Assembly (NCBI RefSeq): GCF_963676685.1
Contig: NC_092345.1
Coordinates: forward strand, 17,918,001 to 17,982,000
Direction of reading: 5' to 3'
DNA length: 64,000 nucleotides
Origin: Mytilus edulis
Lineage: Eukaryota
In this document: in pieces, positions 1 to 64,000 of the stretch
Numbering within the stretch: the first letter of the stretch is position 1
Layout: each line of letters begins with the position of its first letter
The notes under the pieces: model-generated
Database searches by the model: none
What the model was told of the DNA's origin: nothing
What the model saw: the letters and a program-made list of their open reading frames with translations, nothing else
Position numbers and translations under genes: made by a program

Positions 1-168
1 CAAAAGCTTCCTTTTATTTATAATTTGAAAATGCATTTTAGAGTAATTGAAAACACCTGTAATGCCTTATGATAAGCTTCCATAGAAAACATTAACTAAA
101 TATTAAATATTCAATGTAATAAATCAAGTTTATTTTGATCTGAGGCTAATCAGTTTCTAACATTGCAG

Positions 169-3100
169 TTTACATCCAGGAGATCTATATCCTTACACAA
201 GAAAACCATTATTTTTAATTGTTGATAGTGACAACAGCTCTGCATTCCAGGTATGTGTATTTTTCATTAAGGTCTTTCTATGGTTATGAAAATAAAAAGA
301 CAAGGTATGACTTCCAATGAGACAATTCACCACTAGATATCAAACAACTATAATCCACTGTATTGCCATTAATACTAATAGATTTTGATATATGTATGTC
401 ACCACTTGACATTGTAAAATGGGACAGAATTTTGGATGTTATACAATTATTCAATCCAAACATAATTGTAACCAACTTTTTATACTTAATTTGCCCATAA
501 ATGAAAGAATAGATTTATCTTTATAGTAAAGTCAATTTATTTATTTATTTAAAATACACAATGGATACGTTGCTATCAATTTTTGGGGATTACTTAAAAC
601 TTGCAAATTTATATTTTATATCTATTTCAATGTATTTGATTACATATATATGAACTACTGTTGATCCATTATTATGGGTTTTGTTGGTACAGGTCAACCA
701 CAAAATCAAATGTTAAATGCATAAACTTTTTGCAATAGGCTTGGTATACAGAGATTGGCAAAACCACAAAATCAAATAGGTGTTTTTTTATTATCTTTTG
801 TGGCTTTTTTATTGTGCCAAATTTATGACTGAAAATTGACATGATGATTATAAAAGGATATTATATTTTTTTCTTTTAAGAATTTTCCAAATTTGTTTGG
901 ACAGCCAGTTGTATGCTTTCTATCACCAGAACAGGTCCCTCATGCCATGCAAGGTAACTATCTTAAGGACACAAAAAGACTGCATTCAATTGAAATTTTT
1001 AATATTTCACAGTGATGTCCCTTTGTTATCAAAATGTACTACAATAATAAAAAAAAAATTCAGAATTCTGTAAGTAGAATATAAAAATGCATCAAAGTTC
1101 AATTCTATTTCCCGTCATAATTATTGTGTAGTTTTTGTGATTCCTTTTATAATAAGAAATATACAAATAGACAATTATTTCTCTTAACTAACTGCATGAA
1201 AAAGAACCTCCTAGTAATAGCTTATTATATGTTTCAACTTTTGCTTCAGTATACTCCTTTGTATAAAATTATTTGAAATTATCAAAACTATTAAGAATAT
1301 AACCATGCTTACTTCGTTTGTTAAATGTATAGCCATTTCTTTATAATGCATGTTTTTATTTTTTAGCTGTTAATCAACCTATTATAGGTTTGTTAGTTTG
1401 CTGAAATCCTTTTCTTTTCATGGTTCTTTTGGGGTCTATCAAGTAAAGGGTCAAGAAAGGTGCATTTTATTTTCAAACAAGAAGGAAAATTTGATAGGTT
1501 TTAACCAATAAAAAATTCTTCATTGTTTGAATTTTATTTTTGTAACATGTAGATCCAATTTAAACATTTGCTGTAATCAGGTGTTCAGCATTAAGCAGTT
1601 GGCACATATGTGCAAGTTTAGTTGTGACATTAATCTTTTGTATCCCATGTTCTATTAGAATTACCAAACAATAAGTTGTTACAAGGGAGACAATCTGTGA
1701 TTCCATATGCACCTTTTTTGATCCAGTACATTCTCTTTACCTTCTTTGCTCTTAGTTGGCATACTATGAATTTTATGTAGGCTATTATCTCATGTAGGGT
1801 TAGATTTTTTGTTTATTTCATTTTTTCATTTTTTTATTTTGAATGAATCAAAGACAGTAAGATATACTGTCAACTTGTGGGAAATACCTTCAAATGAGAA
1901 AAGTGTTTGGACAAGCAAATTTAATGTTTCATACAATAATAATAAAACAATATGAATAATTTATCATCACTACGAAAATAATTTTATAAAAAGTGATTAG
2001 AACTATTGAGATATCCAATTTCTAACATATATTCTGCTATTTTTGGTTTTCAGAGAGAAGTATGTACATTATGTGTTGATTTTTATGGATGTTTGATAAC
2101 ACTTGTATATGATTGGCTGATTTTTATGGATGTTTGATAACACTTGTATATGATTGGCTGATTTTTATGGATGTTTGATAACTCTTGTATATGATTGGCT
2201 GATTTAGATTCTCTCAAAAAAATTGGGACATCATGAAAAGAATTTGAATACAATAATTTTCAACAGAAATACCTGTTTTCTATCTAGTCATTGTTTGTGC
2301 CTTAATTGATTCTTAATTCATTCTGATAATGACCAATAGATCCTAATTTAAAATTTAAGCTATAATTGGGGAAATAGAAGCAGAAAGAAGTATTGTTACA
2401 ATGTCTTTTTTTATTTACATTAATAGAGAGAATCTAAATACATATTTTTTGGTATTGGTGTTGTCTTATTGCTGCTATAGACAAGAAATCAATTTGATAG
2501 TTCCACAAAGATTGAGAATGTCACATTGGCTGTTGTGATATTATGTATAGCAAACTAGCACAGTACTATTTTTTTATTTTAGTTTGTTGTAGATAAAATC
2601 AGGGATATGTTAAGAAAATTTTAATTATTTTTTAATTAATCCATTCACTTTAAATCTATATACATTTCAAATATAGTTCTCAATACTTATTGTACGCTTA
2701 ACGAAATTAGATTTAGTGTGAAAAAATTCCTATTTTTTTATTGAAGTACATGTCTTTTCCCGTTTTAATCCACAGTATCTATAAACCCCTCCCCTGTTTA
2801 ACTATAACCATACCAAATACCCTATCATATATGAATAAGTACTGGTAGGTATATATAATGCTGCTATAGCTATGGAAAATTGGTTAAGTGTATGTGTTAA
2901 TACAAGTACAATTTTTAAAAAAATGTGTAGATGTGTTTGCATTGTAAATATTTTTATTGAATGGTAATGGTGCTTGCTTTTACAATGGCTTTATAGATTT
3001 TTGCTTGTATATTTTTTTGCATGTAGATTTTTTTGATGATTTACAAACAAGCTCCTTGGTTTAGGTTTTTTGTGTGTGGTTTGTCTTATTTTCAGACACT

Positions 3101-6100
3101 ATTTGAATGCATAAAATTATATACAAACATAGAAAAGTTAGATTTTCAATTTTAAAGAACTTGTATAGCTGATGGTAACAGCTTGTATGCCAGAGAAAAA
3201 AAGATGTAGTTAGTTCAGTTCAAATTCTTAAGTATTTTAATGCCCCACTTACGATAGTAGAGGGGCATTAAGTTTTCTGGTCGGTGCGTCCGTTCGTCCA
3301 TGCGTCGTTCATCCGTCCGGGCTTCAGGTTAAAGTTTTTGGTCAAAGTAGTTTTTGATGAAGCTGCGGTCCAATCAACTTGAAACTTAGTACACAGTTTT
3401 CTTATGATATGATCTTTCTAATTTTAAAGCCAAAGTAGACTTATGACCCGAATTTCACAGTCCACTGAACATAGAAAATGGAAGTGCCAGGTTCAGGTTT
3501 AAGTTTTTGGTCAAGGTAGTTTTTGATAAAGTTGAAGTCCAATCGACTTGAAACTTAGTACACATGTTCCCAATGGTATGATCTTTCTAATTTTAATGCC
3601 AAATTAGACTTTTTACCCTATTTCACGGTTCATTGAACATGGAAAATGATAGTGCAAGTGGGGCATCTGTGTACTTTGGACACATTCTTGTTTAATCTCT
3701 ACATCAGGACAGTGCACGAAATGAATGCAATTATCTATTAATTAATATCAAACATACAGAAAAAAAAAATTGTTTGTGCCAAATGTAAAAATGTAAACTG
3801 ATTATCATGTTAGAACGATATTACTTTGTAGTAGGATGTTTGTATGACTTTAACTTACAATATTTCACATCCCAAATAATTTCATTTGATATTTTCAAAA
3901 TGATACTTCAAATCAGCATAGTTGGTACAATCTTAGCTCTGAATTATTAAACTTCATATAAATGGAAAAAAGAAGAGAAGTAATTGTAACAAACTAGCCT
4001 AGCAACTCAGTACACATGTTAGTATCTAAGTTGTGAAAATAACAACAATCCTAAGAATAACAAGGTACTGTGGCTTCATGTATTGTCATGGGAACCAATA
4101 TTATCAACTTCAGAAAACTTGCATTTTCATGGATATTTTATTTTTTATTTTCAAAGTCTGCCTGCAAGTATATATTTTTTTCATTTCGTTGATCATTTAA
4201 ATTTATGGTTCATCAGATTCCGTGAAATCCATGAAAATTTGGTCCAACGAATAATAATAAATCCATCGTATATATTCTTAAAATCTTGTTGGTTACGTAC
4301 TTTCAGATCACTGTCTACAACTGAATAAAATTTAAGAATGTTCATTTTCTATTTCAGATCAAAACCAGAAAGGCAAATTGTTTACATTGTTTTTACATTC
4401 CCCATTGATGGCATTCTGTCTAGTATGTAACTACATGTCAATATCCATAGCAACATGGGACAAATGTCAGGCTCAAGTCAACAAGTTTATGGCAGAAGCT
4501 TCAAAACTATTTGTTAAGTCTAGGTCAATAGGTAAGTACCTGGATGAAGTTTACTGATGGAATTAGTTTCTATCTTAGTACTTTATGCTGTTTCATTTGT
4601 AACGTGGGTGAAATAAATTCATTGTATATTCTTTACAAAATTGGGGTTGAAACACCAAATCCAGTATTTTTATTTTATTAGTTGAGTTCTGAGTCTGAGT
4701 AAGATAATTAATAAGTTTGCAAATATTGGTGTGTAAAAAAATAGTTTTCTCATAAAATACCTATGGTATATGAAACCTATCCACTTTTATTATTTTATTT
4801 TGAGGTAACTTTCATTTTATGCTTAAATAAAATATCTGTAATATAATATACTCTTATCTTACCATTTCAGATCATGCCTACATACAGTTTCTTGGAGATG
4901 ACTTTTTACGGCTCATTATGTTGAGATTTCTGTAATATAATATACTCTTATCTTACCATTTCAGATCATGCCTACATACAGTTTCTTGGAGATGACTTTT
5001 TACGGCTCATTATGTTGAGATTTCTGTAATATAATATACTCTTATCTTACCATTTCAGATCATGCCTACATACAGTTTCTTGGAGATGACTTTTTACGGC
5101 TCATTATGTTGAGATTTCTGTAATATAATATACTCTTATCTTACCATTTCAGATCATGCCTACATACAGTTTCTTGGAGATGACTTTTTACGGCTCATTA
5201 TGTTGAGATTTCTGTAATATAATATAGTCTTATCTTACCATTTCAGATCATGCCTACATACAGTTTCTTGGAGATGACTTTTTACGGCTCATTATGTTGA
5301 GATTTCTGTAATATAATATACTCTTATCTTACCATTTCAGATCATGCCTACATACAGTTTCTTGGAGATGACTTTTTACGGCTCATTATGTTGAGATTTC
5401 TGTAATATAATATACTCTTATCTTACCATTTCAGATCATGCCTACATACAGTTTCTTGGAGATGACTTTTTACGGCTCATTATGTTGAGATTTCTGTAAT
5501 ATAATATACTCTTATCTTACCATTTCAGATCATGCCTACATACAGTTTCTTGGAGATGACTTTTTACGGCTCATTATGTTGAGATTTCTGTAATATAATA
5601 TACTCTTATCTTACCATTTCAGATCATGCCTACATACAGTTTCTTGGAGATGACTTTTTACGGCTCATTATGTTGAGATTTCTGTAATATAATATACTCT
5701 TATCTTACCATTTCAGATCATGCCTACATACAGTTTCTTGGAGATGACTTTTTACGGCTCATTATGTTGAGATTTCTGTAATATAATATACTCTTATCTT
5801 ACCATTTCAGATCATGCCTACATACAGTTTCTTGGAGATGACTTTTTACGGCTCATTATGTTGAGATTTCTGTAATATAATATACTCTTATCTTACCATT
5901 TCAGATCATGCCTACATACAGTTTCTTGGAGATGACTTTTTACGGCTCATTATGTTGAGATTTGTCTTTTGTTATATTGTTCTTATCCTACACAGAGGCT
6001 TCAAAGTGAGTAATGATAAATGCATATAGAGTATTGTCTTTTAACTCTTATCTAATAATGTGGCTTTATTTATGATAGATCATTACATAAAGAACAGTTT

Positions 6101-8891
6101 GATTTTTATACGACTGCAAAAATTTTAATTTTTCGTTGTATATTGCTATCACGTTGGCGTCGTCGTCCTGCGTCGTCGTCGTCGTCTGAATACTTTTAGT
6201 TTTCGCACTCTAACTTTAGTAAAAGTGAATAGAAATCTATGAAATTTTAACACAAGGTTTATAACCACAAAAGGAAGGTTGGAATTGATTTTTGGAGTTT
6301 TGGTCCCAAAATTTTAGGAATTAGGGGCCAAAAAGGGCCCAAATAAGCATTTTCTTGGTTTTCGCACTATAACTTTAGTTTAAGTAAATAGAAATCTATG
6401 AAATTTTGACACAAGGTTTATGACCACAAAAGGAAGGTTGGGATTGATTTTGGGAGTTTTAGTTCAAACAGTTTAGGAATTAGGGGCCAAAAAAGGGCCC
6501 AAATAAGCATTATTCTTGGTTTTCGCACAATAACTTTAGTATAAGTAAATAGAAATCAAAGAAATTTAAACACAAGGTTTATGACCACAAAAGGAAGGTT
6601 GGGATTGATTTTGGGAGTTGAGGTCTGAACAGTTTAGGAATTAGGGGCCAAAAAGGGGCCCAAGTAAGCATTATTCTTGGTTTTCGCACCATAACTTTAG
6701 TATGAGTAAATAGAAATCTTTGAAATTTAAACACAAGGTTTATGACCATAAAAGGAAGGTTGGGTTTGATTTTGGGAGTTTTGGTCCCAACAGGTTTTTA
6801 GGAATAAGGGGCCCAAAGGGTCCAAAATTGAACTTAGTTTGATTTCATCAAAAATTGAATAATTGGGGTTCTTTGATATGCCGGATCTAACTGTGTATGT
6901 AGATTCTTAATTTTTAGTCCCGTTTTCAAATTGGTCTACATTAAGGTCCAAAGGGTCCAAAATTAAACTTAGTTTGATTTTAACAAAAATTGAATCCTTG
7001 GGGTTCTTTGATATGCTGAATCTAAAAATGTACTTAGATTTTTGATTATTGGCCCAGTTTTCAAGTTGGTCCAAATCGGGGTCCAAAATTAAACTTTGTT
7101 TGATTTCATCAAAAATTGAACAATTGGGGTTCTTTGATATACCAAATCTAACTGTGTATGTAGATTCTTAATTTTTAGTCCCGTTTTCAAATTGGTCTAC
7201 ATTAAATACCAAAGGGTCCAAAATTAAACTAAGTTTGATTTTAATAAAAATTGAATTCTTTGGCTTTTTTGATATGCTGAATTTAATCATGTACTTAGAT
7301 TTTTGATTATGGGCCCAGTTTTTAAGTTGGTTCAAATCAGGATCCAAAATTATTATATTAAGTATTGTGCAATAGCAAGAAATTTTCAATTGCACAGTAT
7401 TCAGCAATAGCAAGAAATCTTCAATTGCACAGTATTGTGCAATAGCAAAAAATGTTCAATTGCACAGTATTGTGCAATAGCAAGAAATCTTCAATTGCAC
7501 AGTATTGTGCAATAGCAAATATTTTCAATTGCACAGTATTGCACAATAGCAAGAAATATCTAATTGCACAATATTGTGCAATAGCAAGAAATTTTCAATT
7601 GATTGGAGTTATCTTTCTTTGTCCAGAATAGTAGTTGAATCAACTTAATTAATTGTTTTATACAATGCACAATGTATATTCACTTTTACTACCAACTGAT
7701 AAATTAAAACACTCTTTACCATTCAGTGATAACAAGCACTTTTTGGTTACATTTTAATATTTTATGATGTATTTAAATGAGTAGTTATTGTTGCAAACTC
7801 CATTAGAAATTTGAATTGAGATCAGTTTTGAAAAAAGGGAAAGGGGGATGTGAAAAAAAAATGGTGGGGGGGGGGGGGTTAATTTTTCTCATTTCAGATT
7901 TCATAAATAAAAAGAAAATTTCTTCAAACATTTTTTTGAGAGGATTAATATTCAACAGCATAGTGATTGCTCAAAGACAAAAAAAATATTTTAAGTTCAT
8001 TAGACCACATTCATTCTGTGTCCAAAACCTATGCTGTGTCAACTATTTAATCACAATCCAAATTTAGAGCTGTATCAAGCTTGAATGTTGTGTCCATACT
8101 TGCCCCAACTGTTCAGGGTTCAACCTCTGCGGTCGTATAAAGCTGCGCCCTGCGGAGCATCTGGTTTTATTTGTTTTAACTGCACAACACAAAAACTTGG
8201 GAGTTAAATCTTTAAATAACATGTATTGCTTAATCCTTCAGATTCAATCACATTTGAAACAATTGTGCTTACATTTATATTTAAAAAAAATGATTGAATT
8301 GAAAGAATGACTCAATAATGACCTCACTAGAAAGCATTATACAAATGTCTTGCTTGCTCCTGACTTCTATTTGTGTGGTAAACCTTTGCCAATTTGTACT
8401 GTTAGTAAAATAAAATCTAGGAATGGAAACAGGAAAATATGTCAAAGGGCTTCAGCTGGCCTATAATCACAATTTGTACTAGTTCAGCAAAAATGAATGG
8501 CACACTAAACTCCTATACTATAGCCAATATAAAATAAATACACACAGCAATACGCACAGTAAAACTCAGTTTGAAAAAAGTCCTAAGTCCAATAATAGAA
8601 TAGGTAACAGAAGAAACCAAACAAGGTGACTATGACAATAAACTTCTAAATAGCTGAGGAGATATATATATATATATTTTCAATTTAAAATCTAGTTTTA
8701 ACATCAATCTAATAGTTATGAATAATTTTCAGGGGCCTAGCTACTACCCAATGTCTCACCCCCCATTGCCTACAGAAGAGATACTGGAACACCCTGTGCT
8801 ATGTAAGATTGTGCTTGAACTTGCTACGTTATTGGACTGTAGACATGTAATGTCAGAGCCTGGTGAAGTTGACATTCACGCGACAACGTGA
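169..8891 (+). CDS. SCAI: SCAI (suppressor of cancer cell invasion) homolog, last five coding exons; 5' part lies upstream of the window
   Basis: Exons 169-250, 881-953, 4358-4531, 5905-6005 and 8733-8891(TGA) have canonical splice sites and consistent phases. Translation: LHPGDLYPYTRKPLFLIVDSDNSSAFQ/NFPNLFGQPVVCFLSPEQVPHAMQ/DQNQKGKLFTLFLHSPLMAF...KSRSI/DHAYIQFLGDDFLRLIMLRFVFC...HRGFK/GPSYYPMSHPPLP...LELATLLDCRHV...TT*. This matches the SCAI C-terminus as I recall it (LHPGDLYPFTRKPLF, NLFGQPLVCLLSP, LFTLFL, QFFGDEFLRL). Confidence 0.93.
2078..2206. repeat. 41-bp tandem repeat, 3 copies
   Basis: GATTTTTATGGATGTTTGATAACACTTGTATATGATTGGCT at 2078, 2119 and 2160, inside a SCAI intron. Confidence 0.9.
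3235..3633 (+). mobile_element. HINE/DINE-1-like non-autonomous Helentron-type element, family A, with 2 internal core repeats
   Basis: T-run, subterminal IR ATGCCCCAC...GTGGGGCAT, CGTC/CGTT microsatellite, duplicated core of about 169 bp, and 3' imperfect hairpin GTGTACtttgGACAC followed by T-run. A homologous copy lies at 14057-14377. Confidence 0.75.
4066..4270. mobile_element. Degenerate TA-flanked MITE (TACTGTGGATTCA-type termini)
   Basis: Starts TACTGTGGCTTCA and ends AATCCATCGTA. Related sequence at about 656, 16205 and 16527-17041. Confidence 0.45.
4835..5963 (+). repeat. 94-bp tandem array (12 copies) made of the SCAI intron end, acceptor and first ~58 nt of the exon
   Basis: The exon-like segment ATCATGCC starts at 4871, 4965, 5059, 5153, 5247, 5341, 5435, 5529, 5623, 5717, 5811 and 5905. 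Copies look identical apart from a C>G at 5227. Confidence 0.97.
6103..8168 (+). mobile_element. HINE-like element, family B, with three nested internal tandem arrays
   Basis: Subterminal IR TATACGACTGCA ... TGCGGTCGTATA and a CGT microsatellite at 6158-6185. Internal arrays: ~160-bp units x4 (6201, 6360, 6521, 6682), related units at 6820-7350, and ~35-bp units x7 (7362-7600). Ends in a GC-rich hairpin-like segment, then CTGGTTTT. Confidence 0.75.
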
Positions 8892-9334
8892 TCTGATGAT
8901 GTTTTACACAACGTTTTTGTTACATTCCATGTGTTCTTTAAACATTTTGTCTCAAATTATACTGTAAGCTACTTTATTTTTGTAGCCAGAATTATAGAAA
9001 AAGATTTTTTATGTAAATTCATAATATAATTGTCACAGTTAGATTGAAATTAGTTTTGAGTACTTTCAAATTTAGAAAGTTTAAAAAGATTAGTGTAATT
9101 AAAAGTATAATTTTTAAATTTGTTGATGAAGCTTGTTTTGTATGATGGTTAGCATTTTTATAAAAATAAATTAGCTTGCAGTATGTATTATTAAGCTTTC
9201 AAATGAGATTTTTTTAGGATTTAAGCATGAATGTAGATGAGTTGTAAAAGATATTATTTTTGTGCCATTTTTAGATTTTTTTTTATAATTCACAAGCATT
9301 TGATTAATTATTTTGCATTAGAAAGAAGATTGGA

Positions 9335-10595
9335 TTTTTAGCTCACCTGGCCTAAAAGGCCAAGTGAGCTTTTCTCATCACTTGGAGTCCGGCGTCGTCC
9401 GGCGTCCGGCGTTGTCGTCGTTAACTTTTAAAATCTTCTCCTCTGAAACTACTGGGCCAAATTAATCCAAACTTGGCCACAACCATCTTTTGGGTTAGTA
9501 GTTTGAAAAATGTGTCCGGTGACCCAGCCATCAAACCAAGATGGCCGTCATGGCTAAAAATAGAACATGGGGTAAAATGCAGTTTTTGGCTTATAACTCA
9601 AAAACCAAAGCATTTAGAGCAAATCTGACATGGGGTAGAATTGTTAATCAGTTCAAGATCTATCTGCCCTAAAATTTTCAGATGAATTGGACAACCCGTT
9701 GTTGGGTTGCTGGCCCTGAATTAGTAATTTTAAGGAAATTTTGCTCTTTTTGGTTATTATCTTGAATATTATTATAGATAGAGATAAACTACAAACAGCA
9801 ATAATGTTCAGCAAAGTAAGATTTACAAATAAGTCAACATGACTGAAATGGTCAGTTGACCCCTTTAGGAGTTATTGCCCTTTATAGTCAATTTTTAACC
9901 ATTTTTCGTAAATCTTAGTAATCTTTTACAAAAATCTTCTCCTCTGAAACTACTGGGCCAAATTAATCCAAACTTGGCCACAATCATCTTTTGGGTTAGT
10001 AGTTTGAAAAATGTGTCCAATGACCCGGCCATTCAACCAAGATGGCCGCCATGGCTAAAAAGAGAACATGGGGTAAAATGCAGCTTTTGGCTTATAACTC
10101 AAAACCCAAAGCATTTAGAGCAAATCTGACATGGGGTAGAATTGTTTATCAGGTCAACATTTATCTGCTCTGAAATTTTTAGATGAATCGGACAACCCAT
10201 TGTTGGGTTGCTGACCCTGAATTGTTAGTTTTAAGGAAATTTTGCTGTTTTTGGTCATTATCTTGAATATTATTATTGATAGAGATAAACTGTAAACAAC
10301 AATAATGTTCAGCAAAGTAAGATTTACAAATAAGTCAACATGACCGAAATGTTTATTGTCAATTTTTAACAATTTTCATAAAATTTGTAAATTTTTACTA
10401 ACATTTTCAACTGAAACTAATGGGCCAAGTTCATTATAGATAGAGATCATTTTAAGCAGCAAGAATGTTCAGTAAAGTAAGATGTACAAACACATCACCA
10501 TCACCAAAACACAATTTTGTCATGAATCCATCTGCTTCCTTTAATATTCACATAGACCAAGGTGAGCGACACAGGCTCTTTAGAGCCTCTAGTTT
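9335..10595 (+). mobile_element. HINE-like element, family C, with ~500-bp internal repeats
   Basis: 5' TTTTTAGCTCACCTGGCC-TAAAA-GGCCAAGTGAGCT hairpin and a CGTC/CGG microsatellite. The unit repeats at about 9431 and 9932, with a partial third copy. The 3' end has GGTGAGC, the palindrome AGGCTCT-TT-AGAGCCT and CTAGTTT. Confidence 0.8.
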
Positions 10596-11906
10596 ATATA
10601 TATTCCTATTACACCAAAGGATCAAATTGTCTTGTCTGGAAGGGCATATTTTTTAAATAAACTTGTACAAGCTATTAATATTTTAACTTTTTCTTGCAAT
10701 CATATTGATTTGCAAAAATAATTCCAATCATTGATAAGCTCTTTAAAATACTATCTATATTTTAAAGAATTCATCAAAAATTATTCCTTTAACTTTATTT
10801 CATAGTTTTTTAAAGGTTATATTTGTCATTATATATAAGTCTTGGTTATCACAGCACCGTTTTAGCCCAGAATTTGTGTGTGAAAAAAAATGTCCTTTTG
10901 ACATACCAGTGCTAGTCTATAAGAATCATATCCGTTTCAAATGCATTTTGGTGAATCTCAACAAAACCATTGAACATCAGATTTTTTACATTTACTGAAA
11001 TTGGATGTTTCAGAGTATGTTGATTATATTGGGGCTGAAATTATCATGTAAAAATTTTCCAAATGAAATGGTTATGCTGTGACATTTTAGTTAAGATAAG
11101 GGATGTATTTTAATGTTCAGAAGTAAAAAACGGGCATTAAGTAATAAATGCTTTTATTTTGTCTTTCTTTTTAGTTTTTGAAGTATTATTTGGATAGTGA
11201 TATTCCATATGAAGAAACCAATTTATGTTAACCTTTGTATTATACAATAAGATATTATTAAACATAGGGTTATATAATTAGATAAACGGAATAAAGCAAA
11301 ATGCAATATTTACAAAATATTTTGAGTTCAGATGGACATACTTGTATATATTTTCCATTTTAAGAAGGCAGTGCATAAAAATAAAAAAATGAGGCCTAGA
11401 TTTTGATGTTTTAGCTCTAAGAGTTGTAGAATAAAGAGTTCAATTGTAAAAAAATATTGAATGAGTGACTGAAAAACATTTATTCACGAATTTGCGTAGT
11501 GTTTTTCTGTCACATATTTTTCTACAGGGATAGATTAGTCCATCTTTTTATTAAATATGCAAGGAGCTATAATATTTGCTTCTGTACATTTAAAATTTAT
11601 TTTGAAGTAATGTCATTGACATTTTCTATGGAACACATTTGATGATGGAAATTATCGTATTTTATTTTATTGGGAAATTATGGTATTTTCATTGTAACCA
11701 ATGTAACAATTTTAGAATTATGACTTGTTCAATTTAGCACTGATGAATGTTATATTAGAGATATTTTATATTTTTCTTTTTTATTTATTTAATAGAATTT
11801 GTAAACCTCAATAGCATTTCCAATACCACCCCATGTCATTGGAATTATAATACACTGTTAGATCATATTGTTTTCTTGTTTAGAGAGTAAGTACTGATAA
11901 ACAACA

Positions 11907-11927
11907 TTTTTATACCCCATGCAACGA

Positions 11928-11963
<36 letters not shown>

Positions 11964-13217
11964 CGTCCGTCAGTCCGTCCGTCCGTCAGTCCGTCAGTCC
12001 TGTTTCTTGTCATCGCAACTCCTCTCAAACCACACAACAGAATTTCACGAAACCTTTTCAGATAATAAGGACATACTATGTAGTTGTGCATATCGACGGG
12101 AAATTGCGATTCAATTTTTTTTCTAGGAGTTACGCCCCTTTGAACTTATTTACTTTAATGTACTACTGCAACAGTTTGTCATCGCAACTCCTCTCAAACC
12201 ACACAACAGAATTTCACGAAACCTTTTCAGATAATAAGGACATACTATGTAGTTGTGCATATCGACGGGAAATTGTGATTCAATTTTTTTTCTAAGAGTT
12301 ACGCCCCTTTGAACTTATTTACTTTAATGTACTACTGCAACAGTTTGTCATCGCAACTCCTCTCAAACCACACAACAGAATTTCACGAAACCTTTTCAGA
12401 TAATAAGGACATACTATGTAGTTGTGCATATAGACGGGAAATTGCGATTCAATTTTTTTTCTAGGAGTTACGCCCCTTTGAACTTATTTACTTTAATGTA
12501 CTACTGCAACAGTTTGTCATCGCAACTCCTCTCAAACCACACAACAGAATTTCACGAAACCTTTTCAGATAATAAGGACATACTATGTAGTTGTGCATAT
12601 CGACGGGAAATTGCGATTCAATTTTTTTTCTAGGAGTTACGCCCCTTTGAACTTATTTACTTTAATGTACTACTGCAACAGTTTGTCATCGCAACTCCTC
12701 TCAAACCACACAACAGAATTTCACGAAACCTTTTCAGATAATAAGGACATACTATGTAGTTGTGCATATCGATGGGAAATTGTGATTCAATTTTTTTTCT
12801 AGGAGTTACGCCCCTTTGAACTTATTTACTTTAATGTACTACTGCAACAGTTTGTCATCGCAACTCCTCTCAAACCACAAAACAGAATTTCACGAAACCT
12901 TTTCAGATAATAAGGACATACTATTTAGATGTGCATATCGACAGGAAATTACGGTTCAATTTTTTTTCTAGGAGTTATGCCCCTTTGAACTTATTTGCCT
13001 CAATGTACTTCTGCAACAGTTTGTCATCTCAACTCCTCTGAAAACACACAACAGAATTTCATGAAATTTTGTAGATAATAAGGACATACTATGTATATTG
13101 ACAGGAAATTATTATTCAATATTTTTTCTTATACAATTTTTTTTCTTATACTTATTTAATTTCTCCAATGACAATGTGGGGACATGGGGTATGTGAGCGT
13201 GCTCACTAAGGTTCTTT
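11907..13217 (+). mobile_element. HINE-like element, family D, carrying a 169-bp satellite array (~6.5 copies)
   Basis: Subterminal IR ATACCCCATG ... CATGGGGTAT, 5' hairpin GCAAC-GAA-GTTGC, and GTCC/GTCA microsatellite at 11957-12000. Units start at 12010+169n up to 13024. 3' palindrome GTGAGC-GT-GCTCAC. Confidence 0.85.
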
Positions 13218-13389
13218 AATCTTTTACTGTAACTGTCTTAAAATTGTAAAATATAGTTAGATCATACATCACTTTCCTTAAAATTCTTAATTCAATTTAA
13301 CTGTGAAGTACATTAGACAAGAAAACAAATAGTTTACCTAATTCTATAATACATGAGTACCTTAAATTTTTATAAGTAGATTTTTTTAT

Positions 13390-13590
13390 ATAGATTAGAC
13401 TGTTGGTTTTTCTCTTTGAATGGTTTTACACTAGTCATTTTTTGGGGCCCTATTTATCTTGCTGCTCAGTGTGAGCCAAGGCTCTGTGTTGAAGATCGTA
13501 CTTTGACCTATAATGGTTTACTTTTACAAATTGTGACTTGGATGGAGAGTTGTCTCATTGGCAATCATACCACATTTTCTTATATCTTAT
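13390..13590 (+). repeat. SINE-like interspersed repeat (GTGAGCCAAGGCTCCGTGTTGAAG...GAGAGTTGTCTCATTGGCAATCATACCACA family)
   Basis: Homologous segments at 17510-17760(+), 23680-23810(+), 23905-24020(-), 27585-27715(+), 32520-32750(-) and 57745-58400(+, interrupted). Confidence 0.7.
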
Positions 13591-13769
13591 TAATTGTAAA
13601 ATCATAGAATTAGATAGATTTTAGAGGAATGTTAACCACTTTAAATAGATTTAATACTCATGATTGAAGAAAGCCACCATTTTATTATTTTGTATATTAA
13701 AATAAGATTTTATGATGCTTGACTATCAGAATATAAAATCATCAAATTCTAGTGTCTAGATAGATTTAG

Positions 13770-13870
13770 ATTAGAATAAGTTCTTAAATATTAGAATAAA
13801 TTCTCAAATATTAGAAAAAATTCTCAAATATTAGAATAAGTTCTCTAATATTAAAATCAATTCTCAAATA
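13770..13870. repeat. 20-bp minisatellite, ~5 copies
   Basis: TTAGAATAAGTTCTCAAATA-like units in tandem. Confidence 0.85.
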
Positions 13871-14056
13871 TGTGAAAAATGGTTACACTTAAACACTTGT
13901 CTCAGTTATAGCTTAAATTCTGATAGTTTTGGGTTAATTTGGTATTACAAATTATTATTGAAAAATGAACAAAGATGTGAGATTTATTACTACATTATCA
14001 TATAATGATGCAACAGGTTAAATAAAATGATATTGCTTGTCAACTTCTAGAAAAGC

Positions 14057-14377
14057 ATTTTTTATGCCCCACCTACGATAGTAGAGGGGCATTATGTTTT
14101 CTGGTCTGTGCGTCCGTTCGTTCGTTCGCCGTTCGTTCGTTCGTCCGTTCGTTCGTTCGTCCGTCTGTCCCGCTTCAGGTTAAAGTTTTTGGTCGAGGTA
14201 GTTTTTGATGAAGTTGAAGTCCAATCGACTTCAAACTTGGTGCACATGTTCCCTATGATATGATCTTTCTAATTTTAATGCCAAATTAGAGATTTTACCC
14301 CAATTTCACGGTCCACTGAACATAGAAAATGATAGTGCGAGTGGGGCATTCGTGTACTGAGGACACATTCTTGTTTT
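14057..14377 (+). mobile_element. HINE-like element, family A, single-core copy
   Basis: Same termini as 3235-3633 (ATGCCCCAC / GTGGGGCAT), TTCG microsatellite and one core unit. Confidence 0.8.
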
Positions 14378-16526
14378 TGCAAAAATTAAAACATTGCAAA
14401 CATTCTTAATTTTCAGTACTTGTTTAATACTACCAGTAGGTGTTATAAATAATCAATTACGGTTAACCTTTTTTATTTCAGGAATTCCCTTTCAGAACCT
14501 CTTGACCTCATAAAACCTACTTATAATCAATTTTAGTGTTATTATAATGTGATATTTTGTTTAGTTTATTATACATTATTTTTTATTTTTATATTTTAGT
14601 TTTTTGCGTGTTTGTGTAAATGGTAAAAAGGTATACATTCTACCTTTTCTAGAAAATCGTTAGTCATTGGTTTTTAGTTTTAAATTTACTTTTCATTAAA
14701 CATATTTTTTTCTCCAGTTTGTTTATATTTAGTACTTAATTTTTATTTATTTTGTAAGTCTAAATTCTGTAATTTGATAATTAACTTTTGGTAGGTAACA
14801 CTTTGAAATAAAATTTTCATTTATCACAGATCTCCATCTGTGGGTTGCCATTTGATGTTACCTGCATAAGGCACTGACATTGAATGTGACAAAAATATTT
14901 AGATAGACAAGTTTTTCATGTTTTCCAACTTGCTAGTTATAGATAGGTATTGTTATTATTATTTGTCACAACAAATTTTGCTTATCAAGAATACAGGGTA
15001 GTTTTGAGATTTCCTATTACCCAAAGTTTCTTTTTGTTTTTGCAAAGATTTTACAATTTATTTATTTTTTTCCTTTGATAATTTACTAAGTTTGATATGT
15101 TTCATTACATTTTGTCAGTGTTATGACCTGTGTTTTTTTGTGATATATTTATTTATTATTTTTTTGTTTTACTTTGAAAAAAATCAAAACCATTATGTTA
15201 CCAAAAAAAATGGATTTAAATCCTCTAATTGATTGAGAAGTTCTTCTAAGTTTTCATAATTAAAGACTACATTGTATCTAATGGTAAAATTGCACAGTCC
15301 ACTGTAAAAAAAAATATCAAACTAGTTTTGATTGTGAAGAAACACTGAACCCATGAAATCTCAATCTTTTTTTTTCAGGGTTAGGTGTAGAAATTATATT
15401 GATATTATTTCTCAAAAGTCTTAAACAAAATTGAAACAGTGTTTGAATTCAATTTCTATTCCTGTGTGAGATGTAAATTCTTATGTTTGAAAATAAGATT
15501 TGTTTTCTGAGCCTAATCAGAAAAAAAAGAAATTATTAAATCTGTGCATGCAAAAATTATGTGAGAATAGTTACCAATTACTAAGTTTTCAAATACCTAA
15601 AACTAAATTATGTGGTTTGGTGGCCATTGTTGGTCTATTTTTAACTACAGGTCTATTGGAATATAAGTGTAATAAACTATGATTTATGAATAATTGCTTG
15701 CCGCTGTAGTAATATTCTAGTCACATGATATAGATGTAATATTTTATTTATATGTAACCTCTTTCTTTGTTAAAAACTGAACTAAAATTTGTTAAAAGAA
15801 TTTGAATATTGTTTTGGATAAGATACTTAAATCGAGTACCCATGGCAAATAGAAATAGGTCATATATTTTGTTTTCTTGATTTGTAAACTATTTTGTAAA
15901 ATGAACAAGAATAAGTTGAAATCCAGTGAAATCCAGTTTTATTTCGAAGGAGCTTTTGTCAATTTAAGTTGTTTTCCCATGGTAAGTTAGAAGAGTCTTG
16001 GAGTATAAAATTAATCTATATTTCTTGTGAACAGCAAGGAAAATTATAAAAATATGTTCCTAATGACATTTAACAAAATATTCTGAAATGCTTGAGAACA
16101 ACTTTTTATTACTTTTTTAAAATTACTCTTTTCACTTTATATTCCTGTCATACATTCCATGAACCTAATATAGAAAATAACGAAAAGACATCTCATGGGC
16201 AATATACTGTGGTTTCATTGGTACAAATTTTTCATGGTTTAAGGAAAACTTGCATATTTGTGGATATCGAATTTATTGGCTCTGACGAAGTCTGCATACA
16301 AGACTGTAGGAAATTTGTCATTCGTTGAACATTTAATTTCGTGGTTCACCTATACCAAAGAATTAAAAGATTTTGATTTAATTCAATTTTATCAATTCTT
16401 ATACTTGCCAGGACGTTTTATTAATATTAAACTACAACAAAAATCATACATGTACTTAATGCATTCCTTAATCATGTTACTCATTTTAATTTTCAGTATG
16501 TCATAACAAATTTATCCATTTCATAG

Positions 16527-17041
16527 ACTCTGTGGATTCATAATTATTTGTTGGATACCAATTTTCGTTGATTTTGTGGTTACCTGCGAACCATGAATTT
16601 TAATGTCTAACCAATTACAAATGTTATTTAAGGAATGACTGTAATATTTTTTCTGTCTATGAAGAAATAACATAAAAAATGTGGTGCACACTGAATAACG
16701 CGCATAGCGGGTTATTTAACAGTGTGCACCACATTTTTTATGTTATTTTGAATCGACAGAAAAAATATTAGTCATTTCTTATAATTTAATTCTAAAGTCC
16801 ATTTTAAACCGTAGAAAACCATGAAAAAATGTTGATGACGTCACAGTCACATGACTAAATTATGTCTATGGGCTCATAACAAAATAACGTCAGCCAATCA
16901 GAAGATGCGTTATATTTAAAATTAAATTATATAGAAATGGATGCAGGCTTTGGTAAAACCTTGATTCATGTAGAATTAAAATTTTCCTCAATCCACAGAA
17001 ATTGGTACCCACTTTATATTTAAATAAATGAGTCCACAGTA
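16527..17041. mobile_element. MITE with a nested foldback element
   Basis: Termini CTGTGGATTCA (~16530) and TGAGTCCACAGTA (~17030) enclose a ~155-bp near-perfect palindrome at 16629-16783. Confidence 0.6.
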
Positions 17042-17869
17042 CTATTAATATGTGGTGTGTACTAATTATACACAAGTACTAATTATACACAAGAGATTGT
17101 AGGAACAAAGCATCATTGCAAGATCAGAACAATTTAGAAAATTACCAAATGAATTTTACAATTTGATATGTTAGTTTGTTTGTTTGTTTCTATGTTATTG
17201 TTTATTGCAAGCAGAAAACCTTGTTATTTATTTTTGTTTTTAGCTATGAATTGTGATTTATTTTACATGTTGAGCGTATTGAGCTCATATTGTCATTTAT
17301 ATAATTACATGCACAAAAAAACAATCAAAAAAGATTTTTTGTTTTCTTTTTATAAAATTAAATCATTTTGTTAAAAGGATATGCAAATTCTTGCCTGTAG
17401 ATCAATAACAGATGATGTGCATACAAAGGACAGACACATATAGTTTCAAAAATCTTCACATACAAAGGAGAGGCTTAATATAATATACGGTAAAATGGAT
17501 ATTCAGACTCCTTCTCTATGTGCCTGTCCCAAGTCAGTTGTTGGCGTATGTTGCTATGTTACATATTAGTTTTTCATTCAAAATTTTGTACATTAATTAG
17601 GCCGTTAGTTTTCTCGTTTGAATTATTTAGGGAATTTTATAGCTGACTATGGAGTGTGGGCTTTGCTAGTGGTTGAAGGCCGTATGGTGACCTATAGTTG
17701 GTTATTTCTGCATCATTTGGTCTCTTGTGAAGAGTTGTCTCATTGGCAATCATACAACAATTTTTTTTAAATCATGTTGAAAAACAAACTGACAATACCA
17801 TAGCAAAAAACAAAAAAAACATAATCAACGGTACACAAAACACAACTTGGAAAACTTGAGACTGAGAAA

Positions 17870-19720
17870 CATTAACTGTAATGGTGTCCACACAGTTAAA
17901 AGTGTTCATTATAATGTTTTCCACTGTAATGCTGTCCACTGTAATGGTGTCCACACTGTTAAAAGTGTTCATTATAATGTTTTCCACTGTAATGCTGTCC
18001 ACACTGTTAAAAGTGTTCATTATAATGTTTTCCACTGTAATGGTGTTTTCTGTAAAAGTGTTCGTTATAATAGTTTCTACTGTAGTACTGTCCACTGTCA
18101 TAGTGTCTGCTGTAATTGATTTCATTGTCATAGTGGCCACAGTAGTTCTGCCCACTGTAATTGTGTCCACTGTCATATTGTCTATTGTAATGGTTTCCAC
18201 TGCAATAGTGTCCACTGTCATAATTTCTGTTGTAAAAGTGTTCACTAATGGTGTCCAATGAAATGGTTTCTACTGTCATAGTGTCTACTGTAATGGTCTT
18301 CACTGTTATAATGCCCATTGTTATAGTGTCTACTGTTATGATGTTTGTTAAAAAAGTGTTCTTAAGGTTTTATCCACTGTAATATTGTTTACTGTTATGG
18401 TTTCCACTGTTATACTGTCCATTTTAATAGTGTCTACTATAACACTGTCCACTGTGTCTTGTAATGCTGTCCACTGAAATAGTATTTGCTAAAAAAGTTT
18501 TGTCCACTGTTATATTGTTAACTGTCTCTACTGTAATACTGTCTGCGGTGTCTTTTGTTATACTGTCCAATGTGTCTATTGTAATGATGTCTACTGTAAT
18601 ACTGTCCACTGTGTCTATTATAATGCTGTCCACTGTATTAGTGTTTGCTTAAAAAGTGTTAGCCTAAGGTTGTGTCCACTGAAATAGTGTCTTCTGTTAT
18701 GGTTTCCACTGTCATACTGTTTAATGTGTCTTTTTCAATGCCTCTACTGACTGTAATACTGTCCACTATGTCTATTTTTTTGCTGTCCACTGTTATGGTT
18801 TTTGTTAAAAAAAATGTTCTCTTAAGGTTTTGTCCACTGTAATAGTGTCTACTATAATAGTGTCCACTGTAATGGTGTCTACTGTAATACTGTCCACTGT
18901 GTCTACTGTAATGCTGTCCACTGTGTCTACTGTAATGCTGTCCACTGTGTCTATTGTAATGCTGTCCACTGTGTCTATTGTAATGCTGTCCACTGCCATG
19001 GTGTCCACTGTAATGCTGTCCACTGTCATGGTGTCCACTGTAATGCTGTCCACTGTCACTGTGTCTATTGTAAGGCTGTCCACTGTCATGGTGTTTATTA
19101 AAATAGTGTTCTCCAAAGGAATGTTCACTGTCAAAGTGTCTACTGTACTGGTTTCCACTATTATACAGTCCATTATTATAGTGTCTACCGTTATGATGTT
19201 TATACTGTTCACTGTGTCTAATGTAATGCTGTCCACTGAAATGGTGTTGGTTAAAAAAATGCTATCTAAAGGTTTGTCCACTGTCCATTGTAATAGTGTC
19301 CACTGTAATATTGTTTACTATAATAATTTCCACTGTTATACTGTCCATCCTAATAGTGTCTACTATAACACTGTCCACTGTGTTTATATATAGTAATGGT
19401 GTTGGCTTAAAATGTGTTCTCTAAATGTTTTGTCCACTGTAATATTGTTTATTATAATGGTTTCCACGGTTATACTGTCCATTGTATTTGTATACTCTGT
19501 AATGATCTCTACTGTAATACTGTCCACTGTGACTATTGTAAAAATGCTGTCCACTGTTATGGTGTTTGCTAAAAAAGTGTTCACTAAAGGTTTTGTCTAC
19601 TGTAATATTGTCCACTGTAATACTGTCCCTATGTCTATTTTAATGCTGTCCACTGTTAAGGTGTTTGCTAAAAAAGTGTTCTCTTAAGGTTTTGTCCACT
19701 GTAATATTGTCCACTGTAAT
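17870..19720. repeat. Degenerate low-complexity satellite built from TGTCCACTGTAAT-like 9/15-bp units
   Basis: Dense recurrences of (TG)TCCACTGT/TCTACTGT, punctuated by TTTGCTAAAAAAGTGTTC-like motifs. ORFs in several frames are broken by stops. Confidence 0.85.
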
Positions 19721-19756
19721 TATCTGGTCCTGTAGCTTTATTGGTGTTTATGTTTT

Positions 19757-20045
19757 TTATGATTTTGTATACACCTTTTTAGGGTATGTACTAGCTTCTT
19801 TCGTTGGTATTTCTGTGTTAGTTTCTGATGTGAAAGCAGATTGAAATTGCTGGTTTAATATGTTTGCTTTTTCAGAGTGATTTGTATGGAGGGTGCCTTC
19901 ACTTCTTAAAGATGCAATGCCGGTGTTTTCCTTTCTTTTGCCTTTTATATAGGAGTACAGCTTTTTAGGTTGTTTGTTGAAGCAATGCTGGTCTGGTTCC
20001 TTTATATCGATGACGAAGATCATATTTTCGATGTATGCCCAGTAT
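19757..20045 (-). pseudogene. Non-LTR retrotransposon (CR1/L2-type LINE) ORF2 fragment, linker between endonuclease and RT
   Basis: KKLYSYIKGKRKENTGIASLRSEGTLHTNHSEKANILNQQFQSAFT fits the typical K-F/L-W/Y-SYIK...KA-ILN-QF-SVFT linker. Isolated and truncated. Confidence 0.75.
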
Positions 20046-20779
20046 TTACATGGATCATTGATTATTAGATTATTTTGGTAAAACTTGTAGTAAAACCTTT
20101 ATCTTACAGACTCTCGATACAAAATCAGTGTAACAAGAGAGACCAGTGGCGGGGGTGGGGGAGATGGGAGGACTGCCTAAGGGGGTCGCTCCAGTCATGC
20201 TTCAGTGATTCCATATGTAGTCAACCATTTGTTTTCCACAAAAGGGGGGGGGGAAATAGCCTCTTAATCCTCCTCCGGTGACATTTCAGTGTTTTCAATC
20301 TTGTATTAATGACCATATATACAGAAAGTACTGTATTGTATGTGCATCTACTCTAGCTGTTCTGTCTACAATTACAGACTAAGGGAGATAACTCAATTCT
20401 ATGTAATCTTTCACGATCATATTTCTAGCTATACCGAAAATTATTTACAACATGATGGCTGGATGCAGAATTTTACCTTGAAAATGATAAACTTGGTAGC
20501 TCAATCTTATTTCAAAAGAACCAATGTATTTTTTTACAAGCGTTTGATTTAATTTAATCCTAAATGTGTGTTTTTAAATTTTTCTGTAAAAAACGTAAAA
20601 TGAATAAATTAAATTAGATAAAAGTGAAATTTCAATTCATATCAACCTTGACGAACACGCCCTTATGCATTGACAAACTATCGAACAAGTTCATTCAGAG
20701 ATTTAAACACCCTGGTGGCTTTTCATAATAGGTAAATTCTATAGAAAATACAATCGTGATAAACGTCAATACATTATGC

Positions 20780-23700
20780 ATGGAGGAAGATAAAAAGGAA
20801 AAAGAACACAAAATACATGTCGGGCAGGGTAACGACATGACCGGGGAGAGTAAAAAAGTTCCCACAAACATGCCGCAATCAAACAACTCTGTTCTGTTGG
20901 TGGTTATTGTAGCTTCTGCTGCAATCACTGCAGGAGTTTGGTTCCAGACTCACAAACTAGGAGTGGAAATAACAAATCTTGTTCAGATATTACAAAATGT
21001 GGAATTCAGTAGCAAACATCAACATACCCAGCAACAATCTCGCCCAGGTAAGTCAGTCATTTTAGTAAAGAAAAATCAAAGCATAGTGTTATCGTTTGAA
21101 TCATTCTCAATTTTCAAAAGAAAGTGTCAAAGTTCAAATTAATGACATCCGATTGGTATTTCTTGTTAAATAGACCATATATTATTAAACGGTGATATTT
21201 GGTATTATGTGACATTCATTAAAGGAATAATTCGCGATTTTTCACTTTTCATCTTATTATGTTCATAAAACCATAAAACAGCAGCAGAGCAACACAAAAC
21301 ACCTAAAAGACACAACATTACAAAGAAGATTATATCAAAAAATTACAAAAATAGGGGTTCAACACATTCTATCGTAATTATGATGTTTTCTTAATATGAA
21401 GTCAGTTGTGTATGATATAGAATGCAACAATCGAAAGAAATTCAAATAAAAGCACTCTCTTAAAATAATTGCACCCGTTGTTAACTTGTTTTCATTTCTC
21501 GCTAATTTATTTCAGTGTTTTACGCTCGCAACAAATACATAAGAGCATTTTAACATCTCATTAGATTACCTAGACTCCCTCCCCAATCTACTGTACAGAG
21601 GTTTAAATCAATAATAGAGATGTTAAAATCATGCAAAGAGATTTTAAAATCACTTAAAAAGGGTTGAGAAGGCTATAAGTGTTATAGCAGTCTCAGAATA
21701 AAGGTATACATGCTTTAAACCTTTCTGCTAAGCATTCAATTAATGGGGAAATAATATGATTCTGGAAACTACTATTCTGTTCTATAATATTGTTCGGACC
21801 TCCATTTGGGTGGTTTGAAAATATAGCTTTAATGCATATAAAGAGCGCTAAGAATATTCCAATATATCTCTTTTTTAAAGTTATAAGCTCTCTCTCTTAA
21901 TTGGTCTACAAAGAGATTTGCTGTGCATGAACATACGTGTTTGTGCGCTAGAATGCAGCGAGAAAAATAATAACCATTATAACCTGAAAGCATAGATAGT
22001 CAGAGAACATTATTTGCGGTTTTCCAAGGAAATCACCAATTTGTTGGAAATAAATTACATCATGTGCGATTAAATATCTCTCTTTTTTGAAAGCGCATCA
22101 ACCATTTATGAAAAAGAGGTGTAATTATCTGAGTTTCTGTAGATTTGACGTTTTAATACTAAGCTAAAACATTTTTTTCATTATTTTAACAGCTGGCGAA
22201 GTGTTACCGCGAGATTGTTTTGATATTCAGATGATGGGCGAGGAGGCCTCGGGTGTTTACAAGATTTATCCGGAAGGAATAAAAGGTGGCGTAGATGTGT
22301 TTTGTGATATGGAAAATGATAGTGGTGGTTGGTTGGTAAGTATATTGCTAAATGACCAATTCGGTTTACTATGGCAATTTGTTTTGAATGTGAGCAGGGA
22401 CATATATATATATATTCATTAGATATACTGTTCCCAGATGTGAGAAAGAAGTCCGAGATGAAAAGGGATAAATGTCAATGTGGTAGAACTAAAATACTAA
22501 TGGACATTCGAAAAAGATTATTAGAAACTTTTAAAAGTACTTTTGCATTTAATTTGTTTTCAATATTAGTTTTATAGTATATCTGAACATCATATTCAAT
22601 GAATATTACGTCATTCAAGAAAGAAACTGGCTCATTTGCCTTCTAATTTTATAGCAAGCACTACAAACTCAAGAATGCGAAGACAAATGTCTTTTGGAAT
22701 TTATTAAACTAATTTTTTGACAGAATGAAATGCGTTAAAAGAAATAATAAACAGCTGCGCCACGAGCGCATGATACGCCCTTCGTCTTGTGTGTGAAATT
22801 TAATGCAATAATCATAAATAGTTTCTGCGATATGGTGCGACATGTGAAAAACTCCTTTTTCCAGTTTTTACAAAAAACTCAAGAACTCTAAAATTAAATT
22901 TTGAATCATCACCAAAAAATATACAGATCTTTAACCTAATATACATAAGAAGTGTGTAACGTTTTTAGCAATAACCATTAATGGTTTTTGAGATACAGTG
23001 CGACATGTGACCCCCAACCCCCCTTTTAAAAAAAAATCAATAACGTAAAGATGAAATTTTGAATGATCACCAAAAAGTATACAGATCTTTAGATTAATAT
23101 AACTAAGAAGTGTGTAAAGTTTCAAGCAATAATCATAAATCGTTTTTGAGATACAGCGCGACATGTGAAAAAACACCTCCTGTTAAAGTTATAAAGTCCC
23201 GTAACTCAAAAAATTTAAATCTTATGTATACAGATCGTTTGAACACCATAAGAAACAACTATTTTAAGTTTCATGAAATTTGAATAAGTGGATCTCAAGT
23301 TACGGGGCGACATGTGGACGCCGGATAGACAGACAGACGGACAGAGAGACGGAAGGACACCGGACATTTGTATACCATAATACGTCCGTCAAAATTTTGA
23401 CGGGCGTATAAAAATAACTAGTTTACAATGCTTATCAAGTGTCATCACTACCCTTCGATTCGAAAATTGCAAGTAGCTAAAAAATGCGTTAACAATGTTC
23501 TTCACTTTTGTTGATAATCATGAACCAGTTGCAGTGCTCTTTACCTTGACAGACAATAAGGTTATTGACTATGTAAACTTTGAATACACAAAACAACTTT
23601 TACAAGCAAGAAGTTCTCACATTACTTGACACCTATATTTAATTCTTCCATATATACAGATATACCGGCCATATATATATCTTGCTGTTCGGTTTGAGCT

Positions 23701-26565
23701 AAGGCTCCGTGTTGAAGACCGTACTATGACCTATAATGGTTAATCTTTACAAATTGTGACTTGAATTGAGAGTTGTCTCATTGGCAGTCATTCCACATGT
23801 TCTTATATCTAGATATCTAGTTTAGAAGCTTGGCTGTACATGTAGAAACCTTTTTATAATCGGAATATTTATCAATGTCGATCAGATGAGTCAATGTAAA
23901 AGAGAGGATGTGGTGTGATTGCCAATGAGACAATTTTCCATGAGAGACCAAATGACACAACTATAAGTAACCGTACGGCCTTAAACAATTAGCAAAGCCC
24001 ATACCGTAGAGTCAGCTATATAAGTCATTTTGAACTGCTATTTTTGTTTTATAATCTTATACAGTACTGTAATACCTCTGTCACAGGTTAGGGCAGGTTT
24101 AAGACATTAAAAGCAGTTAGTTTGTGCCTGTCAGGAGTTTGAAATCCAGTGGTTGCTTTGGTTGCTGTTTGACATACACGTTTTTTGCGTTTAACATTTT
24201 TCCAAAACTCAGCTCGTAGGTTTTCGCTTTAAAATTTGTTTACCCTACATGTATTGTATGCCGAGGCCTTTTAAAGCTTCCTATACATACGGTATGTGTT
24301 TTCCTCACGATTGAAGGTTGTACGATGATATGGTCATATTTATAAATTAACTGTTTACAAAACTTTTGAATTTTTGAAATACTAAGGCTTTTCTTCCTCA
24401 GGAATAGATTACCTTACCTGCATAAGGCTAAACTTTGAGGAATTTTGGTCCTCAATGCTCTTAAACTTCGTACTTTATTTGGCCTTTTTAACTTTTTCGC
24501 GTTCGAGCGTCATTGATTGAGTCTTGTGTAGACGAAACGCGCGTCGGTGTAAATACAAATCCTGGTATCTATGATGAGTTTATTTATGTAGTTATTTTTG
24601 CGAATTTTTAAAGATGAGAATCCTGCATGTTCATAAACAGCATTTTGTGCTCTTTGCTGTCTGCATTTTAATATCTCTGATTGGTTTAAACAAGAAATAC
24701 ACAGATATTATTTTGTTACAGGTTTTCCAAAGAAGATTAAATGGGAATGCTGACTTTTATCGGAATTGGGAAAATTATACAGTAGGATTTGGTGATATCA
24801 AAAATGAATTTTGGTTAGGTATGTGTAATCACTATTTCTTTAACAGCTTATATACGTCACAATGATAACAGAGATATATGTCGCTGGTGATAGTAAGTCC
24901 AAGAAAATTTGTGTTTTCCTTTTATCATATATTTGGATTATACAAATTATATGTAACGATAGTATATAAGTTCAGTATTATATTATGGTTAGACAGATTA
25001 ATTTTTTCATAAACTATCATTTCAGGAAATATATTACTCAATATCATAACCAATCAAGGATGGTACCAGCTACGTGTAGATATGTCTGATTTTGAGGGAG
25101 AAAGTAAATACGCCAAATACAAAATCTTTCGAGTTGGTGATATCTCCAGTAACTACCCCCTGACTGTTGTTGGATACTCGGGAGATGCAGGTAAGTCGAT
25201 GAAAGTTGGAATGCGCGAAATGCTGGAAAGTGGTTGATTGTTGGTATTCTTTTGACACCGACCTTTCACCTTTTTGTGTGTGTTGGAATAGTTGTACAAA
25301 TCATACAGGAACAAGCATTTTTTATTTTATTAAGCTGCTTTTCCACTTTCTTACTGAACCACTTCTTTCAACAAATTTAGAATCAAAACTGTTTTAAAAA
25401 AATGAGAACTTATATACTATCCAACACAAAAAGATGAATTGCCGGGTCCTTACTGGTTCCCACGTTAAGGATAATCTGAAAATACTGCCAAGTCATTGTC
25501 GGTTAGAATTACAAAAACGATAATTTTTTTATTGCTGATACGTCTAAGTTTGTGGATATTCTATTATTTTTAAATGGCCGCAAAGTTTTCGTTGAGTTTT
25601 CTGCAAATGCATTTTGAATCTTTGAGGGAGAGCAATCCGGAAATTATGGCATGTCTTGAAATGTTAGCAAATTTATAGTGGTGGTTCTTTTCGGAGAAAG
25701 CTACTTAGTATATAGTGGTGATATTCTTAAAGTGCTGTTTACTCGCAAGCTCATGCAATATTATATACAGCTCGGGACGATATTGTCAATATTAATCCAA
25801 CAACTGGAAAGCTCGTGCAATACCATATACTGCTTCGAGCAATTTCCCTCTATATCATTGCGATAACTATCAATTATTACACAATTCAAGTACAATAAAA
25901 ATAAATGACAAAAGACTTTGTCCTTTTCATTTATTTTGCATTGGTATTAATCGTATTGTAATTGCTTTCCTTATTTTAAAAGTAATCAATTACGCGCATT
26001 TCTCTGTGCCCTCTATTATATAATAGGAAATTCTATTCGTGTTATTTTAGAATGTCTTTTGTAAGTTGTTGCGTAAATGTTCCATACGGTCTTTGTTAAA
26101 AACGTAGTTTATTATAATAATTTGTGAGTAATTGTGTATTACAAATGGTGCTAATTCGATTTTGTAAATATTTGTTATATGACATGCAGCTCGGGAAAAT
26201 ATTGCTCAATATAAGTCCAACAACTACAAAGCTCGTGCAATATCACATACTGTTTGGGCAATTTTCCTCTATATTAATACAATAACTATCAATGATTACA
26301 TATTTTGTAAATTTTAGGTAATTCTATGCAGGTTGCAAACGGGATGAAATTTTCGACGCATGATGTCGACAATGATGGAGCTCCAGGGTCATGCGCAAAG
26401 TCATTTAAAGGAGGATTTTGGTACAATAACTGTCATTATGCCAATCCGAATGGTGAATACCTAAAAGGTGAACACGAGGCTCTAGCTGTAGGCGTAAACT
26501 GGTACCACTGGAAAGGATATAAATACTCATTAAAATCTATAGAGATGAAAATAAAACCTTTATAA
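20780..26565 (+). CDS. Fibrinogen-related domain (FReD) protein with an N-terminal type II membrane anchor (FIBCD1-like architecture), 306 aa
   Basis: Exons 20780-21047, 22193-22335, 24722-24818, 25026-25190 and 26318-26565 total 921 nt and are phase-consistent. FReD motifs: [44 protein letters not shown]...[53 protein letters not shown]. Hydrophobic segment [18 protein letters not shown] at about aa 37-54. Confidence 0.93.
22748..23414 (-). mobile_element. HINE-like element, family E, in FReD intron 2
   Basis: Minus strand: TTTTTATACGCCCGTCAAAATTTTGACGG hairpin, GTCC/GTCT microsatellite, ~150-bp degenerate internal repeats, then 3' GGGCGTAT, palindrome TGCGCtcgtgGCGCA and CTGTTT. Confidence 0.75.
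24332..24590 (+). mobile_element. Retrozyme-like short repeat containing a decayed type I hammerhead motif (24507-24550)
   Basis: GCGTCA-TTGATTGA-GTC-TTGTGTA-GAC-GAAA-CGCGCG-TC, followed by the tail CCTGGTATCTATGATGAGTTTATT. Related copies at ~38410-38530(-), 43560-43665(+), 46040-46250(+), 54860-54910(+) and 55345-55390(-). Confidence 0.65.
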
Positions 26566-26629
26566 CGCATTGTTTTCTTCCTTTATTAGTTCTACTCTAC
26601 CAACCAACGGTAATCAGTATCGGTATTTT

Positions 26630-26727
26630 CTCGCTGGGTTAAAGACCCATTGTAGGCCTTCGGTTGTTTTTTGCTCTTTGGTCGGGTTGTCTCTTTGACA
26701 CATTCCCCATTTCCATTCTCAATTTTA
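26630..26727 (+). repeat. Interspersed repeat 3' end (GGTCGGGTTGTTGTCTCTTTGACACATTCCCCATTTCCATTCTCAATTTT family)
   Basis: Copies at 36200-36297(+) and 54165-54286(+), a long copy at 48474-48930(-), and a degenerate copy at 8410-8650(-). Confidence 0.75.
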
Positions 26728-26877
26728 TTAGTTTATTTAATGATTGTTTGAATTGGTTAATGATAGGTTAAAGTCCATTGGCAAATATTTCATGTATGTT
26801 CAGGATGAGAACACACCAAATTTCTTATTTGAAAGGATAAAAGAGAGAATCCGACATTTTAATTCATATACTAAAAA

Positions 26878-27105
26878 TGCTCGAGCGTGACTTATCAAAA
26901 GAGATATGTAAACGCCATAGTATTGGACAGAGGATATGTTACTATTGAGGAATGAAGAGTTGACAATCAGAAAGTTGAAATCATCACGTTTTTCATAGAT
27001 TCTGTTTTAAATGTGGTGACTGAAGTGAGAGGATATTTCTTCAATATATCTGAAAGGGGAACTAAGCCATATTTTTCTTCGAAAGGGATTGTATGAATTC
27101 TGCTT
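26878..27105 (-). pseudogene. Penelope-like element reverse transcriptase relic
   Basis: Minus-strand translation IYEKRDDFNFLIVNSSFLNSNISSVQYYGVYISLLISHARA, plus upstream EAEFIQSL...FRYIEE. These resemble the PLE RT motifs LYDKRDDFNF.IVNFPFL.SNIP...AYGVYISQL and FRYIDD. Internally deleted, with stops. Confidence 0.75.
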
Positions 27106-28959
27106 CACGCGATTAGCTTATTCTAAACAACTTAGACATAACGTTTTCTAAGTTTGACAAATTTCTCATTTGTTACTTTAGAAAGTATGACCTTAGAAAT
27201 TCGAAAAACATCGAAGTTTCAGGTTTTCGCCACATGATTCTTGTTAATCTTAGCAATTTGATTTATGTCCAGTGGCAAATATGTCATGCATTTTCAGGAC
27301 GAGGCCAATTAACAATGAATAGGCAATAGGCAGGTTCTACAAGTTAGCCGAACGATATGATGGTCGAGAAGTCTGGACTGCCACATGAAATGAGTGTCTT
27401 GAATAGCCTTGTAACTTGCCATCTACGGACTCACAAAGGCGCGTTGCAATGGTTCTTAAACGTACAGAGATTCTTGCAATCTGTCAAGACATGGCCATGA
27501 TCTAATTTATAAAACCCGCACACTCGAACGGACGTCTCACTTTGACAATGGTTTTACTTCGGGAAGAAGGATTAAAAGTGACCATTCGGTGTGAGCCAAG
27601 GCTCCGTGTTAATGGCGGTACTTTGACCTATAATAGTTTACTTTTATAAATTGTGACTTGGATGGAGAGTTGTCTCGAGCTCATTGGCACTCATACCACA
27701 TCTTCCTAGTTCTATACCTCAGCCATGCAGTCACCATTGGATGTATTTAATTAGAATTTCGGTAGAAAGTAAAGATGCCAATTACAAGTTATAAACTGTG
27801 ATAATTAGTTAAACCAAATTCGCCTAAAGACGTATGCCTTGCACCTTTGTATATTCTTTAATGCAATATTGCATCCTCCATTTCATACGAATCCTTCAAA
27901 CAAATTTAGTTTCATACAAACAGTTACACGAACAAATATCCTTGATATGAATAATTAATAAAAACGTTATCTGGGAATGTTTATTATTCCCAGACATTAA
28001 CTAAATAATTCCGTACGAGCCTGTCCGTATCTTTGTTTTACTAGGCGCAATATTGATTTTCTAAAGCTATTAATTCAAAGCAATCACTTGATCTGTTAAA
28101 ACCCTTACTGCCATGGTGCTGGTTTATTTCAGAGTAAATATAATGAACAACAAAACAAGAGCACCAATGATTGGATAAACATATAGCACACATTTTTTTT
28201 TAAACAATTACATCAGACTACAATATTGAAAATAATTAACATCGTGTCAAGAAATGGTGGAAACATCACCAATAAGTCTACAACTATAATATGGCCTTTA
28301 CATTGTTAAAAACATGTCTTTGCAACCACCAAGAATCGAAAATGTTATTTTTGTGGGGAACAGCAACATTGTCATCGATGCTTCTTTCAGTTTGAACGTG
28401 GAAGATTGTTATATATACACAAAAACAGTACCAACAGACATTATTGAACCATAACATAGTATTAAAACAGTAATGATTTGGAAACTCCTTTTATAAATGA
28501 CATTTTAAATTAACAGAAACCCTCTTTCACCTCAGATATTGCCAATGACAGACATTTCTGATAGGTTTGCATTGTAAATGATAGTCGAAGAAACGCTTCG
28601 ATATTAAAAAAAAAATCCAGCTAAGTCTTGACGTCCCTATCAATTCCTTTTTCAATTAGGGATTGTTTCCCTAAAATGTATTGAAAACTAATCTCACAAC
28701 CAGATATTAATACAATAGATGTTAAAAAACAAACAAAGAAACTACACCATTGGCAAATAGACAGGATTCTCAGTGAATATGACTACAGCAGTCATCAGAA
28801 GATATTACTGGGAAGTAAGCGGATTGTCTAGAATGCAAATGATTTTAGCATATTTTATTTCTTATTTTGATATTTTTAAACTGTGTTAAATCCTTTGTAA
28901 AACATTCAATAGTTAAAATAAAATAAAAATCAACATTAAATACTGATAAATTAAAATGA

Positions 28960-30457
28960 TTATGCTTCTGAGACACTTCCGTTTGTATGATGTAACATAT
29001 GACTAGACTCGTTTTGATTTAATAATATATCCTCCGTGGTATGTTCTTCCATTACGTTTGGTAAACTACTTTGATTGAAAACAGGTGCAAATGTTGTAGT
29101 TCCAGCTTTCCGAGTAGTTCTCCGATCTATCGATGAATCTTCCGGACTCGGATAACTGTCCGTCAGAAGATCGTCCAACGACGATACTTTTACTAGATTT
29201 ACTTCTTTTGATTGTTCGCGCTGTTTTTCTCTCCGTCTTTTCTTTGCCCAGTCCGTTTGCGATTGTCTTGATTTTTGATGATTGTCTGATGGCATGAAAA
29301 TTCTTTTTATCATACAAAGTATAACAAGAATAGATAAACATAAAACAACAATCACAGATATAGCAACCGGAAGTATAAATGATTGTGACCAAAAGGAATA
29401 CTCAGTGTTCAAAGTTTTTATAACTAAACAGTTTTTATCGTATGTTAAATTCACTTCTCGTGGCACGCACCAACCAGCGGGATCAGTAACGGCACACAAG
29501 GTGAAAGATGTGTCCATTTGTAAACCATCTAATCCGTCGATAGGGGAGTAAATATTTGTAGCAATCGAGCATGACCGCTCAGATGAGTTTTTCCAATACT
29601 GAATAGAATATGATAAACTGTCTTGAAAAGAATCACTTGATATAACTTCTCCACTAGAAACGTTATGAAATGAAACTTTAAAGCCTATATAATGCGCTTT
29701 TATCACATCTGGAGTAAGAATGAGCTTTGCCTCACATCGAGGCCCAGTAAAATGACCATGACATATACATCTTGCCTCCGTTTCCAGTAAGTTCATACCA
29801 TTTAACACAAAGGTTTCTTCCATGCAATGACTGTCGTTTTCACATTGTATATTGCTACATCGCTTTGTTACATCGTCTGAAATACATGTAATGAAGACTT
29901 TATAATCAAAGAATATTATATGGACATGCGTAAGCTATTGGCTCTTTTAATTTTCAACAATGCAATACAAATAAAACCACAAGGCCTTTCAAAGCATTGT
30001 TTGTCTGTTTATTTGTTTATTTTTGCTGTTGTTTTTGTTGTTGATTGGTGTGAACAAGTTAACAGCAGCATTTCATCTTAATCTAACTATAATTTTAAGT
30101 CACCATCAATTTTTTCTACTTTCTCAAAACCTCTCAACCAACAAATCACACTTTTTGTATACAAATCAGTAGTGTGCTTATCTATGAAATCATGTGATTT
30201 TAAACTATCATGATAATTTTTTGTATGTTAAATGTAATTGTAATATGCGCCAATAAACGGTAAACATTCATCTAAGCCTCTTCAAAATTTTCAGTGACAT
30301 AATCGACCAAATACACAAAGGATAAGTATTCAACACAGATTTAAGAATTAAATTAAAAATCTAAAGTGTATTAATTTGTTTATAACAACTTACATTTTAA
30401 AACAGGAGCCGTTAATACCATTGTAATACAGGATAGAATTCTCACCAATAGATTCAT
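28960..30457 (-). CDS. Single-pass type I membrane protein: signal peptide, EGF-like domain, FN3-like domain, TM and Ser/Thr-rich cytoplasmic tail; 326 aa
   Basis: Coding exons 30457-30394 (MNLLVRILSCITMVLTAPVLK, GTAAGT donor) and 29876-28960 join in phase. EGF cysteines: CSNIQCENDSHC...CICHGHFTGPRC. FN3-like motifs FKVSF, YSIQYW and LDGLQMDTSFTLC. TM FILPVAISVIVVLCLSILVILCMI is followed by KR. Further upstream exons cannot be excluded. Confidence 0.82.
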
Positions 30458-31600
30458 AGCCACTTCTACATGGTGAATATCTGAAAAAAAGTAAAACATT
30501 ATAAGTAGTGTTACCAAAATATGCATTACACAGTTAACTAATGTGTGAATATCTGAAAAAAAAGTAAAACATTGTAAGCAATGGTACCAAAATATGAATT
30601 GCGTTGACAAATGTGTGAAGTGGTAACATACTCTTTTGGGAAATGGCGTGGTTTATAACGGGCGAAATTACAGTTTAAATATACTTTCAATCTATATATA
30701 AATTAAACTATTATAGTGTTTTGGACAAACGACTTTTAAAGATTCGTGAGATTTGTTTGGTCTATTGTTCAGTACAATATTGTTAGAGATACTAGATAAA
30801 GTCGAATGTCACTGAAACACAACAAATTCATTTTTAAAATAAGGCCTTTATACATATTTAGTGTTGGAGTTATTGGGTGTGTAACAAGGGATATTCTCCC
30901 TAAAATAAAATTTAAGCTTTAGTTATTATCCGTGAGAAAAATTAGTTAAAAGCCTATAATAGAATTAAGTTTATTAAAACGTATGTTACAAAAAAGATAA
31001 ATTTATAACAAAATTAAATCATGTGTAGAAAACAAAATTAAGAATCAAAGTTACATAACCTACATGTTTCCTTATCTCCATACAAAGTCCGTGTACACGG
31101 TAGAGAGATGTGACTCATGCAGGTTGTCTATGAAAATAGTGACATGTTTGTAGATAAAACAAGATTTTACCCATTAAAGTTTCACCTTGTAGTACACATG
31201 TAAATCTCTTTAAAGTGACGTTAGACAAACATAAAAGATACGTTGTTACAGTCAAACCACTCCCAGTAGCGGTTCACCTCCCTTATCTGGCCACCTTGAG
31301 TAATAGGTAAACCAGAACTCTGTGTTAAATTAAACGTGGTTTGAAGGTGAAACTTCCACAAGTACGACTCAATGTCAGTTATGATGTAGAACTGCTTTCA
31401 GTTCCAAGGTACCGTTAAATAGAACGATTCTGACATGAATAACTTATTTGTACATGTTATAAGAGTTTTAAAAAAATAACCATGCAGAAAGTGTTGTACA
31501 TGTCTTTTATATACAGAAAGTCCAATGTAATCTGGCATTTTTTTCAACCAAAAATATAAATAAAAAGAGATATATAGATTTATGTCAATGAAACTGCACC

Positions 31601-31742
31601 NNNNNNNNNNNNNNNNNNNNNNNNNNNNNNNNNNNNNNNNNNNNNNNNNNNNNNNNNNNNNNNNNNNNNNNNNNNNNNNNNNNNNNNNNNNNNNNNNNNN
31701 NNNNNNNNNNNNNNNNNNNNNNNNNNNNNNNNNNNNNNNNNN
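31601..31742. other. Assembly gap (N run)
   Basis: 142 consecutive n bases. Confidence 1.
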
Positions 31743-32760
31743 AATCACAAAATATGTTTAGGTTTTGACATATTGTCGGACTTCACCAATACACAAGTGT
31801 CTTTTATGACAAATGTCTTAAATTTTTTAAAGTGTTAAATGTGAAATGAAGCAGGACAAAGTTTAAGGTATTAGGAAAGCACTGAACCCATGAAGAGGTT
31901 GCTGACCGGGGACAGGCACATAACCTTAGACAGGATTTAGTATTCAACCGTCCTTATTTTGGAATCAAATCAGTGAAGTGATAAAAGAGGGACGAAAGAT
32001 ACCAAAGGGACAGTCAAACTCATAAATCGAAAATAAACTGACACCGCCATGGCTAAAAATGAAAAAGACAAACAGACAAACAATGGTACACATGTCACAA
32101 TATACTTAAAATGGTATACATAAAAAAATAGAAAACCCCCGCTTAACTCGATTGAGACAGCAACATAGACGACAGAAAGTACAAGAAGAGACAATGATGA
32201 TTTTCACACTCTTTTTGCTGGCGCTGTACCTCCTACGTCAAGATGAGCGCGTCAAGATGAGCACAGGAAACTAGATCTTGCACAGTGATTGACTGTTTGA
32301 TGGTTTCTTAACTAACAGTGTCAAATATTTCATGCCGTGATAGTGCAATGCAAACATTTGAGTAAAAAATCAATACAGGGAAGAAGATAACAAACATTAT
32401 ATATATAATGTGCTCTTATTAAAAGAGACAATATATCCTTCATCGCAACCTTCAGAAAAGGACAGTCAAGACGCAACAACTTACAATTCTTATATAACTT
32501 TTGTTATCACTTACGTAAAAATAAGGAAATGCGCTATGATTGTCAATGAGACACTTCACTAGAGTGCAAATGAAGTGGATGTTAGGAATAGTAGGCCATC
32601 GTAAGGCCTTCAATAATGAGAACAAACCCACACTGTATAATCGGCTATAAAAAGGCCCCAACATGTTAAATGAAGAAAGAAACCAAATTGAGAAAACTAA
32701 CGGCCTAATTTATAACAAAACATGTTTAAGAAAAACAAATATGGCATACAATAACCTACG

Positions 32761-33666
32761 AAAACAACTGATTAGTAAACTCTTGTCTATTAAGGCACAA
32801 CAACTGAATAGTAAACTCTTGTCTATTAAGGCAAAACAACTAAATAGTAAACTCTTGTCTATTGAGGCAAAACAACTGAATAGTAAACTCTTGTCTATTA
32901 TGGCAAAACAACTAAATAGTAAACTCTTGTCTATTAAGGCAAAACAACTGAATAGTAAACTCTTGTCTATTAAGGCAAAACAACTGAATAGCAAACTCTT
33001 GTCTATTAAGGCACAACAACTGAATAGTAAACTCTTGTCTTTTAAGGCAAAACAACTGAATAGTAAACTCTTGTCTATTAAGGCAAAACAACTGACTAGT
33101 AAACTCTTGTCTATTAAGTCAAAACAATTGAATAGTAAACTCTTGTCTATTAAGGCAAAACAATTGAATAGTAAACTCTTGTCTATTAAGGCAAAACAAT
33201 TGAATAGTAAAATCTTGTCTATTAAGGCAAAACAACTAAATAGTAAACTTTTGTCTATTAAGGCAAAACAACTGAATAGTAAACTTTTGTCTATTAAGGC
33301 AAAACAACTGAATAGTAAACTCTTGTCTATTAAGGCAAAACAACTGAATAGTAAACTCTTGTCTATTAAGGCAAAACAATTGAATAGTAAACTCTTGTCT
33401 TTTAAGGCAAAACAACTAAATAGTAAACTTTTGTCTATTAAGGCAAAACAACTGAATAGTAAACTCTTGTCTATTAAGGCAAAACAACTGAATAGTAAAC
33501 TCTTGTCTATTAAAGCAAAACAACTGAATAGTAAACTCTTGTCTATTAAAGCAAAACAACTGAATAGTAAACTCTTGTCTATTAAGGCAAAACAACTGAA
33601 TAGTAAACTCTTGTCTATTAAGGCAAAACAATTGAATAGTAAACCCTTGTCTATTAAGGCAAAACA
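32761..33666. repeat. 36-bp minisatellite, ~25 copies
   Basis: AAAACAACTGAATAGTAAACTCTTGTCTATTAAGGC units with point variants and no visible indels. Confidence 0.97.
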
Positions 33667-35096
33667 TTAAAAGAATTTAAAAGACAGTTTTACATTTGTT
33701 TTATCTATTATGATGTTACCATGAACAACTCTGTAAGGGATATTTTTGTTGGAATTGAAATGATATGGCGTGAGTGATTTTCTGTGTGGTTTCTTATAAC
33801 TTCATGTGTAATTAAACGAAAAACGAAAATCAACGTCTTTATATAAGATTTTTACCTACATAACAGATTAATTGAAATGCACTCGATGGGCGTTTAATCT
33901 ATATTATAAAAAAATGCATAGTAATCTAATGAAATTTATAGTGCAATTAGATATACAATTGAAAGAAATAATTTCAACCAGACTAAAGTATGCTAATATA
34001 ATATTGTGAAATAAAAACCTCTTAAAATTGTACCTATTGTCCAACACAATAAGAATTAGATTATCAATTGTGAAATCGTAAAAATTTCTAAACAAATAGA
34101 AAACTATATATACTCGACTAACATAGATAATAAAAAAGGTATTTCCAGTGTTTACCTTTCTACTTTGAGTTTAACCTATATTAGTTTTTGTTTTGCTGAT
34201 AAATAGAAAGTTGATGCAACTAGGCGAAATATTAGAGTTTCCAGTGGCTGTCGGATAACAAATCCGGCCCTTCTGTCCTTGTCATTACTTTTCAATAAGT
34301 AGTCCCATTTAATAGACACTTGTTAGTTGTAATTTTAAATAAACAAAACCGAAACTGAATATTGACACCTGAAGATTGCGGATTAAAAGAAGTTGTCTGG
34401 GTAAATGTTAACGAATTAGCAACCATGCAATATACACATGCTAAGCTGAGTTTTGTGTATTTATTCAACAGTGTCTAGAAGTATAGTATTATTGGTCTAA
34501 CATTGTGTGCTGACAAGAATTCTGCATTAAAATAGGGATAAACATTCATTAACTCGTCGGTCGAATAATTAAAAAAAAAATGTGTCATGTGCTCCTATTT
34601 TTCTATGCGTATAATGTTCAATGAAATAAAAAAAAAAAAGCTGTCCTATATACAAAACTAAAAAAAAAACCTAAATTACTTTGCAGCACTATAGGGACAT
34701 TTCGAAAGGCTATTAAAGAATTAAAGAAATAAATATTGGAAATCATGCAGAAAGTATCCGACAGACGTTGAAAAACAAAAACAAACATGAAGCCAAATCC
34801 AACAAAGAAGTACTTATGCATCGTGAGGATAATATAATAAATTAACTAATTCTACATCACTTTGTATTTTGGATTTGTTATATAATATGATTGTCAAAGT
34901 AAGACGTAACAGCTCGTGCGATTCTGTCAAAAGTCACGTACTGAATATGCGACGTACTTGCGTTTGAGCGGTAAAGACTGTTTGTCAAGGTTAACTGTCT
35001 CTTAACATTCATGCATGGTTTACATTTTTAAAAGCTTCCTACATGTACCATCATTTACTTCTTTAGATGCTATGAATTCATTTGCTGGGCTCGTTT

Positions 35097-35216
35097 CAGG
35101 GGCAGATCCATCCATTTTCAAAAGGGTGTCCCAACCAAGAATAAAGGGGGTTCCAACCATATGTCCCCATTAAAATACATTGAAAACCCCAGACCCCTCA
35201 CCTAGATCCGCCACTG
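35097..35216. mobile_element. Short hAT-like MITE
   Basis: Imperfect TIRs CAGGGGCAGATC / GATCCGCCACTG. Confidence 0.55.
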
Positions 35217-38087
35217 CGTTTTTATCCTTTAATCAATCAATTACAGTGTGTCTATTTTTAAATTAATATCGCATTTTGATAACAATTGAAACATTTTCCA
35301 ACCTACAACTTTGATGTTGTTTTACTTTTTTCAATTTAACAAACGGTATGAAGTCGCGAAAAGCAGAACTCGTTTGCTATAAAACAATACCCTTTTTTAT
35401 ATTTTATATTGAAACCGTATTTTTAAAAGTCATTACATACCTTATAATACTGAACTTGTACTCGTTTTATTTCCTTGAATACAACATTTCACACTAAAGA
35501 AATCGACCTATTTGCATTTGTCTAATTTCCATGTATTGACATATTATATAATTGATCAGTTTATATTAATATAATATTTTAACAGCTGGTAGATTTGTTT
35601 TAGTGATTTTTAGGAAGAAGTATAGAATAACGCTGGAGGGAAGACGGAAAAATCGAATTTTAACAATAAAAATATGCATGTTTTAACTTTATTATTGATT
35701 GTGTTGATATGATATAATATGAACACACTTAAAAGTGATTTCAGATAAGGTATGTTTCAGTCATAAAAATATTTCCTTTTGTTTGTGAATTTCTGCTACC
35801 AAGAATTGAAACTATTGTAAATCGTTATTTAGAATTCCAGCTTAAAGCTCAATGTTCAAGTTGCAGAGTCATTAACTGTAAACAAGACTTAGAGACCAGT
35901 TATTTATATGGGACTCTTCGGGGTAGATATACAAATTTATATGAGACTCTTTAGGGAAGAAATATAACATGTAAGACGGAAATATGTACACGAAACATAT
36001 AAATTATCACTTATCTGTGGGCCAAATCATATTATGATGTAACAAGTGGCATTAATTAACAGTCGTTAATAACGTGACAGTTTAATTGTTTTGCCATATG
36101 TTGCATTTCTTTCTGTCTGTAAAATCATAAAATCATGCTAGTTTCGGTAACTGCTATAACTGAAGCTAAAATAAAAAATGTTATTGATACGATTTTCTCG
36201 CTGTGTTGAAGATCTTTTGGTGGCCTTCGGCTGTGTTCTGCTCTTTGGTCGGGTTGTTGTCTCTTTGACACATTCCCCATTTCCATTCTCAATTTTACAA
36301 TGTTAAAATACTTTTCAATTACAAACTTCAAAAATTCGCGTGAATGTGAATTCAAATAAGTTGATTTGTTGACTTGCAAGTCATTTAAACATCATTGATA
36401 TTTTTAGCCTATTCTTACAAAAAAGATTAAAAACTGACCGCTAATAACGAAATATTGTTTCACAAATCCGTTTGTATAAAACTTTAAAATAATTCGTAGC
36501 TAATGCCCATTTAAAACAAAATTAAAATACGTGTTAATTTTACAGGTATTCGTCATATATTTGCTTCATGTATACATTACAGATACGATATTTAAAGTGC
36601 ACGTAAAATTAAAACACGAATTTCGAATTACCTTCATGTTAATCATAGGCTAAAAATGTTTTTGGGAAAAACGTTTTCCATCCTATTTTCTCCATAATAT
36701 AGACTAACCACAACCCAATGACTAAGTATAAGACTACCAGGTAGTAAATTTTGAATTAAACATTAAACAAAATGTGCGTCTTTTCACACCAAATACTGAC
36801 AACAGATGACATACAATACATTTCACATACCTGATTCACACGGCTTTTATTCACACCGATTATTAAAAGGCGAATTAATAGCAATAATCCTCAAAACTTT
36901 AACAAGAACCGACAGCAGAATAATCATACATTTTGAATTCTTTAAATGCAAATAGATTATTGACTATGAGGTATTTAAAAAGCTCCTTTTACATATTGTA
37001 CACAACTTAAGACAATAAAAGTGGACCATTCTAGCGCTCTACTCAAATACCACGCCTTTACTGTAGATTATAGATATGATAAATTGCATTGTTCAAAAAT
37101 ATTTCAAGTCTTACATTATGCCCTATAGGTATTTTCATGTATGAATATTGGAACGTTCCTGTGACATATATTTTGTCTAGCTGGCGATGGCCGGTCAAGA
37201 TTAAAACATCCCTGCCAAGTTTTAAGTCGACGATTATTTAGTATTGTTAAGTAAATTATTTGTCTACATTTTAATCTTATAAATGTCATATTTTGAATAG
37301 ACAGAGTAACTTTGACAACTAACCAACACTTGGAATACTTATATTTGACATTTAGGTTAATGCAACTGTTGACCGAAGAAAGTGACCATTAAAAAGGGCT
37401 GTAGACTGACTTTTTTCGACAACACCAATTCATTATTTTTTTTTATTTAGACCATTAAAATGACTATGTTCAAAATTGGGCGACTGGACAATTATATTTG
37501 TATAGTTCATTTATGTTTGATTTTTTTTTTTAAAGACAACCGATATATATGATGGATGAGGATATAATTGACAATAACTCTAAAATGTGAACAATCTTTT
37601 TTTTTTTTTTTGGGGGGGGGGGGGGGTAGACTTCTTAGACAGACAATAACCACTTTATCATTAATACGAACTGTTACTTTTCCTTCTACACATATGAATG
37701 ATATAAGGAGTGAAAACACGCTGTGTTTCTCTTAGCGTACACAAATGACCGAACTGCTGTTGGGTTTTCTGTTAAAGTTGTGTGCTACTGACAAATTTTT
37801 AAATCTTATCCAATGATAGTCGGTCACAGAAGGGTTCTTCCATCCATAAGATAAGAAAGTTACAAAAAAAAAAAAATACCAATAACTTAAATATTTGTCT
37901 AGATCATATCTGTAATATGAGTGTCATTTCACAATAAATTATTCATTCTTTTCAAATTAGTTTCCCTGAGGACATGTGTATATCAATACATCTTTTTCTT
38001 ATACATAACATTGTGTCACATATGATTATCACCTTGTATTTCCTTGTTCCAGTCTTAAAACGTAGTTGACACTTTCCCACCAAAACG

Positions 38088-38245
38088 AATTGTAACCTAA
38101 ATATGCTGATGGCTTTCATTGAATGTATTACGACATCTAAATTATAACCGAAATATGCTTTTGGCTTTCATTCAAATGTATTACGACATCTAAATTGTAA
38201 CCCAAATATGCTGATGGCTTTTATTGAATATATTAAGACATCTAT
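38088..38245. repeat. ~52-bp tandem repeat, 3 copies
   Basis: AATTGTAACCTAAATATGCTGATGGCTTTCATTGAATGTATTACGACATCTA-like units. Confidence 0.85.
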
Positions 38246-38444
38246 TAACACAAGCATTTGTCTCAGAAAAAAATCCTATAAACCTTAAAATACTAGTATA
38301 ACATTTATATTAAGGTATATATATAAAAAAAAATCTGAGAAAAAGTGCCTATGATCTAGAACTTCTGGCTGCACAACAACTTTTTAAAAACTTATCCCTA
38401 GATTTGGTAAATGAACTTATCATAGATATCAGGCTTAATTTTGG

Positions 38445-38490
38445 ACATCCGATGCGCGTTCGTCTACAAAAGACTCATCAGCGACGCTCG
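38445..38490 (-). ncRNA. Hammerhead ribozyme motif (type I, minimal), probably inactivated
   Basis: Minus strand GCGTCG-CTGATGA-GTC-TTTTGTA-GAC-GAA-CGCGC-ATC-GGATGT. The CUGAUGA box and stem II are intact, but one A of GAAA is missing. Confidence 0.6.
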
Positions 38491-41139
38491 AATAAAAAAA
38501 AGTTAAAAGAGGCAAAACAAAGTACAAAGTCGGACGTACCAGTCGAAGTTAATGTAAAAAAAAAAACTAACGTACGCACGGAATCATATAATATGGTTTT
38601 AATATTTGAGAGTGTTTCTGCATTGTCTTGCAAAATATCGGTTACTAAATCTGCAAATATACTGAGTTCTACAATAAAATAACACTTTATAGTGTTATTC
38701 GTGTTGGTTAATGGTAGATGGTAAATGGTAGTGATAGTTACTCATGAGTTAGACCACGTTATATCACTATAGATTTTAAAACTTGATGTCAATATAAATT
38801 TTACTGCTTTGCTATAAAATTGAGACCATTTTGTATTTTGTTTAGTAATTTAAAACCTAACGAACCATGAAAGACTTTCGAAGCTACTATAAAGTTAGAT
38901 CTGAATCAACGAAAGGAAATGAACTCATCAGAAATTGTAGTGGTATTTCAGTTGATATGTCTGTTGATAATTCTGTCTATCCTGTTTTGATATTTTTTTA
39001 TTTAAAACAATTTTTTTTAACTCTTCTTTGTTCGAAATTAAAAATAAAAAGGTCAACGTTACAATACCAATTTTCGTCAATACACATTCATTTCAATTTT
39101 GAATAGCCTTCAAGTTATACATACACGAAAATCTTTAAGAATGTTTGATAAAATCCAGTGTTCTCTGTAAGATTGTTGTCGGAACAGTGTCTATATATTT
39201 CTTGTTTTTTTTTTTTTTAGGTGTTATTATAGAATTGTCCGTTTCTGGGAAAAAGAGCCATTAGTGGCCACAGTTTATTATATGGCAAAACATCGGATAG
39301 CTAGGCCACTCAATTTATCATTTGTGTTTTATAGCAAATAGCAAAATTTTGTCGAACAGTTTAATAATCACATTGCAAGTTCAATCCGGTTCCAGTTTTG
39401 AGTTACTTATCTAAATTAAGAGGACCGTTGGTCTTGCTCGTCTAAACAGAAACATTGTTGAAACCGAACAGTAGTTTTAAAGCACATAAGGATTGAACTC
39501 TTAATATCTTTTGACCGTTGAAAAACGTTCGCAGCTTTAAATCGGTTAACAAAAGTGATTAAAGAAATCAGCAATTGTGTGGTCGTTTTTAAGTTGATAT
39601 ATCAGTTAGTATTGTCTAATCGTATATATATATATTTAGTGTTTTCTCTCTGGTCAAATCGGGATCTAAGAAATATTTGCTTTTTGGAATTAGTTTAGAG
39701 ATTAGCTCAATTCCTATTTCCCATTTTTTTTAAAGTTTACAATAGATATTTTTGGAGTTCAAAAAGTTTAATAGACAATGTCTTTAATTCCCAGTTTTAA
39801 GAGAGCTCACGAGTAGACACTCCAAGTATTACCTATATACATATATATGTAGTACTGCCATTAATTTACACTGTAAAATGGGTCTGATCAACGTGTACAC
39901 AAAATGTACGATAACCAAATTGTAATAAAATTCTAAGCTAGTTGAGTCTTTGTTTGTTTTATTTATGTTTTATTTACTCAATTTTACACTATGTAAAAAT
40001 TAAACGAAAAGATGAAATAGATAAGTACTTACCAAAATCTTACACAGGAGAGACAATTTCTAGACGAACTTCCCGTCAAAACATTTAATTTCCTCGGGAT
40101 GGTCTTCAAATGCGTGTTAAATTATATTTCTATCTTTATTGAACTACCGTTCTATCAAACAAACTACAAAACCGCAATAATTTATCAAGTAAGTGGTTAA
40201 TAAAATCTTCTTTTTAAAATTTATGTGTATTTGTACCTGTGTATATACAGGTAAAATGTACAATTTATTGGCCTCGTTGACCTTTGGCGTCATTCCGTAG
40301 GTATTTAAACTCTACAGCATTGTACTCTAGCTGTGTCTTATGTCATAGTTATGTAAAAAATATTATTAAAGTAACAGGAATAACGAAATAGGAAATAACT
40401 AATGGAGAATTCACAGCATGCTGTCAGAGTACTCGGTGCGAAGTGTCATCATTTTGATAGATAAATAGGACAAATTTCGGTCGGGATCTATACGGAAATG
40501 ATACATGTAGTTCAAATTTTAAATATGAATTATGATTAAAAAGCCAACCGATATCAATCACAACGGCCACCACTGACTGTTATTGTAATTTTCTATCTTC
40601 TATTTACCTAATTTTTTTCTCAGAAACCACTGAACTTTATTTGGCCGAACTTTACTTGAACCATAGATATAATAGCCATCACATCTATGGTTGAACTAAA
40701 ATATAGGAGGTCGAATGAATGACCAATCCAGCCAACTGTGGACCAAGCCGACTTAAAAATCTCGTAAAAAGCAGAACAAAGGAAATATTGGAAACATTGG
40801 TAGCTTAATCGGTACTCATAATATACCTCACCAAGTTCAAGTGATATTTAAATTTATATTTTTTTTTCATATTTTTGTGTCAATTCAGTGAATTGTATAA
40901 TTTAAAAGAAGCTCAAAATCTAGTCTCTAACGAAGCCATGCGCGCGAATAGAAAATGGCACAATATCACAATGACGGGAAGTATATTTGATTTTTGGCGT
41001 TTTAACGCAACTTTTAAGCACCGCATTTAGACTATTTCTAGTTAATTAAGACGGGATGTGTAAGTACAGAGCCACGACAAATGGATATTACCAAAAATAG
41101 ACTAAACAGTAAAAGTTATATTCATAAAGACAATCAAAA

Positions 41140-41435
41140 GAATGAAGGGTATGTTACTTGTTGAACATGGTATCTGACGGGTTGAAAGTTGTAATAACCT
41201 TTGTCATAGAATCTAGTCTGAATTCGTCCATCTGTGTAGATATCAAGGAAAAGATGAGGATGCAATGACTCATTGAAAAGTATGTTATTGAGTGAAAGCA
41301 CATCATCAATCAATATGGAAGCGCAATTAAAGTTCTTTTCTAGAAGCTTTTTCTTTTTGTCTTTGAGAAGGTTCTGTATTTAATATGTTTCATAAGAGTG
41401 CATGAACGAGTCTAGTAAATGTGCATAATAACGAC
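41140..41435 (-). pseudogene. Second Penelope-like RT relic
   Basis: Minus strand HLLDSFMHSYETY*IQNLLKDKKKKLLEKNFN...IDDVLSLNN...DGRIQTRFYDK...SNIP. It resembles PLE RT (LLADLFLYSYE.EFIQ.LLK, YIDDVLSLNN, GRL.TKLYDK). Confidence 0.7.
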
Positions 41436-42253
41436 TTGTTTAAAAATATAAAAATGGTTAAAGGACGATTTTATAGATGACTGTATGGGGACCAGTTATC
41501 TATAAAGTCGTACTTTAACTCATTTTTATATAAAAAAAAACAAAAGACGCTGTAATGTTTTTGTGCATATCTACTCGACGTACTGAACTCCAAGATAAAT
41601 GCAAAACGGGAAGTCCATAAAACAGACACAACCTACGTTAGACTTTATAAAAAAACACAACTAATAGAAAATAAACCGGTCATATTCCTGTATTGGTATA
41701 GGCATTTTCTGCGGATTAGTAGCTCGGAACAGCCGTACAGGCACCCTTGTAAGTTTGATTACGATTGCACGTGGAGAGTAAATAAACTCATCATAGATAC
41801 CAGGATTAAATTTTGTGTTGACTCCATATAAACACATGTTAGCATCTTTATTTTTATTTCAAAGTACCTTAACGGATTGTTCAAATGTATCAAAAATCCA
41901 CACCTTTACATTTAAACCCTTTATTCAGAGTTTGATGCCAGGTCGCTATTGCTTATTTTGAAAGGGTTAATAACTTGAATATATGTTTTATGAAGCAGTT
42001 GTCTAGTCAACGTATATAGCACTATCTTTTAGGACAGCCATACAATTTTTATGTTTTTCATAGGGAAAGAGGTTTCTGTTTCCTACTTTCGATAACTCCA
42101 CCATTCGAATCGAATATTGTTGGTCCTTTTATGATAGAGGAAATATAACTAAGTGATACCAGAGACTTCAATTTCACTACCAAATACTTATGTCCTATAA
42201 TTGTATGATAATCCGTAAGATGGCGAATACTTACATTTCCTTTTGTGAGCATT

Positions 42254-42792
42254 AGATCTGCTTACCCTTCCGGAGCACCTGAGATCACCCCTAGTTTTTG
42301 GTGGGGTTCGTGTTGTTTATTCTTTAGTTTTCTATGTTGTGTCGTGTGTACTATTGTTTTTCTGTTTGTCTTTTTCATTTTTAGCCATGGCGTTGTCAGT
42401 TTGTTTTAGATTTATGAGTTTGACTGTCCCTTTGATATATTTCGTCCCTCTTTAGTTTAATAGTAACCCAAACAATACAAACTAACCCTAACAGGTAAAT
42501 ATCATATGCAAAATCTACAAAATCTTTGAGAGCATCAAAATAAAATTAGCCCAAATAAAACAGTCACATTCATAATTGCCATTGGAACCTGTAAAAGAGG
42601 GACGAAAGATACCAAAGGGACAGTCAAACTCATAAATCTAAAACAAACTGACAACGCCATGGCTAAAAATGAAAAAGACAAACAGAAAAACAGAAAAACA
42701 ATAGTACACGTGACACAACATAGAAAACTAAAGAATAAACAACACGAACCCCACCAAAAACTAGGGGTGATCTCAGGTGCTACGGAAGGGTA
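42254..42792. repeat. Inverted (tail-to-tail) pair of an abundant interspersed repeat, probably a retroelement 3' end
   Basis: 42254-42453(+) and 42593-42792(-) are near-identical reverse complements. More copies at 31983-32100(-), 52380-52530(+), 56150-56409(+) and 62545-62670(-). Confidence 0.85.
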
Positions 42793-44463
42793 ACTTATTG
42801 TTAAAAAAGACTAGTACATTATTTTCAAATTAACACATTCTAACTGCATCGTTTCAATCATGTCAAAGTGAAAAGTTACCATGTGATATACATGTAAAAC
42901 CATCAGTGGTGTCATCAAATCGGTGTTTTGATATAAGCTTATGGTACCGATTTCCGCGCGAATAGTGGTTGTTTCTTGGGATAATCTTCATCAAGTACAC
43001 TGGAGGAAACGGTGACATATATGTTAAAAGTTAAGAGTAAAAAACAAACCGGGCCTATATAGAACATTCAAACTTATCTTAATAAAGGCAACAGTAGTAT
43101 ACCGCTATTCGAAAGTCATAAATCGATTGAGAGAAAACAAATCTGGGTTATGGTCTAAAACCGAGGGAAACACATCAACTATAAGAGGACAGAAACACTG
43201 AAGTGCAACAAAAAACAATCGACAATGCAACACACATATAAATGAACTATAAGATTACAACTGCAATTTCCCTGACTTGGAAAAGGAAATCTAAAAAAAA
43301 GATTGGTGGGTTGAACCTAGTTTTGTGCCTAGGCAAACCTCGCGATTTTATGGCAATGTTAAATATAACACTAAAATGACAACATTACATGACAGGAATA
43401 CATTACAAATAAATGCAAGAACATTCAGGACATTTTGGTCATATCATTTCATTCGTCTCTTATTTCGTACTCAGATTACTCCAGTAGCCTGCAGTCATGT
43501 GCTTCCAAGGAATATTGATTCGGTTATAAAATTTGTTTCGGTCTTCCAACTGAGTTGATTTTAGCGCTGCTGGGGAATACTGTGTAGACAACACGCGCGT
43601 CTAGCGTGCTGACGTATTGCCGTACCGGCGTACTCAATTATAAGCCTGGTTTCATTGATGACTTTAACTGTTTAATGTATAAGAGATATTAATAAATTTC
43701 ACCCAACGGTTTTATAAAGATAAGTCAATTAAGTGTGGTTGACTCATAATTTGACTAAATTTCTTCCAATGGTATATAAGATGTTAAAGAAAATGATAAT
43801 CTTAACATAAATATTTTATTTTCGTATTGCATAACTTTGAAATATCAAATGGTTTAATTTATATTAACAAGTACATATTTATAAAACATTATGCTAGGCA
43901 AACATATATAATATAATAGAAAACAATAAGGTAGTCTAGGACTCACAATTCACAAGAACTGTTAACAAATGTCTACTTTCTGTACCTACTATGTACAGAA
44001 AGTTTGACTTGTATATATATAAACATCTTTGTTGAGATTTAACAATAAACCATTCATCTTTGTTTTCCTTTTTATGTCTTACGTACTGTTATTACCCATA
44101 TTACCTAAATAATGCCCCTTAATCGACTTTTCATAATGATTCATTTTAATTTTACAGATCAACCAGCTAGGTTAATAATCAACAGATTTTATTTATAAAA
44201 TTTTGTAATATGGTTAAGAATACAAGTTTTAATCTACTTAAATATTTTGTTGATACTTGAATTGTGTATGTGTTCGATTCATAAACTATCCGCATAACAA
44301 TTTGGATGAGAAAAATATATACGTTATGGTATGTAGCCAACAGTGAATACATATGCAGATGCCACGGTCGTTTGATTTCAATCTTGAAACACCCGTCACA
44401 AAATCTTACTGTTGTAGATCTAGATCTTCAAATTTATTGCAGACATCAATAGAGTTTGGCAAT

Positions 44464-47400
44464 CTACTCAAAACGACTGTATCTATTATTTGTTTCAACG
44501 ACTGCCTCAACAGAAAATGAATATCCTCTTTGATCAGCTGTTAAATTATTACTATTTACTATGTTTTGTGAAACTTGATTGGCTGATGGATGTGCTGGGG
44601 TAAAAATTGTTTGAATATCTGGTGTTTTATTTCCTTGTATTCGTATTGTGGATAGCCGCCCTCTTTTGTAACAAACACCAAGACTTGTTGCTAAAAACCT
44701 GTAAAACATGGAAATTTGAAATAAAAGTATTGCTTAAACTTTGAATTTAAGTGGACACATGCTAGTCAAAATATTTCATAAAACATTTTTCCACAATGCC
44801 ACTATATTAGAGAAAATAGTTAATGACATAGTTTGGATATTTCCTTTAGGATTGATCTTACATTTTCTACATAAGGAAATGCCTGTACCAATCAGGAATA
44901 TGACAGTTGGATTCAATTCGTTTGATGTTTTTGAGCTTTTGATTTTGCCATTTGATTACAGATTTTCCATTATAATTTTTGACACAATGTTGATTGTTGT
45001 ACCACTACTTTTGATATTTTAACCTATATATTATTATTGTTTGTTCACACATCGTTGTCAATATTATTGAATTCTATGTGACTGTCATACAAGTGAGGGG
45101 GTTTGGCTAGCTTTAAGTTTCTAGTTTTTGATTTTGATTTTGCCATTTGATTTGGTACTTTCCGTTTTGAATTTTCCTCGGAGATCGTTTTTTTTTTATT
45201 ATTGTAATTATCACCAAAGTTTTTATTTCCTCTGTTGCTCTTTTTGCTTGTCTACTTGTTTGAGTATATTTGAAGTATATCATTTGTTGCTTAAGGAATC
45301 ACAATGCCTGTATCATGCTATTATAAGTGTTTTCCTCATAGATTGGTTTTTGTATATAAATAAAAGATGATTTTCTACATTATCTTACCTTAAACATCCT
45401 AATTCCACCAAAATACACAAGCCAATTGTCAGAACATCTATGTATGTTGCAGTTGTTACCGAATGAATCAGCGTGTATGCTCCAAATGGACTACCAACCA
45501 TGATAACAAGTGACAAGAAAGTTTGTAACCAATGCCGTGTCTTGATATAACGTGGGACAAACGTCCATGTCTCCTTTAGTTGATACTTGAATGATTATGA
45601 AAAATAATAATAATATTCTAATGGCTTTGGTATAGATAACAGATACTTGATTTTGAAGTTTTATTTATAACCTGCAGATTCCTTACTTTTAACAAACTAG
45701 TTTTAATTGGCCGGTTAGAATTATGATGTTTTATACTCTATATAATGAACATGTATTATACTCTAATATAACGTTCCCATGTGTGCATTGAAATATCCAT
45801 ATAAAGAAAGATAATATATTGCAGGAAATAAGGTTAATCCAGTTAATTTTCATGAAACTAGAACTTATAGTATAAAACAGGTATATACCCACCTGTGATT
45901 GCTAAATACGGCCTAATGTTTAATACGTTTACATTTCACACCCGTGGGTTCATATCCATCAGTATACAACCTTTCATATACTAGTACATTTTTTCAATTA
46001 TATGCTTGTTTCGGAGTTGTTATTATCAACTTTTTTTTTTTTATCAAACTTTGATATTTTTTAAACCCTCCAAATTTACCTGGGCTGTATTTGTCAAACC
46101 TTTTGGAATTTTTGGTCTTCAATGCTCTTCAAGTTTGTACTTTCATTCAGCTTTTAAACCTTTTGATTTGAGCGTCACTTGTGTGTCAAGTGTAGACAAA
46201 ACACGCGTCTGGCGTACTAAATTTGAAGAATGGTATCTATGATGAGTTTAATGTACTTTTAAACGCACTAGCAATGATTTAGTTATCTAAAATGTACTTG
46301 TGTGTGTGTGTGTTCTTTCTACATAAGGAAATGCCTGTACCAAGGTAGGAACATGACAGTTCTTTTCCTCCGTTTGGTGTTTTTGAGCTTCTGGTTTTGC
46401 CTTTTGATAAGGGACTTTCCGCTTGAATTTTCTTGGAGTTCGGTATTTCAGTACTTTTTATAATGTAAGTAAAACCTTTCAAATCGAAGATAAACCAGAT
46501 AATTAATAAATATATTTACTTTATTCTTGCAAACTTTACATCTAAAACCATCTTCATCAGCTGAACACTTAAACAAGAAAAGCACAAATGTAATGTTCTT
46601 ATATTTGTCTTATTTAACATTCTATTATATTGTAAGACCGAATTACTATTTTCTGAAGCAGGAACCTCATATCCTTCACCCCTATATTTGTTTGTATGGA
46701 CTTCATGGTTTCTTTGGTTTCAACATTCAGTGTAGTATAATATCATGTGCTATTTTTCTTTTTTTTTTTAATGTTTGTATTGTTTCTTCTTGAAAACAAA
46801 ATTATTTTTCATTCTGGAAACTCTTGTTTTCATTTCAAACTTACAAAATTCAAGAAAATATTTGAACATGTATTATGTTTATAACACTTATGAGTTTGAC
46901 TGTCCCTCTGGTATTTTTCGTCCATCTTTTGCAGGGGTAGTTATTTGTATCGTCTATCATTTTTATGTAAAAAGTATTTGTTCGAATTTACTGGAAAGAT
47001 CTCGCTATTGAAGGCTTTTTCAATCTTTGTGTAATTTAGGTATCATATTTAAAGGGGCATATCGAATTATTTGCTCGGATATTTATTCCGGTTTAAGATT
47101 TTATAGTTCATCTGTTGTTATAGGTTCAGGTGTGGAAGTAGGATTACCCAATGTAAAAGGGACTAAAATGATACTGACGTCACGTTTGGATATGAAAATA
47201 ATTCAGTTGTTAAAGACTGGCGTTATCACCTGTCGAGACACCATATTTTAAAACTCAGAAAGGAAACGAAACATCTACAATGTTCCATCAGACAGAGTTC
47301 AGATTTCATCGAACTTACATTTGCACCATATATCGTCTGGTTTTTTTGGGGTGTTTTTTTGTGTGTGAATGTGTGTTTTATAGATAAAAATTTTTAAACA

Positions 47401-50400
47401 GAAATATACTAGTTAGAATAAAACGCTCAGAGAAATACCTCCATTAGCCATTTTCGGAGACATTCGTGATGGACTGATGCAACATCCCCTTTACACTGGC
47501 ATGGTTGTATCAAATCCCCAGCATCAATTCGTTCTGGATCATAGCATATCCAACAATCTTGCTTTGTACCTGGTAAATATATCAGGACTTAAAATGAAAT
47601 TCAAATTACACATTTCAGACTGACGGTAATGTTAAATAAACACATTTAAACTTCAAAATTAAAATTCAATTGAAAAAGTATGTATAATATTGATAAATTC
47701 GGTACCATTGATAAATAATTACCATTATCTGTAGATATTGTCCCATAATTTGGATGAACCGTTGGCTCCGTGTTTTCCTCCTGCGTGCAACTGTCAATTT
47801 TCAACGTTTTAAAGAGTTTCTGTGGATTTAGTACCCATAAACTTTCTGGACTGAAATATATAAAAAGAGGAAGTAATATAAAACATGATTTTGTTAATAT
47901 GCTTCCGTCTCCAAAGTACAAACTATTTCCGTCGCTCTTCCTGATGGTTTTAGGAAGTGTTTGGTGTGATGCTTATTTATATATTAGAACAAACACCAAT
48001 AAACTATCAAATCGAAGATAAAAAAAGGAATGCCTTAATGAGAGTTCGTTAATTGCTTTGAATCTGATTGTGTGCCCTTAGATTGATCCAAACTATTTTC
48101 ATCAACCTTACAAAACTTTAGACTTTTCGGGTAACCTATCATTTTTCCAAGATTTCGGCCATATAACTCGCGTGCTTTAAAATACCGGGCCTATGAATAT
48201 GAACTCAAGACCCGCGTTGTAGCTATATATTATGCTTGGAGTAGAACACATAAGTAGTTCGAATCATTTCTATCACAACTGAAGTAGCACAGGAGCTCTG
48301 TCTTTCGAGCATATTTATTGTCTATTAAGGTAATTTTCCAAGTTGATCCATTTAGATATCATTAAAACAAACATTAACACATATTTAGATCGAATTATAG
48401 ACCTTAGAAATGGTGCCTCCAAATCAGGGAACATGGGTTTTTTCTAAGTTTGTAGATATGAAATGTTTAATGTAAAATTGAGAAAGGAAATGGTGAATAT
48501 GTCAAAGCGACAACCACCCGACCATAGAGCAAACAACAGACGAAGGCAACCAATGGGTCTTCAATGTAGCGAGAATTCCCGCACCCGTAGGTGTCCTTCA
48601 GCTGGCCCCTAAAATATGCATAATAGTACAGTGATAATGGACGTCATACTAAACTCCGAATTATACACAAGAAACTAAAATTTAAAATCATACAAGACTA
48701 ACAAAGGCCAGAGGCTCCTGACTTGGGACAGGCGCAAAATTGCGGCGGGGTTAAACATGTTTATGAGATCTCAACCCTCCCCCTATACCTCTAGCCAATG
48801 TAGAAAAGTAAAAGAATAACAATACGCACATTAAAATTCAGTTCAAGAGAAGTCCGAGTCTGATGTCAAAAGATGTAACAAAAGAAAATAAATAAAATGA
48901 CAATAATACATAAATAACAACAGACTACTAGCAAAGTATTCAACCGTCTCAAATTGCAGTCTATGTTTTTTCAGTTGTAAAAACTGTCTAAGGATAAAAA
49001 CTGTTGATTACAATGCATCTTGACAGATTGCCAGTATTGCCAGTAATATATAGAAATGATAAAAATTATGATTCACATAATTCCTTTTTTGTATTATATC
49101 CATAAAGCATATATTAAATCAAACATTCACAACCAGAAACAAAAACATTGTGAGAAATCAAAACCGACCCTTTTCAAAATAAAAACTGTCAAAAATGCAA
49201 ATGTCTCTCTACTCCGGAGAAAACTTGTCAACTCAGTTTTAGTTGAATTGTATCATACTTATTAAAATCTACAGTATTATACTAAATTCAATCCCTATCA
49301 TGTTATTCAATGCAAAAAATGTGAAAGTATTAAAATTCAAATAGTATGGGAACAATATCGAATTCATACGGAATAAAAGAAGGCACTTAAAATAGAAAGC
49401 ATCGTTTAAATCATCACGTGATCAAAAATTATTGTCACAAGGAAATTAATAAATTCACAAATATGTAACTTTAAGGAATCAGGTATTTTTTTTAAAACAT
49501 ACCTTTTGCAGTTCCAAAGGACACAAGGAAACCATAAAACAACACCAAATTCGGCAATTCTGAATCCAATGTCATAAAAGTTTTGGTCAAATACTGGAAG
49601 GCTGAAATGAATACCGAAAAGTTGAAGTCTAACATATCAATAGTTTGTATGTTTGAGCATTTAATTTTGACAGTTAATAAGGACATCTCCAATTAGAATT
49701 TTCCTTGGAGATTGGTATTTTGTTATTTTTGTTCTTGTAATTCTTTCGAAATAATATGTCTCTGATTTTTTTATTTTCCTTCTTTCAATCCAAACTAATG
49801 CACATCAATACAGATTGAGTTTTTTTTTCATCTGATTGTAAAGATAATTCTAAGAACTTATCAGCTCATTTATTTTAGTATTTTACAGACGCACATTTAA
49901 AAATCAAATGTTACCAGTAACACCGTTTGAGAAAAGGGACAGGTATGCCAGTAAATAAAAAAATCTATTTGACACTGATCTACGATTGTTTCAAACAAAT
50001 TGAATGTCATTAATTGATGAATAGCTCTTCGACAGCAATATTTGTTTTAATTTGTCTCATGAGAATAGTATGTAGCTAAAGCAGTGCATTTACAGGCGCG
50101 TTTTGTCATATGGTATTAAAGAAAATTGGTCCGGATAGCAACAAAACCAGGTTCAACCTCCGTTTCTTACTTACAATGTCCTATACCAAATCAGAAATAT
50201 GGCCGTTGTTATCTTACAGCTCGTTTCTTAGGAGCTTACACTGTCGGTTTTTTTTTTGCACTTCAGTGTCTCTGTTGTGTCGCTGATTTCTTCTTAAAGT
50301 TGATGTGTTTCTCTCGGTTTTAGTTTGCAACCCCAATTGGTTTTCTCACAATCGATTCATTACTTTTGAACAGCGATATACTACGGTTGCCTACGGAGGA

Positions 50401-53400
50401 TCAATGATCTAATTTTAAAATTTGTTGAAATACAAATGGTGTTATGTTTGAAGATATCAGAATATTTCATAAAAAGCACAAAGCATACGACTAAAACGCA
50501 AACATCTCATTTTATGCTTCCTGATACATTTTATTACTTGTACTTGCATGCTATAATAGACTTAACTAGTTGAACTAAAAAATAACCATGTGAAAGATAT
50601 GACAGAGGTGTACCTTTTCTTCCAATTATCTCTCAAAGCATCCGATATGAGAAACAGAGCAGTTAGTAGTTGGAGACATGCTTGTGCTATCAAACCCAGT
50701 CTAGACATATGTAACTGCCAAGGATCCACATTACTTTGGGTTTTATTAAAAGCCCCTCGCACCTGTATTAGAAAGATAACGATAAATGCAAAGAATAAGA
50801 ATTATGAATCTTGTTTCATGACATTCTTTACGGCTTTAACTTAATTTTAATTTGAAATGATTAAATTTCACAAGGTTTCAAAACTGTGGAAAAATAGTTG
50901 TTTCACTTGGAGACTTTTACTTTTATTTACCACCAATAATGTGGCTGAATAATATGGAATACACTCTCGTTTGTCTGTATATACTTTTATGTTTGTGCTA
51001 TGTGGTGTCCTTTGTTGTTTTCCTTTGTTTGTACGTTTATTATTGGCTGGTGTTGTCTGTCGGAATTCTGTGGTAGTTCCTGTTATCTTTTAATGTAATA
51101 TTTCTTTAAAAAAATATAACACACTTTATTTTAAAGATCATGTGGTTTTTTTTCGAAATCATAAGTGTTGCAACAATTAATGCATGTGAACTTTTTTTCT
51201 ATTTTTGATTATTTCGATGGATCTTTAGTTTATTTTTCCATATTTTAGAAGACAAATATCCTACAGATACAGAATCTCCATTGATATTCATATCCATGCT
51301 TTTCATAAGACTGTATTTACACGCCGTTGAAATATCCATAGTGACACAATGAGATATAGTTCATTTTACGAATTTCAGCATTATCATAAAAACGGATAAA
51401 ACTAAAAACTGTGAATAGATTATGTCATTTATGATCTACATACTAAATACTGTTGTTTATTTTCATATTTCTATAATTTATATGTCAAGGTTTTTGTATA
51501 TTTATACATCCGTGGCTTTCTTAAATTTGAATTTGTGCGTTCCTGATGGAGGTAAATCCGGAAAATCGCTTTGGACGCAAGGACTTTTAAAGTGTTGTTT
51601 GGAAAGTATTTTTTTCAATTATTTTTTAATGAGTATATTTACAGCAAGAAATTTAATTGATTAAATCCTAAAGCAATAACAAATTAATGCAAAATATCCT
51701 TCCAGAATGTCTTAAATATATTCGAGTGAAAAGGGAAGTAATCTTAAGTATCACTCGACACTTAAAGAAAAAAATGTTCAATGATATAAATATATATATA
51801 TATAAGCGGAAATAGAAATTACCTTAAAGTATACTTCAACTCCGTATACTAAGAAAAATACAACAGCAATTATGAGCAACAAACCAACGCTGCCATTACA
51901 AATTCTGTATATATTATTCTATAAAGAAGAAATGAATGCTATGTTACTATTAATATATAACGACTTTTTTATTTAGTATGTTTAAAGATCTCTTTGTTTT
52001 GTCAATACTTAGATGTGTTTTCAATACTTAAATTTTACAAAGGTTTATATGTAACATATAAAATAAACATTATTTCAGACCTTGCCGACCTTAATTTTGA
52101 AGTTTGTAAATGTTTCTTTTAATTTTGTCACATTTTTTCCTTGTGTTGTTTGTAGTAAATTACGCAGCATAGACGTCGGTTGTTTCATGCGCCTCTTGTT
52201 CTAAACACGATAATATTCATTTGTTCCATTACTGTTCAAGTCTATTCATTCAATTAACGACCTTAACAGAGAGACCAAGGAATTACAACCTCTATACATC
52301 CATCTACTTGATTATGTTACTTTTACTTTGATGCAAGACAAACTAAAATAAGTATGACACCATGTATCAGTCATGCATATTATTCGTGTTGCTTAGTCTT
52401 TAGTTTTCTATGTTGTGTCTTGTGTACTATTGTTTGTCTGTTTGTCTTTTTCCTTTTTAGCTATGGTTTTGCCAGTTTATTTTCGATCTATGATTTTGAA
52501 TATCCCTCTGGTATCTTTCGCCCCTCTTTTTCTCTGTAATTTCATATTGCATCAGTCAGAATTTTCTATATTTATTCCTCTCTTTCGCTTTATATTTAAT
52601 ATACTTACAGAAATGACAGGGTCATCTATATCTGTAGCGACGAGCTGAGTGATTAGTAATCCTGATATGACGACATTAATTACAACAAATCCTATTATAG
52701 ATTTACTAAGGAATCTTGGTTTATCACAGTCAATTCCCTCCAAATGAAATGCCTGAGACAAAATACAACATAGTTTAACAATCTTTAAAATAGGAGAGAA
52801 AGTATGAAAACTAAAGTATGCTTATACTTAGCGTTATGTTTAAAAATAAATGTTTTGCAATTCTTTTTGTAGATACTATACACTATCAACTATACCCTTT
52901 TGTGAATGCAATTTTATGCAGATAAAAGCAATGTTTTTCTCAGGCAACAGAAGAGCTTTTGCCCTGAATGTTCTGCGTAAGAGTATATTGTGTGAATCCT
53001 TAAATTATACTCATATCTTCAGAACAGTGTGATGTATAAACGACACCATAAGTGTATCTCTTTATTTATATATAGGAAAAAACGATACGTTTAGATTTTG
53101 TTTCATATTTTACATTTCGTTCCGATCCTTTTAGATGAAATCAAGCTGGTTTCTGCTTATCATATTGCATCTTGATTAAATATGAATTTTTCTTTCTTAC
53201 ATGATAACTAATAAGAAATAATTTGTTTTTGGTTCTGTTTAATTACCTCTGCCCAGAAACATACTATTAAAGATGAACCTGATAACAATATAGGATAGTA
53301 AGCACTCCACAGGTGTATTGAGGCTTGATCCGATATGTGCATCTGAAAAAATATATATCAATTGAATTAACTAGATATTATGATGTACACAATTATCCAT

Positions 53401-56003
53401 CAATGACTTCGTAATAAGCATCGTGCAAAAGTTACTTGGAAATTCGAACTAGTAAAAACAAAATGTCATTTATGTCATTCCAGATTTAAAATTACGCACC
53501 GTAAGTTTTTATTATTTTGAGACAATTCAACACATTTCTACACAAAAAAGTGAACTGCCTATGATTTGATATTAAAATCACGTTGTAATCGGAGGGACAA
53601 AGAAACGAAGAAGCATTTTTTGTATGAGGCAAATGTTGCAACACATTATTGAGATATACAATGCATATATGTACAATATATTTAGATTCAATCAATTATT
53701 AATTTTCTTTTGCAGTATATGTTCTTTAACAATATTGCCATCGACTAAATAAAGTATACTGTACTTCTTAACTGTTTTATAGACATCTCCTACATACCTT
53801 TGTAAAGAAATAAACACCTCTGATAGCTGTAGCAAAGATCGTCAATATGTACAACAGTTTAGGACCTGTTATTTTGAAAACTGTTTTCCAAGACTTCGTC
53901 TTTTGCTTTTGATATTCATTGCTTATACATAAAAACTGAAATAAAGCAAACATAGACAATCAAATATTTTCTAATTTTGTGAATTGATGTTTGCTTTGTT
54001 TTGTCTCTTTAGTATCATTTCGAAATCTATCAATTGTTTGTAGATAACATGGTTGTTAGAAAAATAGTAACAACAAAATAAATGAAAAGAGCAGAAAAAA
54101 ACAGTGGAGGACTAAAACACTATATAGATAGTTTGGAGAGATTGAAAAGGTAATGAAAGAGGGACGCCTCCGGGTGCGGGAATTTCTCGCTACATTGAAG
54201 ACCTGTTGGTGACCCTCTGCTGTTGTTTTTTATTTGGTCGGGTTGTTGTCTCTTTGACACATTCCCCATTTCCATTCTCAATTTTAATGAAAGAACATCT
54301 TTGCCGAAGTCAAACCGGGTTCTCGGTTTTGGAAGATATATCAGTCCTTTTTATCTATAACTTCGTGTTGTGCTTTTGAAAATGAAATCATTCGTTTTAC
54401 TTTGGTATTGTCTGCTTTTATTATACTTTTCGAATATCCTCTGTGTATCTTCTTCTATCTCTTTTCGTTAGACTGCATTATGTAACATTAAGTCGGAAAA
54501 CAAATCTATTTGGAATGAAAATTATAACATAAAGTTTGTTAATGCCTAGATACAACCATGAAATGTTGATATTCAACATTCATTAACATAATGTAAAATT
54601 ATTAAACATACCAGTTGAACAAAGGCTACTAGACATAGAAAAACAAATATTGTACCAAACGCCATAAAATATCCGAGGTTTGCATCTTGGCATGAACCAC
54701 CAGTAAACTGGATCTGAAATTCCAATATTGATGATATTATAAATTGAACTGTGATGTAATTCTAGTTAATAAAGATTGCAAAGTCACTTAGGGTTTCCAT
54801 TATGTATCAAATTGTGTAGTGCATACGTTTGTACTTGATCAAGGCTTCTTACTGTTTTGCTTTGAGTCTCACTGACGAGTCATATGTAGACGAACAATGC
54901 GTTTGGCGTTCTTATCTTTAAGTCTACTCTTAAAAAAGCATATCTCGTTCAGTCTATACATAAAGGTTGGTATATAAAAGAGTAGTTCGAGTAAGAGTAA
55001 GTCAACACCACCTTAAAATTATATTGTGTATGTTCTTTGAACATTTCAATGAGTATGCAACAATCTTCTCTGGATAAGATAGGGACATCATCTGTTTATT
55101 TTATTTTCTTCCATCATGGTTAATAGTAAATTAATTATGACATTATTAGTAAACCAATTTTTATTTGAAACCGTTATTTCGATCTGAAAAAGCTCTGAAA
55201 GGATTGTTCAGTTGTTGTTTTTTTTCTGTACATAAACATATAATGCTAAATCATATGAGAATATATTTTAACAGTACAGGATTGACTACAAGCGAAAAGA
55301 CTTCAACGACACTGACTTTACTGTAGAGTATAAATTAATTAAACTAAGGCGTCCGTGTCGTCTACAATAAAACCAGTGACGCTCGAATCATAAAATTTAA
55401 ATAATCAGAATAAAGTAAGAAGTTGATCAGGATACACCAGAAAATTGACGGAAAGAGAGAACAAGACTGATAAATTTATTGTTCATACTTTTCTGATGAT
55501 TTTAAGATCAAAATGACGATTTATAACTTAAATTCATTCACAAATGTAGACACTTGCCACTACAAATTGATCACCTTTGATAATTTAAAAAAAAATCCAA
55601 CCAGAGATTGTATTAGAAATTCTCCGAAATATTATAAACCTGTAAATTTATAAGTCTCTTTAATACAGTAAAAAATTGATATCTGCAAAAGTAGGTTCAA
55701 TGTTTCGTTTTCGTTGTGTGTAATATTGTAGGCTTTTCACACCGACCAATTCGGTCATTTGCATGTCATTACAAAGTCGAGATGTTTTAAAAATAATGAC
55801 TTGGTTTATACATTTGTATAGGTTTACTTGAAGCAATGGGATAATGTCATACATACCAAACATATACATTGACCATCTTGACAAAATCCATTCCCTGAGC
55901 AATTTTTATGAACACATATATCGTCTTCCATAGATTCAGTTAATCCAAGAGCATATTTAGCATAAGCGGTGACTGCCATTTTAAAAGAAACCGTTGATGT
56001 CAT
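44464..56003 (-). CDS. Multi-pass membrane protein: EGF-like module, 7-TM (THH1/TOM1/TOM3 / GPR137-like) bundle, RING-CH (RINGv) E3 finger and 2 TM; 569 aa
   Basis: Thirteen coding exons: 56003-55857, 54713-54612, 53935-53798, 53342-53247, 52752-52609, 51918-51823, 50762-50614, 49601-49503, 47850-47723, 47569-47439, 46567-46520, 45585-45389 and 44698-44464. They total 1710 nt with GT-AG introns, consistent phases and no internal stop. EGF: CVHKNCSGNGFCQDGQCICLIQFTGGSC. RING-CH: CWIC..PCQCKG...VHHECLRKWL...CKVC. Seven hydrophobic segments precede the RING and two follow it. Confidence 0.9.
51536..51579 (+). ncRNA. Second-family hammerhead-like motif, degenerate
   Basis: TGCGTTC-CTGATGG-AGGTAAATCCG-GAAA-ATCGCT-TT-GGACGCA. 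The stem I arms pair and CUGAUGR and GAAA boxes are present, but core A9 is replaced by G. Confidence 0.4.
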
Positions 56004-56979
56004 TATCAAATACTGATATATCCAAGTCTGTTTGTATTAAATTCTATTGTATACCATACGCAACAACAAATATCCATGAATGTATCTGAAAGGAAAAATA
56101 AAATGTTTTCTTTTCAAATCCATGTAAAAAGAAAGTTATGACCAACCGAATTAGACTATTTACCGGATTTGGTATCACATAAGCAACAAGGACGGGTGCC
56201 ACATGTGGAGCAGGATCTGCTTACCTTTCCGGAGCACTTGAGATCACCCCTAGTTTTTGGTGGGGTTCGTGTTGTTTATTTTTTAGTTTTCTATGTTGTG
56301 TCATGTCTGCTGTTGTCTGTTTGTCTTTTTCATTTTTAGCCATGGCGTTGTCAGTTTATTTTAGATTTATGAGTTTGACTGTCCCTTTGGTATCTTTCGT
56401 CCCTCTTTTATTACAAAATATGATGATCAAGTTCATACAGTTTCAAACATTTAGGCGGTTATTTCGAAATAGAATAAATAGATTGTTAATTCACGTGTTT
56501 CGGGTTTAATGAGATAGCTGTTTTTGGTAATCGAGTACCCTGTTTCTGTATTGATCCTCTTTTCTCGGATGATGAAAGTTTTTAACGACCTTGACTGACT
56601 ACACAGCCCTCGCACGGTTTCTCAAATATTCCTGTACGAGAAACAGTTGTACCAACCTTGTCTCAATTAAAAAAGTAAGGTACAGATCAGCCAAACTAAT
56701 TTAACGAACTTTTATCATATCTTATACTCAAAAATATTAAATGTTCAAGTCAGTATTCTAAATTTTATTTTGTTTTTTGTCCATGGATTTATGAGTTTTG
56801 AACAGCGGTATACTACTGTTGCCTTTATTTACTTTAAATTTGGTAAATCAATTTGGTTTCTTTATACCTTCAGCTATAAAAATCTTAACACATACAAATT
56901 TTCAAAACAAATAACAAATTAATAACAAAAAAAATGTATTGATAATTTGATGTAAGTAATAAGAATGTAATAAACTTAC

Positions 56980-57185
56980 AATGTCATTTGAAATCCTGTG
57001 TAAAATTTTCATTATATTGATTAGATACTGAAATATGTCGGACCATTTGTAAACATTCATCGTTGTTATCTTAAATTTATGATAAAGTTGATAATACGTC
57101 TAGGGTAGAACACGTATATATATTTACAGTAGAATCAGTATTACTCCAAATTTCTTTGAAAAATCGCTTTCCCCGTGAGGTATAT
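56980..57185 (-). other. Probable 5'-UTR exon of the EGF-7TM-RING gene
   Basis: Flanked by a strong acceptor (TTTCTTTTTCAG) and a GTAAGT donor, about 0.9 kb upstream of the acceptor at 56085. The main ATG (56003) has an in-frame upstream TAA. Confidence 0.5.
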
Positions 57186-57744
57186 CTGAAAAAGAAACTT
57201 AAAGAGACATAGCATTATTAGTATTCCTGCCAATATTTAAATTTAGAAAAGATTAGCTGCTATTTTTTTGTATTTTCGTCATACTGATATTCGTATTAAT
57301 TTGTAGGTTATCCTTGAATCCCTGATAATAGTTATTTTATAAATAAAACTTGCACTGTAATTAGATTAAAACAGACAAACAATATCACACCACTAATAAA
57401 TAACATTTAAGTCATGATGTTGTTAAGTTTAGTTCATTTTTATTTATATCTCGTTTTTTCGACAAGGCTACGAAATAACCTTGATAGGTTATCTTTAATA
57501 AAGATGTTCATTTCTTTCTTTATTTAGTCTTTATACTCGACTAAAGAAAGCTACATTATATAGCCTGCTTGGTTGAGTAGTCTATGTCTCTGGACACAGC
57601 TCAGGTGGTAATGCCACAAAGCTTAGACATAGGGACTCAAATCCTGTTCAGAGAAGAACAAAATTTTGCATAAGCAAATTTGTCAATCGAATATTGTTTC
57701 TAATTTGAGACGGAGTATATATATAAACATTTCTCGGTTTTTAT

Positions 57745-58400
57745 ATAGATAAGACACTTCGTTTTCCCGTTTGAATGGTTTTTATGTGTCTTTGTTTCAT
57801 ATATTACGTGGCTTTGTACTTATACATCCCTTCATTGTGTTATTGACTATGATAAATTTGTGTCTTCTGTCTTTAATTTTTTCTTATATGCTTGGTCTAT
57901 ATGCCATTTTGTGCTTCTTTGTTAAATGTTTGTTTGTCTTTTTAGTAATTAAGATTATAACACAATGTTGACTGCTGTATTGTTGACATTTTTACCTATT
58001 ATGTCTATTTGTTTTGTTCACGCATCGTTGACTATATAATGGAATTTGATGCGACTGTCATACAAATGAGAGGTTAAGCTAGCTATAAAACCTGGTCCAA
58101 TCCAGAATTCATGCATAAGAAAATGGCTGTATCAAGTCAGGAATATATCAGTTGTTATCCATTCGATAGATTTTGCCATTTGACTTTCCGTTCTGAATTT
58201 TCCTCGGAGTTCAGTATTTTTGTGAATTTACTTTTTACACTAGATATCTTTTGGGGCCCTTTATAGCTTACTGTTCGGTGTAAGCCAAGGCTACGTGTTG
58301 AAGACCGCACTTTGACCTATAATGATTTACTTTTATAAATTGTGACTTGAATGGAGAGTTGTCTCATTGGCAATCATACCACATCATCTAATATCTATAA
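57745..58400 (+). mobile_element. SINE-like repeat interrupted by a second repeat family (insert ~57783-58235)
   Basis: The flanks TTTGAATGGTTTT | TACACTAG...GGGGCCC rejoin to match the uninterrupted copy at 13390-13590. The insert family also occurs at 44860-45200, 46315-46455 and 58575-58845. Confidence 0.7.
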
Positions 58401-59876
58401 ATGTTTTTGGAATATATGTAAAGATTTATCTTTTTAAACTATAACACACAATGTTTATTGTTCAGTTCCTGAATTAAAAAAAAAGAGGAAAACTGTTTCT
58501 TACATATCCTTTTCTGAGGATAAAAGTGAAGCAAATAATTGTTGACATATTGTTTACTTTCTATATAGTGATTTAGATTTTAACACAATGTTGACTGCTG
58601 CATGAACCCCTATTCTTGTCATTTTTGACCTATTTTGTCTGTTTGTTTTATTTACACATTGTTGTCAACATAATGGAATTTTTATGCGACTATCCTACAA
58701 ATGATTCAATCAAAACGAAATGCCCGTACAAAGTCAGGAATAAAACAGCTGTTTTTTATTCGTTTGAGCTAATGATTTTTCATTCGACAAAAGACCTTCC
58801 GATTTTGATTTTAGTTGGAGTTTTTATTTTTTGTTATTGTACTTTTTATAGTATATCATTGTAGAGTGTGTTAATCACTTGTTTTAAAGAACCCTTTTGG
58901 ATACAATAAAAACATAAGACTGTTCAAAATGGTCATTGTTCTTCTTGTGTCCTCGTATGGATAATCTTGTCTTAAAATCTTAAAATATTTTAATGAGTAT
59001 TGACCCTGATCATAGAAAGTAGTACATATTTATCCATAGTATGCACGATAACATTTTATCAACCGTTATATAACTATTGTTTGTGATGTATGATTAATGA
59101 TGGAAGTTTTTAACGACCTTGACTGGCTAAACAGTCCTTGCACGGTCAGCTGATGTATGATTAAAAACAAACATTGTCTTATATGTGTGTGATAGGTGGA
59201 ACACTCGTAATAAACAGAAATAAACAATTAGTACATAACATGTATGTTTTATAAGAACCCGTACTTTTGATTGGCTCACAACAATCGTAAGACTGTACAA
59301 AGTAAGATTTAATTTCCAAGTATGATGCGACATTTTATAGATTATAACAGCACGCGGTTCCCGTGACCACGTGATAGCAATGCATAGGACAACAAAAGGA
59401 AACATGGAGATAAGTCGTACAATCAGGGTGGTAGCATAAGAAAAGTTATTATTAGAATTGAATCCTTTTTTGAAATTTTAAAAGTTTGTAAAAGAAATGA
59501 TCGTGAGGAAATTTTAGTATGAAGCGCCTTTGAAATTTATTCGAAACGTGCGTCGTTTAATGCTTTTAAACCCGACAAAAGTACAAACATTCAGTTCTCA
59601 AATGTCACCAATACGGAATCTAGTTATAACCTTTAACAGGTCTTGAACAGTGAGTCAGATAGATTTCATTTGTCCGCAACTTGAGTTCTTATATTTCATT
59701 CGTATCAAGAAAAAAGTACTTGTTTGCATCCATATGCACCAATAGTTCGTTTATGTCTTGTGCTCCACAAACATCTAAGATGAGTTATTATAAAAAACAA
59801 ATTTACTTGAGGTAGCTTCGACCATGGAACTTTTTAACGACCTTGACTGTCTATAGATCCCTTGCACGGTCGGTCC

Positions 59877-60732
59877 TTAGGGTAGCTACGGTGTCTTCCT
59901 CCATTTTGGTTTTCGAAGTAGCAGATAATGAATAATTGATCTAGATCTTGAAATGTGCCAATTTTGAGAGTTGTATGTAATTCCTGTGTTAGAATTTAAA
60001 TGGTAATAAAGAAAATGTTATGTGCTTTATCATATTTGCGGCTGTATTTTCTCCAAAAAAATCACAATTTGTGTTTGATTTTTTTCTTCAAATATGCAAA
60101 GTACGGGGAGATAACTCAAATAAAGTAGATATATGATTAAAGTGTTGTGCATTTAACTGTTTTAATATGTTAACAAGTCCGGTAATTTTTTTTCATTTTC
60201 TTATCTACAAGCATGTTGTTATAACAGCTAGCTTTTCACATCTTATCTAAAAAATTCTATGGTATACTTTTCTTTTATCACACAAAAAAAAAGTATGATG
60301 AAAATAATTAAAAAAAATACTATTGATTATAATTAAGACGACCAAGCCACTTTAAGGAAATTCGCTTATCATGTTTGGGATTTTTGTCAGATTTTCGGAA
60401 TCCTCTGGTTTTATCCTTTTGAATGTCTTAAAGAAAATTACCCATTGACCCCCCCCCCTTTTTTTCTTTATTTAAATCTTTTACATGTATAATGACCATC
60501 TATAAAAGTCTTATAAAATTTTAATTATTTTTTAATAGTTTTTGAGAAATCAAACTTTTCAATGATACAGCTATGACAAGTCTAGAGAGAATATTTTCCC
60601 GCCAAAATGTCAATGGCTAATATCTCGAAAACAAGTACATTACCTATATAATTTTTTTAATCCTTTGATTCCTTTACTAATTCCCTATCAATATATACTA
60701 GTGTTTTGAAACTGAGAAGCGAACTCCCTTAC
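59877..60732. mobile_element. Two abutting TTAA-associated MITEs (Kolobok-like termini)
   Basis: First element TAGGGTAGCT...AGCCACTTTAA. The second starts at the shared TTAA (60352) with GGAAATTCGCTT and ends AAGCGAACTCCC-TTAC at about 60728. Confidence 0.5.
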
Positions 60733-60974
60733 GAACACATGCACTTATTGCAGTTTTATAGTATGAACACTAATTTCTTGTTATTGTTTCGTAAGTGTTT
60801 GCACTTGATCACGTTTATTCGATGTTTGATTATTGACCCTACCATATCAAAGGTTGATACTTTATCAACATATTCCTTGCATGAGTGATAAGTTTGATGT
60901 TACTTTTAATTAACAGTAAATAAAACATCCATTTATTAATTCATGGCTGTAAGTCGTTACCAAAGTGGATAGAT

Positions 60975-63772
60975 ATGCAGAGTTCAATCATATATATTTT
61001 ATTGCTTATAGCAAATGTACTATGTCTAGAAAACGAAAATGATTACAATAATATGTTTGATGAAATAAATTATTCAAAATTACGTGTAAACTTGATTAAA
61101 AATCGTCCTGATGAATTTGTGAATATTGTTAAATCAGTCGGTACTATAAGTGATATCAAAAATGTGCTACGTAAAATTAAAACAGATTCCATTAAGCATG
61201 GTCAACCGTATAATTCTAATATATCTAGTGAGAAAAACAACGACTTGCTTGAAGTAACATCAGAATCACCGCCAACAGTTCAGATTTCTGATGTATGTCT
61301 AAACCACAGCGCAGCAGTAGAGGAAGGATATGAACAGCAAGTGCCTTGGGCCTTGGCAAGTGAGTGGTTTATTTTTACCTAATTATATGTTATATAATAA
61401 TGCCAGTTTTTTTTTTTACAAATATGTTCTCATGGCAAATGAATAAAGCTGTTAATATAATTTTTTTCAGAACTCATTCAGAAATTGATGATTTTCGGTA
61501 GCACAATACAAAGATTTTTTTACTTCCAATCACTAACCTTTGAAATGCTGTAACTTTCTTATGAATGCATAGACAATAATAAAAGAGGTATACATAGATA
61601 GATAAAAGATTAATCTTTTACATGAATGCAATATTTTTATTACGCAATCATTATGTAATCAATTATTATGTAATTAGTGGCAAAATATGGGTAAGTTCAC
61701 TGGAATGAATTTAGCTCTATCATCTCTTTAACTATACAGAAAATTTTAACGAAATCTTAATCAACATATCATGGGCTTCAAAAGGGTTTCTCAGATTGTC
61801 TCTATGGTATTCCATTCTCTCATAAATCTCTAATTAGTGTAAACATCCTAACCACATAAAAGACGATAATGTTTAATTAGGTGTAAAATTTGTTCTATAC
61901 ATTCTATCTGAAATCTGAGACACCCTTTTGTAGATAATGGCCATAGGAACAACATATAATAAAATCAACCCTCTAGGGATACCTATGTAGAAGCTAATTT
62001 CATTTGAAAGTGGAAATTTGGTGAAAAATATTTTAGACACAGTTAACATTATAATTGGTTACATAATTGTTGCATAATACTAAAATTGCATTAATTTGAA
62101 AGAGTAATCTGTTAGCTATTCAAAACTACCATTTTTATAAATTTTCAAACATTATTAAGAAAGTTGCAGCATTTTAAAACTTGGGAGTTGGAGTTATAAA
62201 ATCTTTGTATTGTGCTACCTTAATCTTGTCACTTTTGTATAAAAGAAAAGTAATAAAACCTTTTTTTGCATTTAAAGTGATGAGCAATGATTATCTAAAG
62301 AAATAAAAACTTTAAAACCATAGCTTATTCAAAAGAACTTTTAGGTCATAACTTTAGATAGTGTCTAATTCTAGACATAACTGCAGAAATCTGAAGCTAA
62401 CATATACGACAAAAGAACGATTTTAACCTTGCTCACGCAAACTTCACTTTTTAAGATGGCGATATTACTTTGCCGCATCTGTGGCGTGTTTGCGCGAATA
62501 TGCTCTGATGTACGATTTTAGAATAAGTGTTATATTGCATTAACACAAAACGAGGCGGAAGAAACCAAAGGGATATTAAAATTCATAAGGAGTCTTAAAG
62601 AGAAACTTACAACGCCATAGCAAAAAACGAAAAACGAAAAAAACAAACAAAAACAAGTTAGATAAACAAAAGTTGTATATACTATATATATATTTCTCAC
62701 CCTTCCTTCCATTGCAACGTCGTAAAAAGAACTAAAGCATTAAAAATTTATACGTTTCAACTCGGTGAAATGATTTTCATATTACAACAGGACATACTAA
62801 TCAATTCAGTTAAAATGTCTTGCGAATAAAAAAAACCAAATACTGATCACAAATATTGTCGTTTCTAAACAAATTTTACAACGGGACTTCTTGAAATCTT
62901 TTATATGGTCTTGGTAGGCAAAAGGTGTGCGTATTTAAAATTGTTTTAACCCACTCATAGTTTGAGCCTGTACCATACCAGGCTATATGTACCATGTTTT
63001 CGTTCGTTGTGTGTACTTTAGTTTCTGCGAAACTGGGGGTTAGTTGTTTGTTTTATTTGTTGGAACACTATTGAGATATATTTATCAAACTTTATATACA
63101 AAAAAGTTGGCAACTTGACACATACTAAAATCATGGACAAACAAGCTTCAATATAATGTAATTGGACAGTTTCTTTCTTTGCTATGCCGATGATTGTTTA
63201 AGTCTAATGAAAAGTGGGTTCTGATTCGTCAACATATTGCAGTTCATGGTCTTACTAGGTGAACGTGCAAGCTGCAATATGCTGTCTTTCAACTGAAAGA
63301 TCATTCAAGAAAAAGAATTACTAGTAGTCAACAATCTTTTGATGTTATTGTCTCGTGTTTCGAGGACGGTTTGTCGTTGTTCGAAACGTGCTATTTATAC
63401 TAGTTATATAAATAGAACCAAATAGAACTATACCTATCATAGTATTAACGTGATATTTGGTTTTTATACAATTTAGCGTTGAGGGTAAAATCGATAGGGA
63501 TTTTCTTTTTAATATAACATACAATACTACATCAGTATTTATTCCAAACTTTGACCACTTAATTATACGAACATACAATTTTAGTTATAGACGCTGCAGG
63601 CAAACCTTCATCAAACATACTTGGTGGAAGTACTAAATGGTTAGGTGCCTATGACGAATGTCTTGCTGTTACTACTGCACAACCAGTGAACGGCATCACT
63701 TACGACTTCAAAGGACAATACTGTACAGCATCCTTATCAATAACAGGAGATATGGCAAAGTATATACGACGT
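60975..63772 (+). CDS. Nose resistant to fluoxetine 6 / O-acyltransferase-like (NRF domain) protein, first two coding exons; continues beyond the window
   Basis: Exon 60975-61359 (signal peptide MQSSIIYILLLIANVLC; ISDVCLNH...WALA) joins exon 63585-63772 (IIDAAGKPSSNILGGSTKWLGAYDECLAV...FKGQYC). This is the NRF-domain signature WA..M.DA.GK....IL.G...WLG.YDEC...GQYC. Confidence 0.88.
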
Positions 63773-64000
63773 GTAAGTAAAATATTACCAAGTGTTGAAA
63801 AGGTTTGGCTAGCCACAAAACCAGGTTCAACTCAACATTTTTTTCTTAAAATGTCCTGTACCAAGTCAGGAAAATAGCATTTGTTATCTTATAGTTCGTT
63901 TCTGTGCGTGTTGCATTGACGTTTGTTTTCCTTGGACTTCAGTGTTCCTGTTTTTTCGTTGTTTTCTCCTTTTATAGCTAATGTGTTTCCCTCAGCTTTA

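Follow-up and report, generated by a model that had tools for sequence, protein, structure and literature searches.

The SCAI gene of the mussel Mytilus edulis carries one splice acceptor twelve times in tandem, which raises the question of whether such an array exists in living animals and, if so, how the correct acceptor is chosen. We analyzed a window of 64,000 nucleotides (NC_092345.1, positions 17,918,001 to 17,982,000); all coordinates below refer to this stretch. We favor the view, with a probability of about 0.7, that the array is a copy-variable tandem duplication of the SCAI acceptor, a "mirage" minisatellite that is likely a near-neutral passenger, and that the spliceosome likely picks the last acceptor.

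Structure and coding outcome of the array

Tandem Repeats Finder reports a period of 94, 12.0 copies, 99% matches and a score of 2251 between positions 4835 and 5963. The initial annotation had described twelve tandem 94-bp copies, each made of about 36 nt of intron and 58 nt of exon. Both points are borne out: 11 of the 12 units are identical when compared singly, and each consists of 36 intronic and 58 exonic bases spanning the intron-exon boundary. The array stops at 5963, however, and not at 6005 as had been annotated. Its sole variant base, a C to G change at 5227, lies in the intronic part of unit 5 and creates an extra AG at -21. The breakpoints of the 94-bp duplication share 1 base of microhomology, which together with the 58 exonic bases gives each decoy 59 post-AG bases in common with the last copy. 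The same acceptor 12-mer closes the intronic part in all twelve units. The claim that the acceptors are locally identical holds from -36 to +59 and fails for the first acceptor beyond -36, where its context is unlike that of the other eleven (nearest upstream AG at -68 versus -41). The authentic exon lies at the edge of the array, and unit 12 alone continues to a donor. The features of the locus are listed in Table 1.

Table 1. Features at the SCAI acceptor array (window coordinates)
Feature	Coordinates	Strand	Basis
Coding exon of SCAI upstream of the array, with donor GT at 4532	4358..4531	+	Pfam PF12070, positions 441-496
Unique intron part before the array	4532..4834	+	
Array of 12 x 94-bp units, each with 36 nt of intron end including the CAG acceptor and 58 nt of exon start	4835..5963	+	
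Decoy acceptors 1-11, with exons starting at 4871+94k (k=0..10), all leading to RFL-stop	4871..5868	+	
Unit junction region, recurring each 94 nt: in-frame TAA at 4933-4935, weak GT at 4932	4931..4944	+	
Same junction region: TGTA at 4931, AATATA hexamers at 4934 and 4939	4931..4944	+	
Variant base of unit 5, C>G	5227..5227	+	Unit-by-unit comparison
Authentic 101-nt exon from the 12th acceptor, with unique 42-nt tail and donor GT at 6006	5905..6005	+	Pfam PF12070, positions 497-528
Last coding exon with stop codon; AATAAA at 9165	8733..8891	+	

Translation of all twelve possible exons agrees with the earlier statement that eleven acceptors meet a TAA and only the twelfth yields a full-length protein. 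Acceptors 1-11 translate to DHAYIQFLGDDFLRLIMLRFL followed by TAA, so that the decoy reading ends in ...SIDHAYIQFLGDDFLRLIMLRFL, with the stop 130-1070 nt upstream of the last exon junction. From acceptor 12, the frame remains open through the 101-nt exon and its donor until the stop at 8889-8891. The decoy stop needs no special cause, because 44% of shuffles place an in-frame stop within the 36 intronic bases and the unit length of 94 is not divisible by 3. In none of its three frames does the array stay open beyond 34 codons. Two other routes through the locus were rejected: skipping from 4531 to 8733 leads to an early stop, and cassette mini-exons using the in-unit GT at 4932 give early stops and an intron of just 33 nt.

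The gene is SCAI. The exons on either side of the array match the Pfam SCAI family (PF12070) in order, at the profile positions given in Table 1, and join into a full-length protein, which places them in the SCAI family. In the source genome, all 10 of the PF12070 matches listed (of at least 10) fall at one locus, that of the array. The exon at 5905-6005 is identical at 34 of 34 residues to Mytilus SCAI 491-524, and SCAI entries from Mytilus galloprovincialis, M. edulis and M. coruscus match the query exon with 100% identity. Decoy splicing loses 66 residues, which are 54-82% identical in 11 relatives that are non-Mytilus or unnamed. A search for a solved structure of SCAI found none at an E value of 0.01, and none of the titles among the literature matches listed concerns the SCAI gene in Mytilus.

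Further upstream in the same gene, a 21-nt microexon (1367-1387, plus strand) bounded by AG and GT encodes the 7 residues that isoform X1 of Mytilus SCAI has in addition; this isoform is 583 residues long as opposed to 576 without them. It was located as a single exact match, with 0 expected by chance. SCAI entries with and without the 7 residues occur in three Mytilus species. One RNA contig (X19) seemingly skips the microexon, as its loose end matches an exon near 940-953.

Several other repeats and open frames lie in the window. Inside and after SCAI lie three elements (6140-8170, 11955-13095 and 3323-3655) in which a short microsatellite precedes tandem units of 161 or 169 bp and additional repeats; they may resemble the non-autonomous bivalve pearl/DTC84 kind. 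A 36-bp minisatellite of 25.2 copies at 32761-33666 carries an open frame on each strand (339 and 318 residues), and its plus-strand frame matches Pfam DUF7486 with an E value of 3e-13, probably via the repeat. On the minus strand, a 324-residue open frame at 28963-29934 has a weak, sub-cut-off match to Pfam Myc_target_1 (E 0.0014) and is probably an exon of a membrane-protein gene. The region 17875-19720 is occupied by a long, degenerate satellite of 15 bp that contains several long open frames of low complexity.

Presence and length of the array in sequencing runs

Contigs from 8 of 24 sequencing runs, five DNA and three RNA, were placed on the locus; none of the 24 pairs DNA with RNA from the same animal. 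The DNA contigs, from five studies under four coded organism labels that do not necessarily stand for four mussel species, were compared with the left flank plus 1.4 units. One run, X1, is possibly the source of the window itself and is not counted as independent. The unit junction is crossed by contigs in four of the five DNA runs (X1, X3, X4 and X12), and X2 is compatible with it. In X12, a contig over 4845-4965 bridges the junction under a strict 31-letter rule. The contigs of X1 and X3 (124 nt, over 4835-4958) and of X4 (59 nt, over 4900-4958) extend 30 letters beyond the junction, one under this rule; they nevertheless support it, because their 31-letter words require two joined units. 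The X2 contig, also 124 nt, has the length of a cycle and is placed over 4835-4929. It would contain the junction within its first 29 letters, outside the placed part. A scan of metagenome contigs gave 0 matches to the exact junction sequence and is uninformative.

The number of units was estimated from within-run depth ratios, which are rough, averaged over haplotypes and no true copy numbers. In X1, a depth of 61.6 over 5.9-7.3 corresponds to about 9-11 copies (8.7-10.7). Ratios from single contigs give 1.7-2.0 for X2 and about 1.3 for X3. For X4, depths of 32.4 in the flank, 64.1 in the core and 30.2 at the junction suggest about 2 copies, and for X12 a depth of 148 over 41.1 suggests about 4. 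Against 12 copies in the assembly, the five runs thus span a rough 1.3-11, a spread of approximately tenfold. Since the ratios differ among runs, the array is a VNTR, present under four organism labels, as the initial annotation had guessed. In X12, the first unit is unlike the others at 4844. In every DNA run, the intron stretches 4100-4290 and 4630-4710 attract many contigs from elsewhere, indicating that they are short dispersed repeats.

These data bear on the possibility, raised in the initial annotation, that the array is an assembly artefact, either because the genome holds one copy or because a collapsed repeat was expanded to 12 from a number far below that. The near-perfect identity of the units speaks for such an error, the best-matching run gives 8.7-10.7 copies and not 12, and the array is spanned by none of the placed contigs. 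However, junction contigs were obtained from independent studies (X3, X4 and X12), the unit depth in X1 is raised about tenfold, and unit 5 has its own variant. The single-copy version is refuted by the junction contigs and the unit depth, and an artefact of any kind is extremely unlikely. The duplication is real, widespread and variable in length. The proposal of a very recent expansion fits the homogeneity of the array; it does not extend to the duplication itself, which five studies under four labels either show or imply.

Choice among the twelve acceptors

To learn which acceptor is used, we examined the RNA contigs. All three join the exon ending at 4531 to an acceptor across a 339-nt GT..AG gap. 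Two of them, X17 and X19 (the latter from a PacBio library), pass at 4929 into the unique exon tail and therefore represent the full-length form from the last acceptor, while X15 stops at 4915, short of the deciding base. No contig in the three RNA runs covers the unit junction or the unit's intronic part, which is weak evidence only. Both informative contigs are thus of the last-acceptor form, at a depth of about 3 and from ungenotyped animals, and assembled RNA contigs lose rare forms. If counts follow a Poisson distribution with a floor of two, a decoy share of 20% would be missed in both informative runs with a probability of 0.68 and a share of 50% with a probability of 0.04. The RNA contigs therefore rule out only very heavy decoy use. 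In addition, X15 extends from 4358 back into the preceding intron by at least 18 bases (4340-4357) and 36 further letters, so it may reflect partial intron retention, pre-mRNA or an upstream acceptor.

Protein entries present a different picture in one case. Among ten named Mytilus SCAI entries, eight have the full-length end, one is an unrelated 356-residue fragment and one has the decoy end. The last, an automated RefSeq model of M. edulis (isoform X3, XP_071154617.1, 518 residues), equals isoform X1 to residue 517 and then has L, terminating in ...MLRFL exactly as the decoy product does. This entry shows that the annotated M. edulis assembly, which is not necessarily independent of the window, also has the unit junction. 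For 100-nt junction reads with 8-nt anchors, 52 of the 85 possible placements are equally compatible with every acceptor, and isoform X3 may for this reason be a mapping artefact: an aligner that favors short introns would call acceptor 1 even at zero true use. The texts found on Gnomon and NMD give no NCBI rule for models of this kind. Isoform X3 does not prove real decoy use.

In a rival reading, a measurable part of splicing would go to the decoys, most likely 11, 10 or 1, and this part would grow with copy number, lowering full-length SCAI as an unselected side effect. This is the splicing rheostat of the initial annotation without its adaptive claim, and we consider it possible but unlikely. 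Besides the RefSeq model that ends at the decoy stop, it draws on the identity of the acceptors over the whole -36 to +59 interval, on the normal size of the exons from acceptors 10 and 11, and on the approximately tenfold variation in copy number. A precedent exists on the donor side, where the available part of one report describes use of the two nearest pseudo-sites besides the authentic site in 6-16 and CBS IVS13 (PMC1557585). Set against these points are the absence of a junction contig in all three RNA runs, the ambiguous reads that make an "acceptor 1" intron possible without real use, and lancelet mirages that are reported as silent in the accessible portions of two papers (PMC3087553, PMC3902484).

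The decoys could also serve as a selected switch, that is, an alternative last exon whose RNA is polyadenylated inside the array and escapes decay, producing a 511- or 518-residue SCAI that lacks the conserved 66-residue tail. In each unit, a TGTA and two AATATA hexamers, which we take to be weak poly(A)-signal variants, sit right at the decoy stop. AATATA occurs only 4 times in the 3707 nt of the gene's other intron sequence, and the RefSeq model with this end, XP_071154617.1, is annotated as protein-coding. Nevertheless, the motif bases are merely the original end of the intron, the expectation for the gene's introns is 0.34 occurrences of some variant hexamer per 36 nt, and the stop is of a kind that nearly half of the shuffles produce. 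No RNA contig in the three RNA runs supports this product, and we regard a selected switch as very improbable. A related proposal, also improbable, treats arrays of about 2-12 identical acceptors as a natural allelic series, in which the length would determine the amount of SCAI pre-mRNA diverted to the decoy alternative last exon via the weak in-unit poly(A) signal.

The reading that we favor is a tolerated passenger array. A piece of 94 bp across the intron-exon boundary underwent head-to-tail duplication, its breakpoints sharing 1 bp of microhomology, and the number of copies varies between animals, as the rough depth ratios indicate. Unequal crossing-over or slippage would account for the variation and would also keep the units alike. 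At the level of splicing, the in-unit GT sites match 3-4 of 9 positions of the donor consensus, compared with 6-8 of 9 for the four real donors. Decoys without a usable donor nearby suggest that cross-exon pairing would favor the acceptor adjoining the donor at 6006. The 101-nt exon would then win, and the 11 decoys would be removed inside a 1373-nt intron. This resembles the explanation in the initial annotation, that correct splicing must rely on exon definition from the downstream donor. Exon definition is plausible given the weak GT sites of the decoys. It is not sufficient, because acceptors 10 and 11 would give exons of 289 and 195 nt, which are of ordinary size. Exon size alone therefore does not select the last acceptor, and something else must play a part, be it closeness to the donor, an enhancer within the unique 42-nt tail, or decay. 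A literature search found no paper joining Mytilus, nonsense-mediated decay and premature termination, so decay of decoy transcripts in mussels is an assumption here. Any leak to a decoy would meet the premature stop, and the transcripts would be degraded or give a minor truncated form. Arrays that disturb splicing in this single-copy gene would presumably be purged, and the tolerated arrays would be those that we observe.

Comparison with known boundary repeats and significance

The closest known counterparts are the mirages of amphioxus. In the available parts of the two reports, these include the acceptor-type BflGb6 (6 versus 3 units) and are said not to interfere with splicing; mirages in Adh3 and troponin C, and somatic length instability of the Adh3 mirage, are cited there as well (PMC3087553; PMC3902484). 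BflGb6 and the mussel array both repeat, head to tail, an intron's 3' end together with the 5' portion of the following exon, with splice signals kept. Both differ in length between haplotypes or individuals (6 versus 3 units in BflGb6), and both have homogenized units with the boundary unit set apart, represented in the mussel by the first unit of X12 with its difference at 4844. The transcripts reported for BflGb6 are normal; for the mussel, two of two informative RNA contigs at a depth of about 3 are normal, and RefSeq isoform X3 points the other way. The lancelet repeat has units of 150-160 bp with 81-100% identity, whereas the mussel unit is 94 bp and almost perfectly identical, and a RefSeq model with a decoy product exists for the mussel locus. 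The mussel array has the structural and length-variation features of a mirage. It is an acceptor-type mirage in mussel SCAI, real and polymorphic, and belongs to a class already described.

Two human systems are instructive. The CBS 844ins68 insertion is described in the accessible text of two reports as a duplication (PMC2630376) of 52 intronic and 16 exonic bases (PMC7490669), and the available part of a third states that the distal of its two identical acceptors is chosen, promoted by G runs (PMC1802585). Like the mussel array, it duplicates an intron end and an exon start with identical 3' splice sites. Unlike the mussel array, it has two sites only and is no VNTR. A G-run silencer of the CBS type is absent from the mussel unit and junction, where there is no GGG and the longest G run is 2. 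The second system consists of minisatellites at donor boundaries, for which the available portion of one report names the 37-bp VNTR of F7 IVS7, the interferon-inducible gene 6-16, CBS IVS13, lamin B2 and PDGF (PMC1557585). These are polymorphic repeats that reiterate an exact splice site, as in the mussel, and form its mirror image because they multiply 5' sites. According to the same text, the site on the intact exon dominates, with some leak in 6-16 and CBS (PMC1557585). A scanning model running 5'-to-3', as proposed for F7, would leave use of the last acceptor unexplained.

The locus carries a warning for annotation, as arrays of this type can put truncated isoforms into RefSeq through ambiguous mapping of junction reads. 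It also provides a natural test system, in which identical acceptors are arranged in arrays of differing length in living animals, in a conserved single-copy gene, and the outcome can be read clearly from a 94-nt ladder and a fixed stop. With it, one could test directly whether splicing always goes to the acceptor closest to the donor; in the literature found, this question has been studied more for donors (F7) than for acceptors. If the allelic-series proposal were true, mussels would make a stable SCAI without the 66-residue C-terminus, in the form of RefSeq isoform X3, and copy number would dial the dose of SCAI. Were decoy use to track copy number, the mussel array would be a VNTR on the acceptor side through which the dose of SCAI, a conserved nuclear protein, is adjusted. 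Among the titles listed in a literature search, none described a case of this kind.

What the first reader, a model, noticed from the sequence alone, without database searches (positions are those of the whole stretch)
44464..56003. Receptor-like ubiquitin ligase: EGF + TOM1/GPR137-like 7-TM bundle fused to a MARCH-type RING-CH-2TM module
Seen: 13 small exons, only fragmentarily visible in the ORF track, splice into a stop-free 569-aa frame. It has a short six-cysteine EGF at the N-terminus and seven TM segments (GYFMAFGTIFVFLCLVAFVQLFLCI; LLYILTIFATAIRGVYFF; LWSAYYPILLSGSSLIVCFWAE; IIGFVVINVVISGLLITQLV; VGLLLIIAVVFFLVYGVEVYF; LGLIAQACLQLLTALFLI; IGFRIAEFGVVLWFPCVLW). These are followed by a complete C4HC3 RING-CH with its conserved Trp and two more TMs. 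Known: RING-CH followed by two TMs is the MARCH/viral K3-K5 E3 core, normally with the RING near the N-terminus. The FWAE and FLxYG motifs recall the plant THH1/TOM1/TOM3 7-TM family (from memory, not a search). Inference: an N-out 7-TM topology puts the EGF outside or luminal and the RING in the cytosol. The protein could then sense a ligand or membrane substrate and ubiquitinate directly. I know of no characterised protein with this architecture, though uncharacterised invertebrate homologs may exist.
Basis: partly seen in the sequence, partly recalled or inferred. Interest (0 to 1): 0.85.

Follow-up and report, generated by a model that had tools for sequence, protein, structure and literature searches.

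The report
Mussel GPCR-fold/RING-CH fusion ubiquitin ligase gene
This is a real 13-exon mussel gene for a nine-pass membrane protein that joins an EGF module and a GPCR-shaped seven-helix domain to a MARCH-type ubiquitin-ligase module; it belongs to an old animal gene family, found from corals to amphioxus, that is in the databases but that nobody has studied.

Summary
On the minus strand, 13 exons (56003 to 44464, all GT..AG) splice into a 1710-nt frame of 569 aa. That protein is letter-for-letter identical to RefSeq XP_071154625.1, 'uncharacterized protein [Mytilus edulis]'. A spliced RNA contig joins the last 7-TM exon through the linker exon to the RING exons, so the two halves are one transcript.

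What was tested:
- RINGv scores 46 bits, with all C4HC3 ligands and the conserved Trp present.
- The EGF has six Cys in the standard spacing.
- Hydropathy and an AlphaFold model give nine helices.
- Residues 37-336 superpose on solved GPCRs at Z 17.7.
- PF06454 (THH1/TOM1/TOM3) does not hit the mussel protein itself. It passes Pfam's cut-off in 5 of the 6 orthologues scanned singly (27-38 bits against 25).

About 480 homologues share the whole architecture (Cnidaria, Mollusca, Arthropoda including insects, Priapulida, Ambulacraria, amphioxus). Their tree follows the phyla. All are annotated as uncharacterised, and six literature searches found no description.

Most likely it is a polytopic MARCH-type E3 with a cytosolic RING. 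The strongly conserved cytosolic face of its 7-TM domain probably docks a partner or regulator. Ligand sensing is untested. I rate it a new variant of a known kind, of moderate to high interest.

The parts
55857..56003 (-). Exon 1 (aa 1-49): start ATG at 56003, poorly conserved N-terminus without a signal-peptide-like stretch, and the first five Cys of the EGF
   Evidence: model identical to P0150; weak EGF hits on this exon; Cys positions; no hydrophobic N-terminus in 72 of 74 homologues
54612..54713 (-). Exon 2 (aa 50-83): sixth EGF Cys and TM1
53798..53935 (-). Exon 3 (aa 84-129): basic cytosolic loop 1 (6 K+R) and TM2
53247..53342 (-). Exon 4 (aa 130-161): TM3, ending in the invariant C-F-W-A-E motif at the cytosolic end
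52609..52752 (-). Exon 5 (aa 162-209): cytosolic loop 2 and TM4 (invariant N187)
51823..51918 (-). Exon 6 (aa 210-241): outer loop 2 (with an NGS sequon) and TM5 with the invariant L-x-Y-G
50614..50762 (-). Exon 7 (aa 242-291): cytosolic loop 3 and TM6 (invariant S-R-x-G at its cytosolic start)
   Evidence: (this exon alone retrieved the full-length homologues)
49503..49601 (-). Exon 8 (aa 291-324): TM7 (invariant R305, E308, W314, C317, W320)
   Evidence: RNA joint 49503|47850
47723..47850 (-). Exon 9 (aa 324-367): invariant post-TM7 motif (S-P-E-x-L-W-x-L-N-P) and the start of the variable, disordered linker. This is the exon that ties the two halves together.
   Evidence: RNA contig record 6 covers it and both of its joints; only one frame is open through it; conservation 0.74 for residues 320-338; pLDDT under 50 for 325-371
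47439..47569 (-). Exon 10 (aa 367-410): RING-CH ligands C372, C375, C390, C392, H400, C403, and W407
   Evidence: Pfam RINGv E 7.3e-14 on this exon alone; RNA joints on both sides
46520..46567 (-). Exon 11 (aa 411-426): the last Cys pair of the RING-CH (C420, C423)
   Evidence: RNA joints 47439|46567 and 46520|45585
45389..45585 (-). Exon 12 (aa 427-492): the TM8-TM9 hairpin that follows the RING, as in MARCH proteins
   Evidence: RNA contig record 1
44464..44698 (-). Exon 13 (aa 492-569): variable cytosolic tail and TAG stop (44466-44464)
   Evidence: RNA contig record 1 runs through it to 44450

Best explanation
The locus is one single-copy gene for a nine-pass membrane protein. It belongs to an orthologue family that predates the split of cnidarians and bilaterians.

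Shown:
- One spliced mRNA encodes, in order, a six-Cys EGF, a seven-helix domain with the GPCR fold, an invariant juxtamembrane motif, a variable disordered linker of about 30-45 residues, a complete C4HC3 RING-CH and a two-helix hairpin.
- The seven-helix domain is related at family level to the THH1/TOM1/TOM3 domain.

Inferred topology: the EGF is luminal or extracellular. The RING, all the basic loops and the tail are cytosolic.

Inferred mechanism: the RING-CH recruits a ubiquitin-charged E2. It ubiquitinates cytosolic lysines of membrane proteins that associate laterally with its transmembrane helices, as MARCH, K3 and K5 ligases do, and so sends them to endosomal or lysosomal sorting. 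The 7-TM domain is not a passive anchor. Its cytosolic half and the motif right after TM7 are the most conserved parts of the whole protein, more so than the RING. That face most likely docks a conserved cytosolic partner or the RING/E2 itself, setting where and when the ligase acts. By analogy with TOM1 (tonoplast, co-purifies with ARL8) and GPR137 (lysosome), an endolysosomal location is the best guess.
For: Gene and transcript:
- 13 GT..AG exons give 569 aa, identical to P0150.
- RNA contigs bridge E8-E9-E10-E11 and E11-E12-E13.
- Logan contigs of 2.3-2.5 kb encode the full 569 aa (P0153, P0154). Because the gene spans 11.5 kb, these contigs must be spliced.
- The gene is single-copy in its own genome.

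Domains:
- RINGv scores 46.4 bits against a cut-off of 21.6.
- A profile of the family hits the RING-CH structures of c-MIR/MARCH8, Doa10 and K3, and the reelin EGF.
- The ligand spacing is intact.

7-TM domain:
- The model has pLDDT of about 90 here.
- VIA-align gives Z 17.7, rmsd 4.4 A over 251 residues to GPR6, and all 50 top rows are GPCRs.
- PF06454 scores 27-38 bits in orthologues.

Topology: K+R counts are 6, 3, at least 3, 17 and 8 in the inferred inner segments, against 3, 1, 1, 3 and 0 in the outer ones.

Conservation: mean column identity is 0.83-0.86 for the inner halves of TM3, TM5 and TM7 and 0.75 for TM6. It is 0.74 for the post-TM7 motif, 0.69 for the RING, 0.27 for the linker and about 0.3 for outer loops 1 and 2.

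Age: about 480 homologues all carry the architecture. Arthropoda, Mollusca and Cnidaria each form one clade at 100% SH-aLRT.

MARCH precedent: the usual layout is a RING-CH followed by two TM helices, and the TM helices take part in target choice (PMC4897099).
Against: - No experiment exists on any member. Ligase activity, substrates, location and topology are all inferred.
- The mussel protein itself does not reach PF06454.
- There is no signal peptide, so N-out insertion relies on TM1 acting as a reverse signal anchor.
- Three raw-read RNA runs showed no depth on the exons. Expression is therefore low or restricted, and the RNA support for E8-E13 comes from contigs of one run.
- The test of whether the two halves pack together gave no verdict.
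- The analogy to ARL8 and Rag partners rests on distant relatives.
Confidence: 0.7

Rival explanations
1. Self-regulating scaffold. The 7-TM domain is the working part, an endolysosomal platform like GPR137 or TOM1. The tethered RING-CH acts mainly in cis, ubiquitinating its own loops or tail to set the protein's turnover or sorting, rather than choosing outside substrates.
For: - MARCH ligases do act on 7-TM receptors in trans; MARCH2 acts on the beta2-adrenergic receptor (PMC3514787, title and abstract).
- MARCH1 auto-ubiquitinates (PMC4897099).
- The 7-TM cytosolic face is more conserved than the RING.
- The flexible linker would let the RING reach its own loops. The nearly invariant K241 and the invariant K109 lie there.
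Against: The TM8-TM9 hairpin, which in MARCH proteins serves target choice, is retained in every member scanned. A built-in degron would not need a full RING-2TM module kept since before the cnidarian-bilaterian split.
Confidence: 0.15
2. True signalling receptor. The EGF and 7-TM part binds an outside or luminal ligand, and its conformational change switches the RING on or off. This would make it a one-component receptor-ligase.
For: - GPCR fold.
- Conserved EGF (mean column identity 0.63) and outer loop 3 (0.61).
- Invariant or nearly invariant polar residues inside helices: N187, Q268, R305, E308.
- An invariant motif directly links TM7 to the RING arm.
Against: - Outer helix halves and outer loops 1 and 2 are the least conserved parts of the domain.
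- Neither the class A DRY nor the NPxxY motif is present (sequence).
- No relative (TOM1, THH1, GPR137) has a known ligand.
- The linker is disordered and variable, which suits allosteric coupling poorly.
Confidence: 0.1
3. Two adjacent genes wrongly joined: a 7-TM/EGF gene and a separate MARCH-like gene.
For: An older M. galloprovincialis annotation lists two proteins of 318 and 310 aa for this locus (P0148, P0152). Three RNA runs gave no reads on the exons.
Against: - A spliced RNA contig of 1439 nt crosses E8|E9|E10|E11.
- The RING exons E9 and E10 hold no start codon in frame, and no stop follows TM7.
- Current RefSeq models in four Mytilus species are 569 aa.
- Every full-length homologue retrieved with a 7-TM exon alone carries RINGv.
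Confidence: 0.03
4. Inactive RING: the domain is kept as a zinc-binding interaction module and has no ligase activity.
For: No activity has been measured. The RING sits after seven helices instead of at the N-terminus.
Against: Six of the eight zinc ligands and W407 are invariant in 79 sequences; C420 and C423 are nearly invariant (at least 90%). P389 before the C-x-C pair is also nearly invariant.
Confidence: 0.02

Closest known systems
MARCH1/8-type ligases and viral K3/K5/MIR (RING-CH followed by two TM helices)
   Same: C4HC3 RING-CH with the conserved Trp, directly followed by a TM hairpin and a cytosolic tail. The family profile hits the solved RING-CH of c-MIR/MARCH8 (E 1.9e-8) and K3 (E 6.8e-6).
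   Different: In those proteins the RING is near the N-terminus and the protein has two TM helices (PMC4897099). Here the module starts at residue 372, after an EGF and a seven-helix domain.
Doa10 / MARCH6 (polytopic RING-CH ligase)
   Same: A RING-CH ligase with many TM helices. The RING matches at E 1.1e-7.
   Different: Doa10 has an N-terminal RING and up to 14 helices that are not a GPCR fold. It has no EGF. No similarity outside the RING was found.
THH1/TOM1/TOM3 domain proteins of plants (PF06454)
   Same: Seven helices. PF06454 matches profile positions of about 19-190 in orthologues above the gathering score. TOM1 is a seven-pass membrane protein that co-purifies with the small GTPase ARL8 (PMC3234234, abstract).
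   Different: The plant proteins are stand-alone 7-TM proteins with no EGF and no RING. The mussel protein itself is too diverged to hit the model.
GPR137 family (lysosomal 7-TM proteins)
   Same: Orphan 7-TM proteins. The Atlas feature search gives a weak lead of 0.82.
   Different: [quoted passage not shown] PF27607 gave no hit here. Kinship is not shown.
Receptor-like single-pass RING ligases (RNF43/ZNRF3, Goliath/GRAIL), from general knowledge
   Same: An ectodomain outside and a RING inside, so the ligase could in principle be steered from outside.
   Different: Those have one TM helix, a PA or similar ectodomain and a RING-H2, not a RING-CH. There is no homology beyond the RING superfamily, and this comparison was not tested here.
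MARCH2 acting on the beta2-adrenergic receptor
   Same: A RING-CH ligase working on a GPCR-fold protein in the same membrane (PMC3514787).
   Different: That pair consists of two separate proteins. Here both are one polypeptide.

Membership tests
RING-CH / RINGv (PF12906), the MARCH catalytic domain | Pfam model matched above the gathering score | tested here: met
   46.4 bits against 21.6 on P0150. 52.1 bits on exon 10 alone. 37 of 37 aligned homologues match.
RING-CH / RINGv (PF12906), the MARCH catalytic domain | C4HC3 ligands in the spacing C-x2-C-x(10-45)-C-x-C-x7-H-x2-C-x(11-25)-C-x2-C, with a conserved Trp after the His-Cys pair | tested here: met
   C372, C375, C390, C392, H400, C403, C420, C423 and W407. 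Six ligands and W407 are invariant and C420/C423 nearly invariant in 79 sequences.
MARCH-type membrane ligases | TM hairpin directly after the RING-CH | tested here: met
   Hydrophobic segments 448-466 and 477-495. Helices 442-468 and 473-508 at pLDDT 82-94.
MARCH-type membrane ligases | RING-CH at or near the N-terminus | tested here: not met
   The RING starts at residue 372 of 569, after the EGF and seven helices. The usual layout is described in PMC4897099.
MARCH-type membrane ligases | E2-dependent ubiquitin ligase activity | not testable with these tools
   Needs a biochemical assay.
THH1/TOM1/TOM3 domain (PF06454) | Pfam model matched above the gathering score in this protein | tested here: not met
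   No PF06454 row for P0150 even at E <= 10, and none for the single exons.
THH1/TOM1/TOM3 domain (PF06454) | Pfam model matched above the gathering score in clear orthologues | tested here: met
   27.0, 27.3, 32.0, 35.6 and 37.7 bits against 25 in P0062, P0089, P0127, P0075 and P0110; 24.7 bits in P0050. 4 of 37 aligned members match at E <= 0.01. Many precomputed PF06454 labels appear.
THH1/TOM1/TOM3 domain (PF06454) | Seven TM helices | tested here: met
GPR137 family (PF27607 GPR137_N) | Pfam model matched | tested here: not met
   No hit at E <= 10 on P0150 or at E <= 1 on six orthologues. The only link is an Atlas lead of 0.82, which is under the tool's own 0.9 mark.
EGF-like domain | Six Cys in the spacing C-x4-C-x5-C-x4-C-x-C-x8-C, and a model match | tested here: met
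   Cys at 30, 35, 41, 46, 48 and 57. EGF_Teneurin scores 23.3 bits on P0150, just under the 24.3 cut-off, and 25.3 and 27.3 bits in two orthologues. The family profile hits the reelin EGF at E 1.4e-8. The model shows two short strands at pLDDT 78-90.
G-protein-coupled receptors (class A) | Seven-helix fold with the same helix order | tested here: met
   Z 17.7, rmsd 4.4 A over 251 residues to GPR6 (8tyw_A). All 50 listed rows are GPCRs or a designed GPCR-like fold. Foldseek alone gave only E 4e-3.
G-protein-coupled receptors (class A) | Sequence family match (7tm_1) and the DRY and NPxxY switch motifs | tested here: not met
   No 7tm Pfam hit at E <= 10. TM3 ends in C-F-W-A-E and TM7 in W-F-P-C-V-L-W.

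The most novel reading that the evidence does not exclude
The family is a one-component receptor-ligase. The EGF and GPCR-fold domain senses a luminal or extracellular ligand, or a membrane lipid. Through the invariant cytosolic face and the post-TM7 motif, it gates the tethered RING-CH. This would be a direct 'signal in, ubiquitin out' device that arose before the cnidarian-bilaterian split and that may be missing from vertebrates.
Probability: 0.15. Interest if true: 0.85.

Novelty: new variant of a known kind. Interest (0 to 1): 0.6.

Why it matters
MARCH-type ligases and GPCR-fold proteins are both heavily studied. A covalent fusion of the two, kept as a single-copy gene from corals to amphioxus, has not been described in the literature I could search. 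Its best-conserved surface is the cytosolic face of the 7-TM domain, where GPCRs talk to their partners. It therefore offers a natural case for asking how a seven-helix domain can steer a ubiquitin ligase. It may also show what the enigmatic THH1/TOM1/TOM3 fold does in animals. Orthologues exist in tractable species (Nematostella, Nasonia, oysters), so the question can be tested now. No vertebrate appeared among the best 120 hits of an amphioxus query, which may explain why the family was overlooked.

Tried and rejected
- Exon-by-exon Pfam scans of the 7-TM exons found nothing. The exons are too short.
- The joined translation was never sent to a search tool. It was built only inside scripts. 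The identical database protein P0150 then served as its reference.
I could therefore not read the Logan contigs behind P0153 and P0154, nor check the E1-E8 joints on them.
- Raw-read RNA runs X21, X22 and X24 gave zero depth on all exons laid. Only intronic repeats were covered.
- The search of earlier findings returned nothing for this place.
- PF06454 searched exon-wise in the own genome gave only sub-threshold matches elsewhere (22.9 and 19.2 bits).
- Foldseek against the PDB gave no match at E <= 0.001. VIA-align was needed.
- Complex prediction of the 7-TM part (58-340) against the RING-2TM part (366-512) gave no verdict (score 0.00). This is no evidence either way.
- The Atlas search of the 7-TM part gave only leads under 0.9: PRRT3, TOM1 and GPR137_N.
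- Plant TOM1 or animal GPR137 sequences could not be fetched with the tools on hand, so no profile-profile comparison was run.
- Neighbouring ORFs in the window gave no context.
- The first attempt at the splice script failed on an intron-reading slip and was corrected.

Full report
THE GENE

I first searched exon by exon, by reference. The exon at 47430-47588 alone matches Pfam RINGv at E 7.3e-14. The first exon gives weak EGF hits. The single 7-TM exons give nothing.

With exon 7 alone as the query, a full HMMER scan of 1.84 billion representatives returned 31 proteins. Seven of them were about full length (500-599 aa), and one of 377 aa covered the C-terminal part; all eight carry RINGv downstream of the matched helix. 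One homologue, P0045 from Mytilus trossulus (569 aa), aligns to the window in 12 collinear tblastn pieces that cover all 13 exons.

A script then chose GT/AG sites under the constraint of an open frame. It gave 13 exons, 1710 nt and 569 aa plus TAG. The coordinates are listed under parts.

I did not send this joined translation to any search tool. Its 90% cluster contains P0150, which is XP_071154625.1, 'uncharacterized protein [Mytilus edulis]'. P0150 is identical to the joined translation at every residue, and I used it as the reference from then on. The window is therefore from M. edulis or something indistinguishable from it at this gene. The gene is single-copy in its assembly.

ARE THE TWO HALVES ONE TRANSCRIPT?

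I laid reads on 44450-50440.

- Contigs of an RNA run (X1) carry the joints 49503|47850, 47725|47571 and 47439|46567 on one 1439-nt contig, at depth 31.
- A second contig of 1104 nt carries 46520|45585 and 45387|44696 and runs on to 44450.
- Four of the joints have CT..AC ends on the plus strand, which is GT..AG on the gene's strand.
- The joint 47725|47571 is reported with non-canonical ends. The joined letters are the same as those of the canonical 47723|47569 junction if base 47724 differs in that animal. That difference would change Asn366 to Lys. This is my inference from the sequence.

So TM7, the linker exon and the RING exons are spliced together in RNA. Other facts agree:

- Only one frame is open through the linker exon.
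- The RING exons E9 and E10 hold no in-frame start, and no stop follows TM7.
- Two Logan contigs of 2.3 and 2.5 kb encode the whole 569 aa (P0153, P0154). For an 11.5-kb gene these must be spliced RNA.

Two cautions apply. Three raw-read RNA runs of the same species label showed no reads on the exons at the depth sampled, so expression is low or restricted. An older M. galloprovincialis annotation split the locus into two proteins.

THE DOMAINS

EGF. The Cys lie at 30, 35, 41, 46, 48 and 57, in the classical spacing. EGF_Teneurin scores 23.3 bits, just under its cut-off, in the mussel protein. It is over the cut-off in orthologues. The family profile hits the reelin EGF at E 1.4e-8.

RING-CH. 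All eight ligands and W407 are present. RINGv scores 46.4 bits. The profile hits the solved RING-CH domains of c-MIR/MARCH8, Doa10 and K3.

Membrane part. There are nine hydrophobic segments. An AlphaFold model built on 79 homologues has mean pLDDT 75, about 90 in the seven-helix part. It shows helices 62-93, 107-128, 134-164, 176-200, 206-246, 255-283 and 294-319. A disordered stretch follows at 325-371, then the RING, then helices 442-468 and 473-508.

Fold. Foldseek found only weak GPCR matches (E 4e-3). The exhaustive VIA-align search put residues 37-336 on class A GPCRs at Z 17.7 (rmsd 4.4 A over 251 residues, GPR6). All 50 rows were GPCRs or a designed GPCR-like fold. That is above the tool's own caution mark of about 13 for helical bundles.

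WHICH 7-TM FAMILY?

- PF06454 (THH1/TOM1/TOM3) gives no hit on the mussel protein, even at E <= 10.
- It passes its 25-bit gathering score in five of six orthologues scanned singly (27.0 to 37.7 bits, profile positions about 19-190 of 273).
- It matches 4 of 37 aligned members at E <= 0.01.
- It is precomputed for many others.

These proteins are unmistakable orthologues of the mussel one (E below 1e-120).

The GPR137 half of the label does not stand. GPR137_N was never hit. The language-model search gave only sub-threshold leads to PRRT3, TOM1 and GPR137_N, at 0.82-0.83.

TOPOLOGY (INFERRED)

Basic residues pile up in the segments after TM1 (6), TM3 (3), TM5, TM7 (17, holding the RING) and TM9 (8). 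The N-terminal 68 residues and the other loops have 0-3.

The six-Cys EGF needs an oxidising compartment. Both points give an N-out, RING-in arrangement, which is the only one in which the RING can meet an E2.

There is no signal-peptide-like stretch in 72 of 74 homologues. TM1 must therefore act as a reverse signal anchor, as in many GPCRs (general knowledge).

DISTRIBUTION AND AGE

Two word-indexed searches each found about 480 homologues. Those scanned directly show the same layout. The groups are:

- anthozoan cnidarians, including Nematostella;
- cephalopods, gastropods and bivalves;
- crustaceans, chelicerates and insects (Nasonia, Ischnura, sawflies, a thrips, a mayfly, a cricket);
- a priapulid;
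- echinoderms and hemichordates;
- amphioxus.

Their names are 'uncharacterized protein', 'RING-CH-type domain-containing protein', or evident mislabels ('MARCH5', 'MIR2', 'von Hippel-Lindau...').

With amphioxus as the query, no vertebrate appeared among the best 120 (all at 475 bits or more). This is suggestive of loss, not proof.

A quick maximum-likelihood tree of 57 named members recovers Arthropoda, Mollusca and Cnidaria each as one clade at 100% SH-aLRT. Ambulacraria form a clade at 97%. The careful search was not finished, and amphioxus and the priapulid sit on long branches. The pattern is that of vertical descent of one gene since before the cnidarian-bilaterian split.

WHERE SELECTION ACTS

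Mean column identity over 79 sequences:

| Part | Identity |
|---|---|
| Cytosolic halves of TM3, TM5 and TM7 | 0.83-0.86 |
| Cytosolic half of TM6 | 0.75 |
| Nineteen residues after TM7 (320-338) | 0.74 |
| RING | 0.69 |
| EGF | 0.63 |
| Mean of the outer helix halves | 0.58 |
| Outer loops 1 and 2 | about 0.3 |
| Linker | 0.27 |
| Tail | 0.18 |

The invariant residues lie mostly on or next to the inferred cytosolic face. They are K109, C157/W159/A160/E161/H164, F175/L176/S179, Y234/G235, S261/R262/G264, W314/C317/W320 and P325/L328/W329/L331/N332/P333. That is the surface a GPCR uses for its partners.

I read this as a conserved docking site, either for a cytosolic protein or for the protein's own RING/E2 arm. 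An attempt to test packing of the two halves gave no verdict.

MECHANISM

The best-supported reading is a polytopic MARCH-type E3. MARCH, K3 and K5 ligases use a cytosolic RING-CH and choose targets partly through their TM helices (PMC4897099). This protein keeps that whole module and adds a GPCR-fold domain.

The nearest stand-alone relatives sit on vacuolar or lysosomal membranes and work with small GTPases. TOM1 co-purifies with ARL8 (PMC3234234). GPR137 acts at the lysosome. I therefore guess an endolysosomal site and a partner-dependent control. These last steps are analogy only.

The rivals are self-regulation in cis, true ligand gating, a mis-joined pair of genes and an inactive RING. 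They are weighed in their own sections.

NOVELTY

Six literature searches found no paper on this architecture. A 2025 survey of GPCR families treats GPR137 as having no extra domains and mentions THH1/TOM1/TOM3 only in passing.

The gene models are public, so the sequence is not new. What is new is recognising a conserved, unstudied class: a MARCH-type ligase built onto a GPCR-fold THH1/TOM1/TOM3-like domain with an EGF cap. I rate it a new variant of a known kind, with interest 0.6.

Noticed in passing
window 48450-49050 (intron 8), with an inverted partial copy at 54179-54286 (intron 2): A repeat inside the gene's introns is covered at depth of up to about 340 on both strands in three RNA runs, with many variant letters and loose ends. 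This indicates a multi-copy, transcribed interspersed element and not part of the gene.
   Followed up: partly
window 44919-44979, 45114-45174, 46371-46431, 49641-49701; and 46888-46930, 52488-52530, 56367-56409: Two families of short interspersed repeats are scattered through the introns and just upstream of the gene. The stretches 44850-45250 and 46850-47050 also draw RNA reads that run on into unlike sequence.
   Followed up: partly
window 47724: The RNA contig reads as if this base differs from the window, which would change Asn366 to Lys in the variable linker. The reads tool shifted the joint by two bases instead of listing a difference. This is an inferred polymorphism.
   Followed up: partly
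Mytilus galloprovincialis records VDI21428.1 and VDI21429.1 (P0148, P0152): An older annotation of the orthologous locus splits the gene into two predicted proteins of 318 and 310 aa. Newer RefSeq models in four Mytilus species give 569 aa.
   Followed up: partly
window 32663-33670 (+): A 335-aa open frame matches DUF7486 (E 2.9e-13), a family of unknown function. It is unrelated to the finding.
   Followed up: no
window 31601-31742: A run of 142 N (assembly gap or masked stretch), left untouched.
   Followed up: no
G000:C3:67754164-67754436 (locus L001): An open 156-aa frame elsewhere in the same genome gives a sub-threshold PF06454 match (22.9 bits, profile positions 24-112). It may be an exon of a stand-alone THH1/TOM1-like gene.
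   Followed up: no
Homologues P0058, P0073, P0076, P0094, P0108 and others (crustaceans): Several crustacean isoforms are 700-800 aa long, and their best local alignment covers only about half of the query. This suggests a lineage-specific insertion or alternative exons.
   Followed up: no
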